A stretch of DNA of 45,892 bases from the NCBI GenBank assembly GCA_014382295.1, contig JACNJZ010000094.1, positions 1 to 45,892 on the forward strand, in the 5' to 3' direction. Shown here piece by piece: positions 1 through 45,892 of the stretch. This DNA comes from Candidatus Desulfobia pelagia (lineage in GTDB: Bacteria; Desulfobacterota; Desulfobulbia; Desulfobulbales; SURF-16). Below the pieces are notes generated by a model. That model saw nothing but the letters and a program-made list of their open reading frames with translations, was not told where the DNA came from and did not search any database. The translations under genes were made by a program, and so were the position numbers. The stretch's first letter is position 1. The number at the start of each line of letters is the position of its first letter.

Positions 1-661
1 TTGTTTCCAGGGCAAAAGTGTCAGGGTGACACATACCGCACCCACACCATGTCACATGCTTGGCATGAGAAAAAATAATTTCAGGCAACCCGGGAAGCTT
101 CGGGGTCATCGGCTCATTGCGCATATTGACCATCATCTTATTCTTTTCGAAAGACACGCCTTCAATAAAGTCTTTTGGCGTAATCAACCCTTTTTGGTCG
201 GCTTCTGTCCAGTCAATTTTATTACCGTATCGCGACTTTGGCATTGTCTTCTTCAACTCGAAATACTTCTTTTTTGCAGCATCGGCTTTTAGCTTGGCAT
301 CCTGAGCGTTCTTGATATGACAGTTCTCGCACTTTTTAATGCTAAAGGCCTCTTTACCATCATGGCATGTCCCGCAGTAACGGCCATCCTGATTGTCATC
401 TTCAGAAAGACCGGTTGCATCGATTTCCATGGAAAACTCAATATCAACATGACACAGTCGACAGGAATGTTTGGCCCTGTGATTCCAATGTCTGAAAACT
501 ACAGCATCCTTATCTCCCTTCTTGCTGAACTGATCCATGAGAACGTTGCCATACTCATAACTTTTGGCAGGAGAGGCCTCAAGCTGTTGTGCCATTGCCA
601 ATACAAATAAAGAGACTACACATAATTGAACAACTCGAAACACAGTGCTACCATTCGTCAT
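1..661 (-). CDS. Exported c7-type (tandem triheme) multiheme cytochrome c; 3' end runs off the window edge; absent from the ORF track
   Basis: Manual translation from ATG 661 (GGAG SD upstream): MTNGSTVFRVVQLCVVSLFVLAMAQQLEA (signal-like), then VVFRHWNHRAKHSCRLCH, YCGTCHDG, KCENCH and IIFSHAKHVTWCGCGMCHPD. Two F-x-H-x-x-H c7 domain starts, 4 CxxCH visible, no stop before base 1. Confidence 0.88.
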   Translation of the reverse strand, partial: MTNGSTVFRVVQLCVVSLFVLAMAQQLEASPAKSYEYGNVLMDQFSKKGDKDAVVFRHWNHRAKHSCRLCHVDIEFSMEIDATGLSEDDNQDGRYCGTCHDGKEAFSIKKCENCHIKNAQDAKLKADAAKKKYFELKKTMPKSRYGNKIDWTEADQKGLITPKDFIEGVSFEKNKMMVNMRNEPMTPKLPGLPEIIFSHAKHVTWCGCGMCHPDTFALET

Positions 662-828
662 AATCTATCTCCACAATGAATTAGAGGATGTTTTTATCCA
701 GATCAAAGGACCTGCTCTTCAAAACACCCAGGCAACTTATCATTTCACGAACCTTAAAGAAGACATCGTCAAAATCAGGTAAGACTTTAATGCGAAAAAT
801 TAAAAAAAGACGACACGGGTATCTTTTG

Positions 829-1230
829 CTATTTTTCCGGCGAATTTGAATCAACGGAGCTGAAGATACGCTTCCACACGTCGCACTTTTTGCAGATTGT
901 AATTTTATCAACCCAGCTTTTCTGGGATGCACATTCACATATTGTCCCATTAATAAACCAGCAGAGATTCCCTGACTGGTATTCATATGCAGGACAATTT
1001 TTTTTCAGATCCGGCGGGCATTTTTTCACATCCCAGCAATTTTTAGTGTCTACTCCTCCTCTTCTTTTTGAGAAAAGAAAATAAAGCTGCCGTTCAACAT
1101 GAGGAGGAATATTTCTCCACCCCTGCTCGTAACTGCTCACAGACTTCACTGAGACACCGAGCAGCTCTGCCAGTTCCTTCTGGGTTTTGCCGAGCTGTTT
1201 CCTCATTTTTGTAAATAATAGTTTTTCCAT
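829..1230 (-). CDS. XRE-family HTH transcriptional regulator with C-terminal Cys-rich two-CW domain
   Basis: RKQLGKTQKELAELLGVSVKSVSSYEQG HTH; NCWDVKKC..CPAY..LCWFINGTIC..CKKC (8 Cys). Confidence 0.85.
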   Translation of the reverse strand: MEKLLFTKMRKQLGKTQKELAELLGVSVKSVSSYEQGWRNIPPHVERQLYFLFSKRRGGVDTKNCWDVKKCPPDLKKNCPAYEYQSGNLCWFINGTICECASQKSWVDKITICKKCDVWKRIFSSVDSNSPEK

Positions 1231-1594
1231 GTCTTGTGCTTCCTCTGCTAGTAGTGATCACCGAAACAGGTTTTGTGTAATGTCACAAAATATATTACCA
1301 CATTGTTCCCCCGCCAACAATACAAATCAAACCCCAAACCAGGCAATTAAGCAACACTTTTTGGTAACTATTCAGCAGCACCCCATCTACACACGATCAG
1401 GCCTTATCGCATATGGATATATAGCTCGGCGGCCTGCTTGTGCATACCTGGAGCACTGCTGAATAGTTACAGATCTATAGTTTTCGAAACTATAAGCTTT
1501 TTCGCTGAATAATTACACTTTTTTGTGACAATTTAGCGTCAGGCAAAAACGGTGGAAAAACCACAGCCTTGAGATGTTCACCGCCACTGACTCC

Positions 1595-2071
1595 TTACTC
1601 CTTTTTTTTATAAAAGAAGACGGTGTACGGCTCCGGGTCTCTCACCTGCTCCGAACGGACAATAACATATTGATTTTCCTCAAGTTCCGGGAAAAAAGTA
1701 TCCCCAGCCACCTCACGATCAAGAACGGTGAGAATACACCCGGTCGCCCTTTCCAGCCCAAGGCGGTACAGTTGTGCCCCGCCAATGATAAACACCTGTT
1801 CCGCAGCTCCGCACAAATCGAGAGCTTTTTCAAGACTCCCTGCAATTTCGCAGCCAGGGGCAATGTAGGCATTATTCCGGGTAATCACAATATTTCTGCG
1901 GCCGGGTAGAGGCCGTCCAATTGACTCGTAGGTCTTGCGTCCCATCAAAAGGACATGTCCCCAGGTTATTTCCTTAAAACGCTGCTGCTCGCCTGGAATA
2001 TGCCAGGGGATATCATTATCTCGGCCAATGACACGGTTGGCAGCCATGGCTGCTATAAGGATAATTTCCAT
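1595..2071 (-). CDS. folA: Dihydrofolate reductase
   Basis: IAAMAANRVIG..IPWHIPGE, MGRKTYESIGRPLPGRRNIV, FIIGGAQLY, GDTFFP. Confidence 0.96.
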   Translation of the reverse strand: MEIILIAAMAANRVIGRDNDIPWHIPGEQQRFKEITWGHVLLMGRKTYESIGRPLPGRRNIVITRNNAYIAPGCEIAGSLEKALDLCGAAEQVFIIGGAQLYRLGLERATGCILTVLDREVAGDTFFPELEENQYVIVRSEQVRDPEPYTVFFYKKKE

Positions 2072-2658
2072 CTGTTGTCCTGATATAAAACATGCAGGGG
2101 ATCGCTGAAAAAAACATCCGGGTTGTTTTCCATTCCCCAGTGAAACGATTCTACCGGAAACCCTTCAGAAAGCCAAATGGTGGATATGTGCAGATGAGAA
2201 GGCATGGGCCTTTTTTTGAGTGCCCTATCTGCTATTGCCGCTATTTTTCCCGAATACTTCACTTCTGCGCCACCGGCAATATGAGGCAAAGGATCCACAT
2301 GCCCGTACAGGCTGTAAAGCTGCAGATTATTTTCATCAAAAATTCCATGCTGCAGCAGTATGGTGCGGCCAATTAAATCATCAAAGACACTGACAACTTT
2401 ACCGTCATACAGTGGAGGAACGAATATGCCGGGAGCAAGAGACTTTCTTATCCCCTGATCTGTCATGTAAAAACAGAAGTCAACTCCCTCATGGGGATGG
2501 GTCCTGTTTCCTCCGTCCTCCCACCACTTCTCTGTCTCTCCGAATTGCATTCCCTTTTTAAAATGCCATGCGGCAAAACCATCTTCACCGGAAAGCCTGT
2601 TGAGTGAGAGAAAAACCTCTGTGAATGCCGATGGCGGTATGTCGCTGATACTCTTCAT
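2053..2658 (-). CDS. M23/LytM-like metallopeptidase domain protein
   Basis: HEGVD (HxxxD), YSLYGHV and SHLH (HxH) Zn-ligand motifs; no signal peptide; overlaps folA by 19 bp. Confidence 0.7.
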   Translation of the reverse strand: MKSISDIPPSAFTEVFLSLNRLSGEDGFAAWHFKKGMQFGETEKWWEDGGNRTHPHEGVDFCFYMTDQGIRKSLAPGIFVPPLYDGKVVSVFDDLIGRTILLQHGIFDENNLQLYSLYGHVDPLPHIAGGAEVKYSGKIAAIADRALKKRPMPSHLHISTIWLSEGFPVESFHWGMENNPDVFFSDPLHVLYQDNRWKLSL

Positions 2659-2661
2659 GAC

Positions 2662-3399
2662 TTATAGAGACAAGGCCTCTGCCAGCGCTGTCATTGTTTC
2701 AGAAAATCCTGCGGCAAAACTTATTTCAGCCATCCCCGACAAAGCCAGCTCCTTATTAATCTCTATAATGGAGCCACCGCCATGACGCACACGACCTGGA
2801 ATCATGGAGGCAGGGACCACCTGGCAGGATGTGCCGGCAACAAGAAGCAGGTCAGCACCTCGCAAAAGATCTTCTGTCTGCTGCAGAGCAAGAACAGGAA
2901 TCTGCTCATCAAAAAAGACGACATCAGGCTTCAAAATGGCAGAACAGGTTTCACATTCCGGGGGAAGCGCCATGCGGTGCACTTCATCCAGCTCATATTT
3001 CCTGCCGCACTCCAGACAGGTGAACGCGCGTATTGAGCCATGGAACTCGACAACTGTATGGCTTCCTGCCTTCTGGTGCAGCATATCAATGTTCTGGGTT
3101 ATTATACCCTTCAGGATACCGGACTTTTCAAACTCAGCCATAGCCATATGACCCGCATTAGGCTCCGCATCGGCAATACCAATGAGTTCCCTCAGCATAT
3201 TCCACACCTTCCGGGGGTCCTCTTCAAAAGCGCCTAATGTCCCGTATTCCATAGGATCAAAACGGGCCCAGAGTCCTCCGGCACTGCGAAAATCGGGTAT
3301 CCCGCTCTCAGTACTGACACCGGCCCCGGTCAAAGCAACAGTCTTTCGGCTTTGACGCAGCATTCTGGCTGCTTTCTCTATCGCCTTTTCCCTCTCCAT
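2662..3399 (-). CDS. cobB: NAD-dependent protein deacylase (sirtuin)
   Basis: TGAGVSTESGIPDFR, TQNIDMLHQKAG, HGS, CxxC..CxxC Zn site, LKPDVVFF, GTS. Confidence 0.95.
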   Translation of the reverse strand: MEREKAIEKAARMLRQSRKTVALTGAGVSTESGIPDFRSAGGLWARFDPMEYGTLGAFEEDPRKVWNMLRELIGIADAEPNAGHMAMAEFEKSGILKGIITQNIDMLHQKAGSHTVVEFHGSIRAFTCLECGRKYELDEVHRMALPPECETCSAILKPDVVFFDEQIPVLALQQTEDLLRGADLLLVAGTSCQVVPASMIPGRVRHGGGSIIEINKELALSGMAEISFAAGFSETMTALAEALSL

Positions 3400-3412
3400 A
3401 TTTCCTTCTCCG

Positions 3413-4513
3413 TTACGCCCCTGTTGTCAAGTGATCGCCAAGCCCCTTATGGGAAGAGAGAGTCCCATCTTCCCCATACAGGAAATGTAACGTTGCCAGC
3501 ATATTCGGCGGCCTGTAGTTTCGATCCATGTGCATTCTGTCGACTACACTATGATGCAAAACAGGATACTCTTCAGAAATTTCATCATTTTTATTAACCC
3601 TTACCCACCGACTGGCCAGTGTCGCCCTGGCAACAGGAAACCATCTGTCCTTCGGGTGCATTATACCAACAGGGGAAGGCTTGAGGGTGATATCGTCCGG
3701 TTCAACGGCACAGGGCTCGCCTGCATTTCTCAAATTGGCGTAGTCTATATCTTTCGGAGCGATACTTTCCAGGCCAAGATTCCGTTTTTTTATTTCCCTG
3801 AGAACAAAATCCAGCGCGATATCAGAGAGGCCGTCATGGAAAAAACCACCGCCAACATCGCCGTGGGACCCTGGAAACCATATCTCTGTCACCCTCTGGT
3901 CCTTATTCATCAATGTCGGCTGAAAAGCGATCCTGTTTTCATCCAGAGCCACCAGGTGAAGGGCTTCCTGGACCCCGGCCGCCACGGTGTTATTTTCAAA
4001 CACCACATCCGACACCGGCTTTTCATCGTCATCAAGGTTAGGCAGGCCAAGGGAGGCCACCGTATCAAAAACAGCAAGAAATCGAATTGCGGGTATTGCT
4101 TTTACCCCGTGCAAACCTTTCTGATGGAGGATGGCGGCAAAACGCCGGGCCAGCGCCGCCCCCCGGGAAAAACCAAACAGATAGACAGAATCGCCATCCT
4201 GCCAAATTTCCGACAAATCCTTCCGGGCCCTGTTCAATATCCTTCCGACATCCAGATTTTCCGGAGCAAACACCACATTAAACAACCTCTGCAAATGATT
4301 GCCATACGTGCCGACACCAGAATAATACAGGCCGTGCTGCCTTTCATTCTGTGCCTTGTTCAGCATATTGCCGCCGAGCAGAAGATGCAGTTTGACAATA
4401 TTGGTGATACTGCTGTCCTCTATCCTGCCAAGCCCAAACCACTCCCGTTCCTGCTCAGCATCTTTCGGATGGTTATTTGTTCCATCAAAACAGATGGTGA
4501 TTTTTTTACCCAT
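3413..4513 (-). CDS. DUF2235 alpha/beta hydrolase (Tle1 phospholipase-like catalytic domain)
   Basis: ICFDGTNN, YYSGVGT, FGFSRGAALAR nucleophile motif, VFDTV, ALDENR, WFPGSHGDVGGG. Confidence 0.9.
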   Translation of the reverse strand: MGKKITICFDGTNNHPKDAEQEREWFGLGRIEDSSITNIVKLHLLLGGNMLNKAQNERQHGLYYSGVGTYGNHLQRLFNVVFAPENLDVGRILNRARKDLSEIWQDGDSVYLFGFSRGAALARRFAAILHQKGLHGVKAIPAIRFLAVFDTVASLGLPNLDDDEKPVSDVVFENNTVAAGVQEALHLVALDENRIAFQPTLMNKDQRVTEIWFPGSHGDVGGGFFHDGLSDIALDFVLREIKKRNLGLESIAPKDIDYANLRNAGEPCAVEPDDITLKPSPVGIMHPKDRWFPVARATLASRWVRVNKNDEISEEYPVLHHSVVDRMHMDRNYRPPNMLATLHFLYGEDGTLSSHKGLGDHLTTGA

Positions 4514-4612
4514 TTTCCGGTCCTGCTTTTTTTATACTATTTTTTTCTTTGGCCCCCTTGCATATAAATGTATATATTATCTTATACATTAAGTTAAACA
4601 AGGGGTAAAAAA

Positions 4613-5050
4613 ATGGACCGATTCAAAAAATTTCCGTTTGGCAACATTAATGATATTGAAAAAGAGTTCGGGCGCATCGTACGTGACCTGTCATCTCATC
4701 GTTTGTTTCCCTTCCAGACCACCAGCCAGACACCCGCAACCGATATTTATGAAACCTCGGATGAGTATATCATCTACATGGAAATCCCCGGTGTTGACCC
4801 AAATGAAATCTCCGTCATGGCCACCGCTGCCAGTGTCACTATTTCAGGTGAGCGCACTAAACCTTCTTTTACCGACACAATATGTATTCACCAGCTTGAA
4901 GTGGAGAATGGTCATTTCGAACGCTCCATACATCTTCCGGAAGCCATTGATGCCGATGCAACATCATCAACCTGCAAGAATGGCTGCCTCCTGATCCGTA
5001 TGCCCAAGAAAAAAATCCAGACCCAAATCAAAGTAAATATCGAAGGATAA
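4613..5050 (+). CDS. Small heat-shock protein (Hsp20/alpha-crystallin)
   Basis: PATDIYET, EIPGV, ISGER, GHFERSIHLP, NGCLLIRMPK; AAGGGG SD. Confidence 0.93.
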   Translation: MDRFKKFPFGNINDIEKEFGRIVRDLSSHRLFPFQTTSQTPATDIYETSDEYIIYMEIPGVDPNEISVMATAASVTISGERTKPSFTDTICIHQLEVENGHFERSIHLPEAIDADATSSTCKNGCLLIRMPKKKIQTQIKVNIEG

Positions 5051-5058
5051 GGCCTGCA

Positions 5059-7446
5059 ATGAGTGAAGATAAAAGCGAAGAAAAACAGGAAACAAAAAAA
5101 AGCTCCTCTGATCTAGAAAAAATAATTGTACCCGCCGAGCTTCCCATTCTGCCGCTCCATGGCTTTGTTTTTTTTCCAGGCATGGGCTTTCCCCTCCAGA
5201 TAAAAAGTGATTCGGCCAAAAAACTGATTGACGATATTCTGCTCGGTGACAGGCTCCTCGGACTTTTCACACATAAACCCGCCGCCAGTGAGGAAGAACA
5301 GAACACCCCCCCGGAGGGAGCCATTGAAGAACACCTCTATTCCATCGGCGTAATGGGATATATCCACAAACTGATTAAAGGGCCGGAAAACACCTATCAT
5401 GTTCTGACCAGCGGCCTTAAAAAAGTTCATATCACCACATACACCCAATCGGAACCCTACCTGAAAGCCGAGGTTGAAGAACTTGAACTGATTGAAGAAA
5501 CAGGGAAAGAAATCGAAGCGTTTGACCTTAACCTCCGCACCCAGTTCAAAAAACTGGCTGAGCTGACCATGCTGCCCGCCGAGGTCAGCCTTACCGCGGA
5601 ATCTATCATCAGTCCTTCTTTTACCGCCTATCTCATTGCCTCCATGCTCCATCTCCCCATTGAGGAAGAACAGGCAATTCTGGAAATAGCCAACTTGAAA
5701 GGACTGCTGCACAGAGTAACCGCTGACCTGAATAAACGGCTGGAAACAGCTAAAATGAGCCAGAAGATTCAGAAGTCCGCCAAAGACGATATCGACAAAA
5801 AACAGCGGGAATTCTTCCTTCGCGAGCAGATGAATGCCATCAAAAAAGAATTGGGAGAAGACAAGGACAACGTTGAGATTGTTGAACTGAGAGCCAAATT
5901 AGCAAAAGCCAAACTAAGCACAGAAGCAAAAGAAGTGGCGGAGAAGGAACTGAACAGGCTGGAGCGTATCCCGCCCTCGTCTCCCGAATACACGGTTTCA
6001 AGAAACTATCTTGACTGGCTGCTGGATCTTCCCTGGGAATTTTCAACAGAAGATAATATCGACATCAATAAGGCCAAAGAGGATCTCGACAAAGATCATT
6101 ACGGTCTGGAACGCATCAAAAAACGCATCATAGAATTTCTTGCCGTCCGCAAACTCAAACAGGACATGCACGGCCCGATTCTCTGTTTTGCCGGTCCTCC
6201 TGGCACAGGCAAGACATCTCTCGGGCAATCAATTGCGCGGACAATGGGAAGAAAATTTGTCCGCCTGTCTCTGGGCGGCGTTCGTGATGAGGCCGAAATA
6301 CGCGGTCACCGCCGTACTTATATCGGCGCCCTTCCCGGCCGGATCATCCAGAGCCTTCGCAAAGCCGGTTCCAACAACCCGCTTTTCATGCTTGATGAAA
6401 TCGACAAACTGGGCACCGATTTCCGGGGTGACCCGTCCTCGGCTCTTCTGGAAGTGCTTGATCCAGAGCAGAACTCCACCTTCAGCGATCATTACATGGA
6501 AGTTCCCTTTGATCTCTCCAAGGTCATGTTCATCACCACCGCCAATATGCTGGACACCATTCCTCCGCCCCTGCGTGACAGAATGGAAACCATCACCCTG
6601 TCAGGCTATACTGATGATGAAAAACTTCATATCGCCAAAAGACATCTTCTCGAAAAAGAACTTGACGCCCATGGCCTGACTGCCGACGACCTGACCTTCA
6701 CCGATGACAGTATCAGGGCTATTATCCGTTCTTATACCCGTGAGGCCGGTGTGCGAAACATTGAAAGAAAACTGGCCGGAGTCTGCCGCGGGGCTGCCAG
6801 CAAAATTGCCGCAGGTGAACCCGGGCCTTTCAATATCAACGTCGAAGATCTCGAAGATTTCCTAGGGCCGGTTGAGTTTTTCCCGGAAACAATGGCCCAC
6901 TCCTGGGGGCCCGGTCTGGCAACCGGCCTTGCCTGGACCCCGGTGGGCGGAGAACTCCTTTTTATCGAATCAGCCCAGATGAAGGGAAAAGGAGAATTAA
7001 AACTGACAGGAAAACTGGGCGATGTCATGAAAGAGTCCGCCAGTGCAGCCCTCACTTATATCCAGGCCCATTCACAGGAACTCGGTATTGACGAGGACCT
7101 TTTTGCCAAAAAAGACATCCACATCCATGTCCCCGAAGGAGCCACCCCCAAAGACGGACCGTCTGCAGGTGTTGCCATGGTCGTCTCCCTCACCTCACTT
7201 CTCACCGGCAGGCCGGTGCGTAAAGATGTGGCGATGACCGGGGAAATTACCCTGCGTGGTGATGTCCTGCCTGTGGGGGGAGTGAAAGACAAGGTCCTGG
7301 CCGCAGTACGATCCGGCATCACCGACATCATTTTGCCCGCACTCAACAAAAAAGATATTTCCGAGTTGCGTGAAAATGTCAGGGAAACAATTACCTTTCA
7401 TTATACGACCGACATCAAGGAAGCTTTGAAAGTGGCTATTCCTTAG
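5059..7446 (+). CDS. lon: ATP-dependent protease La
   Basis: LON N-domain, GPPGTGKTS Walker A, LDEIDK Walker B, PKDGPSAG catalytic Ser, VGGVKDK. Confidence 0.98.
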   Translation: MSEDKSEEKQETKKSSSDLEKIIVPAELPILPLHGFVFFPGMGFPLQIKSDSAKKLIDDILLGDRLLGLFTHKPAASEEEQNTPPEGAIEEHLYSIGVMGYIHKLIKGPENTYHVLTSGLKKVHITTYTQSEPYLKAEVEELELIEETGKEIEAFDLNLRTQFKKLAELTMLPAEVSLTAESIISPSFTAYLIASMLHLPIEEEQAILEIANLKGLLHRVTADLNKRLETAKMSQKIQKSAKDDIDKKQREFFLREQMNAIKKELGEDKDNVEIVELRAKLAKAKLSTEAKEVAEKELNRLERIPPSSPEYTVSRNYLDWLLDLPWEFSTEDNIDINKAKEDLDKDHYGLERIKKRIIEFLAVRKLKQDMHGPILCFAGPPGTGKTSLGQSIARTMGRKFVRLSLGGVRDEAEIRGHRRTYIGALPGRIIQSLRKAGSNNPLFMLDEIDKLGTDFRGDPSSALLEVLDPEQNSTFSDHYMEVPFDLSKVMFITTANMLDTIPPPLRDRMETITLSGYTDDEKLHIAKRHLLEKELDAHGLTADDLTFTDDSIRAIIRSYTREAGVRNIERKLAGVCRGAASKIAAGEPGPFNINVEDLEDFLGPVEFFPETMAHSWGPGLATGLAWTPVGGELLFIESAQMKGKGELKLTGKLGDVMKESASAALTYIQAHSQELGIDEDLFAKKDIHIHVPEGATPKDGPSAGVAMVVSLTSLLTGRPVRKDVAMTGEITLRGDVLPVGGVKDKVLAAVRSGITDIILPALNKKDISELRENVRETITFHYTTDIKEALKVAIP

Positions 7447-7485
7447 TTCTCTCCAGAAATTTCCACATCCAGTCGTTGCTTAACT

Positions 7486-7528
7486 AAAAAAAGCGGCGGA
7501 GAGGTTACCCTCTTCCACCGCTTTTTTT
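7486..7528. terminator. Bidirectional intrinsic terminator between convergent lon and the selenoprotein gene
   Basis: A7-GCGGCGGAGAGG-TTAC-CCTCTTCCACCGC-T7. Confidence 0.85.
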
Positions 7529-7551
7529 ATCAGCTATCGATGAGCGCTATG

Positions 7552-9687
7552 CTACTCAACAGCACAGAAATTAACCCATGAAGCATCATGGACCCTGACA
7601 TCGTCAAAGCCCAGGTAACGGAACATAAAGTAGGCGCTTCCGGCAAGCTGGCCAGTATTACAGCTTGTGATAACGGTATGCTTGGGAGTAATGCCATTTT
7701 TCTTCAGCATCCAGAGCAACTCATCCGGTTTTTTCAGCGCGCCGTTTTCCATATAGAGTGCGCTGAGAGGCAGGTTAATGGAGCCTGGAATCCTTCCGGC
7801 ACGTGCCGCCTGACCGTGTTTGGCCAAACCTTTTGCCTGGCTGACGATACGGGAATCGATAATCTTGACCATATTATTATCAAGATTTGCCCTGACATAA
7901 TCATTGTCAACCGTAAACCCTGGATTGACTGTGCCACCGAAGGCAACCTCTTCAGGCTCGACTTCCTCATCCGACATATGATAACCGGCCTCATGCCACC
8001 CTTCTATGCCGCCATCAAGATAAGAAACGTTGGTTGCACCGGCATATTCAAGTACCCAAATAATAAATCCGGCATTTTTCCCATCTTTGTCATATACGAC
8101 GATATGGTCATCAGCTTTTAAACCTTGTTCACCTATAATCTCAATAAGTTCATTATCTGCGATAAGCTGCATTGGGAAATCATCATCCCACGAGTGGCGT
8201 AATCCTGACTGAATCGGATCTAGAGGGACAGCACCTTTGATATGCCCCTTCTCATAAGGACCTTCCCCTCTTGCATCAACAATTTTCACACCTTTTTTCC
8301 CGATGTTATCATGCAGCCATTTGGCATCGACGACCATGTTATGCCTGACTTTGCTGGTATCAATATTGAGAGGCATGACCTTTTTACGCTTCTTGGGAAC
8401 CTTGTTGTCCGGTACGACAACCTTGGCATTTGCCTCTATTTCGTAGTCAAGAAGATCTTTTGTATCCAAAAAGAGCTCTCGGTTTCCATGGCAGTTATTA
8501 CAGTTGGCTGTCTGCCAGGTTTTACGCTGAATATTATGCGGTGAAGTACGCTTCCAGTTCGGAGTGTTGCTGAAGTTGGTGAACGCGTCTTTCACATAGA
8601 AATCAAAAAGTTTCGGATCCGTGGGTTCATGACGGACCAGGATATATTTATTCGTCTGGTTCGGCTCATCCTTGTCATAGTTAAGGCCAATTTTCATGCC
8701 TTCAACTTCTTTCTGGTTCTGGAAGTAGCGGAGGCCTTCATCGTCTTTACCGGTATGACAACTGTAGCAATTGACATATGTCTGGGAATGACATACCTGA
8801 CACTGGACTTTACCAACATGCAGATTATGATCTCGCACAGATCCATATTTCAGGTCCTGATGACAGTCCTCACAATTCACCATCTCTTTCAGATGGTAGC
8901 GGCCTTTCAAGCCTTCAGGAGCGGCAGCATGCATTTCTTCTGCCGGATGACAGGCCACACAGTCCATATCATACTTGGTCACATGAACGTCACCCTCACC
9001 GCGAGATCCGTAGTACTCAGCGCCTACCCTACTGCCATGACAGGCAGTACACTGGTTAAACGGATCAGACCGTTTCTGGAACATATGGCCATCTATAAAT
9101 CCTTTCTTGGCAAATTTCGGACGGCTGACATGACACCCGCCGCAACTTGTATGACATGCAGCACAATGACCTTTACGAGCCTCGTCAATTTCATGCCACT
9201 TGTTCATATCAGAACGGGTTTTCAGCACTGTTGTAAAAGTTGATAGAGTAGCATGCAGAGAATCTTTTGCCGTAGAGACTATATCTTCATGGCATTCCCC
9301 ACAGGCACCTTCAGGATTGTTAATGGATGGATGGGGATCAAAATCTTTATGGGCGCCGGCTTTAGTTTTATCAGCAGGATTTCCACCGTGACAGTTTTCA
9401 CAGCCGACCTCGCCATGATCTGTTTCCAGAAAATCACCAGACACCAGAACTTTTTCGACTGGCCCCAACGGGGCCACTTTTCCGCCTCAGCCTGCACCTG
9501 ACTGTTTGGCAGACCCCTTTTTCTTGACGACAGTTATATTTTCTTCCAACATTACTTCGTCAGTATGGCAGCCGATACAGCTCGACTCACTTGCAAAGGC
9601 CTTCCCGACACCAATAAAGGGAATCAGCCCTGCGGCCAGAATGGTGACACATGCACCAAACAAACATCGCTCTTTCCATTTTTCCAT
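7552..9687 (-). CDS. Predicted 711-aa selenocysteine-containing undecaheme cytochrome c with tandem rhodanese domains (Sec67 = TGA at 9489..9487); joins ORF-track ORFs 9487..9687 and 7552..9477
   Basis: Continuous frame ...GGT GCA GGC TGA GGC GGA AAA GTG GCC...; AGGAGGT SD and signal peptide only on the upstream part; SECIS-like hairpin after the TGA; CxxCH x11 (CIGCH, CENCH, CGECH, CAACH, CGGCH, CTACH, CVACH, CEDCH, CQVCH, CYSCH, CNNCH); rhodanese motifs GHIKGA, YLDGG, GRIPGS, SCNTG, DASW. Confidence 0.85.
9460..9476 (-). promoter_or_regulatory. Bacterial SECIS-like hairpin
   Basis: mRNA UGA-GGCGGAAAAG-UGGCCCC-GUU-GGGGCCA: perfect 7-bp stem; loop starts with GU, 18 nt downstream of the UGA. 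Confidence 0.8.
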
Positions 9688-9808
9688 GCTCTACCTCCTC
9701 ATTGTTTTTGAAAAAAACATTCATTCAGTGTTCATCGACATTAGGTAAGAACTTAGCGGTATGGCCGTGCTTGCCGACCAGTGCGTTTTTAATTGTCTGA
9801 CTTCATTG

Positions 9809-10996
9809 TTAATCATCATCGGAATCTAATTCTTCCCACCCGTCGGTCAGGGTTTCAAGAAAAACAACTAGATCTTCGAGTTCCTGGTTGGTCAGTTTCA
9901 GATTGCCGAGTTCCTCCCTGTTCACATTCTCGGCAACTTCAGGGTCTGGCCAACAGGAGACGTCACGAGTGTTATAGAAGGCCAAGACATTGAACAGCGT
10001 CTTATATACACCATTGTGCAGATAAGGGGCGGTGATTGCAACATTGCGAAGAGTTGGTACACGAAATTTGCCATTCTGCGCCGGATCATTGACAGTCTTT
10101 CCCAACCCCAGGTCAATGAAGGAAAAACCGTCAGGGTTCAGCTCAGGAGGTAAAGAGTAGAAAGGATTTTCCGGATTCCGAGGTGTCCCCAGATTGTCAT
10201 ATGTGAAATCAGTAAAAAGCGGCGGGGTCCCATCCTCTTCAGGTCTGCTTGGATGACAGGCAGCGCAGTTTCCCTTCTCTTCGTCATCAAAAAGCTTTAA
10301 ACCCCGTAATTCCTGTTCACTCAATTCAGCTTCACCCCGAAGCCAGTGGTCATACTTTGAACTGAAAGGATTTACCTCGGGGGTCATCTCATAAGCCGCA
10401 ATGGCATCTGCCATGTTGTCGAAAGCCAAGTCTGGAGTACTCAGGGCCTCAGATCCGTAAACTTCAATAAAAAGAGAAGCATAGCTAAGCTGCCTCAGTT
10501 TCTCAACAATGGTCAGCGTATCAGGATTGGCCATTTCCAGAGGATTAAGCGGTGGCCCCTGGGCTTGCTCGGCCAAAGAGTTAACCCGACCATCCCAGAA
10601 AAGCCCGCCAACCCAGACGTCTTCTCCTTTGTTGAAATGCAAAGGCGGCACAAAAGCAGCATAGGAAACAGTCATATCATTTCGATTGCCGAATAAACCG
10701 GGACGGGCTCCTTTGGAAACCGGCAGACCAGTTAAAGGATCAGCAAAGGCTATTTCAGGATCGTGGCAGGCTGAACAGTCCTGACCTGGTGGTGTCGAAA
10801 GGCTCTTCTCAAAAAACAGCAGCTTACCAAGGCGCTCCTTGGCATTAAAAGATGAATCAATTGAGACGACAGGTAACTCGTGATCATCTTCATCATGATC
10901 GTCATGTAAATTTTTAGCACAGCCACCGAGAAGGAACACCGCCAGCAGAGCAATGACGGACAACTCGCATAAATGAAATCTTTTCTGACCAACCAT
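9809..10996 (-). CDS. Diheme cytochrome c peroxidase / MauG-family lipoprotein
   Basis: Lipobox LLGGC, LGKLLFFE, CSACH, FWDGR, PPLNPLEM, CAACH, FRVPTLRNV..TAPYLHNG. Confidence 0.92.
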   Translation of the reverse strand: MVGQKRFHLCELSVIALLAVFLLGGCAKNLHDDHDEDDHELPVVSIDSSFNAKERLGKLLFFEKSLSTPPGQDCSACHDPEIAFADPLTGLPVSKGARPGLFGNRNDMTVSYAAFVPPLHFNKGEDVWVGGLFWDGRVNSLAEQAQGPPLNPLEMANPDTLTIVEKLRQLSYASLFIEVYGSEALSTPDLAFDNMADAIAAYEMTPEVNPFSSKYDHWLRGEAELSEQELRGLKLFDDEEKGNCAACHPSRPEEDGTPPLFTDFTYDNLGTPRNPENPFYSLPPELNPDGFSFIDLGLGKTVNDPAQNGKFRVPTLRNVAITAPYLHNGVYKTLFNVLAFYNTRDVSCWPDPEVAENVNREELGNLKLTNQELEDLVVFLETLTDGWEELDSDDD

Positions 10997-11166
10997 ACCT
11001 CTTCACCTTTACTATATAAATTTAACCATTTATTTCTTCTTCCCTAACTCCCATTAGGTAATAGTGTCCAATGTACCCCATCCCCCTCAAAACGCACTTT
11101 TTTTTTTGAAAAAATTCAGTTTTATTCCGGCAGGACTGTATGGTTGCCTGTAGATAATATCGGCCC

Positions 11167-11754
11167 TTACTTATTGGAGGCCTCATAAAAAAGAATTGTA
11201 GCATTGGCGATTCTTTCATACATTTTTATCTGTCGTCGATGGGGTGCCCAATCAATAAGAAAGTTCGCAATGGCATTCCACAGGGACACCCATGCCGCTA
11301 TATTGAGTCCTTCGGCAAACACATCTGCCATGACAGTTTCATTGCCAGCAGTTTTCTGGTTGAGCAACACTGACAGAAAAAGGATTACAACTCCGATAGA
11401 AAAGAGGATAAAAGAGGACCGTGTCATTCTCGCCAACTCACGGAACTTAAGCTGCTTCAGATAGAGAAAATAATTGTAGATACTCGTTTTCACACGAGTC
11501 GTAAGATTAAAATCAGCTGCGGCAGTAAAGCGAAATTGGATAACAAAATCTTCTTTCCCAATTTCGCTTACAGAATCGATAATATAGTCTACGAGATCCT
11601 GATCCAGTTCTTTTTTCACATACGGTGCATGCTTATCAAAGTCATTATATAGATCCTCAACCTTTCCCGCTGCAATATCAATAATGACCTTATTTCCGGA
11701 AGTCCGTGAATAACGATCAAGTATCTTTTTTTTCATTTTATCAATTCCAACCAT
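11167..11754 (-). CDS. Hypothetical membrane protein with two C-terminal TM helices; start may be ATG 11736
   Basis: 195-aa ORF filling the gap co-directionally; hydrophobic segments FILFSIGVVILFLSVLL and VFAEGLNIAAWVSLWNAI. Confidence 0.75.
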   Translation of the reverse strand: MVGIDKMKKKILDRYSRTSGNKVIIDIAAGKVEDLYNDFDKHAPYVKKELDQDLVDYIIDSVSEIGKEDFVIQFRFTAAADFNLTTRVKTSIYNYFLYLKQLKFRELARMTRSSFILFSIGVVILFLSVLLNQKTAGNETVMADVFAEGLNIAAWVSLWNAIANFLIDWAPHRRQIKMYERIANATILFYEASNK

Positions 11755-11811
11755 AAAAACAAGCTGACCGGGAAACCCGATGCACCAGCGGCTACAGCCG
11801 CCCTATGGGCG

Positions 11812-12258
11812 TCATCTGCTGCGCCCTTGGCCTCCCTTGCTGTTACCTTGTCCGCCGCCGCGACCACCACCGTGCCCGCTTTTGCCTCCGCCGTATCCGC
11901 CCTTACTGCCTCCAAACCCACCTTTATCACCACCAAATCCACCTCTACCACCGCCCTGTCCGCCTCTGCCTCCGCCCTGTCCACCTCTGCTGCCGCCTCT
12001 ACTATCACGCTTTTCAGGGCGTGGACTCGCCTCATTGACCTTAAGGGGTCTCCCTTTCAGATCTTTACCGTTCAAGCCTTCCATTGCAGCCTGGCCCGCA
12101 GCTTTGGAGGCCATCTCCACGAATCCAAAACCTTTTGACTTGCCAGTCAATTGATCGTTAATAATGATAGCGGACAGAACCTCTCCGAATTCTTCCAACG
12201 CAAGCCGCAAATCCTTTCCAGTGACATCGTATGACAAATTCCCAACATAAATCTTCAT
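11812..12258 (-). CDS. RRM RNA-binding protein (Rbp family) with Gly/RGG-rich tail
   Basis: RNP2 IYVGNL, RNP1 KGFGFVEM, LKVNEA; AAGGAG SD. Confidence 0.96.
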   Translation of the reverse strand: MKIYVGNLSYDVTGKDLRLALEEFGEVLSAIIINDQLTGKSKGFGFVEMASKAAGQAAMEGLNGKDLKGRPLKVNEASPRPEKRDSRGGSRGGQGGGRGGQGGGRGGFGGDKGGFGGSKGGYGGGKSGHGGGRGGGQGNSKGGQGRSR

Positions 12259-12495
12259 CCTGATCTCCTTCGCAATGAGTTAGTTCCCTCAGCCTGTCTA
12301 ATGAATTAATATCTGTTCGAAAACTACCATTTTAAAATGAACATGTTGCCCCGAATTTTATTCCATTTCTGAAAAATATACCAAGAAAATAGGCTCCCAT
12401 TAGACAATAAAGAAAACACCATTCTCCTTTCTTACAGGTACCTTATATAAACGAGTCCATAGCCTGTCATTCTTTTTTCGTCACAGGAATAACCA

Positions 12496-12544
12496 ATTCT
12501 CATTCGGAAACGGCTATTAGAACAAATTGTTTCCGAATGGAAAC
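12496..12544. repeat. Short inverted-repeat element related to the ends of the 33942..34082 element
   Basis: ATTCTCATTCGGAAAC ... GTTTCCGAATGGAAAC. Confidence 0.6.
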
Positions 12545-12569
12545 GAACTAAATCTTTGGCATTCCTTTT

Positions 12570-14060
12570 ATGATATGGTATCTGGAATCAACACTCACGG
12601 CGGTTCAAAAGAAAAACTGGATGGTTCATTTGTATACTTTTTTATTGAGAAAAGACATTCTCCCTGTCCATTATTATTGTTGGAAGACCCGCCTTTCCAC
12701 TCTCATTCCCCTGGCACTATTCGCCGCTCTTTTCTTGCTGCTTTCCGGCTGCACGTACACAGTTAACAACACTTTTCCTCCTGCAGTACCGGAAGCTCCT
12801 TCGTATTCACCTGCAGACCCATCAGGCGACATGCTTCCCCATCACTGGTGGACCGTCTTTGATGACCCAAAGCTTAACGCCAGTATTGACAAAGCCCTGT
12901 CAGACAATTTCACCCTCAAGAAAGGCTATGCCCGGATGTCCCAGGCACTTCATAGCCGAAAAAAAACAGCGTCTCTTCTCTATCCCCAGCTAGACAGTAA
13001 TTTTTCCGGAACTTCCACCTGGTTTTCCGGTGAAAGTCAGGAAAACCGTAATAATCTCACCCTGGATCTTTCATGGGAAATTGATTTCTGGGGCAAACTT
13101 TCGTCTGCCGACAAGGCGGCTTTGTTTGATTTTGAAGCCGGCAGAGATGATGTCGAAACAGTGGCACTGCTTCTCAGTTCACAGGTAGCAGACAACTATT
13201 TCCAGCTCATCGAGCAAAAACTACAGCTGGAACTACTAGAAAAACAGATCAAGGTCCATGAGACTTTTCTTGACCTTATAACGCTGCGATTTGCAAACGG
13301 TGCTGCTTCTGTTGTCGATGTATATCAGCAGCGCCAGCTCCTTGCTGCCGACCGAGCCAAAATGCCCCTTATTCATACCCAGATAGCAACCCTTGGAAAT
13401 CGCCTGGATATCCTCATGGGTATGGCCCCGGTCAGCACTTCACTGCCGACAACCTATTCCCTGCCCTCTCTGCCTCCGATACCGCTTCTTGGTGTCCCGG
13501 CAGACCTCCTGCAGAACAGACCTGACTTGCGGATGTTACACAAAAACCTCCTGGCTGCCGACCATCGAGTTGCTGCTGCTGTCGCTGACCGGCTGCCGCA
13601 GATCACCATCGGCGGCACCGGGGGACTGCTCAACGGTGATCTTTTCCTGACTCTTTTCGGCGATGCCTTTGCAAGCATTGTCAACTGGGGAAGTCTCAAA
13701 GGTGAAGTTGAAAAACAAAAGGCTGTTGTCCAGGAAATACTGGCAGACTATTCACAAAGCTATATTACTGCCATTGAAGAAGTTGAAAATGCTCTGGTAA
13801 CTGAAAAAAACCACATGGATCTCCTCAAGGCCCTTGATGACCAGCTGATCATATCCCAGGCAACCCTGAAGGAAACACGCAACCAATACATGCAGGGCCT
13901 AACTGATTATCTGCCGGTCCTCTCTGCACTTGTCTCTCTGCAGAATCTCGAAAGAGACATACTGACACGACACAGACAGCTCATTTCAATTCGTATCCTG
14001 CTGTACAGGGCATTAGGTGGAGCACCTATACTGGATGCTTTTCCACCTGCAACAGGATGA
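12570..14060 (+). CDS. RND efflux outer-membrane factor (NodT/OprM-type lipoprotein); true start probably further downstream
   Basis: Lipobox LLLSGC, WWTVFDDPKL, SWEIDFWG, PADLLQNRPD, LYRALGG. Confidence 0.92.
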   Translation: MIWYLESTLTAVQKKNWMVHLYTFLLRKDILPVHYYCWKTRLSTLIPLALFAALFLLLSGCTYTVNNTFPPAVPEAPSYSPADPSGDMLPHHWWTVFDDPKLNASIDKALSDNFTLKKGYARMSQALHSRKKTASLLYPQLDSNFSGTSTWFSGESQENRNNLTLDLSWEIDFWGKLSSADKAALFDFEAGRDDVETVALLLSSQVADNYFQLIEQKLQLELLEKQIKVHETFLDLITLRFANGAASVVDVYQQRQLLAADRAKMPLIHTQIATLGNRLDILMGMAPVSTSLPTTYSLPSLPPIPLLGVPADLLQNRPDLRMLHKNLLAADHRVAAAVADRLPQITIGGTGGLLNGDLFLTLFGDAFASIVNWGSLKGEVEKQKAVVQEILADYSQSYITAIEEVENALVTEKNHMDLLKALDDQLIISQATLKETRNQYMQGLTDYLPVLSALVSLQNLERDILTRHRQLISIRILLYRALGGAPILDAFPPATG

Positions 14061-14067
14061 ACACATA

Positions 14068-14160
14068 TCTCACAGAGCTCTCAAAGGCGCAGAGAAAAAC
14101 AAAAAAGCTCTGTGACTCTATGCACCCCAAGGGCATTTCCTTCGGGGCAACTCTGTGAGA
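14068..14160. repeat. Intergenic palindromic element with CACAGAG/CTCTGTG arms
   Basis: Perfect 10-bp terminal IR TCTCACAGAG/CTCTGTGAGA with internal degenerate units. Confidence 0.65.
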
Positions 14161-14186
14161 AATTTACAAAAAGAAGGTCCATATTA

Positions 14187-15419
14187 ATGAAATTTTTCAT
14201 TTCCATACTTGCCCTGGCACTGGCTGCAGTCATATCTTTCAGCCTCTATGCCAATAAACCCAAAACAGAAAAGAAACCTCCAGAGCGGACTGTTCCCATT
14301 GTTAAAACGCTTCATGTCCAGCCAGCCAGTGAACAGGTTTTTCTTGAGGCTTATGGTACTGTTATTCCTGCCCGCCAGATCAAACTCTCTGCCGAAGTGA
14401 GTGGCAGGGTCATCCGTCAGAATCCCGAAATGGTACCCGGAGGAGTAATAAATAAAGATGATTTTATTCTTGAAATAGAGCCGGCGGACTATACCCTTCA
14501 GGTTCAAGAATGCCTGGCAGAGTTAGCCAATGCCCAGTATGAGCTGGAACTTGAAGAAGGAAGACAGACAATAGCCAGGCAGGAATGGCTGCTTCTGGAA
14601 AAGGACCTTGAATCTTCCCTTGCCAGTAAAAGTCTGGCTCTCCGTGAACCCCACCTGAAACATGCCCAGGCCAAACTTGATGCGGCAAAAAGCCGACTGG
14701 AAGCAGCAGAACTGGATTTACAAAGAACAACAATCCGTTCACCATTCCATGCGCTTGTCCTTGAGGAGTTTGTTGAACATGGCCAGATCCTTGGGCAGCA
14801 GACACCCATTGCCACCCTTGCCGGGGCAGATCATTTCTGGATACAGGTATCGATCCCGGCTTCACTCATTCCCCGGATCACCTTCCCAAATGGGCCTAAA
14901 AAACAGGGAAGCACCGTCGAGGTCCTCCTTGAAGAAAAAAACGGCGGAACCGAAATGGTCCGCCACGGAAAACTGTTCAAATTACTCGGAGATCTCGACC
15001 CCAAAGGAAGAATGGCCCGTATTCTTATTTCAATTGAAGACCCGCTGAATTTATCTAAAAAACCGGACCCAGACTCCCTCAGTAAAATCCTCCTTGGCAG
15101 CTATATCAAGGTCAGGATAGATGCAGGCGTCATGGAGAACGTCTATACGATTCCACGACAGGCAATAAGAGAGGGTGATCGTCTCTGGGTTGTCAATGAA
15201 AATGGAATTCTCGACATCAGACCTGCACAGATACGCTGGCGCCGGGTTGATGAAATGCTTGTTTCCGCCGAAATCAAACCGGGAGAAGAGGTTATTATAA
15301 GCCGGCTCCAGTCTCCTCTTCCCGGAATGACTGTTCGCCTTGACAGAGGCAATGGTGTTGCCAAAACAGAGAACAGCACAATGATCACTTCTGAGGCGGC
15401 TCCAGATAATGGACGATAA
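14187..15419 (+). CDS. RND efflux periplasmic adaptor (MFP)
   Basis: ATG 14187 (AGAAGG SD) followed by a TM anchor; EVSGRV, coiled coil, TTIRSPF. Confidence 0.93.
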   Translation: MKFFISILALALAAVISFSLYANKPKTEKKPPERTVPIVKTLHVQPASEQVFLEAYGTVIPARQIKLSAEVSGRVIRQNPEMVPGGVINKDDFILEIEPADYTLQVQECLAELANAQYELELEEGRQTIARQEWLLLEKDLESSLASKSLALREPHLKHAQAKLDAAKSRLEAAELDLQRTTIRSPFHALVLEEFVEHGQILGQQTPIATLAGADHFWIQVSIPASLIPRITFPNGPKKQGSTVEVLLEEKNGGTEMVRHGKLFKLLGDLDPKGRMARILISIEDPLNLSKKPDPDSLSKILLGSYIKVRIDAGVMENVYTIPRQAIREGDRLWVVNENGILDIRPAQIRWRRVDEMLVSAEIKPGEEVIISRLQSPLPGMTVRLDRGNGVAKTENSTMITSEAAPDNGR

Positions 15420-18400
15420 ACCAAACCAGAAAAACATACTTGCCTGGATGGCGGGCAACCCTGTTGCAGCAAACCTGCTCATGCTGATCCTGATCATTGG
15501 CGGCCTGGTTACGGCATCCATGATCACCCAGGAAGTTTTCCCGGAATACGACCTCGATATCGTTGACGTCTCTGTCCACTATCCAGGTGCCAGCCCGGAA
15601 GAGGTTGAAAAAGGTATTATTCTGGCTCTTGAAGAAGAAATAAGGTCGCTGGATGATGTGGAAAGGGTTACAGCTGTGGCCGAAGAAGGTCGTGCCCGAA
15701 TCACCGTAGAACTCCTGTCCGGAGCAAATGCCAACAAAACACTCCAGGATATCAAAAACGGAATAGACCGGGTCACATCCCTCCCCGATGATGTGGAAAG
15801 GCCCCTCATCAGTCTGCAGACACGCAAACGAGAAGTAGTAAGGCTCGCTCTTTATGGCGACATAGACGAGTGGTCTCTTTTCAATATGGCTGACACAATC
15901 CGTGAAGAGCTGATTGACCTCCCGGAAATCACCCAGGTTGAGCTGCGGGGAATTCGCCAGCCGGAGCTCAGTATTGAGGTGCCACAAAAGACCTTGCGCT
16001 CTTTCGGCTTAACCCTTGGAGAAATAGCTGAGACAGTTAAAAAAAGGGCCATTGACATCCCTGCCGGCGGCATCAAGACTCCAGGCGGAGAAGTCCTTCT
16101 CCGCACAACCGAACGACGTGATGTTGCCAGCGAATTCGCCGACCTGGCCATTCTCAGCCAGGAAGACGGCACAGAAGTATCACTGGGTTCCATTGCCCAG
16201 ATCAATGACGGATATGCAGAGACTGATCGGGAGGCATACTATAACGGTAAAAGAGCGGTTCTCATTTATGTCTACAGGACAGGGGAGCAGACACCTAAAG
16301 ATATCTCCCTGGCCGTTCACCGCTACATAGACTCTCTCACCCCCACCCTCCCTGCAAATATAGGGTTTGCCGCCTACAATGACAGGTCCGAGCTCTATCA
16401 GGACAGGCTTAATCTTCTTCTGAACAACGGCACACTGGGCCTCCTTCTCGTCCTTGTATCCCTCGGCCTTTTTCTTGAGCCGCGCCTGGCATTCTGGGTA
16501 TCCATGGGAATACCGATTTCAATCGTCGGCTCCTTTATTCTTCTCGGCTTTATTGGCGGCAGCATCAACATGGTTTCCATGTTCGCCTTTATAATAACCC
16601 TGGGAATTGTGGTTGATGATGCGGTGGTGGTCGGTGAAAATATTTTCCACAAACGCCAGTCAGGGCTGCCTCCTCTCCAGGCTTCGATAGAAGGTGTAAA
16701 AGAAATGGCAGCACCGGTTATTATTGCCGTAGCCACAAATGTCATCGCCTTCCTTCCTCTTTTGTTTATCTCCGGATCAACAGGCCGCTTTTTCGCTATT
16801 TTACCGGCCGTCGTTATTGCTGTCTTTCTCATCTCCCTCGTGGAATGTCTCTTTATACTGCCATCCCACCTGGCATATCGCCGCAAAGAACGAAAGGGGA
16901 AAATTTTCATTTTCCTTGATATGATACCGGCCTACTTCAGCAAAAAACTTGAAAGATTTATCGCAACTGTTTTTTCTCCGACACTGCGCTTTGCACTTTC
17001 CTCCCGCTATATGGTCAGTGCACTGTCACTGGCAATACTGATAATTTCCTACGCCTATTGGGACAGCGGCTGGATCAATTTTTCATTCCGCCCAAGCATT
17101 CAGACAGACAGCATTGATGCGGAAATAGAACTCCCCTATGGCACCAATATTAATGAAGTCAGGAAGATTGCCAGGCTCGTTGAAGAGGGTGGCTTCCGTG
17201 TTATTGAAAAAAATGGCGGCAAAGACATCCTTGTAGGCGCCATGACTGACATAGGACGAAACGGCAGCAATACTGCCGAAATCACCTTTAATCTCGTCAC
17301 CCAGGATCAGCGGAGCCTCACGACAAAGGAATTCAGCACCCAGTGGCGAAAAGAAGTTGGCGACATAGCAGGCCTTGAAAAACTCTTTTTTGATTATCTT
17401 GTCGGGCCGGGAGGATCAGCAGCTATAAACGTCGAACTTACCCATCCTGACCCGCCAACCCTGGAACTTGCAGCCACAGATCTGGCAAAAATTCTATCCC
17501 AGTACAACGGCGTCACAGATATAAATGACGGGTTTGCCCAGGGCAAACCGCAATTCGACTTCAAAATGCTGCCAGAAGGACAATCCATGGGACTCAGCAC
17601 CCGCGACCTGGGCAGCCAGGTTCGCCATGCCTTTTATGGCGCAGAAGCTCTGCGGCAGCAACGCGGCAGGGATGAAGTCAAAGTCATGGTGCGCCTTCCT
17701 GAATCTGAGAGGAAGTCCCTTTTTCACCTGGAGCAGCTCTTGATTCTGACCCCCGATGGCGGCGAGATACCGCTTGCCAGAGCCGCGCTGATGAAAAAAA
17801 ACAGGGCCTACACCGAAATCAACAGGGTGGATGGCAAACGGGTTATCAACGTCACAGCCAATGTTGTCCCGGGCCTGGCAAACGAAAACAAAATACTCGA
17901 CAACCTCAAAACCGAATACCTGCCATCATTACTGGCCAATTACTCAGGGCTTAAATATTCTTTCCAGGGAAGAGAGCGTGAACGGCGCCAGGCCGTGCAT
18001 GATTTGTTTCTTGGGCTGGGCTTTATCCTTCCGGCAATTTTCTGCCTGTTGGCCATACTTTTCCGCAGCTATTCCCAGGCGGTCCTTGTGATGCTCTCCA
18101 TCCCGTTCGGACTTACAAGCGCCCTTATCGGTCACATCATCATGGGATATGATCTCAGCATTATCAGTATCTTTGGGATGATTGCCCTCTGTGGTGTTGT
18201 TATCAATGGCGGGCTGGTCTTTACAGTAACAGCCAATCGCCTGCTGAGCGCGGGAGAATCACCCCTTGATGCCGCCTTTAACGCAGCAACCAGACGTTTC
18301 CGGCCTATCATGCTGACGGCTATGACAACCTTTCTGGGACTAGCGCCAATGATTTTCGAACAGTCGGTACAAGCCCGATTCCTGGTTCCCATGGCCATTT

Positions 18401-18507
18401 CCCTGGGCTACGGGATCCTGTTCACAACCATTGTCATTCTCCTACTGATGCCCGCCCTGTGGCTGATCTATCATGATGTGAGGAGCTGGAGATTTTCAGA
18501 GAAGTAA
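15409..18507 (+). CDS. RND efflux permease (AcrB/AcrD/AcrF family)
   Basis: 1032 aa; NPVAANLLM, YPGASPEEVE, GIVVDDAVVVGEN, RFRPIMLT. Confidence 0.96.
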   Translation: MDDKPNQKNILAWMAGNPVAANLLMLILIIGGLVTASMITQEVFPEYDLDIVDVSVHYPGASPEEVEKGIILALEEEIRSLDDVERVTAVAEEGRARITVELLSGANANKTLQDIKNGIDRVTSLPDDVERPLISLQTRKREVVRLALYGDIDEWSLFNMADTIREELIDLPEITQVELRGIRQPELSIEVPQKTLRSFGLTLGEIAETVKKRAIDIPAGGIKTPGGEVLLRTTERRDVASEFADLAILSQEDGTEVSLGSIAQINDGYAETDREAYYNGKRAVLIYVYRTGEQTPKDISLAVHRYIDSLTPTLPANIGFAAYNDRSELYQDRLNLLLNNGTLGLLLVLVSLGLFLEPRLAFWVSMGIPISIVGSFILLGFIGGSINMVSMFAFIITLGIVVDDAVVVGENIFHKRQSGLPPLQASIEGVKEMAAPVIIAVATNVIAFLPLLFISGSTGRFFAILPAVVIAVFLISLVECLFILPSHLAYRRKERKGKIFIFLDMIPAYFSKKLERFIATVFSPTLRFALSSRYMVSALSLAILIISYAYWDSGWINFSFRPSIQTDSIDAEIELPYGTNINEVRKIARLVEEGGFRVIEKNGGKDILVGAMTDIGRNGSNTAEITFNLVTQDQRSLTTKEFSTQWRKEVGDIAGLEKLFFDYLVGPGGSAAINVELTHPDPPTLELAATDLAKILSQYNGVTDINDGFAQGKPQFDFKMLPEGQSMGLSTRDLGSQVRHAFYGAEALRQQRGRDEVKVMVRLPESERKSLFHLEQLLILTPDGGEIPLARAALMKKNRAYTEINRVDGKRVINVTANVVPGLANENKILDNLKTEYLPSLLANYSGLKYSFQGRERERRQAVHDLFLGLGFILPAIFCLLAILFRSYSQAVLVMLSIPFGLTSALIGHIIMGYDLSIISIFGMIALCGVVINGGLVFTVTANRLLSAGESPLDAAFNAATRRFRPIMLTAMTTFLGLAPMIFEQSVQARFLVPMAISLGYGILFTTIVILLLMPALWLIYHDVRSWRFSEK

Positions 18508-18541
18508 AGCAATGTCCGATAATGACCCAGAAGAAAAGACC

Positions 18542-18573
18542 CTGGATTCCGGCCAAAAACATGCAGGAATGAC
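18542..18573. repeat. REP-like palindromic half element
   Basis: CTGGATTCC..GGAATGAC in the convergent gap, resembling the CTGGATTCCCGC..GGAATGAC class of bacterial repeats. Confidence 0.45.
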
Positions 18574-18638
18574 GAATAATGGAGCTTATTTATTATCAAA
18601 AATTAAATACAGATTAACTCGAAAGACATCTTGTACCC

Positions 18639-18869
18639 TCAGTTCCTCTTGGTCCCTGAATAGGTAAAAGCCTTGGCGATCATCTTGTAAAACGTGCCTT
18701 TGTCGATGCCGACATCCTTGCCGCAGCTGCACTGGATCTTTTGGCCGTTCATCTGGGAATTATACATTTTCTGGATGCGGGCCTTGTGACAACGCAATAC
18801 CTCGCCGGGACCAATTTTATCATAGCGCCATAATTTACGCTTACATGCCGCACATTTGAGAATCAGCAT
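18639..18869 (-). CDS. Small basic Cys-rich (Zn-ribbon-like) hypothetical protein
   Basis: 76 aa; CAAC, LRC, CSCG. Confidence 0.75.
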   Translation of the reverse strand: MLILKCAACKRKLWRYDKIGPGEVLRCHKARIQKMYNSQMNGQKIQCSCGKDVGIDKGTFYKMIAKAFTYSGTKRN

Positions 18870-18967
18870 ATCAGGACTTTCATCACTCTTCTTGTCATAT
18901 TGAAATTATTCGATTAAGGGTTACAAATACCCTTTACCTAACACCCTACACCCTATACCCTTAACTC

Positions 18968-19522
18968 ATGTTTACCAATCTTCTGCATTTATATCAATTC
19001 GTCGACCAGGCCATGGCTGTCCTCCATGAACAGTTCCACGAAGAAGTAAAATGCCATAAAGGCTGCACTGACTGCTGTAATGCCGCGTTTGACGTTTCCT
19101 ATATTGAAGCACGATATCTGCTCTCTTTTCTTGAGACTCTCGACAAAGACACCCGAAAACAACTGACAACACAGGCTCATGAAGCATCAAAGGAGTGGCA
19201 GGTCATGATCAGCAATCAGGCCGATCCCTCCGTTACTCGTATTCGATGTCCTCTCCTCAATGACAATGGCGAGTGTGCATGTTATCGAGCCAGGCCTGTA
19301 AACTGCCGGACATACGGCGTTCCCACTGTAATTAACGGAGAAGGGCACGTCTGCGGCTTGTCCGGTTTCGTCAAAGGTGAATCCTATCCGACCATAAACC
19401 TGAGCCCTCTCCAGGAAAGCCTCTACCAATACTCGATAGGTGCAGGAGGCGAGTCATGCGGCTCAAAACGCTGGACCATTGCCGAAATCATCCTGGAGCC
19501 TCAACGTCTGTTGGAGAACTAG
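18968..19522 (+). CDS. YkgJ-family cysteine-cluster protein
   Basis: CHKGCTDCC, CPLL..GECACY..RPVNCRTYG. Confidence 0.9.
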   Translation: MFTNLLHLYQFVDQAMAVLHEQFHEEVKCHKGCTDCCNAAFDVSYIEARYLLSFLETLDKDTRKQLTTQAHEASKEWQVMISNQADPSVTRIRCPLLNDNGECACYRARPVNCRTYGVPTVINGEGHVCGLSGFVKGESYPTINLSPLQESLYQYSIGAGGESCGSKRWTIAEIILEPQRLLEN

Positions 19523-19558
19523 AATTTTACGATATCACCTGGACGCCGTTACCGTATT

Positions 19559-21724
19559 ATGCCCCATTTTTTAGATACCATCCAAAACTTTGTCCTGTCG
19601 ACACTTGATGACAGGAATGACAGCGAACTGGTCAGAAAGATCACCCTGATGTACGGTCTCAGCAGCGTCGGGATCTGCACCCTTGTACTTCTTGGCACCC
19701 TTGCCCTTTTCCAGGGAGCTTTTTTCCTTGGGACCCTAGATTTTCTGGCCGCGGCAGTGCTGATCGGCATCCTGTATACTATCAGATATAAAGGCTGTTA
19801 CACCTCCTGCCTATACACTGGTGTTGTTGTTATGTATTGTTTGTTTCTCTACCTTTTCTTCACAGGAGGAGTAAAAGGAACGGCATTCATGTGGGTTTAC
19901 ACCTTTCCTCTTTTTTCCCTGTTTCTCCTTGGCGAACGTCATGGATTAATAGCGACACTCCTGCTTTTTATCCCATGCTCACTCTTCATCATCTTCGACA
20001 TAGTTTCAGACTCAATCCATCTTTACACTATGGATTTTGCCTTCCGCTTCATCCCTTCTTTTCTAGCTGTATTTCTTTTTTCATATATATATGAAAAGAG
20101 TCGTGAAACAACCCAAAGAAAGCTTGAAACAGTCCTCAAGAGACAGGACGAAATTATTAAAGAACGAACAGCACAGCTGACAGCCGCTGCTGATCGTTCA
20201 CAACGCCTCTTCGACCTGGCATCAGATGCTTTTTTTGTTCATGACTTCCATACCGGCAAATTTACCGATACCAATAAACAGGCCTGTGAAAATCTGGGAT
20301 ACACCAGAGATGAGATTCTGACTTTCTCTGTAACAGACATAGATGTGGATTATTCCCCTGAAGAAGCCGCAGCATTATGGGAAACAATAGAAAAAGGCAA
20401 AACAGTCCTGATAGAAGGGAAGCATCAGCGAAAAGATGGTTCTACTTTCCCTGTTGAGGTCAATATAGGCGTCTTCCAAGAAAAAGACCCCACCCTCCTT
20501 CTTGCCATTGCCCGAGATATTTCCCAGAGAAAACAAGATGATGAAAAACTGCGCGAGAGCGAGGAGAATTACCGTTTACTCTTTGAAAGCGGAAATGACG
20601 GCATTTGCGTTTATCAGCAATTACCCGCAGGTATGCCTGGAAAATTTATCAAGATAAACCACAAAACCTGCGAAATGCTCGGTTATACAAAAGAGGAGCT
20701 GCTTCAACTTTCGCCAATAGATACTGTTGCTCCGGAAAGATTAAATGAAATCCCGTCAATTATTGAAGCCCAGCAGAAAGCAGGGGGACATTCCCTCTTT
20801 GAGACAACCCTGATACGCAAAGATAACAACAGGATAGAAGTTGAAATCAGTGACCATTCCTTTGAAGTGAAAGGACACCCATATACCTTATCCATTGTCA
20901 GGGATATTACTGAACGCAAGCAGGCCGAAAAAGCCCTGCAGAAAACCCATGATGAACTGGAAATAAAGGTGGAAGAGCGAACCCGTGACCTACGGGAAAC
21001 CCACAATCAGCTTCTCCATGCCGAGAAGCTTTCTGCCATTGGCAGGCTTTCCGCATGCATCGCCCACGAATTCAACAATCCCCTGCACGGAGTAATGAAT
21101 GTCATCAGCGGAATCAAAAAATATCAAGACATCTCAGAAGACTACCTGGAACTGACGGACATAGCCCTGAACGAATGCAACAGGATGAAACTGCTGATCC
21201 GGGAACTACAGCAGTTTAACCGGCCGTCATCAGGAAAAAACGAGTTGTTTGATATCCATAAGGCCCTTGACACCATTCTTCTTTTTCATACAAAGAATTT
21301 TGAAAACAGAAAGGTAGAGATAACAAAAGGGTATGATCTTTCCATTCCGGAAATCCTGGCTGTACAGGATCAGATAAAACAGGTCTTCATCAACCTGTTC
21401 AATAACGCTGCCGACTCCATGCCCGATGAAGGAGGCAAAATAATCATATCCACCTCATCTCGCGATGATATGATTTATATACACATCCAAGACACAGGAA
21501 CCGGCATCACACCTGAAGACCACGAGAAAATTTTTGAACCCTTTTTCACAACAAAGCTGGCAGTGAAAGGAACCGGGCTTGGATTACCGGTTTCCTATGG
21601 AATTATTAAAAGCCATGGCGGTGATATTACTGTTACGAGTGAACCGGGTAAAGGCTCGACATTTATTATCTCTCTGCCAATAGACACAAGACCCTACAAT
21701 GAAAAGAAAAATTCTGGTAGTTGA
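19559..21724 (+). CDS. Membrane sensor histidine kinase (multi-TM, 2 PAS, HisKA, HATPase)
   Basis: Hydrophobic N-terminus, two PAS domains ending RDIS/RDIT, IAHEFNNPL H-box, N/G1/F/G2 boxes. Confidence 0.95.
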   Translation: MPHFLDTIQNFVLSTLDDRNDSELVRKITLMYGLSSVGICTLVLLGTLALFQGAFFLGTLDFLAAAVLIGILYTIRYKGCYTSCLYTGVVVMYCLFLYLFFTGGVKGTAFMWVYTFPLFSLFLLGERHGLIATLLLFIPCSLFIIFDIVSDSIHLYTMDFAFRFIPSFLAVFLFSYIYEKSRETTQRKLETVLKRQDEIIKERTAQLTAAADRSQRLFDLASDAFFVHDFHTGKFTDTNKQACENLGYTRDEILTFSVTDIDVDYSPEEAAALWETIEKGKTVLIEGKHQRKDGSTFPVEVNIGVFQEKDPTLLLAIARDISQRKQDDEKLRESEENYRLLFESGNDGICVYQQLPAGMPGKFIKINHKTCEMLGYTKEELLQLSPIDTVAPERLNEIPSIIEAQQKAGGHSLFETTLIRKDNNRIEVEISDHSFEVKGHPYTLSIVRDITERKQAEKALQKTHDELEIKVEERTRDLRETHNQLLHAEKLSAIGRLSACIAHEFNNPLHGVMNVISGIKKYQDISEDYLELTDIALNECNRMKLLIRELQQFNRPSSGKNELFDIHKALDTILLFHTKNFENRKVEITKGYDLSIPEILAVQDQIKQVFINLFNNAADSMPDEGGKIIISTSSRDDMIYIHIQDTGTGITPEDHEKIFEPFFTTKLAVKGTGLGLPVSYGIIKSHGGDITVTSEPGKGSTFIISLPIDTRPYNEKKNSGS

Positions 21725-22277
21725 TGATGAAATACTCATCCTGAAAAGCGTCACCGCTGACCTCAAAAGATCAGGGTATGATGTGGATACGGTGGAAAGC
21801 GGAAAGGATGCTCTCGTCATGGCTGACAAACACACCTACGACCTGCTCATCACCGACCTGATGATGGAGGGAATGAGTGGCCTGGATCTTCTGGCTGCAA
21901 TAAAAGAAAAATTTCCGAATATGCCGGTTATTATCATTACCGGTTACGGGGAACTCGATTCGGCCATTGAAGCACTAAGACTCGGGGCGGCTGATTATCT
22001 ATTAAAGCCCTGCAGCAACGAGGAACTCATCCTCAGGGTTGGCAATTGCCTTGAAAAAGTAGCGCTCCTGGAAACAATACAACTCTATGAAAATATCCTG
22101 CCAATCTGCAGCGTCTGCAAAAAGATCCGTGATGATGCAGGGAAAAAACCGGGAACAGGCGAATGGATGCCCTTGGGAAGTTATCTGCATAATAAAGCCG
22201 GTATAAGTTTAAGTGACGGAATATGCCCGGGCTGCGCCGAAGAGTTGTATGGGGAAGAAGAATGGTTCAAAAAATAA
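21699..22277 (+). CDS. Response regulator (REC plus C-terminal 4-Cys domain)
   Basis: ILVVDDE, ITDLMM, ITG, YLLKP; C-terminal PICSVCKKIRD..W..SDGICPGC; overlaps the kinase gene. Confidence 0.92.
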   Translation: MKRKILVVDDEILILKSVTADLKRSGYDVDTVESGKDALVMADKHTYDLLITDLMMEGMSGLDLLAAIKEKFPNMPVIIITGYGELDSAIEALRLGAADYLLKPCSNEELILRVGNCLEKVALLETIQLYENILPICSVCKKIRDDAGKKPGTGEWMPLGSYLHNKAGISLSDGICPGCAEELYGEEEWFKK

Positions 22278-22322
22278 CAACAGCTTTTTGTTAATACGTC
22301 AAAGCTTACGAATACAAAAAAA

Positions 22323-22349
22323 CTCTGTGAACTCTGTGCCTCCGTGAGA
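22323..22349. repeat. Single CTCTGTG-type repeat arm
   Basis: CTCTGTGAA-CTCTGTG-CCTCCGTGAGA, similar to the right arm of 14068..14160. Confidence 0.5.
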
Positions 22350-22355
22350 GACTAT

Positions 22356-22832
22356 CTACTCAATATTTTTCCCGTTCTTCCTTTCAGCTATCTCCGGGAA
22401 ATGCGTCGTTTTACAATCATCGCAGATTCTCCTGCTAATCTGGACATCTGAATACTGGCTGAGATATGCCTCCAGTTGACTCCAGCAGCCCTTGTCATCT
22501 TTAACTTTCATGCAAAAAGAGCAAACAGGAAGAAATCCTTCCAGAATCTCCATTCTTTTCTCTGTTTTTACCAGCCGGGCATTAAGAACTCCGAAAACAA
22601 CCCCTGTTACAGCCCCCAGAAGTGCATAGAAACACGTCATGAGTATATGTTCGAATGAAAATGCCATTGCAAAGGCATTCCAATTCAAGGTGTGTTGAGT
22701 TCCGTGAACATTCATTATAAACATCGTTGCCGGATGCAGCAGCACGACACCTCCTACAAGACCGACAACACCACTCATAAACACCATCGTCCCAACATTA
22801 TAGCTTTCTTTCATAGAACTCCACTCATTCAC
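22356..22832 (-). CDS. Two-TM membrane protein with C-terminal 4-Cys domain
   Basis: Two hydrophobic helices; LPVCSFCMKVKD..W..ISRRICDDC. Confidence 0.8.
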   Translation of the reverse strand: MNEWSSMKESYNVGTMVFMSGVVGLVGGVVLLHPATMFIMNVHGTQHTLNWNAFAMAFSFEHILMTCFYALLGAVTGVVFGVLNARLVKTEKRMEILEGFLPVCSFCMKVKDDKGCWSQLEAYLSQYSDVQISRRICDDCKTTHFPEIAERKNGKNIE

Positions 22833-23098
22833 TATTTTTACCCTCAGTCGAGGAAATGTATTCAGCCTCTTATTCTACCCGGACAAACTACCTGCCACAA
22901 TATGCAGGTCCTTTTCAAAAAGACTCTATTTTAACAGATTTGTTCCCTGATTCTCCCTCCAACCTAAATTATAAGCAGAGCCAAACTGGGAGCCATCCTC
23001 AAAGATATTGACAAATGAACTTTTGCCGTCAATAGTACCGAGCCTGCGAGACTCTGAATGACAACTTTTCAAACTGTTTGCGAGTTCATCTCCTTGCA

Positions 23099-23827
23099 TC
23101 AAAAAGCTGTAAACACCATCATGAGGCCCATGATAATCAACATGCTGAAGATGAGGCGGATATAGGCTTTTTGAGAAATTCTCCCATAGCAGATAGACCC
23201 GGCCAGCACCCCGCAGGCAACAAAAAGAACCGTGACCTTCAAATAATTCAGAACGGTAATGGTGGTCAGTCCTGACAGAGCATGGGCCACGGCCATCAGA
23301 ATCCCGGTGAGAAAGAAAAACACGGAGAGTGTTGCTTTTATTTCATCCTTGGCCCAGCCGGTAAGGGTCGTATAGATAATGGTGGGCGGCCCGCCGGCAC
23401 TGAATGCACTGCCAATTACTCCGGTAAAAAACCCGGCCAATACCGGCCATCCTTTTCCCATCTTTCTTGCTTTTGGAGAAAAAGCCAGAGCATAGGTTGC
23501 ATAGCCAAGGAGCAGAATACCTAGCAAAAATTTCATCACATCGTTATTGGCCCCTTTCAGAAAGAGGGTTCCAGCCACAATACCGGGAAGGCAGCCGAAA
23601 AAAAGCGGCATTATCTTCTTCCAGTCTATCTGCGCCCGCAGCTGAAAAGAAAGAAAGAGGGTAATAACAAGACCATTTAGCATGCAAAGGGGCACTGCCG
23701 TTTTAACATCTATAAACAAAAGCAGCAGCGGCATGGCCACCAGGGCCGAGCCAAACCCCGATACCCCCTGGGTAAACCCGGCAAGAAAAAATATAACACC
23801 TATCCAGTACAGTTCAGTCATTGGCAT
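23099..23827 (-). CDS. Sulfite exporter TauE/SafE family permease; start ATG 23827 or 23821
   Basis: AGFTQGVSGFGSALVAMP, SAGGPP, about 8 TM helices. Confidence 0.9.
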   Translation of the reverse strand: MPMTELYWIGVIFFLAGFTQGVSGFGSALVAMPLLLLFIDVKTAVPLCMLNGLVITLFLSFQLRAQIDWKKIMPLFFGCLPGIVAGTLFLKGANNDVMKFLLGILLLGYATYALAFSPKARKMGKGWPVLAGFFTGVIGSAFSAGGPPTIIYTTLTGWAKDEIKATLSVFFFLTGILMAVAHALSGLTTITVLNYLKVTVLFVACGVLAGSICYGRISQKAYIRLIFSMLIIMGLMMVFTAF

Positions 23828-23830
23828 CAA

Positions 23831-23874
23831 AAACAAAAGGCCGGATTTCCTGATGAAAATCCGGCCTTTTGTTT
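23831..23874 (-). terminator. Intrinsic terminator after the glutamate synthase operon
   Basis: Perfect 18-bp IR AAACAAAAGGCCGGATTT/AAATCCGGCCTTTTGTTT with an 8-nt loop; U-rich tail on the - strand. Confidence 0.8.
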
Positions 23875-23889
23875 ACATTATTAATTTTC

Positions 23890-23952
23890 AATTACGAATT
23901 ACGAATGTCGGTATTCAAATAATTCCTCATTCGTAATTCCTAATTCGTAATT
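23890..23952. repeat. Heptamer tandem repeats in inverted arrangement
   Basis: (AATTACG)2-AAT ... ATTCGTA-ATTCCTA-ATTCGTA-ATT. Confidence 0.7.
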
Positions 23953-23955
23953 ATA

Positions 23956-26295
23956 TCAATACGACCTTATCAGCCAGACACCGCAGGGACAGGTGTCTGC
24001 GCAGAAACCACAGGCAATACATTTATTATCGTCGGAAACATACCTGAAGTCACCTTCTCCCAGTTTTTCCCGGGTGATTGCACCTGTGGGGCAGATAGTT
24101 TCGCACATATGGCAGTCACGACAGGATCCGCAGCTCATGCAGCGATCCGCTTCATCCATATCGGTATGAATACTAGGACAAATTTCCGGCTCATAGTGGG
24201 CCGGAGTCAGGTTGGTAATATTGACAACCTGCTTGGCAAACGGCTTCCACTCCTCGCCCTTAATCTCGGCCACTATGGCATGGGCCGCATTTTTACCATG
24301 ACCCAGAGCATTGGTTGCAAGACCCGGACGCTCGACATCACCTACCGCAAATACTTTTTTATCCGATGTCCGGCAGGAGTTGTCTGTCTTGATCCATCCG
24401 GCGCCACCAACAGTCATTACCTCAATATTATCAGGCAGGAACTTGAGAGCGGGAACATCACCAATGGAGATAATGACGGTCTGGGCAGGGATAAGTTCTT
24501 CCGCGGCATCCACCAGCCCTTCCTCTGTCACCTCTTTTGTTGACACAGGCCATTTAAATTTAGCACCAAAAGCCTCGGCGGCCTTCTTCTCTTCACCAAA
24601 AGCAAGAGGCTTCTGGATATCAACCAGAGTCACTTCCTGGGCTCCGAGTTTATAACATTCGCAGGCCACATCACAGCCAACATTACCGGCACCGATAATA
24701 ACTACCTGCTTACCAACAGCGGGAGGCTTGTCACTCTTTGCCTCCTTGAGAAAATCAAGGGCAGGAATAACGCGCTCATGACCTGGGAAAGGAATAGTCC
24801 GGGGTTCATGGGTACCTACCGCAATAATGACATAATCGAATTCATCCTTCAGTTCCGCGAATTTATCCTTAGTCATGTTGACATTGAAATGAACATGAAT
24901 ATTCGGTGTCTTCATGAAACGATCAACTTCAGATTCCCAGATGGCACGGGGCAGTCTCTCCCAGGGGATAACCTGGGCCAGTTTTCCGCCGATTTTATTG
25001 TCTCGCTCAAAAACATGGGCTTCAACACCGCGCAGGGCAAGCTGCCAGGCAGCATTCATGCCACCGGGACCGCCGCCGATAATAGCGACCTTCTTCCCTA
25101 AAGATTCAGCAACCTCAGGAGCAGGAAAATCTTTCACGGCCCGTCCGAGCATTGCCACATCGATACTCTGATCGACAACCTGGCGGGAACAGCTCTGCAT
25201 ACAGAGATTAGGGCATACCGAACCGCACACAGAAGCAGGAAACGGAGTGTATTCAAGGACTAAATCATACGCCTCTTTTTCCCTGCCTTCACGCATCAGG
25301 CGCAGTCTGTCTACAGTGGGGATATGCACCGGGCAATAATAGGCACATGGCGCAGCAGATTCCTGGTTGGCCCAGAAAGGTTTGTAGCGCCTGAGATCTC
25401 CCGTCTCAATAAGGCCGATGGGAGAACGGTCGAGTCCGGGAGCCAGATCGCGAAGAGGGTCACCGCCGCCAAATCCCTTATCCCATATGTTTTTACGGAA
25501 TTCATGCATAGGCATGGGACCGGAAAACATCAAAGCACGTTCCTGGGGTGGAATAGACTCAAGTATTTTCCATTCGGCACGCACTGAAAGCATTTCGAGA
25601 AGATCCATCCGGTCAATGGCAGTCAGATAATCCGACATTCTGGTCATGAGCCACTGCCACTGTTCATCATTGGGAAGTACAGCCTTGACGTTGGTCCGTG
25701 AATACGATGTATCCGTCTCGCCCCGGTAATAAATTATACCGCCAACCATACCGACACAGGGCCGATATCCGAGCACATTTTTCGGAGTTTTGGAATCAAC
25801 ACCGCAGACAACAGCGACACCGCCGCAGTTAAACTCGGCAAAGGTGTCACCGCAGGAACCGAGCACCCAGAGTTCAGGCTTTTTATACTCCGGGTTCCAC
25901 TTGGTCATGGTCAGGCCGCGGGAACCGATAGACCCCTTGACATAGACGACACCTTCCGCCATAGCATTACAGCAGCCATTGGTAGCGTCTCCAAGAACAG
26001 TAATAGAAGCGCCGATATTGAGATATCCCACATCATCGGAGGCGGAACCATGACAGGTAATAGTGGTGCCGGGCATCCCCATGCAGCCAAGTCTTTGACC
26101 GCAAGGGCCATGGATCTCTATATCTATGGGCTCGCCATTGTTTTTAAGGCGGCCGCCAACATTATGCTGACCATATGTTTCCAGGATAAGCTTATTCGAC
26201 TTCTGAAAAGCCGCCTGGATCATTTCATTATATATTTTAGAATCAATCCGCTGGCCGTTTTCATCCAGCCCGTTTACGGTAATTGCGTCACTCAC
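23956..26295 (-). CDS. Glutamate synthase domain 3 (GXGXG) fused to a GltD-like FAD/NAD(P) oxidoreductase with C-terminal ferredoxin domain
   Basis: GQRLGCMG, GDTFAEF, CAYYCP, CGSVCPNLC, IIGGGPGG, VIIGAGNVG, CHMCETICP, CIACGFCADTCP. Confidence 0.92.
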   Translation of the reverse strand: MSDAITVNGLDENGQRIDSKIYNEMIQAAFQKSNKLILETYGQHNVGGRLKNNGEPIDIEIHGPCGQRLGCMGMPGTTITCHGSASDDVGYLNIGASITVLGDATNGCCNAMAEGVVYVKGSIGSRGLTMTKWNPEYKKPELWVLGSCGDTFAEFNCGGVAVVCGVDSKTPKNVLGYRPCVGMVGGIIYYRGETDTSYSRTNVKAVLPNDEQWQWLMTRMSDYLTAIDRMDLLEMLSVRAEWKILESIPPQERALMFSGPMPMHEFRKNIWDKGFGGGDPLRDLAPGLDRSPIGLIETGDLRRYKPFWANQESAAPCAYYCPVHIPTVDRLRLMREGREKEAYDLVLEYTPFPASVCGSVCPNLCMQSCSRQVVDQSIDVAMLGRAVKDFPAPEVAESLGKKVAIIGGGPGGMNAAWQLALRGVEAHVFERDNKIGGKLAQVIPWERLPRAIWESEVDRFMKTPNIHVHFNVNMTKDKFAELKDEFDYVIIAVGTHEPRTIPFPGHERVIPALDFLKEAKSDKPPAVGKQVVIIGAGNVGCDVACECYKLGAQEVTLVDIQKPLAFGEEKKAAEAFGAKFKWPVSTKEVTEEGLVDAAEELIPAQTVIISIGDVPALKFLPDNIEVMTVGGAGWIKTDNSCRTSDKKVFAVGDVERPGLATNALGHGKNAAHAIVAEIKGEEWKPFAKQVVNITNLTPAHYEPEICPSIHTDMDEADRCMSCGSCRDCHMCETICPTGAITREKLGEGDFRYVSDDNKCIACGFCADTCPCGVWLIRSY

Positions 26296-26310
26296 TTTCG
26301 TATTCCTCTT

Positions 26311-27951
26311 CTAGCAAACGTACTTAATCTGCAATTGATCAGCTGCTGCCTTATCCGCTATGCCTAGAGCATCAGACATTCCAATGGGCAGACTCTGAGA
26401 TCGTCCCAACGGTGCCATAATTTTCTTCATCTCGGTATTAATTGCCATGAAGGTCTCTGCAACCCGTTCAGCCACCAGATCAGGATCAAGCCTGCGGTAG
26501 AGTTTCGGGTTCTGGCTGGTTATACCTTTCGGACAGATACCAACGTTACACACGTTACACCGATTCTGCTCACTGCCGAGACAACCGGCCGCTGCCTGCA
26601 TGATATACTTACCCATATGGACACCACTGGCGCCAAGCATAATGAGCGCCAAACCATTCTGGGTAACATTGCCGTTTTTGCCAACACCACCGGCGGCAAA
26701 AATCGGAATCTCGTTCTGCTTACCCTGGGCACAGAGATCAAGGTAACATTCGCGGACGTTGGAAGCGATGGGATGGCCCATGGCATCCATACTGACATTA
26801 TAGGCCGCACCTGTTCCGCCATCGATACCATCAATAAGGAGTGCCGAAGCATATGGATTTCTTACCAGGTTGTTCAAAACGGATTTTGCCGAATTGGAAC
26901 CAGATATTTTCGGATAAACAGGCACCTTGAAATCCCATGCCATTGACATGGACTGGATCATTTTCATGACCGATTCTTCAATGGAGTACAGTGTCTGATG
27001 AACCGGAGGTGAAGGAAGATCAACATCCTCGGGAACACCTCGCAGGCGGGCAATCATCTTGCTGACTTTGAACCACATGAGCAGTCCGCCGTCACCTGGT
27101 TTTGCACCCTGACCATACTTGATCTCGATGGCTGCCGGCTCACACTGCATATCCGGGATAGCCCGGATGATCTCATCCCAGCCGAAATACCCGGAGGCAA
27201 TCTGAAGAATAATATATTTAAGGAAAGGACTTCTCAGAACCCAAGGAGGACATCCACCCTCACCTGTTGCCATGACAACCGGAATGCCCAGAACTTCGTT
27301 GCAATAGGCAACACCCTGGAGAAGACCAAGCCACATATTTGGAGACAAAGCGCCGAAAGACATGGAACCGATGATAAAAGGGAAAATTTCCCTTACCGGC
27401 GGAATCCACTCCCCTGCCATCTGTCGCCGAAGATATTCTTCAGGAGACAATACGCGCCCCAGCAGGGTATTGACGCTGAACTCATGGCGCCCGGCATCAA
27501 GAGCCGGATCGGTGAGCATGGAGATCCTGTTAAAAGAAATCTTGTCCAGAAGGCTAGGGCCAGGCTCATTTCTTCGGCCGCCGCGTTTCCACGCTTCACC
27601 ACCTTGAGTATTCACAAAACGGTGACGATCAGACACAGTGTTCGGCTGTGGCCTGATAGCCTGATTCGGACACACCTTTTCACAGGTGCCGCAACCAATA
27701 CAGCGATTAGCTACTTCTGTTCTCTGGCGAATACCGACAAAAGTACGGAAAGAACTGCCGCGCTCACTTGAAGAGAGCACCAGCTTTGGCATACGCTGGC
27801 GCATATACATCAACTTTATAGCATTTACAGGGCAGACGGCTGTACAGCGTCCGCACAAAGTGCACCGGTCTTCCCGGTGCTCAATAACCCAGGGGAAATC
27901 CCCTGCAGCTAAGCTGCTTGGGGTAGAGGGAACTGATCGAATTGAGACCAT
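26311..27951 (-). CDS. Glutamate synthase FMN-binding domain 2 with N-terminal 2x[4Fe-4S]
   Basis: CTLCGRCTAVCP, CIGCGTCEKVCP, MSFGALS, TGEGG, EIKYGQGAKPGDGG, CNVGICPKGITSQ. Confidence 0.95.
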   Translation of the reverse strand: MVSIRSVPSTPSSLAAGDFPWVIEHREDRCTLCGRCTAVCPVNAIKLMYMRQRMPKLVLSSSERGSSFRTFVGIRQRTEVANRCIGCGTCEKVCPNQAIRPQPNTVSDRHRFVNTQGGEAWKRGGRRNEPGPSLLDKISFNRISMLTDPALDAGRHEFSVNTLLGRVLSPEEYLRRQMAGEWIPPVREIFPFIIGSMSFGALSPNMWLGLLQGVAYCNEVLGIPVVMATGEGGCPPWVLRSPFLKYIILQIASGYFGWDEIIRAIPDMQCEPAAIEIKYGQGAKPGDGGLLMWFKVSKMIARLRGVPEDVDLPSPPVHQTLYSIEESVMKMIQSMSMAWDFKVPVYPKISGSNSAKSVLNNLVRNPYASALLIDGIDGGTGAAYNVSMDAMGHPIASNVRECYLDLCAQGKQNEIPIFAAGGVGKNGNVTQNGLALIMLGASGVHMGKYIMQAAAGCLGSEQNRCNVCNVGICPKGITSQNPKLYRRLDPDLVAERVAETFMAINTEMKKIMAPLGRSQSLPIGMSDALGIADKAAADQLQIKYVC

Positions 27952-29051
27952 ATCTGAAACTCCTGTCTGTCTGGAGGTACAATAATTGTATGCTCACGCA
28001 TAGGTTGATAATCTAAAGAAGGATCCCGGTCCGGAATCATGGCGGCAACGCCGCACATTTCCGAAGCAATAGCCCACTCGCCGGGCTTGCCGCCGATTGT
28101 GGCCGGACGCATTTTTTTGGCATCCATTGCCAGCAGGCAGGTTTCATCCGGCAAAGAGGCAATAACCGCATTGGGGCCGTCTATAATCAGGCGGCGGCAG
28201 ACATTGCGCAAACCAAGGAGAAAATCTCCCTGGGGATGATCCTTCAACGCCTCTGTTGTCAGAGGGGTAATGATATGTTTATAGGCTTCAAGAGGCAGCT
28301 TCAGCTGTTTCACCACATAATGCAGGATATGAGCAAAAACCTCACTATCTGACTGATACCCTATGTACCCGGGAAAACCTTTACCGGACAGCCAGTCTTT
28401 AATCGGAAGAAAAGCTGTATTTTCGCCATTGGTCATGGAGGCAATACCCTGAATAAAGAAAGGATGGCAGGCGTAGAGATTGATGCCCCAGTTGGTATTC
28501 TGCCGTCCCTGGGCCATGCAAACCCGGGATTTAATGCGATGACTGTCGAGCCCCAGGGCCTCACCAACATCAAGGGGCCAGCCCACTTCCTTCATCATGG
28601 CCACATCCGGCCAGAATGAAAAAGCGGTAAAATCCCCGCCATTCTCTTCACCATCTTTGCGCAGGGCTAGTCTGGTGAGCATCATTTCAAGATCAATCTC
28701 ATCCTGCGTAAGACTTTTCCAGGCTTTAGGTGTTTTAAATACCCGAAGGATATATTTATGCCTGTCTGTTGCCTCTATTTTAAAGAGATCCATTTCAAAC
28801 TCATGATCATATTTCAGATCAAACCCTCTGTCCTGCATGAAAGCATTAAACCGATGCAAGGCCGCTTCGGTATGGGCAATTCCTGAGAAGACTGGATCCC
28901 TGGCATTATAACTGTAATCAGTAAAGTCGAGCCCTCTCAGGAGAAGACCCAGACCGCTACCATCATACCCCTCCTGCATAGCTTCCATTGCCTGGAGTAC
29001 AGTATAGGGAGAAAAAGGCTCACTGGCAGTCTTTAACGCTAACCGACACAT
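27909..29051 (-). CDS. Glutamate synthase domain 1 (class II glutamine amidotransferase)
   Basis: N-terminal M-C nucleophile, RQNTN, CHPF, NGEN, SDSE, IIDGP, MRP, IASE; AAGGAG SD. Confidence 0.93.
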   Translation of the reverse strand: MCRLALKTASEPFSPYTVLQAMEAMQEGYDGSGLGLLLRGLDFTDYSYNARDPVFSGIAHTEAALHRFNAFMQDRGFDLKYDHEFEMDLFKIEATDRHKYILRVFKTPKAWKSLTQDEIDLEMMLTRLALRKDGEENGGDFTAFSFWPDVAMMKEVGWPLDVGEALGLDSHRIKSRVCMAQGRQNTNWGINLYACHPFFIQGIASMTNGENTAFLPIKDWLSGKGFPGYIGYQSDSEVFAHILHYVVKQLKLPLEAYKHIITPLTTEALKDHPQGDFLLGLRNVCRRLIIDGPNAVIASLPDETCLLAMDAKKMRPATIGGKPGEWAIASEMCGVAAMIPDRDPSLDYQPMREHTIIVPPDRQEFQIWSQFDQFPLPQAA

Positions 29052-29186
29052 TACATTCTCCTTAAAATTTAAATATAAATAAGTTAAAAGTTGAAAAATC
29101 TAAAAATTTGTACAATAGCAAACATCAACATAATCCATACACTTCAGGCTGGCACGTAACAGCCGACGAGCATACAATAACACGAA

Positions 29187-29216
29187 TTGATAGCACTGAA
29201 ACTACACCATTGTCAA
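29187..29216 (-). promoter_or_regulatory. Possible sigma70 promoter of the glutamate synthase operon
   Basis: TTGACA-N18-TATCAA with TGn extension; the -10 is imperfect. Confidence 0.35.
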
Positions 29217-29401
29217 GAGAAATGGCCACCTGCATTACAAATGAACAAAAATGTTATATATGAGGGAACTTGCGCATTAAAAGAGATATCGCCTTTCACA
29301 GTTACCGAACAGTAACATTGGCACATTCACGCTGTACCGGCTTTTCTCCGCAATCCCTCCTGAGCCGCTGAATTGAAACTTCAGGCAACCTTTCAGCTCC
29401 T

Positions 29402-30160
29402 CTATAATCCACCATCAACCAAATCCGCTACAAAACTTCCTACCGCAACCTTGCTTTTGATTCTTAACGGAATTCTTCGTTCATCGGCCGTCAGCCATAT
29501 CTGAATTTTCGCCTTTTTACTTTTTTTAAAAACGCCACTGATATGTTCGATCTCCGGTTCAATCAAAAAAGCATCGTACGTTGTGCCATTGATCGAAATA
29601 GTTTTACGCCCTTTAAACCAGGCAACACCTAAAACCGCCTTTTTGCCATCTGTTACCGGCCGAATAATATCCTGCCCTGTACTGAAGTCAAAAAGCCGAC
29701 AATAATAAATCACAGAGAACGGATCAAAGGACCCGTCACTGATAGGAATCGGCGGTTCAGACTTGCCGAAATTAGAATACTGTGCTGTATTTTCTTCCCA
29801 ATTAAAAGCAACAACTATATCCCTTCTGGTGGATCCTTCATTCTGGCTCTTCTTATACAGAAGTGAATGACTTACTGCCAAATCGGTATATCCGTCAACC
29901 ACATCTCTTACCATATAGAAGACATCCACAAAGGAATTACTCTTTGCCGTCATCCGGAAATGATATCCTTCCAGCCCATCATTTTCACCAGACAAGACCT
30001 CAAGAGACGCTTCTCCTGCCGGAACAATCCCCCATTTGAGCTCGTAGGTTAATTTTTCCCCAACAGAAAAGGGCAATACTTCAGCATACCCTGACAAGGG
30101 AGACCAGAAGCCCATAATCACTGCCACAACAAGACAAGACAACAGGTTCATCATGCCCAT
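29402..30160 (-). CDS. DUF3108 exported protein
   Basis: Signal peptide, GEKLTYELKWGIVPAGEA, FYMVRD, IWLTADERRIPLRI..VGS. Confidence 0.88.
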   Translation of the reverse strand: MGMMNLLSCLVVAVIMGFWSPLSGYAEVLPFSVGEKLTYELKWGIVPAGEASLEVLSGENDGLEGYHFRMTAKSNSFVDVFYMVRDVVDGYTDLAVSHSLLYKKSQNEGSTRRDIVVAFNWEENTAQYSNFGKSEPPIPISDGSFDPFSVIYYCRLFDFSTGQDIIRPVTDGKKAVLGVAWFKGRKTISINGTTYDAFLIEPEIEHISGVFKKSKKAKIQIWLTADERRIPLRIKSKVAVGSFVADLVDGGL

Positions 30161-30341
30161 TAAAAAACACCCATAAAAAGCTGACCAAAAACCATGACAC
30201 CTCCCCGAAACAGTGAAACAAAATATATAAAAAATATGGATATTAGAATGTCGCTATGAGATACTGAATGCAGACGACATGAACCAGATCGGGAACTCCC
30301 AGTCTCCCACCCAAAACTATTAAAACACTCTACATATTCAC

Positions 30342-32003
30342 ATGAAAACCCTGATTAAAAAATTCCTGACCCTCTTTATTCCTCTTATAGCGCTGACTCT
30401 TATTATTTCCACCATTTTCTACACAACAGACCTGAAGGCCCGCAAAAGAATCCTTGAAGACCGGGAACAAATCAATATCAGCCAGCAGCAGGACAGCATT
30501 CGCAATCACCTTCAGCATATAGTCACAGACCTCATGGTCCTTGCCAACCAGCATCATTTTTACACGGATCACGGCACTCTCTCACATTCCGACACAAAAA
30601 CAATAGCGGAAGACTTCCTGGCCTTTGCTCGTCATAAAAAAATATACGACCAGATTCGCTTTCTGGACAGCAGCGGCATGGAAATCATCCGCGTAAACGA
30701 CAATAACGGCGACCCTGTTATCATATCCAAAGAGAATCTTCAGTCCAAAGGTCAGCGCTATTATTTTCAGGATACAATTAATCTGCAAAAGGGAGAGATT
30801 TTTGTCTCCCCTTTTGATCTCAACATTGAAAAAGGGGTTATTGAAGAGCCAAGGAAACCCATGATACGCTTTGCCGTCCCCATTGTAGATAATGACCTCT
30901 GCAAATGCGGCATAGTTATTCTCAATTACAAAGGCAACACCCTCCTCTCTCAGTTAGACAACCTGAAGAAAAACACCATTGGAGACCTCCTGCTGCTGAA
31001 CAGTGACGGCTACTGGCTTCGGGGACGGAATCAGGATGAAGAGTGGGGTTTTATGTACAAAAACAGGAAAGACATCTCCTTTACCAAGAGTTTCCCTGAA
31101 GCATGGGCCCAAATAGCAGGAAGCGACTCCGGCCAATTTGTCGGAAAAAATGGAATGTGTACATTCACTACCGTCTTCCCGCTTCAGGAAGGCCTGAAAT
31201 CCAGCACCGGATCACCGGAGGCGTATGCACAAAGTTCCAGTGTCCTCCAGGCCCAGGATTATCAATGGAAAATAGTCTCACATATCCCTACGGCAATCCT
31301 CAATGCACACCTGCACCCAAACAGACTTCCCTTTATAATTATTAACGTGCTGCTTGTTTTTGTCCTGGGTTATATCTGTTGGGCTGCAGCTGTCTTCAGA
31401 CAGGAAGCTCTTCAGACAGGACAAAAGCTAAGAGAAAATGAACAAAAACTGAAAAAAGCCCAGCAGATAGCCAAACTTGGCCATTGGGAACACGACATTG
31501 AATCCAACGCCGTGACCTGGTCAGACGAAACATACAGAATCTTCGAAGTGGCCCCCCAGGAATTCCCGGGAACCTTTGAGGCCTTTATGGAAACAGTTCA
31601 TCCCCAGGACAGAAGGCGTGTTCTCAAAGCATATACAGAGTCTATTGAAAACAAAAAACCATATGACATAGAGCATCGGATACTTTTAAACAACGGAACA
31701 GAAAAGTGGGTCCGTGAGATATGCCACACCGAATATAACAATAATGGCAAGCCGATACGATCCCTCGGTATCGTTCATGACATTAGCGAGGTCAAGGCCC
31801 TCCGCGGCATTGTTCCCATCTGTTCAAAATGCAAAAAAATAAGAGACGATGAGGGATTCTGGCAACAGGTTGATCACTACATATCCGAACATTCCACGGC
31901 TGAACTCAGCCACGGAATATGTCGGCCATGTTCTGATGAACTTTACGGCGGCCAGGACTGGTACGAAGAGGCAGTCCGAAACGGTGAAATTCCGGGCGCC
32001 TGA
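30342..32003 (+). CDS. Membrane sensor: TM-dCache-TM-PAS plus C-terminal 4-Cys domain; no kinase or cyclase domain
   Basis: YDQIRFLDSSGMEIIRV, RYYF, FDLNIE..KPMIRF (Cache); AKLGHWE..VHPQDR (PAS_3); PICSKCKKIRDDEGFW..SHGICRPC. Confidence 0.9.
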   Translation: MKTLIKKFLTLFIPLIALTLIISTIFYTTDLKARKRILEDREQINISQQQDSIRNHLQHIVTDLMVLANQHHFYTDHGTLSHSDTKTIAEDFLAFARHKKIYDQIRFLDSSGMEIIRVNDNNGDPVIISKENLQSKGQRYYFQDTINLQKGEIFVSPFDLNIEKGVIEEPRKPMIRFAVPIVDNDLCKCGIVILNYKGNTLLSQLDNLKKNTIGDLLLLNSDGYWLRGRNQDEEWGFMYKNRKDISFTKSFPEAWAQIAGSDSGQFVGKNGMCTFTTVFPLQEGLKSSTGSPEAYAQSSSVLQAQDYQWKIVSHIPTAILNAHLHPNRLPFIIINVLLVFVLGYICWAAAVFRQEALQTGQKLRENEQKLKKAQQIAKLGHWEHDIESNAVTWSDETYRIFEVAPQEFPGTFEAFMETVHPQDRRRVLKAYTESIENKKPYDIEHRILLNNGTEKWVREICHTEYNNNGKPIRSLGIVHDISEVKALRGIVPICSKCKKIRDDEGFWQQVDHYISEHSTAELSHGICRPCSDELYGGQDWYEEAVRNGEIPGA

Positions 32004-32011
32004 GCCCCACG

Positions 32012-32626
32012 CTATTCTACCAGGACACCATCCTTGAATTCACCAACCTGTCGGCTGCCGTCAGGAGAGACAAAGACTCCTTTCCCATTGAACGTTCCAT
32101 CGGCAAAAGACCCTTCATATTTTGATCCATTGATCAAATTGAATGTCCCCTGACCATGAAACTTATTGTTAACAAATTCACCTTCATAATTTGCGCCGTC
32201 TGGAAAGGTCTTGGTTCCTAACCCATTAAGGAGACCATTCGTGAAATTACCTGTAAATACAACCCTATCAGGCATGGTCATTGTGCCCATTCCATTAGGA
32301 GAGTCCTGGGCAAACTGACCGACATACTTCAAACCTTCAGGTGTCGTCAACGTCCCCTGGCCACTGTATTCTCCTTTCTTGAATTCACCTTCGTACTTTA
32401 CCCCCTGGGGAAAAGTGAATGTCCCTTTGCCGTCGGGAAGACTGTTTTTGAATTCCCCTTCGTAGCGTGTTCCAATGGGAAAGGTCATCACACCCATACC
32501 GTTGACACAATCACCCTCAAGGCATTTCCCATCCTCCTGAGCCCCTTCCGGCTGGGACACAACAGCAAAAGCCAGCGCAGGCATGAGGACGGCTAAAAAA
32601 AACATTATGGTGAAAACTCTTTTCAT
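32012..32626 (-). CDS. Exported MORN-repeat protein
   Basis: Signal peptide, CLEGDCVNG, about 6-7 YEGEF..G.GT repeats of 23 aa. Confidence 0.92.
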   Translation of the reverse strand: MKRVFTIMFFLAVLMPALAFAVVSQPEGAQEDGKCLEGDCVNGMGVMTFPIGTRYEGEFKNSLPDGKGTFTFPQGVKYEGEFKKGEYSGQGTLTTPEGLKYVGQFAQDSPNGMGTMTMPDRVVFTGNFTNGLLNGLGTKTFPDGANYEGEFVNNKFHGQGTFNLINGSKYEGSFADGTFNGKGVFVSPDGSRQVGEFKDGVLVE

Positions 32627-32654
32627 CGGAAACTCCTTTATGGGATAGTTTTAA

Positions 32655-32786
32655 GTTACAGGTTACAGGTTTTAAGATTTAAGATTTAAGATTTAAGATT
32701 TAAGATTAAGGCACAAAGCGTTTAACGATATATAATATCTTATAGATTTTAACTTTGTGCCTTTGTGCCTTTGCCCCTATGTGCCT
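32655..32786. repeat. Composite short tandem repeat region
   Basis: (GTTACAG)2, (TTTAAGA)5 at 32671..32705, AGGCACAAAG, then four degenerate CTTTGTGC units at 32753..32784. Confidence 0.8.
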
Positions 32787-32798
32787 AAAAAAACTTAC

Positions 32799-33566
32799 TT
32801 ACTTTTCCTTCTCAAGGGAAGACAATTGCAATATGGCGAGATTTGCGATGGTCAGCCCAAAAATAGCTGTTACAGTGGGGAGGCTGCCAAGAATCTGCCG
32901 CACCCTGCCCCTTTCAATTCCCTGATCGTGCCCTTGTTCGGGTTCATCAACAATTTCAACTCCGCTATAGGCAAAATCAATATCTTCGGTTGAATAGACA
33001 CAGGGAATTCCTCCCTCGACCCCTCTTCGGCGCAGTCTTTTTCGAATCCTTTTTGCCATGGGACATTTCCAGGTGTCCATAATGTCATCAACCCTGATCA
33101 ATGTCGGATCGGTCCGCAGGGCAGCCCCCATGGAAGAAATCACAGGGATCCCCTGCTCAGTAATTCTGACCAGGAGTTCAATTTTAGAATTCAAAGAATC
33201 AATCGCATCTATAATAAGGTCCGGTTGAGGGTCAAGCACCTGGCCAACCGTCTCTGCATCAACAAAAAGATTAAGTATTTCAACCTGGCAGTCAGGATTA
33301 ATATCCCTTACCCTGTCCCGGGCCACTTCGACCTTAGGCCTCCCCACAGTGGACTCAAGGGCCAGAACCTGGCGATTTATATTAGTCAAACTAACCTGAT
33401 CAAAATCAACCAGCCGAAAATGATTCACTCCAGACCGGGCCAATCCTTCCAGGGCATAGCCCCCGACAGCGCCAAGCCCGACGATGGTGACAGTCCTGGA
33501 GCGAAGCACATCCAGCCTCTCCGGACCGATAAGCCTTTTCAGCCGGGCAAACCTGTCATCAGCCAC
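32799..33566 (-). CDS. tcdA: tRNA threonylcarbamoyladenosine dehydratase (ThiF family)
   Basis: GLGAVGGY, DFDQVSLTNINRQ, IIDAID, ISSMGAA, CPMAKRIRKRLR, CVYSTE, LGSL. Confidence 0.92.
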   Translation of the reverse strand: MADDRFARLKRLIGPERLDVLRSRTVTIVGLGAVGGYALEGLARSGVNHFRLVDFDQVSLTNINRQVLALESTVGRPKVEVARDRVRDINPDCQVEILNLFVDAETVGQVLDPQPDLIIDAIDSLNSKIELLVRITEQGIPVISSMGAALRTDPTLIRVDDIMDTWKCPMAKRIRKRLRRRGVEGGIPCVYSTEDIDFAYSGVEIVDEPEQGHDQGIERGRVRQILGSLPTVTAIFGLTIANLAILQLSSLEKEK

Positions 33567-33941
33567 AGGAAGTGTTCCCTCTGCGGGTAATACTTTGAAA
33601 TATTTGCTTCATCTGTTCCCTTTCTATTATTTAACGACAGAGATATACTAGCAGAATGTTCCGCACTTCCTCAAATTTTTCATTATAAACGTTGAACAGA
33701 GGTCGATGGGTTTCACTCAGTAATCGTTCGCAACTCTGACATAAAATGCCCTAATTTACCCAGTTAAATGCATTTTTTTCATTCAATTAATTGCAAATAT
33801 TACATAACCTGTTATACAAATCTGCAACTTTTGTCTCAGAATTCTGGGATTGGAGTTACAGTTTTCTTATTTTGGGTACACGAAATCTTACTTCGTTCTC
33901 ATCCGGAAAGTCGAAGGCTTAACGGATATTTAGAATAAGTT

Positions 33942-34082
33942 GTTTCCAATTCGGAAACGAATATTTTTTGAGAAGATCAAGGAAAACGAGGAGTTCCGCG
34001 GAGGCGTATGTCCATACGCCGCACAAGGAACCCCGCAGTTTGACGCAGAGATTCACAAAAAAGATCGTTTCCGGATGGAAAC
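33942..34082. mobile_element. Putative MITE-like non-autonomous element upstream of pntAA
   Basis: Imperfect 18-19 bp TIRs GTTTCCAATTCGGAAACGA / TCGTTTCCGGATGGAAAC; internal hairpin GGCGTATG-TC-CATACGCC; related ends at 12496..12544 and 33895..33909. Confidence 0.6.
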
Positions 34083-34115
34083 TAATTATAAATCTCGAAA
34101 AGAGGAAAAGCATTC

Positions 34116-35249
34116 ATGAAAATAGTAGCTCTAAAAGAGACTTTTCCTGGTGAAAAGCGCGTTGCGCTGATCCCGGCATCTATTGACAAACTGGTCAAAA
34201 GCGGTGCCGACATCACCGTGGAATCAGGCATAGGCGAAACATGCCGCTATACTGATGCAGATTATGAAAAAGCTGGCGCCAAGGTCAGTGCCAACAGAAA
34301 CGAACTGATCTCCTCCGCCGACATGATCCTGCGGCTTCGTAAACCTCCGGTTGAAGAAATTCCCATGATGAAGAAGGGAGCCATTCACATCAGCTACCTT
34401 GATCCCTTCAACGAAAAGGAAATCCTTGACGCCTGCATGGCCGCTGACATCAACGCCATCAGCCTTGAAATGATCCCCCGCTCCACCATTGCCCAGAAAA
34501 TGGACGTTCTCAGTTCCCAGGCCAACCTGGGAGGCTATGTCGCCGTCCTTCTGGCAGCTGAAAAGCTCGACCAGATTTTCCCGATGATGACAACTCCTGC
34601 GGGAACAATCAAACCATCCAGGGTTTTCATTATCGGCGTCGGTGTTGCCGGACTTCAGGCAATTGCCACGGCAAAACGCCTTGGTGCCAGAGTCGAAGCC
34701 TTTGACACCCGCCCTGTCGTTGAAGAGCAGGTCCAGTCACTGGGTGCAAAATTCGTCAAGATTGATCTTGGCGAGACAGGCCAGACAAAAGACGGCTACG
34801 CCATGGCGCTGACCCCTGAGCAGATCAAAAAACAGCAGGAAGGCATGGCCAAACATTGCTCCCTGGCAGACGTTGTTATCACCACTGCCCAGCTGTTCGG
34901 CAGGAAAGCCCCTGTTATTGTTACAGCTGACATGGTGAAACAGATGCGGCCGGGCAGTGTTATTGTTGACATGGCTGTTGAATCCGGCGGCAATGTTGAA
35001 GGATCCGAACTGGATAAAGTTGCCGATGTAAACGGTGTCTCCATTATCGGCCTTGGCAACCTCCCTGGTGAGGTGGCAATCCACGCCAGCCAGATGTACT
35101 CAGCAAATATCACCAACTACGTCATGCATTTCTGGGATAAAGAGGAGAAAGTATTCAACCTCGACCTGGAAGACGAAATCATCAAAGGCTGCCTCATGAC
35201 TCATAACGGGCAGATCTTCAGTGAAACCTATAAAAGTATTGTAAAGTGA
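34116..35249 (+). CDS. pntA: NAD(P) transhydrogenase alpha subunit part 1 (dI)
   Basis: GEKRVAL, MDVLSSQAN, GVGVAGLQAIATAKRLGA, EQVQSLGAKF, GGNVE. Confidence 0.97.
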   Translation: MKIVALKETFPGEKRVALIPASIDKLVKSGADITVESGIGETCRYTDADYEKAGAKVSANRNELISSADMILRLRKPPVEEIPMMKKGAIHISYLDPFNEKEILDACMAADINAISLEMIPRSTIAQKMDVLSSQANLGGYVAVLLAAEKLDQIFPMMTTPAGTIKPSRVFIIGVGVAGLQAIATAKRLGARVEAFDTRPVVEEQVQSLGAKFVKIDLGETGQTKDGYAMALTPEQIKKQQEGMAKHCSLADVVITTAQLFGRKAPVIVTADMVKQMRPGSVIVDMAVESGGNVEGSELDKVADVNGVSIIGLGNLPGEVAIHASQMYSANITNYVMHFWDKEEKVFNLDLEDEIIKGCLMTHNGQIFSETYKSIVK

Positions 35250-35256
35250 GGATAAT

Positions 35257-35544
35257 ATGACTCCAGTATTTCTTACATTTGTTCTGGTCCTGGCAATATT
35301 TTTGGGATTTGAACTGATATCAAAAGTACCTTCTACACTGCACACCCCCCTGATGTCAGGCTCCAACGCCATTTCCGGGATCACCCTGGTTGGCGCCATA
35401 GCCTCTCTTCAGTTGAACCAGAACACCCTGGGAATTATCCTCGGCACTGGCGCTGTTATTCTGGCAACAATCAATGTTGTCGGCGGCTATGTCGTCACAG
35501 ACAGGATGCTCGGCATGTTCAAGAAAAAAGAGGGGGGTAAATAA
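35257..35544 (+). CDS. NAD(P) transhydrogenase alpha subunit part 2 (membrane)
   Basis: KVPSTLHTPLMSGSNAISG, INVVGGYVVTDRML. Confidence 0.96.
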   Translation: MTPVFLTFVLVLAIFLGFELISKVPSTLHTPLMSGSNAISGITLVGAIASLQLNQNTLGIILGTGAVILATINVVGGYVVTDRMLGMFKKKEGGK

Positions 35545-36932
35545 TGGATCTCAATCTTCTCATCAATTTCAGCTACATCATCTCGACTGTTATGTTTATT
35601 TTAGGCCTAAAGATGTTGAGCTCACCAGCCACTGCCAGAAAAGGAAATATGATTTCCGCCATCGGTATGTTGCTGGCGATCTGTGCTGCCCTTGTTTCCC
35701 AGGGAATTGATTACAAATGGATACTCCTCGGCATGGCTGTCGGCGGTGGTATTGGTCTGGCAGCTGCACGCCTGGTTGCCATGACTGCCATGCCGGAAAT
35801 GGTCGCCATATTTAACGGCTTCGGTGGTGCGGCAAGTCTGCTGCTCGCCTGGTTTGAATACAGCGGCAAATATCAGGGCCTCGAGAGTGCGCCTGCTTTT
35901 ACCGCCTTTGTTCTCATCCTTTCTGTTTTCATCGGCGGCATGACCTTTTCCGGAAGTATGATTGCCTATGGAAAACTGAGTGAAAAGATCTCCGGCAAAC
36001 CTTATCTTTTTGCCGGACAGCACATTGTCAACAGTCTCATCCTTATTACTACCGTAATCCTTGGCGTACTTTTTGTTCTCAACTCCGGCGCAGGAAACGG
36101 CTATTTCATACTGCTGATCGTCATCGCTCTGATTTTCGGTGTCCTGTCAGTTATTCCCATCGGCGGCGCAGACATGCCCGTTGTCATTGCCCTGCTGAAC
36201 AGTTATTCCGGCCTTGCCGCCTGTGCCGCCGGTTTTGTCATCCACAACAATATTCTTATAGTTGCCGGCGCCCTGGTTGGAGCCAGTGGTATTATTCTCA
36301 CCAAGATCATGTGCAAGGCGATGAACAGATCTCTTGCCAATGTTCTCTTCAGCGGTTTCGGTTCTACCAAGACAGCTGCTGCAGGGAAAGGCGCCCAACA
36401 AGGCGAGATCAAACCAGCCAGCCAGGAAGACGTCTACTACATCCTTGAAGCTGCCGACTCTGTTGCTTTTGTTCCCGGATATGGTCTTGCTGTTGCTCAG
36501 GCCCAGCATCAGGTGCGAGAGCTTGGAGAAATCCTTGAAGCGAATGGAACCGATGTTCAATACGCCATCCATCCTGTTGCCGGCCGTATGCCCGGCCACA
36601 TGAATGTCCTGCTGGCAGAGGCCAATGTTCCCTATGACCAGCTTATTGAAATGGATGAAATCAATCCCAATATGGAAACCGTTGATGTTGCCGTTGTCAT
36701 CGGTGCCAACGATGTCGTAAACCCGGCGGCCCTTGATGACGAGTCAAGCCCGATCTACGGTATGCCCATTATTGAAGTCCATCGCGCCAAAACGGTTATT
36801 GTCCTCAAGCGTTCCATGAATCCCGGTTTTGCCGGTATCGAGAATGCCCTGTTCTTTAATGACAATACCCGCATGTACTTTGGCGATGCAAAGGCTTCCA
36901 TCACCGGCCTGATTGCCGAGTTCAAAGGGTAA
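35544..36932 (+). CDS. pntB: NAD(P) transhydrogenase beta subunit
   Basis: MTAMPEMVA, IGGADMPVV, PGYGLAVAQAQH, HPVAGRMPGHMNVLLAEA, GANDVVNP. Confidence 0.98.
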   Translation: MDLNLLINFSYIISTVMFILGLKMLSSPATARKGNMISAIGMLLAICAALVSQGIDYKWILLGMAVGGGIGLAAARLVAMTAMPEMVAIFNGFGGAASLLLAWFEYSGKYQGLESAPAFTAFVLILSVFIGGMTFSGSMIAYGKLSEKISGKPYLFAGQHIVNSLILITTVILGVLFVLNSGAGNGYFILLIVIALIFGVLSVIPIGGADMPVVIALLNSYSGLAACAAGFVIHNNILIVAGALVGASGIILTKIMCKAMNRSLANVLFSGFGSTKTAAAGKGAQQGEIKPASQEDVYYILEAADSVAFVPGYGLAVAQAQHQVRELGEILEANGTDVQYAIHPVAGRMPGHMNVLLAEANVPYDQLIEMDEINPNMETVDVAVVIGANDVVNPAALDDESSPIYGMPIIEVHRAKTVIVLKRSMNPGFAGIENALFFNDNTRMYFGDAKASITGLIAEFKG

Positions 36933-36952
36933 AAACCAGCGTCAACACTCTC

Positions 36953-37004
36953 CTGCAGAGACCGGAAATCAGCAACTGATTCTCAGGTCTCTGCAGTTTT
37001 TTTT
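36953..37004 (+). terminator. Intrinsic terminator of the pnt operon
   Basis: CTGCAGAGACC..AATCAG-CAA-CTGATT..GGTCTCTGCAG-T8. Confidence 0.85.
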
Positions 37005-37032
37005 ACCTGAAAGTAATTAGCGTTATAGGGAT

Positions 37033-38487
37033 ATGACCTTTCCCCGCATAGCCGTTCTCCTTATTGTCATCATCTGGGTCGCCCTTTTCGCGGCTCTCCT
37101 CCAGCGCGACTACTTCGTCAAAAAAATCAATCTCCACGAAAAACAGGTTCTCACACTTTCCAGGGAAGAGAGTTATCTTGGCGTTTACTTCCAGGGTGAA
37201 CGAATAGGGTATGTCCAGAACAGGTATAGCCCCCGTGAAAATGGCTCCATCAGGCTTCTCCAGAACTCCCATCTTCTTCTCAATATACTAGGGCAAAGCC
37301 ATCCTGTAGACATGAACCTCGAGGCTGACTTATCGGCTGATTATCTCCTGCAGTCCTTTTCTTTTGAGCTGGGTTCAACCTTCTACCAAATGAACGTAAA
37401 AGGGACCATTGAAGGGAATTCTGTCCATTATTCCCTTTCAACCGGCAAGGAAGACACCTCCGCCTCCATCACTCTGAAAGCCCCACCCATTCTTCCGGTA
37501 AACCAACGGGGCTACCTCCTGAAACAGGACCTTAAACCCGGTGACAAAATTCGAATTCCCTTCTTTGATCCAATCACCCTGTCCGGCAAAGAAACCACCA
37601 TGGAATATCGGGGGAAAGAGAAGGTATTAATCCACAACAGGGTCTTATCCCTTCATCGTTTTATCGAAAGCTATGCAGGTATCAGAATAAACAGCTGGCT
37701 GGATGATCAGGGTAAAGTCATCAAAGAAGAATCCCCTGCCGGATTCATCTTCCTGGCCGAGCCTGAATTCAAGGCCCGTGATATTACCGGCAAAGGCGAG
37801 GAAATCCTCGGCGCAGTTGCCGTTCCTTTTGCCGGAGACATCCCCGACCTTGACAAGGCATCGACAATTACCTTCAGATTGACGCTGCCGGAAGGCTCCA
37901 GCTTTGACCTTAACGGAGACCGTCAAATCTTCCAGGATTCACTGTTGACTGTGACCAGGGAAACAATTCCTGAAGGGGATTTCTGCCGCGACCAGCAAAA
38001 CAATCTTAAAGCCACTCCATTTATCCAGACAAACAATCAGGAAATAGCTGCACTGGCGGAACAACTGACCAGGGATCAGGTTTCCTCAACAGACAAGGTC
38101 AGGGCAATCAGCACCTGGCTCTACACACATATCGACAAACAGCCTGTGATTTCCATACCGGATGCGCTCAGCACTCTCAAATCGAAAAAAGGCGACTGCA
38201 ATGAACATGCGGTTCTTTTTGCTTCCCTCGCAAGAAACAGTGGGATACCAACACGAATAGCTTCCGGCGTCATGTATCACGCCGGCAAATTTTACTATCA
38301 TGCCTGGAATGAAGTCTGTATTTCTGATACATGGCTCAGTATAGACACAACAAAGAACCAGATCCCCGCCGATCTTTCCCATATCAAGTTTATCGAAGGA
38401 GGCATCCGTGATCAGACAAAAATTATAAGCCTTCTGGGAAACCTGGGAATTGAACTGGTTAATATAAATATGCAGAGGAAAGACTAA
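37033..38487 (+). CDS. Membrane-anchored transglutaminase-like domain protein
   Basis: N-terminal TM; Cys-His-Asp triad GDCNEHA, YHAWNEV, WLSID. Confidence 0.92.
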   Translation: MTFPRIAVLLIVIIWVALFAALLQRDYFVKKINLHEKQVLTLSREESYLGVYFQGERIGYVQNRYSPRENGSIRLLQNSHLLLNILGQSHPVDMNLEADLSADYLLQSFSFELGSTFYQMNVKGTIEGNSVHYSLSTGKEDTSASITLKAPPILPVNQRGYLLKQDLKPGDKIRIPFFDPITLSGKETTMEYRGKEKVLIHNRVLSLHRFIESYAGIRINSWLDDQGKVIKEESPAGFIFLAEPEFKARDITGKGEEILGAVAVPFAGDIPDLDKASTITFRLTLPEGSSFDLNGDRQIFQDSLLTVTRETIPEGDFCRDQQNNLKATPFIQTNNQEIAALAEQLTRDQVSSTDKVRAISTWLYTHIDKQPVISIPDALSTLKSKKGDCNEHAVLFASLARNSGIPTRIASGVMYHAGKFYYHAWNEVCISDTWLSIDTTKNQIPADLSHIKFIEGGIRDQTKIISLLGNLGIELVNINMQRKD

Positions 38488-39278
38488 TGCCGGAACCTGA
38501 AAGAAAACCAGAAGGACAGCCCGCCCTCGAGGTGACGCATCTTTCAAAAAACTTCAGCGATTTCAAGGCCGTTGAGGATATCTCCCTTACCATTGAAAAA
38601 GGCGAAATTTTCGGTTTTCTTGGCCCCAACGGCGCCGGTAAAACCACCACCATAAAAATGATGGCAGGACTTCTCAAACCGGACAGCGGTTCGATTACAA
38701 TAGGCGGCCACAATCTGGCAAAAGACCCACTGGTCTGCAAAAAGATAACCGGCTATATCCCAGACAGGCCCTATCTCTACGAAAAACTGACAGGCCGGGA
38801 ACTTCTTCAGTTTATTGCCAGCCTCTATCATCTTTCCGGGGAAGAATTTGAAAAATGCCAACGGTATCTCGAGCTTTTTGACCTGACAGACTGGCAGGAT
38901 CACCTCATCGAAAGTTACTCCCACGGGATGCGTCAGAAACTGATCATGACCTCCGTGTTCATGCTTGATTCCCCTCTCATAATCGTCGATGAACCTATGG
39001 TCGGCCTTGATCCTAAAAGTGCCAGAATCGTCAAGGAACTGTTCAAACAGCATGCCCGCAGCGGAAAGACGATTTTTCTTTCCACCCATTCCCTGGAAAT
39101 TGCTGAAGAACTGTGCAACAGAATCGGAATTATCCTCAAAGGGCGACTCAAATCACTTGGAACCGTTGACACACTTCGCAAAGAGGCTAAAATGGAAGGC
39201 TCTGACCTGGAAGATGTTTTCCTGGAACTGACAGGGGCCTATGAAGTCCAGGATGTTGTCAACGCCCTGCGAAGCTGA
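38487..39278 (+). CDS. ABC transporter ATP-binding protein (ABC-2 type)
   Basis: GPNGAGKTT, YSHGMRQK, IVDEP, STH; TAATG coupling to the upstream gene. Confidence 0.96.
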   Translation: MPEPERKPEGQPALEVTHLSKNFSDFKAVEDISLTIEKGEIFGFLGPNGAGKTTTIKMMAGLLKPDSGSITIGGHNLAKDPLVCKKITGYIPDRPYLYEKLTGRELLQFIASLYHLSGEEFEKCQRYLELFDLTDWQDHLIESYSHGMRQKLIMTSVFMLDSPLIIVDEPMVGLDPKSARIVKELFKQHARSGKTIFLSTHSLEIAEELCNRIGIILKGRLKSLGTVDTLRKEAKMEGSDLEDVFLELTGAYEVQDVVNALRS

Positions 39279-39414
39279 CTTTCTACAAATCAGGGATAGC
39301 AACAGCATGCAAACCATGGTAGATAGGGAAGGCATATCACCATATATATTCGTTCATAAAGACGTCACAAATGACAAAATGATATTAATTTTCAAAGCGT
39401 AAAGGAGTAAGAGT

Positions 39415-39744
39415 ATGTTCGCCAGAGTGTTATTATCCAGTATTTTGATTTTTTCCATTTTCCTCTTCTCAGGCTGTGCCGGGAAATCCTCTGATCAGCA
39501 AAAAGCAGCTATCGACCCTGCCGCCGCAGAAGCTACAGAGCAATCCCAGCAAAACCCCTGTGAAGCAGTTATCGCTGAAGCTGTCAGTGACGCTCGTACA
39601 ACCATGAGAATTGTCACCAAATCATGCGAGGGCAACACCGTCGAGGCGACCCCTGTCTGGGGCCTCAATTACAAAGGTGCAGTCCATGTCCGCGTACTTG
39701 ATAAAAACGGCACACAGATCGAAGATACATACGTTAATCCGTAA
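39415..39744 (+). CDS. Hypothetical lipoprotein
   Basis: AAGGAG SD, lipobox LFSGC, own downstream hairpin. Confidence 0.8.
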   Translation: MFARVLLSSILIFSIFLFSGCAGKSSDQQKAAIDPAAAEATEQSQQNPCEAVIAEAVSDARTTMRIVTKSCEGNTVEATPVWGLNYKGAVHVRVLDKNGTQIEDTYVNP

Positions 39745-39764
39745 GAAGCTATACACGCCCTCAA

Positions 39765-39810
39765 AACAGGTGGCTCAAACAACAGCAGGTTGAGCCACCT
39801 GTTCTTCCTT
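39765..39810 (+). terminator. Probable terminator hairpin
   Basis: 14-bp IR AACAGGTGGCTCAA/TTGAGCCACCTGTT followed by CTTCCTT. Confidence 0.65.
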
Positions 39811-40030
39811 CACAACCCCAGTTCCATCAGCAAGTCCCAGCGGAAAAGTCATTCCCTCGCCCATATTCATCTTTCGTCTTCTTTTTAAGTATTTGCAAAT
39901 CAATGCCACACGGTGATATGATGGTTATTAATCTCCCGGGGTAATAAAAATTCATCATTATGGATCTGATTTCAACCCCACATGACATAAAATTGCATTC
40001 TCTCAACATAAAAACATTTGAACATAGACA

Positions 40031-42064
40031 ATGACCACTCATGAAGCACCAGGAGACAATTTTCTCTCCCAACAGATAATTTCCCACTTCGATCTGATTT
40101 TCAGAGCCATTCCTGACGCTGTTATCCTCACGGACAAAGAGAGATGTATTGTAAAAGTCAATTCTGCTTTTACAGACCTTTTTGAATATTCTTTTGAAGA
40201 AGTCAAAGGGAAACACACAAAGTTCTTTTACATTAGTGAAGAAGCCTATGAGGAACAAGGGCGTATCCGTTTCAATCTGAGTGCAGAAGAAAAGCTCAAG
40301 CCTTTCGAGGTCCCCTACCGTAAAAAGAACGGTGAGGTTTTTCAGAGTGAAACAGTTGGCACAATTATCAATGATGAGGAAGGACGTTTCCTCGGCTTTT
40401 TAGGTATTATTCGTGACATATCGAAAAGAAAAGAACTTGAAAAAGATATCAAGGATGCTCTGTCATCGCTGGAACTTCAGGTCAAAGAAAGAACCAGATC
40501 TCTTCAAGAAACAAATAACAAATTAACCACTGAAAGTATTGAACGCCAGAAGACTGAAGAAAACCTGTGCAAAGAAAAAAACAAACTCGAAGCGGTTCTC
40601 GCCGCCCTTGGAGACGGTGTAACTCTGCAGGATAAGGATTTCAGAATTATCTATCAAAATGAAATTCACAAACAAAAACAGGGGGACCACACAGGAGAGT
40701 ATTGCTACAAGGCCTACCAGGGAAAAGACTCTATTTGCGAAGGATGCCTGCTGGAACAATGTTATGCAGATGGTGAAATACACCGCCGAGAAACCAAAGC
40801 AGAGACCAGCAATGGAACAATCTACATCGAGGTTTCCGCAAGTCCCATAAAAGACAGTTCCGGCTCGATTATAGGCGGGATTGAAACCGTCAGGGATATC
40901 ACCCAGCGCAAACGCTTGGAACAGCAGCTTCAACAGAACATGAAAATGGAAGCCATCGGCACCCTGGCCGGAGGTATTGCCCATGACTTCAACAATATTC
41001 TTTCGGCAATTATCGGCTACTCAGAACTCGCCAAACTCGTTCTTCCTTCAGAAAACAAAGCTGTTGCCCATATTGACCAAGTGATTCAGTCAGGGAAAAG
41101 AGCCAGCGACCTGGTCAATCAGATTCTTACCTTCAGCCGTAAAGATGATCAGGACCTGCAGGCTATCACACCGCATCTTCTTATCAAAGAAACATTAAAA
41201 ATGCTGCGCTCCTCAATTCCTGCGTCAATTAACATCAAACAGAACATCGATCCGCAAAGCGGACACATCCTTGCTGATCCGACAAAAATCCATCAGATCT
41301 GCATGAATCTCTGCACAAATGCCCTGCATTCCATGGAAGACCAGAAAGGCACCCTCACGGTCGAATTACATCGCAGGGACGTAGAGACACATGATAATGC
41401 CTCCGCCCCATCCGGCCCTTTCATAGTTCTGTCTGTCAGCGACACCGGTCACGGTATGGATAAGGCCACGATTGAACGGGTTTTTGAGCCCTATTTCACA
41501 AAGAAAAAATTTGGGAAAGGCACCGGTCTCGGATTGTCTGTTATTGATGGAATCGTTAAAGGACTCAATGGCTTTATCAATGTAGAAAGTGAGCCAGGAA
41601 AAGGTTCATCTTTCCATGTACACATACCTGCCCTGGAAACTCCCAACCCGATTTCCGAGGAAAAGCTGAAAAAAAAACTTCCAATCAATAACGGTGATGC
41701 ACACATTCTTGTTGTTGATGACGAAGCAACCATTGTCGATATGCTTGAAGCGGTGCTGCTGGCCCTGGGATACTCAGTCACAAAAACAACCCGAAGCCGG
41801 GAAGCACTTCAGGAAATCGAAAAATATCCAGACAAATTTGATCTGCTCATTACTGACCAGACCATGCCAGACATTTCCGGAGTGGAACTGGCCCAGAATG
41901 TCCTGAAAATAAAACCGGCCATGCCCATTATCCTCTGTACAGGCTACAGTTCTATGATTTCACCAGAAAAAGCCTGCGGAATAGGAATCAAATATATACA
42001 AAAACCATTCAAAGCCGAAGAACTTGCCGCCATTGTCAGAACAGCCCTCGATGAAAAAGAGTAA
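40031..42064 (+). CDS. Cytoplasmic hybrid histidine kinase (2 PAS-HisKA-HATPase-REC)
   Basis: GGIAHDFNNIL, MNLCTNA, DTGHG, GTGLGL, ILVVDDE, ITDQTMP, QKP. Confidence 0.96.
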   Translation: MTTHEAPGDNFLSQQIISHFDLIFRAIPDAVILTDKERCIVKVNSAFTDLFEYSFEEVKGKHTKFFYISEEAYEEQGRIRFNLSAEEKLKPFEVPYRKKNGEVFQSETVGTIINDEEGRFLGFLGIIRDISKRKELEKDIKDALSSLELQVKERTRSLQETNNKLTTESIERQKTEENLCKEKNKLEAVLAALGDGVTLQDKDFRIIYQNEIHKQKQGDHTGEYCYKAYQGKDSICEGCLLEQCYADGEIHRRETKAETSNGTIYIEVSASPIKDSSGSIIGGIETVRDITQRKRLEQQLQQNMKMEAIGTLAGGIAHDFNNILSAIIGYSELAKLVLPSENKAVAHIDQVIQSGKRASDLVNQILTFSRKDDQDLQAITPHLLIKETLKMLRSSIPASINIKQNIDPQSGHILADPTKIHQICMNLCTNALHSMEDQKGTLTVELHRRDVETHDNASAPSGPFIVLSVSDTGHGMDKATIERVFEPYFTKKKFGKGTGLGLSVIDGIVKGLNGFINVESEPGKGSSFHVHIPALETPNPISEEKLKKKLPINNGDAHILVVDDEATIVDMLEAVLLALGYSVTKTTRSREALQEIEKYPDKFDLLITDQTMPDISGVELAQNVLKIKPAMPIILCTGYSSMISPEKACGIGIKYIQKPFKAEELAAIVRTALDEKE

Positions 42065-42083
42065 CTGGGGACAGTGGGACAGA

Positions 42084-42533
42084 CTACACACCTGAGATCT
42101 TGACGGCAAGGAGGCTTATGACCGCATATCGTGCCAGCTTCCCGGTGAACACCAGGAGGAGAAAAAGTATAAAGCGGATCTTCAAAACCCCTCCAACGAG
42201 ACACAGAGGATCTCCCACAACAGGCAGCCAGGAAAACAATAACGACCACAGCCCATACCTGCCGTAAAACCTCTCTGCCTTTTTCCGGGACTCCTCACTC
42301 ACCCTCAGCACTCTCTCCATCAACACAGGACTGCCATACACACCTATGGCGTAGGTGGTAACAGCTCCCAGGGTATTGCCAAGGGTGGCAACAGCAACTG
42401 AAGCCGCTGGATTGAACCCGGATGCCACAAGTGCCGCCAGGAGCCACTCGGATCCCAGGGGGATTATAGTTGACGCCAGGAAACTCAAGACAAATAATGC
42501 CGGATATCCCTGGCTGATATAAAACTCTTCCAT
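42084..42533 (-). CDS. YqaA/DedA (VTT) family membrane protein
   Basis: SFLASTIIPLGSE, GNTLGA, LLFSWLPVVGDPLC, GKLARY. Confidence 0.92.
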   Translation of the reverse strand: MEEFYISQGYPALFVLSFLASTIIPLGSEWLLAALVASGFNPAASVAVATLGNTLGAVTTYAIGVYGSPVLMERVLRVSEESRKKAERFYGRYGLWSLLFSWLPVVGDPLCLVGGVLKIRFILFLLLVFTGKLARYAVISLLAVKISGV

Positions 42534-42595
42534 TTTTGATAATGACTTTTAATGGGTATCCTGTAAAATTAAACAATTGCGGGAACTAAAAAACA

Positions 42596-42675
42596 TAACG
42601 CAAAGGCGCTAAGACCCAAAGAAAACATTTTACAAAAACAACAAGTTACCTTTGCAACTCTGTGTCTTTACGTTA
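42596..42675. repeat. Intergenic palindromic element with 8-mer arms
   Basis: TAACGCAAAG ... CTTTACGTTA (1 mismatch) with three degenerate units per arm. Confidence 0.55.
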
Positions 42676-42720
42676 AAGAATGACTTTTTGCATGCCTGTC
42701 ACAATTAATAATTTAACACA

Positions 42721-44373
42721 ATGAAACGGACACTCCTAAGCCCTTTTTTGCTGTCAAACAGGAATCGTTTTTTCCCTGCCGGCAGATTCCCGACACGAAC
42801 AACGAGCCTCCTCCTTTTTGCCATTACTCTCTGTCTCGGCTGTTATTTCCTCACTGTCAAAGTGGTCCACTACTTCCACAGCCAGAATGAACTTGGCATT
42901 ATCCTCAGCCTCAAAATTTTCCAGATGGCATGGATTGTCATGTTTGCCATGCTGGTATTCTCAGCCATGGTTTCAGCTGTATCCACCCTATTTTTATCAC
43001 AGGACAATGAAATTATTCTCAGTGCCCCTGTTCCGCCACAGGAACTTTATTTCATGCGCTACCTGACCACCACTGTCTATACATCCTGGATGATGGTCAT
43101 CTTTTCCATCCCGGTTTTTGGAGCCTACGGCCAGGTATTTAATGCCGGGCCTCTCTACTGGCCCCTCATGCTCTGCACTGTTGTGGCAACGGCCTTTACA
43201 GGAACTGGCATTGCAATGGCCATAACCATTGTCCTGGTCAATCTCTTCCCTGCCCGCCGGACAAAGGATATCATCATCTATCTCTCCCTGTGCTTCGGAC
43301 TGCTTATATACCTTATGTTCCGTATGCTGCGCCCTGAAGAACTGGTCAACCCTGAAAAATACGGCCATTTTGTTGAATATCTTTCCGCTATTTCAACACC
43401 AGCCGGACCCCTTGTTCCTGCTGCATGGTCTGCCAACTTGCTTTCCACCTATCTGCTGGACCGGGAGGTGGACTGGCTGCTGCTCGGTCTCATCATCTGG
43501 ACGGTTCCAACCTTATACCTTGCCGGACAATGGGCCATGAAACGATTCTTTTTCTCGGGCTTCAATAAATCCCAGGAATCTTTCGGCGGTCATATCCGTT
43601 TCGGAGTGTCCCGCTATTATAAAAGGGGAATATGGCGGTGGATCTGGATCAAGGAGACCAAGATTTTCCTCAGGGATTCAACGGAATGGTCCCAGCTTTT
43701 CATGATTGGCGCATTAGTGGTGGTTTACCTATATAACTTCAAAGTGCTCCCTGTTGACCGCTCCCCGATCCAGGAAGAGTATGTTGCCAATGTGGTTTCG
43801 TTCCTGAACATTGGGCTTGTTGGTTTTATGGTCACTTCTCTGTCTGCACGATTCGTTTATCCGGCCGTTGGCTCTGAAGGAGGAGCGTTCGCAATGATTC
43901 TATCGGCTCCTCTCGCTGTCAGAAGTTACCTGCTCAGCAAATGTGTCTTTTATGCCGTTCCTTTTACTGTCTTCTCACTGTTTCTCGTTATTGTCTCCGA
44001 CCACCTGCTCCACATCACAGGCCCGATGTGGTGGTTCAGCATCGGGATATCACTACTTGCAACCTGGACTGTTGTCAGCCTGGCTATTTCATTCGGGGCT
44101 CTCTATACTGATTTCAAGGAAGAAAACAAGGCGGCGGCCCTGGGTGGAATGGGTGCCATCCTCTACCTGTTCACATCCATGACCGTCCTTTTCGTCGTTA
44201 TCTTTTCAGGGGCACTTCCGATCTACCGTATCATGAAACAGTGGCTGCGCGGTTTGCCAATAAGCCCTGAGAATATTGCCTGGACCGCGGCATGGGCTTT
44301 TTTTGCCCTCCTTCTGACTGTATCTACCTGTGTGATTTTTTTTCGAAAAGCAGTTAAACGCTTAGAAGTTTAG
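42721..44373 (+). CDS. Putative ABC-2-type transporter permease (large, about 13-14 TM)
   Basis: 550 aa multi-TM; LFLSQDNEIILSAPV, KETKIFLRD..WSQL, RFVYPAVGSEG; internally duplicated ABC-2 permease pattern. Confidence 0.85.
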   Translation: MKRTLLSPFLLSNRNRFFPAGRFPTRTTSLLLFAITLCLGCYFLTVKVVHYFHSQNELGIILSLKIFQMAWIVMFAMLVFSAMVSAVSTLFLSQDNEIILSAPVPPQELYFMRYLTTTVYTSWMMVIFSIPVFGAYGQVFNAGPLYWPLMLCTVVATAFTGTGIAMAITIVLVNLFPARRTKDIIIYLSLCFGLLIYLMFRMLRPEELVNPEKYGHFVEYLSAISTPAGPLVPAAWSANLLSTYLLDREVDWLLLGLIIWTVPTLYLAGQWAMKRFFFSGFNKSQESFGGHIRFGVSRYYKRGIWRWIWIKETKIFLRDSTEWSQLFMIGALVVVYLYNFKVLPVDRSPIQEEYVANVVSFLNIGLVGFMVTSLSARFVYPAVGSEGGAFAMILSAPLAVRSYLLSKCVFYAVPFTVFSLFLVIVSDHLLHITGPMWWFSIGISLLATWTVVSLAISFGALYTDFKEENKAAALGGMGAILYLFTSMTVLFVVIFSGALPIYRIMKQWLRGLPISPENIAWTAAWAFFALLLTVSTCVIFFRKAVKRLEV

Positions 44374-44405
44374 GTGAACATTCTTTATTTTTCTATTCTG
44401 CCAGC

Positions 44406-45892
44406 TTAGAAAGCCATACCGATACTGAAATGGATCACATATTCGTCCTCATCAGTTTCTTTATCGGCATTTGGATTAAAAGCCAGATCCAGTCTGGCAG
44501 GCCCTACAGGTAGGAGATACTGCACCCCGGCTCCTATTCCGATCTTCATATCCCTGAAAAAATCCTGCAGGGTTGCGTCAATAAGCTCTTTCTTCGACCC
44601 GGCCATCAAGGACTCCAACTGCTGGCCGCCATTGGGTGCGACATTTCCGGTATCAACAAAAAAAGAAGTAGCAATGGCATCTGAAAATTTATACCGCCAT
44701 TCAAGAGTGAATACATTGTAGGCAGCACCACCGAGAGGCTGGTTGGCAGTATCAAGGGGGCCCAAATCCGATTCCTTAAAGCTGCGCACAGAATTTTCCC
44801 CGCCGTTATAAAACCGCTCTCCCACAGGAATACCTTCCTGATCGCCAACAGGAAGAATAATACCTGCGGCATAACGCATTCCAAGGACCGAGGATTTTCC
44901 TGTGGGCCGAAAAACTCGAGCTCCGGCCTTCAGCCTGTAGAATGAGAGAGTGCTGCCCACCAGCGGACTGGCAATATCCACCGAGGCAAACCCACGATAC
45001 CCTTTGGTGGGGAAAAAATAATCATCCCGTGTATCTCTTACCAACTGCATGGTCATAATGGCTGTTGTATAGCTGTCTTCTGTCCCGCTGGCGCTTTCAG
45101 CCACATCAATATTAGTGGTGTTGCTTATGTCTGTCTTGTAGCCACCGGTGATCTGAATATTTCTTGGAAATTTCTTAGACAAATAAACAGCAAACCCGGT
45201 ATTTTCCGTTGTAAAAGTTGGCTCCTCCCTGTAACGGTAATGGATTGGAAAATCCATCTCGATATCGGTTCCCAGCAGCCTGGGTTCAGTAAAAGCCATT
45301 TCTACGCTTCGTCCTTTCACGGAAACACCGGTCTGCAAACGATAGCGATGGCCATTACCAAAAAGATTCCAGTCTCGATAACCGGCACTCAAGCGCAGCA
45401 ATTCATATGACCCCCATCCCGGCTCCACAAAGAGCTCACGGTTGCGTTTTTCCTTAATATCGACACTCATGCTCCGACTCTGGAGCTGGGGACCTTTTTC
45501 AAGCTCAATGTTTACGGACTGAAACAGGCCTGTTTCGTAAAGTGAAGAAAAACTTTCACGGACTTTCGCCTGGCTGTATGGTTCCCCAGCCTGAAACTTC
45601 AACTTCTTGTACACAAATGTCTCTTGGGTGCGGCTGAGACCAGATACGGTAATGTCATGAATTGCAACCAGAGTACCGCTTATAATATCTGCCTGCAGAT
45701 GAACGGCCCCACTTTCTTTTTCTTTCTCCTCACTGGTCTGTATGGCCACATCAGCATAGCCCCCGTTTTTATACAATTCCTCCAACCTGATACGCAGCAG
45801 CAACCTGTGGCGTTGTTGGAATTTCTGCCCAATCAACTCATTCTTCTGCCCCTCAAGTTCTTCGTTAAACTCAGGCAACACATCGCCAGTGA
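44406..45892 (-). CDS. Omp85 family (BamA/TamA-like) outer-membrane protein; 5' end outside the window
   Basis: POTRA LYETGLFQSV, RDTRDD..PTKG, RFYNGGENSVRSF, PVGPARLD, C-terminal HFSIGMAF. Confidence 0.93.
   Translation of the reverse strand, partial: TGDVLPEFNEELEGQKNELIGQKFQQRHRLLLRIRLEELYKNGGYADVAIQTSEEKEKESGAVHLQADIISGTLVAIHDITVSGLSRTQETFVYKKLKFQAGEPYSQAKVRESFSSLYETGLFQSVNIELEKGPQLQSRSMSVDIKEKRNRELFVEPGWGSYELLRLSAGYRDWNLFGNGHRYRLQTGVSVKGRSVEMAFTEPRLLGTDIEMDFPIHYRYREEPTFTTENTGFAVYLSKKFPRNIQITGGYKTDISNTTNIDVAESASGTEDSYTTAIMTMQLVRDTRDDYFFPTKGYRGFASVDIASPLVGSTLSFYRLKAGARVFRPTGKSSVLGMRYAAGIILPVGDQEGIPVGERFYNGGENSVRSFKESDLGPLDTANQPLGGAAYNVFTLEWRYKFSDAIATSFFVDTGNVAPNGGQQLESLMAGSKKELIDATLQDFFRDMKIGIGAGVQYLLPVGPARLDLAFNPNADKETDEDEYVIHFSIGMAF

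What the first reader, a model, noticed from the sequence alone, without database searches (positions are those of the whole stretch)
7552..9687. Hidden selenoprotein: two annotated ORFs are probably one 11-heme cytochrome-rhodanese protein read through a UGA
Seen: the 66-aa ORF ends GGT GCA GGC TGA and continues in frame GGC GGA AAA GTG into the 641-aa ORF. Only the upstream part has a strong SD (AGGAGGT) and a signal peptide. The downstream part has 10 CxxCH motifs but no export signal. Known: c-type heme attachment needs export, so the downstream ORF alone is implausible. Bacterial Sec insertion uses a hairpin just 3' of the UGA, and one is present. Inference: a 711-aa protein with Sec67 that standard pipelines would split or call a pseudogene. 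The Geobacter ExtKL multiheme selenoprotein, encoded near the rhodanese-like ExtH, is a precedent for this chemistry; I cannot establish homology to it and the architecture here appears different.
Basis: partly seen in the sequence, partly recalled or inferred. Interest (0 to 1): 0.93.

Follow-up and report, generated by a model that had tools for sequence, protein, structure and literature searches.

The report
Unannotated 11-heme rhodanese selenoprotein gene
Two neighbouring "genes" are really one gene for an exported protein with eleven hemes, one selenocysteine and a sulfur-carrying rhodanese module, belonging to a widespread family that databases routinely cut in two.

Summary
Confirmed, on the minus strand (9687 to 7552). 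A 66-aa ORF (Shine-Dalgarno site, signal peptide, first CxxCH) runs in frame through TGA (9489-9487) into a 641-aa ORF with ten more CxxCH motifs and a tandem rhodanese. The joined product is 711 aa with Sec67 in the motif GAGUGG. A hairpin starts 11 nt after the TGA and shows compensatory changes across relatives.

The TGA is kept in 38 of 38 orthologues of at least 57% identity in the class sample. It is also kept in 45 of 46 matches in a phylum sample, down to 32% identity. A sister clade carries Cys (2 rows) or Tyr (15 rows) at that column. The genome encodes selA, selB, selD and tRNA-Sec, and 31% of its long ORFs end in TGA. Three metagenome assemblies from two other studies keep the TGA.

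This is not the ExtKL/MccSep family. A true ExtKL homologue lies elsewhere in the same genome and the two are unrelated in sequence. Unfused relatives usually have a rhodanese gene directly downstream.

The likely function, which is inferred, is periplasmic sulfane-sulfur or polysulfide redox chemistry. I found no description of this family in print. All 120 best database hits are truncated after the TGA.

The parts
7552..9687 (-). Whole coding sequence of the 711-aa selenoprotein (ATG 9687-9685, TAG 7554-7552), read through one UGA
   Evidence: one frame open from 9687 to 7552 apart from TGA at 9489-9487; full-length matches with exactly one TGA in relatives
9693..9700 (-). Shine-Dalgarno sequence GAGGAGGT, 5 nt before the ATG
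   Evidence: read directly from the sequence
9592..9687 (-). Predicted Sec-pathway signal peptide, residues 1-32, with cleavage expected after AFA (inferred)
   Evidence: charged n-region, hydrophobic core (hydropathy maximum 2.42), AFA|SE; no signal-peptide predictor was available
9565..9579 (-). Heme-binding motif 1 (CIGCH, residues 37-41), upstream of the UGA
   Evidence: a CxxCH stands here in all 47 full-length rows printed
9487..9489 (-). UGA codon read as selenocysteine 67, motif GAGUGG
9460..9476 (-). SECIS-like hairpin: 7-bp stem, apical GUU (probably a 5-nt loop NGUUN), starting 11 nt after the UGA
   Evidence: 93% of cells paired in 34 sequences; pair 26:36 seen as CG 21, UA 6, AU 4, UG 1; 0 of 500 shuffles reach the covariation score
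8488..9402 (-). Multiheme cytochrome c region holding heme motifs 2-11 (residues 96-400)
   Evidence: CxxCH at 96, 129, 175, 182, 213, 243, 272, 296, 307 and 396, all invariant in alignment A1
7567..8349 (-). Tandem rhodanese module (residues 447-707)
   Evidence: PF00581, 3e-31, 2 stretches; bovine rhodanese, 1e-22, residues 447-706; Foldseek TM to target 0.80-0.86
7660..7662 (-). Codon of the rhodanese active-site Cys676 (loop CNTGQLA)
   Evidence: Cys in 53 of 53 group A rows and 17 of 17 group B rows; aligned to the catalytic loop of rhodanese
7486..7528 (.). Two-way intrinsic terminator between this gene and the convergent lon gene
   Evidence: -30.9 kcal/mol, z -6.7, 0 of 200 shuffles as stable; A-run and T-run on either side

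Best explanation
Window 9687-7552 (minus strand) is one gene for a 711-aa exported selenoprotein. Translation starts at the ATG behind a strong SD. SelB with Sec-tRNA(Sec) reads UGA-67 as selenocysteine, directed by the hairpin 11 nt downstream. The signal peptide takes the chain to the periplasm, where the Ccm system can attach 11 c-type hemes, giving a mature protein of about 82 kDa. This part is shown by comparative evidence; I put it at about 0.95.

The function is inferred, at about 0.5. I read it as a periplasmic sulfur-compound oxidoreductase. The C-terminal tandem rhodanese would take up sulfane sulfur from polysulfide, S0 or thiosulfate as a persulfide on Cys676. The Gly-flanked, poorly ordered loop carrying Sec67 would act as a mobile nucleophile that forms a Se-S intermediate. 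The 11-heme chain would deliver or remove the electrons: reduction to sulfide, or the reverse during sulfide oxidation or disproportionation. This resembles the ExtH rhodanese plus ExtKL/MccSep polysulfide reductase pair of Geobacter, but it is built on an unrelated cytochrome. In this clade the two parts are fused into one chain.
For: Frame and signals.

Conservation of the TGA: 38 of 38 fused orthologues of at least 57% identity and 25 cytochrome-only relatives in 401 class genomes; 45 of 46 non-self rows in 401 phylum genomes; 13 of 13 named MAG loci that cover the column; 20 of 20 fetched phylum loci carry GxGU[GA]G plus a hairpin.

Sec/Cys pairs: Cys in 2 group B rows. Among the 34 distant representatives that cover the column, Cys stands at it in 10, and in 4 more one position away.

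SECIS covariation: including stems swapped GGCUCC/GGAGCC to GGAGCC/GGCUCC.

Machinery: selB 367 bits, selA 625 bits, selD 366 bits, tRNA-Sec 73 bits, all over their cut-offs. TGA ends 368 of 1179 long ORFs, so the code is not reassigned.

Gene calls: all 120 best database hits are 549-652 aa and cover 77-90% of the query, i.e. they were called from after the TGA. Of the best 150 cluster representatives, 39 start at query residues 70-74.

Link to rhodanese: a rhodanese gene lies 80-270 nt downstream in 13 of 20 cytochrome-only loci and upstream in 1, and 2-3 rhodanese genes follow the cytochrome in 6 of 6 group C loci. The fused forms make one clan with support 1.0. Cys676 is invariant in 70 of 70 rows.

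Precedent: MccSep is a multiheme selenoenzyme that reduces polysulfide (PMC13510729; Introduction, Results and Discussion read). The loop at residues 68-72 has pLDDT below 50 in a model of mean pLDDT 85.
Against: No experiment of any kind: no 75Se, mass spectrometry or RNA data. No RNA run was listed.

The substrate is inferred only from the domains and from analogy with an unrelated family. Neighbouring genes of the Sec-type fused form are not conserved; the adjacent CCP_MauG gene was found only in this window, so there is no operon context.

The sister clade replaces Sec by Tyr in 15 of 17 rows. A Tyr cannot do selenol or thiol nucleophilic chemistry, so the residue may have another role, such as heme ligand.

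The model coordinates could not be read, so the distances from Sec67 to the hemes and to Cys676 are unknown. The hairpin's apical loop (GUU or NGUUN) is small compared with the E. coli fdhF SECIS as I recall it, and no Rfam family matched.
Confidence: 0.85

Rival explanations
1. Sec67 is not, or not only, a free nucleophile. It is the distal axial ligand of one c-heme (His/selenolate), with Cys (thiolate) and Tyr (phenolate) as its equivalents in the sister clades. Catalysis would then resemble the His/Cys hemes of TsdA and SoxAX.
For: U, C and Y are the residues seen at the column in groups A-C, and all three can be anionic heme ligands (general knowledge). Outside the CxxCH motifs, only 9 His are conserved in all three groups, plus Met241. 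With residue 67 that makes exactly 11 candidate distal ligands for 11 hemes. No other conserved non-motif Cys exists in the cytochrome part, unlike MccSep, which has both a Cys ligand and a Sec (PMC13510729, Results).
Against: Group A alone has 12 conserved non-motif His, enough for bis-His ligation of all 11 hemes. More distant homologues show W, L, G and other residues at the column, although the alignment there is uncertain. The loop is modelled with low confidence and no heme-containing model could be made.
Confidence: 0.15
2. The same selenoprotein acts mainly on other acceptors: selenite or tellurite, metals, or as an electron conduit to the outside, with the rhodanese module in a secondary role.
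For: MccSep also reduces selenite, and the Geobacter ext cluster is linked to selenite and tellurite reduction (PMC13510729 Results; passages of PMC6148476). A weak Pfam match to the MtrC/MtrF domain reaches 31.8 bits against a cut-off of 30. The Tyr/Cys sister clade always has a DUF3373 gene directly upstream, in 17 of 17 loci.
Against: The rhodanese catalytic Cys is invariant in 70 of 70 rows, and the cytochrome-rhodanese linkage holds across the phylum. The Sec-type gene has no conserved porin or outer-membrane partner. There is no lipobox at the end of the signal peptide.
Confidence: 0.2
3. Two separate products: translation stops at UGA, giving a small monoheme peptide, and restarts at GTG 9477 to give a 641-aa protein.
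For: GAGG lies 7 nt before the GTG, and gene callers do this in all 120 best hits.
Against: ORF2 has no signal peptide, yet it has 10 CxxCH motifs, which need periplasmic heme attachment (established Ccm biology). The GTG is not conserved as a start: the codon reads V, A, E or S in relatives. The TGA, its motif and a covarying hairpin are conserved down to 32% identity.
Confidence: 0.03
4. A pseudogene or a sequencing or assembly error produced the TGA, or the UGA is read by something other than Sec.
For: None specific.
Against: The TGA is present in contigs of three runs from two other studies and in all orthologues. Both halves are under protein-level conservation. TGA ends 31% of long ORFs, and the complete Sec machinery is present.
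Confidence: 0.02

Closest known systems
MccSep = ExtKL (GSU2937-2936) of Geobacter sulfurreducens, NCBIfam NF040886, PDB 9wt8/9wt9
   Same: A periplasmic multiheme cytochrome c with one Sec encoded by an in-frame UGA that annotation splits into two ORFs. SECIS-like hairpin after the UGA, Sec and Cys forms in the family, genomic association with a rhodanese (ExtH), and sulfur (polysulfide) chemistry.
   Different: No sequence relationship: P0001 does not reach NF040886 at E 0.01 and does not find the MccSep chains at E 1. BLASTP against this genome's own ExtKL homologue gives at best 26 bits over a gap-rich stretch of CxxCH motifs. This protein has 11 hemes against 5. Its Sec is near the N-terminus between hemes 1 and 2 in GAGUGG, not in a C-terminal Ig-like domain in DGUP. 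It has no conserved non-motif Cys that could ligate a heme. The rhodanese is fused rather than separate.
Tandem-domain rhodanese / 3-mercaptopyruvate sulfurtransferase (bovine rhodanese 1rhd, E. coli SseA 1urh)
   Same: Residues 447-707 align end to end (E 1e-22) and superpose (TM to target 0.80-0.86). The catalytic Cys lies in the second domain.
   Different: Here the module is exported and fused behind an 11-heme cytochrome. The score is below the SseA equivalog cut-off (108 against 250 bits). The active-site loop is CNTGQLA.
Sud / Psr of Wolinella succinogenes (periplasmic polysulfide-sulfur transferase feeding a polysulfide reductase), cited from my own knowledge
   Same: The logic of a periplasmic rhodanese-type carrier handing sulfane sulfur to a reductase.
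   Different: Psr is a molybdopterin enzyme with no hemes c and no Sec in that role. This was not tested here.
His/Cys-ligated heme enzymes TsdA and SoxAX (as cited in PMC13510729)
   Same: c-type cytochromes that use a chalcogen side chain at a heme for S-S chemistry.
   Different: No sequence or fold match was found. Whether Sec67 touches a heme is unknown.

Membership tests
Bacterial selenoprotein (SelB/SECIS-dependent UGA recoding) | In-frame UGA conserved at one alignment column in orthologues | tested here: met
   38 of 38, 13 of 13, 45 of 46, 20 of 20
Bacterial selenoprotein (SelB/SECIS-dependent UGA recoding) | Stem-loop shortly 3' of the UGA, kept by compensatory changes | tested here: met
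   The hairpin starts 11 nt after the UGA. 93% of cells are paired, 15 cells have changes on both sides, and 0 of 500 shuffles reach the score. A subclade (L021, L040) uses a shifted hairpin with a GCUC or GGUC loop.
Bacterial selenoprotein (SelB/SECIS-dependent UGA recoding) | Homologues with Cys at the Sec column | tested here: met
   L025 and L089; 10 of the 34 representatives that cover the column, plus 4 offset by one position. There are also 15 Tyr rows.
Bacterial selenoprotein (SelB/SECIS-dependent UGA recoding) | selA, selB, selD and tRNA-Sec in the same genome | tested here: met
   all above the curated cut-offs
Bacterial selenoprotein (SelB/SECIS-dependent UGA recoding) | Selenium actually present in the protein | not testable with these tools
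   Needs 75Se labelling or mass spectrometry
ExtKL / MccSep (NF040886) | Match to the family model above 250 bits | tested here: not met
   No hit at E 0.01. The genome's real member at contig C67 scores 424 bits.
ExtKL / MccSep (NF040886) | Five conserved heme motifs, and Sec in the C-terminal domain (DGUP-type site) | tested here: not met
   11 motifs, with Sec67 in GAGUGG between hemes 1 and 2
ExtKL / MccSep (NF040886) | Conserved non-motif Cys that ligates the active-site heme | tested here: not met
   No conserved non-motif Cys in residues 30-445 other than column 67
Rhodanese homology domain, tandem type (PF00581) | Two rhodanese domains, with the catalytic Cys in the second | tested here: met
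   (108 bits against a cut-off of 22.2; 2 stretches); Cys676 in 70 of 70 rows
3-mercaptopyruvate sulfurtransferase SseA (NF008557 equivalog) | Score above the 250-bit equivalog cut-off | tested here: not met
   108 bits. The database name 'SseA' on the truncated ORFs is therefore not justified.
Tetrathionate reductase family octaheme cytochrome (TIGR04315) | Score above the 375-bit cut-off | tested here: not met
   23 bits
MtrC/MtrF-type outer-membrane cytochrome (PF22113 domain) | Domain match and fold likeness | tested here: inconclusive

The most novel reading that the evidence does not exclude
Sec67 is the sixth (distal) ligand of one of the c-hemes and at the same time the catalytic chalcogen. 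That would be a natural His/selenolate-ligated heme, which takes sulfane sulfur from the fused rhodanese. The thiolate (Cys) and phenolate (Tyr) forms in the sister clade would be its evolutionary derivatives. It would also make this widespread family a candidate for the missing periplasmic S0/polysulfide-handling enzyme of sulfur-disproportionating and sulfide-oxidising Desulfobulbia.
Probability: 0.15. Interest if true: 0.9.

Novelty: new variant of a known kind. Interest (0 to 1): 0.78.

Why it matters
Multiheme cytochrome c selenoenzymes became an established kind only with MccSep (2026). This gene shows a second, unrelated and larger family of that kind.

The family has 473 clusters at 50% identity. 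It was found in 80 of 401 sampled genomes of the class and in 44 of 401 of the phylum.

Its members are cut in two by gene callers and then named "rhodanese-like protein", "SseA" or "hypothetical". Genome-based models of sulfur metabolism in Desulfobulbia and other Desulfobacterota therefore miss it, and the organisms' selenium dependence is underestimated.

The fusion with a rhodanese, and the adjacent rhodanese genes elsewhere, give a concrete and testable hypothesis for how zero-valent sulfur is captured and coupled to a heme wire in the periplasm. That step is still unresolved for sulfur disproportionation. The U/C/Y pattern offers a natural experiment on what a selenol contributes beside hemes.

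Tried and rejected
Folding energy of the 81 nt around the UGA: not better than shuffles (z -0.36). The hairpin rests on covariation instead.

Rfam scan of 9350-9600: only two chance-level matches. No bacterial SECIS family matched.

tRNA scan of the window: none.

Gene neighbourhood as a clue to function: the CCP_MauG gene upstream (9809-10996) has no counterpart beside any of the other loci compared, and the neighbours of the Sec-type fused gene are not conserved.

Expression: no RNA holder was listed.

Literature: searches found no description of an 11-heme or rhodanese-fused cytochrome selenoprotein.
- PMC13188914 (2026 selenoproteome review; passages seen) lists ExtKL, an octaheme TIGR04315 family, a GSU2204 CXXCH protein and rhodanese forms 1-5, but not this family.
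- PMC9312934 (passages seen): its "cytochrome c family protein" entry is the entry that the 2026 review renames ExtKL.
- PMC5029168, PMC12142623, PMC12545173, PMC10376724, PMC13490349, PMC3543383 and PMC6148476: passages only.
- Supplements are closed. Data S1/S2 of PMC13510729 and the supplementary tables of Peng 2016 may list sequences that I could not see.

The tree is a quick FastTree with a midpoint root. Five rows were dropped because of a wrong ORF or a partial sequence (L041, L046, L050, L051, L060). The order Sec to Cys to Tyr is a suggestion, not a tested result.
Full report
WHAT IS THERE. The feature lies on the minus strand. An ATG at 9687-9685 follows GAGGAGGT (9700-9693). It opens a 66-codon frame that ends GGT GCA GGC TGA (TGA = 9489-9487) and continues in the same frame, GGC GGA AAA GTG..., to TAG at 7554-7552. 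Read through, the product has 711 residues (P0001).

Residues 1-32 look like a Sec-type signal peptide: a charged start, a hydrophobic core with 15-aa hydropathy maximum 2.42, and AFA|SE. The first 60 residues of the downstream ORF reach only 0.74. There is one CxxCH before the TGA and ten after it.

Pfam finds multiheme cytochrome domains, and two rhodanese domains from residue 455 onward. The C-terminal 260 residues align end to end with bovine rhodanese and with SseA. A strong two-way terminator (z -6.7) separates the gene from the convergent lon gene. The mature protein with 11 hemes would weigh about 82 kDa.

IS THE UGA A SEC CODON? Four independent lines say yes.

(1) Conservation of the TGA.
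- In 401 genomes of the same class, all 38 matches of at least 57% identity (fused, about 711 aa, "group A", G000 included) have exactly one TGA. A further 25 cytochrome-only relatives (37-43% identity, "group C") also have one.
- In 401 genomes spread over the phylum, 45 of 46 non-self rows have a TGA, down to 32% identity. The one exception starts at residue 152 and so does not cover the column.
- In 13 of 13 named MAG contigs that cover the site, the motif is SG[AS]GUGG.
- In 20 of 20 fetched phylum loci the motif is GxGU[GA]G.

(2) Sec/Cys pairs. Two members of a fused sister clade ("group B", 40-43% identity, no stop codon) have Cys at the column. Among the best 150 representatives of 473 clusters, 34 cover the column. 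Cys stands at the column in 10 of them and one position off in 4 more, typically as xCGG.

(3) A hairpin (9476-9460) starts 11 nt after the UGA. In 34 aligned sequences 93% of cells pair. Pair 26:36 occurs as CG 21, UA 6, AU 4 and UG 1, and pair 27:35 as UA 27, GC 3, CG 1 and UG 2. None of 500 shuffles reaches the covariation score, and sliding the partner drops pairing to 33-47%. In three loci the two arms are exchanged, GGAGCC/GGCUCC for GGCUCC/GGAGCC. One subclade uses a shifted hairpin with a 4-nt loop. The innermost pair is not kept in 4 sequences, so the apical loop is probably NGUUN.

(4) The genome has selB, selA, selD (itself with an in-frame TGA) and tRNA-Sec, all above their curated cut-offs. 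TGA ends 368 of 1179 long ORFs, so the code is standard.

The TGA is also present in contigs of three runs from two other studies. Results that do not help: the whole 81-nt stretch folds no better than shuffles, Rfam has no match, and no RNA data set was found.

WHY NOT TWO PROTEINS. The downstream ORF has ten heme-attachment motifs but no export signal, and c-type heme attachment takes place outside the cytoplasm. The internal GTG is not conserved as a start in relatives. The upstream part, with its own CxxCH, is conserved at the protein level in all 47 full-length rows.

Gene callers nevertheless split the gene every time. All 120 best database hits are 549-652 aa, cover 77-90% of the query and bear names such as "rhodanese-like domain-containing protein" or "SseA". 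Of the best 150 cluster representatives, 39 begin at query residues 70-74.

RELATION TO EXTKL / MCCSEP. ExtKL is now characterised as MccSep, a five-heme, tetrameric polysulfide reductase with U325 beside a His/Cys-ligated heme (PMC13510729; Introduction, Results and Discussion read). ExtH is a rhodanese-family lipoprotein in the same cluster (PMC6148476, passages).

The present protein is not a member of that family.
- It does not reach NF040886 at E 0.01, and it does not find the MccSep chains in the PDB at E 1.
- The same genome carries a true ExtKL homologue on contig C67: five hemes, the motif ...IPDGU..., 424 bits on NF040886, and E 2e-39 to 9wt9.
- BLASTP between the two gives at best 26 bits, on CxxCH spacing.
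- No NCBIfam model covers the new family.
- Fold searches with the cytochrome part find nothing, though that model is mediocre.

SHAPE OF THE FAMILY. A quick tree of the cytochrome domain (71 sequences; 5 partial or wrong rows dropped; midpoint root) puts all fused proteins (A and B) in one clan with support 1.0, nested among cytochrome-only Sec forms. Within B, the two Cys forms branch first and the Tyr forms are derived. This suggests one fusion event and loss of Sec through Cys to Tyr, but it was not tested with clade tests.

One genome (G133) has both an A copy and a B copy, so B is a paralogue and not the result of losing the Sec machinery. B always has a DUF3373 gene directly upstream, in 17 of 17 loci. 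A has no conserved neighbour. The CCP_MauG gene at 9809-10996 is peculiar to this window.

Cytochrome-only forms have a rhodanese gene 80-270 nt downstream in 13 of 20 phylum loci and upstream in 1. They have 2-3 rhodanese genes downstream in 6 of 6 group C loci. The rhodanese catalytic Cys676 is invariant in 70 of 70 rows.

HOW IT PROBABLY WORKS (inferred). Fusion in one clade and adjacency elsewhere argue that cytochrome and rhodanese act together. The simplest model has three steps. The rhodanese loads sulfane sulfur as a persulfide on Cys676. Sec67 then attacks it; Sec67 sits on a Gly-rich loop that AlphaFold leaves disordered (residues 68-72 below pLDDT 50 in a model of mean 85). The heme chain then reduces the Se-S species to sulfide, or runs in reverse.

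This is what the MccSep plus ExtH system is thought to do, with different parts. The Tyr forms do not fit a purely nucleophilic role. Together with the ligand tally (9 universal non-motif His, plus Met241, plus residue 67, making 11), this keeps open the bolder idea that residue 67 ligates a heme. Against that idea, group A has 12 conserved non-motif His.

NOVELTY. Searches and the passages read found no description of this family (see Tried and rejected). The May 2026 catalogue of prokaryotic selenoproteins lists ExtKL, an octaheme family and five rhodanese forms, but nothing like this. Supplements were closed. I rate it a new variant of a known kind: a second, unrelated multiheme cytochrome c selenoprotein family, here fused to its sulfur carrier.

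VERDICT. Observation confirmed and interpretation supported. Selenoprotein about 0.95, sulfur-redox function about 0.5, interest 0.78.

Noticed in passing
G000 contig C67, = L018:217-1440 (+): The same genome encodes a true ExtKL/MccSep homologue: 5 CxxCH motifs, an in-frame TGA in ...IPDGU..., 424 bits on NF040886, and E 2e-39 to PDB 9wt9. Its real stop codon is also TGA.
   Followed up: yes
G000 contig C92 (L120:2338-4287, +) and contig C101: A third candidate multiheme selenoprotein. It is a large cytochrome (open frames of 1000-1300 aa in relatives) with a signal peptide, and an in-frame TGA in ...GHLGKWUPPS... between hemes 1 and 2. The TGA is kept in all 9 non-self rows that cover the N-terminal part (8 in 7 relatives' genomes, 1 on contig C101 of this genome). 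No NCBIfam model fits it; the best is methano7heme at 44 bits against a cut-off of 250.
   Followed up: partly
G000 contig C204 (L010, L012): selD carries an in-frame TGA, so SelD is itself a selenoprotein. The tRNA-Sec gene lies about 1.6 kb away on the same strand.
   Followed up: no
window 9809-10996 (-): A di-heme CCP_MauG-type peroxidase gene lies 121 nt upstream on the same strand. It is not found beside the homologues in the other loci compared.
   Followed up: partly
loci L025, L084-L099 (group B): The Tyr/Cys-type fused paralogue always follows a DUF3373 gene (17 of 17). It is usually flanked by a Tll0287-like/HAMP protein and a small di-heme cytochrome. The role of DUF3373 here is unknown.
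   Followed up: partly
window 2662-4513 (-): A SIR2-family gene (2662-3399) sits next to a gene with a T6SS Tle1-like phospholipase domain (3413-4513). This could be a defence or effector pair.
   Followed up: no
window 11780-12258: A glycine-rich RRM RNA-binding protein gene (11812-12258, -) is overlapped by long antisense ORFs rich in Pro and Ala. These are probably artefacts of the GGN repeats.
   Followed up: no
L046 (minus strand, 921-3410): A 12-CxxCH, 830-aa open frame lies on the opposite strand near the orthologue in one SAG contig. I did not examine it.
   Followed up: no

Follow-up and report, generated by a model that had tools for sequence, protein, structure and literature searches.

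An in-frame UGA and a predicted exported selenoprotein joining an 11-heme cytochrome to a tandem rhodanese in Candidatus Desulfobia pelagia

We analysed a window of 45,892 nucleotides, the whole stretch of DNA under study, from Candidatus Desulfobia pelagia (contig JACNJZ010000094.1, assembly GCA_014382295.1), and found on its minus strand (7552..9687) a gene of 711 codons plus a stop codon when the UGA at codon 67 is read as selenocysteine (Sec). UGA67 showed every hallmark of Sec recoding, and we hold it almost certain that it encodes Sec and that the product is a true selenoprotein. The preliminary description of this DNA had proposed that one exported polypeptide combines Sec with a heme wire and a tandem rhodanese, and this outline was borne out by the conservation of the UGA, a SECIS hairpin, the Sec machinery of the host and the occurrence of the protein in both fused and split forms. 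Its most likely function, which we infer by analogy with the cytochrome MccSep together with the rhodanese-like ExtH, is the Sec-dependent reduction of sulfane sulfur or polysulfide in the periplasm.

The start codon ATG lies at 9687-9685, the in-frame TGA at 9489-9487 and the stop codon TAA at 7554-7552. With UGA translated as Sec, the 711-aa protein runs in the order signal peptide, heme 1, Sec loop, hemes 2-11 and tandem rhodanese. The signal peptide, of the general secretion pathway type (residues 1-32; 9592..9687, minus strand), was recognised from the sequence, with a helix at residues 2-20 in the AlphaFold2 (AF2) model, and is inferred to be cleaved after A-F-A at residue 32. A lipoprotein reading of LFGAC (residues 9-13) was rejected, as the motif sits too near the N-terminus and is not conserved. 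The heme 1 motif CIGCH (residues 37-41; 9579-9565, minus strand) follows, with C37, C40 and H41 invariant in all 63 full-length sequences of the family. The CxxCH motifs begin at residues 37, 96, 129, 175, 182, 213, 243, 272, 296, 307 and 396, 11 in total, the last 10 of which form the cytochrome core of hemes 2-11 (residues 96-400; 8488..9402, minus strand). The preliminary description had placed the feature at 7552-9510, a span that contains the TGA and omits the signal peptide and heme 1; since the gene is read from 9687 to 7552, on the minus strand, it falls short by the first 59 codons. Without read-through, a 641-aa open reading frame with 10 CxxCH motifs remains, in which the signal peptide is absent. 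A promoter and terminator scan of the sequence gave no decisive signal.

The TGA (9487..9489, minus strand) lies in the loop S59-x4-G64-x-G66-U67-G68-G69, and the Gly-rich stretch KKKGSAKQSGAG-U-GGK between heme 1 and heme 2, as first described, is present in the translated gene. Among 79 related loci, an in-frame G-x-G-TGA-G-G was found by regular expression in 74 and by eye in two more (L016 and L076), so that all 76 loci covering the site carry it in addition to the window, with the frame kept on both sides. The three others (L066, L074 and L078) lack the Sec-loop region because their contigs end there. No sense codon, Cys included, and no other stop was seen at codon 67 in the 76 loci. Residues S59, G64, G66, U67, G68 and G69 were invariant in 63 of 63 full-length sequences, in which U67 and Cys676 are the sole conserved Cys or Sec outside the CxxCH motifs. 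Conservation of residue 67 as Sec or Cys had been set beforehand as the point on which the earlier proposal could fall; every close relative proved to have Sec there, and roughly half of the distant relatives whose sequence extends over the site have Cys. Cys stood at the site or at most two residues from it in 15 of 31 distant relatives, eight of them as C-G-G, the loop alignment being uncertain at 33-40% identity, and was absent from the loop position in the other 16. The aligned residue in the distant relatives is often Cys, His, Met, Tyr or Trp, any of which could ligate a heme or stack against one.

Public protein records present this family in shortened form. Among the homologues listed, all 120 cover 90% or less of the query, and the 14 that were fetched all begin downstream of residue 67, which marks them as truncated gene calls. 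None of the proteins of 391-1245 aa in a set of 5.8 billion sequences joined the part upstream of U67 to the rest; five matched, none of them over more than 49% of region 30-110. An alternative genetic code in which UGA is generally a sense codon was considered and rejected, because TGA terminates many of the homologous genes themselves. A likeness to the loop KAAGUASKL of the host SelD was set aside as only loose when compared with SGAGUGGK.

A SECIS-like hairpin, GUGGCCCC-GUU-GGGGCCAG, lies just downstream of the UGA (9459..9477, minus strand). It has an 8-bp stem, begins 12 nt downstream of the first UGA base and carries the G-first apical loop GUU, with a distance of 17 nt from UGA to apical loop; this geometry agrees with the description of bacterial SECIS elements quoted in PMC13188914. 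Across the relatives the hairpin keeps a fixed position, 94.3% of cells are paired and four of the eight pairs show compensatory changes, values that were equalled in none of 500 shuffles. Taken alone, the hairpin of the window had a minimum free energy (MFE) z-score of only -1.28. An Rfam scan of 7000-10500 returned no SECIS family and only sub-threshold chance matches. The sub-threshold Rfam matches at 7481-7531 fall on a terminator-like hairpin. The host genome encodes the Sec genes selA (625 bits), selB (367 bits), selD (366 bits) and tRNA-Sec (73 bits), all above curated cut-offs.

The C-terminal part matched the Pfam rhodanese family (PF00581) in two stretches with E = 3e-31. Both domains agreed with its reading as a tandem rhodanese of which only the C-domain is active: domain 1 (residues ~450-570; 7978..8340, minus strand) has Asp533 at the catalytic position (IVVYDKDG), and domain 2 (residues ~590-705; 7573..7920, minus strand) has the active-site loop C676-N-T-G-Q-L-A within TSCNTGQLA. 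Position 533 is mostly Asp, with some Ala or Cys, across the 63 full-length sequences, and Cys676 (codon 7660..7662, minus strand) is Cys in 62 of them. The extra Cys near the C-terminus (NFCAVE) is indeed present in the window protein, although only 26 of the 63 sequences have a Cys beyond W704 and the residue is lineage-specific. The two domains with an inactive N-domain and a catalytic Cys in a six-residue C-domain loop are shared with RhdA of Azotobacter vinelandii (1e0c; profile E = 3e-33, Foldseek target-normalised TM 0.86, rmsd 2.1 Å), bovine TST and Escherichia coli SseA. Unlike these, the window protein is exported and is fused, or in relatives encoded adjacent, to an 11-heme selenocytochrome. 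Despite the names given in JGI records it is not an SseA orthologue, since it reaches 108 bits in the SseA equivalog NF008557 against a cut-off of 250. In Wolinella succinogenes the periplasmic rhodanese-fold protein Sud binds polysulfide sulfur and passes it to a respiratory reductase, PsrABC. The window rhodanese resembles Sud only in this way of working, for Sud is single-domain and its reductase is a molybdoenzyme, not a heme or Sec enzyme; the Sud structure (PDB 1qxn) gave a weak profile match (E 0.063).

The cytochrome and the rhodanese form a conserved functional pair, either fused or as adjacent genes. The fusion was found in 62 related loci, and in each of five split loci (L080, L081, L089, L090 and L091), which carry Sec at the same loop position, a tandem rhodanese gene with a signal peptide lies directly downstream on the same strand. 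Three stand-alone cytochromes examined from the same bacterial family carry Sec as A-G-U-G-V. In the fused homologue P0125 (715 aa, 37% identity) the residue aligned with Sec is Tyr, which, together with the 16 distant relatives without Cys, indicates that the partnership with rhodanese does not strictly depend on a chalcogen residue. Stand-alone undecaheme cytochromes of the same superfamily (e.g. L081, L089-L091, P0134 and P0204) share the homologous 11-heme core at 33-47% identity, in a search that gave roughly 7,000 matches, and are unfused; a rhodanese gene comes directly after them in all five loci for which DNA was examined, and eight of the 31 site-spanning relatives have the loop as Cys-Gly-Gly. 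None of 10 stand-alone relatives tested scored above the cut-off of any named NCBIfam family.

In the heme part of the window protein, the match to PF22113 (MtrC/OmcA domain II/IV) was marginal, at 31.8 bits against a gathering cut-off of 30 over residues 181-331; octaheme tetrathionate reductase (TIGR04315) reached 23.1 bits over residues 231-304, below its cut-off of 375; and a search of the ESM Atlas returned generic multiheme cytochrome clusters only. A first AF2 model (alignment A2, 38 sequences) was discarded, with a mean pLDDT of 69.9 and residues 23-81 below 50, which left the Sec loop unusable. The model built from a 108-sequence alignment (A4) had a mean pLDDT of 93.3 and a pTM of 0.89, with block means of about 81-84 in the Sec loop. 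Given this modelled confidence and its invariance, the Sec loop resembles an ordered part of an active site more than a flexible linker. Should the hemes be arranged along the wire in the order of the sequence, a long distance could separate heme 1 and Sec67 from the rhodanese at the C-terminus.

The preliminary description had suggested that a Sec arm may shuttle sulfane sulfur between the rhodanese Cys and a heme centre, or ligate a heme, and had noted a likeness to SoxY, which proved to be a short motif only, SoxY being absent among the Pfam and NCBIfam matches at E <= 0.1. The GGCGG motif of SoxY sits at the extreme C-terminus of a non-heme carrier. Both proteins present a Gly-flanked chalcogen nucleophile, but in the window protein it lies well inside the chain, at residue 67 of 711.

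The closest characterised counterpart is MccSep, also known as ExtKL (GSU2937-2936 of Geobacter sulfurreducens; NCBIfam NF040886; PDB 9wt8-9wtc), published in August 2026 (PMC13510729). MccSep is a Sec-containing multiheme cytochrome and a polysulfide reductase essential for S0 respiration; it also reduces selenite, with polysulfide as the preferred substrate (PMC13510729). Its gene cluster includes a rhodanese-like lipoprotein, ExtH (PMC5877670). Both MccSep and the window protein are periplasmic multiheme cytochrome c selenoproteins of sulfur-cycling Desulfobacterota and Nitrospirota, with a single Sec beside Gly in a loop, a SECIS hairpin just past the UGA, a gene usually split into two calls and a genetic association with rhodanese. 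However, MccSep has five hemes and the window protein 11; Sec lies in a C-terminal Ig-like domain in the former and near the N-terminus, between hemes 1 and 2, in the latter; a conserved heme-ligating Cys stands next to Sec in MccSep, whereas the cytochrome part of the window protein has no conserved non-motif Cys; the rhodanese is separate (ExtH) in one and fused in the other; and the window family has no Cys forms among close relatives.

Sequence comparison also separates the two. NF040886 (cut-off 250 bits) was not among the NCBIfam matches of the window protein at E <= 0.1; it matched a different gene in the host genome at 417.5 bits, which is the true MccSep. BLASTP of the window protein against this host MccSep gave 26.9 bits, driven by CxxCH motifs, and 9wt8 was not in the best 60 of 71 PDB profile matches (E <= 1) even though the database copy contained it. 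Judged by these searches, the window protein is not a member of the MccSep/ExtKL family. Its chemistry would have to differ from that of MccSep, since its cytochrome domain lacks a conserved non-motif Cys, and the presence of a true MccSep in the host argues for a different substrate or role. In two other carriers (G040 and G041) no MccSep was found above the cut-off.

By analogy with the MccSep polysulfide reductase, a sulfur redox role for the window protein is plausible. In the mechanism that we propose, the rhodanese would capture sulfane sulfur (from polysulfide, S0-derived species or thiosulfate) as a Cys676 persulfide, which parallels the role of Sud for Psr and possibly of ExtH for MccSep. 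The selenolate of Sec67 would then attack the S-S bond to give an Se-S intermediate, and electrons from the 11-heme wire would reduce this intermediate with release of sulfide. Substrate and direction are both taken by analogy with MccSep, a non-homologous enzyme, and we give about an even chance to the whole scheme, that of a periplasmic selenoprotein with 11 hemes and a tandem rhodanese acting as a sulfane-sulfur oxidoreductase by these steps.

The same parts might work in reverse. The protein would then oxidise, in the periplasm, sulfide, thiosulfate or sulfane sulfur bound to proteins and pass the electrons to the 11-heme wire, and Sec67 would take the part that the catalytic Cys has in TsdA or SoxAX. 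Such a reaction could serve Desulfobulbales as the oxidative half of sulfur disproportionation or for the oxidation of sulfide. Among the carriers are many Desulfobulbia or Desulfocapsa-type bacteria with a Dsr pathway, lineages that disproportionate or oxidise sulfur, and periplasmic rhodaneses of Desulfurivibrio alkaliphilus are reported to be highly expressed in sulfide oxidation and disproportionation (PMC13047784). Moreover, the MccSep of the host already covers the reductive reaction, and the authors of the MccSep study link its chemistry to the reverse of TsdA and SoxAX (PMC13510729). However, the split form also occurs in Desulfuromusa-type sulfur reducers, and the window protein has no evident signature of a His/Cys-type heme, having 11 conserved His for 11 hemes. 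The reductive direction was judged more likely from the MccSep precedent, and we regard oxidation as unlikely.

Within either direction, Sec67 might instead serve as the distal axial ligand of a heme, probably heme 1 or 2, with sulfane sulfur from the rhodanese added to or removed from Se at the iron. The c-type cytochromes TsdA and SoxAX perform sulfur chemistry, at His/Cys hemes (cited in PMC13510729), and such hemes are also found in DsrJ; no match of the window protein to the TsdA or SoxA families was found in Pfam or NCBIfam at E <= 0.1. The invariant, confidently modelled loop fits a ligand role, as do the potential ligand or stacking residues of the distant relatives, but the 63 full-length sequences share 11 conserved non-motif His, enough for bis-His ligation of 11 hemes, so that no heme needs a Sec ligand. 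We consider this arrangement distinctly unlikely. A catalytic heme with His/selenolate ligation would correspond, with selenium in place of sulfur, to the His/Cys hemes known from TsdA, SoxAX and MccSep.

A third proposal makes the protein a reductase of selenite, tellurite or another chalcogen oxyanion, or assigns it to selenium acquisition, with the rhodanese as perselenide carrier and Sec67 attacking the oxyanion. The selenite activity of MccSep (PMC13510729) and the citation of rhodanese as a perselenide carrier in the reference list of PMC5877670 are compatible with it, as is a weak NCBIfam likeness to the Geobacter selenite/tellurite Ext operon (ExtM, 7.5e-6; ExtH, 0.022; P0125 to ExtH, 2e-13). 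All Ext-family scores of the window protein are, however, far under the cut-offs (24.5 bits where 800 are required and 13.8 where 200 are). The 11-heme wire and the wide spread in anaerobes of the sulfur cycle suggest that the substrate is respired in bulk and is not a trace element, and polysulfide is preferred over selenite even by MccSep (PMC13510729). An oxyanion substrate is therefore, in our view, improbable. That UGA67 is a real stop, separating a gene for a 66-aa monoheme peptide from a 641-aa gene starting at GTG 9477, or marking a pseudogene, would agree with all public gene calls examined, with the missing Rfam match and with the small hairpin z-score, but is exceedingly unlikely given TGA, and never TAA, TAG or sense, in 76 of 76 loci from several phyla with the frame kept, the hairpin covariation, a loop that is invariant on its upstream side too, free of SECIS constraint, a downstream open reading frame without the signal peptide needed for heme attachment, Cys at the site in distant relatives and full Sec machinery in the genome.

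The host and the carriers of the gene also speak for Sec-dependent reduction of sulfane sulfur, the reading that we prefer. The host encodes dsrA (569 bits), and record titles place most carriers in sulfur-cycling Desulfobulbia, Desulfobacterales, Desulfuromusa and Nitrospirota. The family comprises 595 clusters at 90% identity and ranges over sulfate reducers, sulfur disproportionators, sulfur reducers, Nitrospirota and other phyla. One carrier belongs to the Geobacteraceae; when 61 genomes of its bacterial family were sampled, the fusion occurred in this carrier only. Clustering of the gene neighbourhoods of 73 loci gave no widely conserved neighbour and no pathway clue, the best neighbour recurring in 19 of 73. 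A CCP/MauG gene upstream in the window was rejected as a partner because it is not conserved among the neighbourhoods. We found no published description of the selenocytochrome-rhodanese family in the literature.

To our knowledge, MccSep is the sole characterised multiheme cytochrome selenoenzyme of sulfur metabolism. The window family would be a second, unrelated solution to a similar problem, with a longer heme wire, Sec in another place, no heme-ligating Cys and a built-in rhodanese. The public records examined omit the signal peptide, heme 1 and Sec, so that metabolic reconstructions read a cytoplasmic "SseA/rhodanese-like protein"; correct annotation would alter how the handling of sulfur in the periplasm is modelled for Desulfobulbales and related bacteria. 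With its strict retention of Sec, close relatives having no Cys, beside a heme chain, the family offers a natural test of such retention, and the protein is a candidate for poorly understood steps of S0 and polysulfide respiration or of disproportionation.

The gene was read on the minus strand of the window from a start ATG at 9687-9685 to a stop TAA at 7554-7552, with an in-frame TGA as codon 67 (9489-9487). Translation under table 11 splits it into a 66-aa ORF (9687..9487) and a 641-aa ORF from GTG 9477; read through the TGA, it gives one protein of 711 aa. The translation has a hydrophobic N-terminus with A-F-A at its end, heme 1 (CIGCH, residues 37-41), the Sec segment KKKGSAKQSGAG-U-GGK, ten further CxxCH motifs (residues 96-400), a linker of about 45 residues after the last of these, and a C-terminal pair of rhodanese domains (matched in two stretches by Pfam PF00581, 3e-31). 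The catalytic position of the first rhodanese domain is Asp533 (IVVYDKDG), and the second has the loop C676-NTGQLA. The sequence establishes predicted export and eleven putative heme sites, as well as a tandem rhodanese with one predicted catalytic Cys. The preliminary description of the feature was correct, including the placing of Sec in a Gly-rich segment between heme 1 and heme 2 and of an Asp in the first and a Cys loop in the second rhodanese domain; however, the strand was wrong, being minus by sequence, and the span 7552-9510 omitted the signal peptide and heme 1.

A search of 5.8 billion proteins found 595 homologues; the 120 listed were all of 549-652 aa, with a query coverage of no more than 90%. 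All 14 fetched homologues had their first residue downstream of the Sec position, 12 of them starting at the x-A-P-L-E-P segment directly behind it, as would happen if gene callers had cut the protein short at a conserved UGA. Residues 30-110 as a query gave five matches, none with more than 49% of this region covered, and no protein of 391-1245 aa joining the pre-Sec part to the rest. Related DNA was then taken from one-genome-per-species contigs, where the best 80 of 122 stretches encoding a relative gave 79 distinct loci. A regular expression (CxxCH, 22-24 residues, G-x-G-[TGA]-G-G, read in frame with the cytochrome part that follows) matched 74 of these 79 loci, and the scan found no codon other than TGA at the site. 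Loci L016, whose contig begins past heme 1, and L076 also showed G-x-G-U-G-G; L066, L074 and L078 are contig ends missing the region and stand outside the site count. TGA was therefore present in all 76 related loci covering the site. Each of the 66 complete ORFs had exactly one internal UGA, with 11 CxxCH in 62 and 10 in four. Three loci from Syntrophia-type MAGs (L027, L029 and L030) have CGQCK/CGSCK and an insertion instead of the third heme motif, with 10 canonical CxxCH left. L076 (5700-6500) keeps the Sec TGA and shows an in-frame stop right behind L-E-P and a frameshift further on; this points to a pseudogene or to an error in long-read assembly.

A SECIS-like hairpin (GUGGCCCC-GUU-GGGGCCAG, 8-bp stem, GUU loop) lies on the minus strand at 9477..9459, starting 12 nt past the U of the UGA, and its position was identical in nearly all related loci. 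Its geometry, with a UGA-to-loop distance of 17 nt and a small loop with G first, agrees with the bacterial SECIS description quoted in a passage of PMC13188914. Across 75 aligned sequences, 68 of them distinct, pairing held in 94.3% of cells, and four of the eight pairs showed changes on both sides (e.g., GCU/GAG, GUU/GAA, GCC/GGG, GCG/GCG), with synonymous Ala codons changing in step with the Glu, Gly or Ala codon two positions downstream. The observed pairing values were reached by none of 500 shuffles and by no slid register. The window's own hairpin was unexceptional on free energy alone (z = -1.28), and Rfam gave no match at it. The host genome (97% complete, 224 contigs) contains selB, tRNA-Sec, selD and selA, each above its curated cut-off; tRNA-Sec (3146-3239) and selD (4867-5787) lie about 1.6 kb apart on the minus strand of contig G000:C204. 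The selD gene has an in-frame TGA of its own (N-terminus ...NVKAAGUASKL...). These results point strongly to recoding of the UGA as Sec, and we are highly confident that the window protein is a true selenoprotein. That the UGA is a true stop is very improbable; the 641-aa product made without read-through would have ten heme-attachment motifs and no export signal.

Conservation was examined in 63 full-length sequences, where C37, C40, H41, L47, S59, G64, G66, U67, G68, G69, V71, L74, K79, V80, F86 and H91 were invariant. Since a SECIS cannot explain conservation upstream of the codon, the Sec loop is constrained at the protein level. Across the whole protein, U67 and C676 were the only conserved Cys or Sec outside the heme motifs. 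The cytochrome part has eleven conserved non-motif His (91, 113, 145, 174, 201, 235, 253, 287, 290, 353 and 384), which would be enough for bis-His ligation of eleven hemes. The extra C-terminal Cys of the preliminary description is present in the window protein, which ends in NFCAVE, but only 26 of the 63 sequences have one, and many end in WSRTR without Cys. Desulfobacterales MAGs (loci L031, L033-L035, L037, L038, L043, L070 and relatives) showed an extended C-terminus, ...FVRYPGCGY, with a Gly-flanked Cys two residues from the terminus; SWCxxx ends and ends without Cys occur in other clades.

To survey the wider cytochrome family, 1.84 billion representatives were searched exhaustively with HMMER; 7,104 matched at E <= 1e-3, of which 171 reached E <= 1e-30. 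Many matches are proteins with the cytochrome alone, 370-560 aa long and 33-47% identical. At least 10 of 150 representatives begin exactly at A-P-L-E-P-W-E-K-V, as expected of truncated Sec forms, and none of 10 members tested reached a named NCBIfam family. Among 31 aligned distant relatives spanning position 67, where loop alignment is uncertain at low identity, 15 had Cys at the site or no more than two residues away (C-G-G in eight) and 16 had none nearby, with Tyr, Trp, His, Met, Leu and others instead. P0125, a cytochrome-rhodanese fusion of 715 aa at 37% identity, has Tyr (RGEGYAVKK) aligned to Sec, so the fusion also occurs where the site lacks a chalcogen residue.

AF2 with a shallow alignment did not model the cytochrome part reliably. 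The final model, from a 108-sequence alignment including distant relatives, had a mean pLDDT of 93.3 and a pTM of 0.89, with block means of 84 (residues 51-60) and 81 (residues 61-70). These values indicate a compact predicted protein with domains packed in a defined way and a Sec loop that is probably placed, not disordered. Among the matches listed, Foldseek returned rhodaneses only (1e0c, target-normalised TM 0.86).

Of 40 genomes from the bacterial family of the window, 12 had a match: six of them, including the window's genome, had the full fusion, and others had cytochrome-only relatives. The three cytochrome-only relatives examined all had Sec in A-G-U-G-V and 11 CxxCH, and each was followed by a rhodanese gene on the same strand. 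In a Desulfuromusa MAG (L081), a Sec cytochrome (438 aa, 11 CxxCH) is followed after 49 nt by a tandem rhodanese of 303 aa that carries a separate signal peptide, and the distant split locus L080 has the same layout. The Sec cytochrome was paired with an exported rhodanese in all five split loci, and the genetic coupling of the two is regarded as obligatory. That they are fused in some lineages and neighbours in others is good evidence that cytochrome and rhodanese work together. L089, another split locus, has a second signal-peptide rhodanese gene (3237-3500), giving a cytochrome and two rhodaneses in a row.

Flank clustering of 73 loci revealed no conserved neighbour other than rhodanese; the best cluster, a membrane multiheme protein of about 485 aa, occurred at 19 loci, mostly convergent, and a small tetraheme cytochrome lay directly downstream at nine. 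In the window, a di-heme cytochrome c peroxidase/MauG-like gene (9809-10996, minus strand; PF03150, 1.1e-37) lies 122 nt upstream of the Sec gene on the same strand, and is not in any of the top 14 flank clusters by number of loci; the last of these covers only seven of 73 loci. The lon gene (5059-7446, plus strand) is convergent with the Sec gene, and between them a strong GC-rich hairpin with A-runs and T-runs at its sides (7481-7531) looks like a bidirectional terminator; Rfam gave only sub-threshold microRNA matches there. A gene for a T6SS Tle1-like phospholipase-domain protein (3413-4513, minus strand; PF09994, 2.3e-42) and an RND efflux operon (OEP, HlyD, AcrB; 12570-18507, plus strand) are unrelated to the Sec gene.

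Among known systems, MccSep/ExtKL of Geobacter sulfurreducens comes closest; PMC13510729 describes it as a periplasmic pentaheme selenoprotein and polysulfide reductase, essential in S0 respiration, whose Sec325 adjoins a His/Cys-ligated heme; its gene cluster also has the rhodanese-like ExtH (passage of PMC5877670). On paper the window protein works alike, but it is not a family member and NF040886 gave no match to it. The host's true MccSep/ExtKL was found at G000:C67:14549-15727 (L082:1459-2697, plus strand; NF040886, 417.5 bits); it has one in-frame TGA (HRIPDGULW) and five CxxCH and matches PDB 9wt8 at 4e-39, and the host thus has two unrelated multiheme selenocytochromes. The two proteins scored 26.9 bits against each other, with similarity from CxxCH only; MccSep was not among the best 60 of 71 PDB matches of the family profile (E <= 1), and two other carriers had no MccSep above cut-off. 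OTR and ExtM matches were far below cut-off. The rhodanese part has the typical make-up of a tandem sulfurtransferase but, at 108 bits, stays under the 250-bit cut-off of the SseA equivalog, and the SoxY likeness, proposed earlier as a motif resemblance, stays at that level. Full-text literature searches returned no description of an 11-heme Sec cytochrome with rhodanese, and the protein type is absent from passages of PMC13188914, PMC9312934, PMC13047784, PMC12545173, PMC13490349, PMC5516251, PMC3739170, PMC1914089 and bioRxiv 10.1101/2021.03.15.435355. In passages of a 2026 catalogue of prokaryotic selenoprotein families, ExtKL, the GSU2204 family, octaheme OTR and five rhodanese forms are listed (PMC13188914), among them 'Form 1' (PF00581, motif UxxS, WP_010941598.1), which may be an earlier listing of the window family, as U-G-G-S occurs there too; however, when 61 genomes were sampled from the family of the one Geobacteraceae carrier, that carrier alone had the fusion.

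The window protein has about an even chance of being a sulfane-sulfur or polysulfide reductase. The rhodanese would take sulfane sulfur onto Cys676, Sec67 would attack the S-S bond from its Gly-rich loop, and the heme chain would give electrons. Because a heme-ligating Cys is absent, the chemistry cannot simply copy that of MccSep, and two concrete options are a Sec67/Cys676 selenenyl-sulfide relay or a Sec-at-heme site. The oxidative direction, in which the same heme chain would accept electrons, is unlikely, and selenite or tellurite chemistry is more doubtful still. The window family represents a second, unrelated family of multiheme selenoenzymes, which is systematically mis-annotated.
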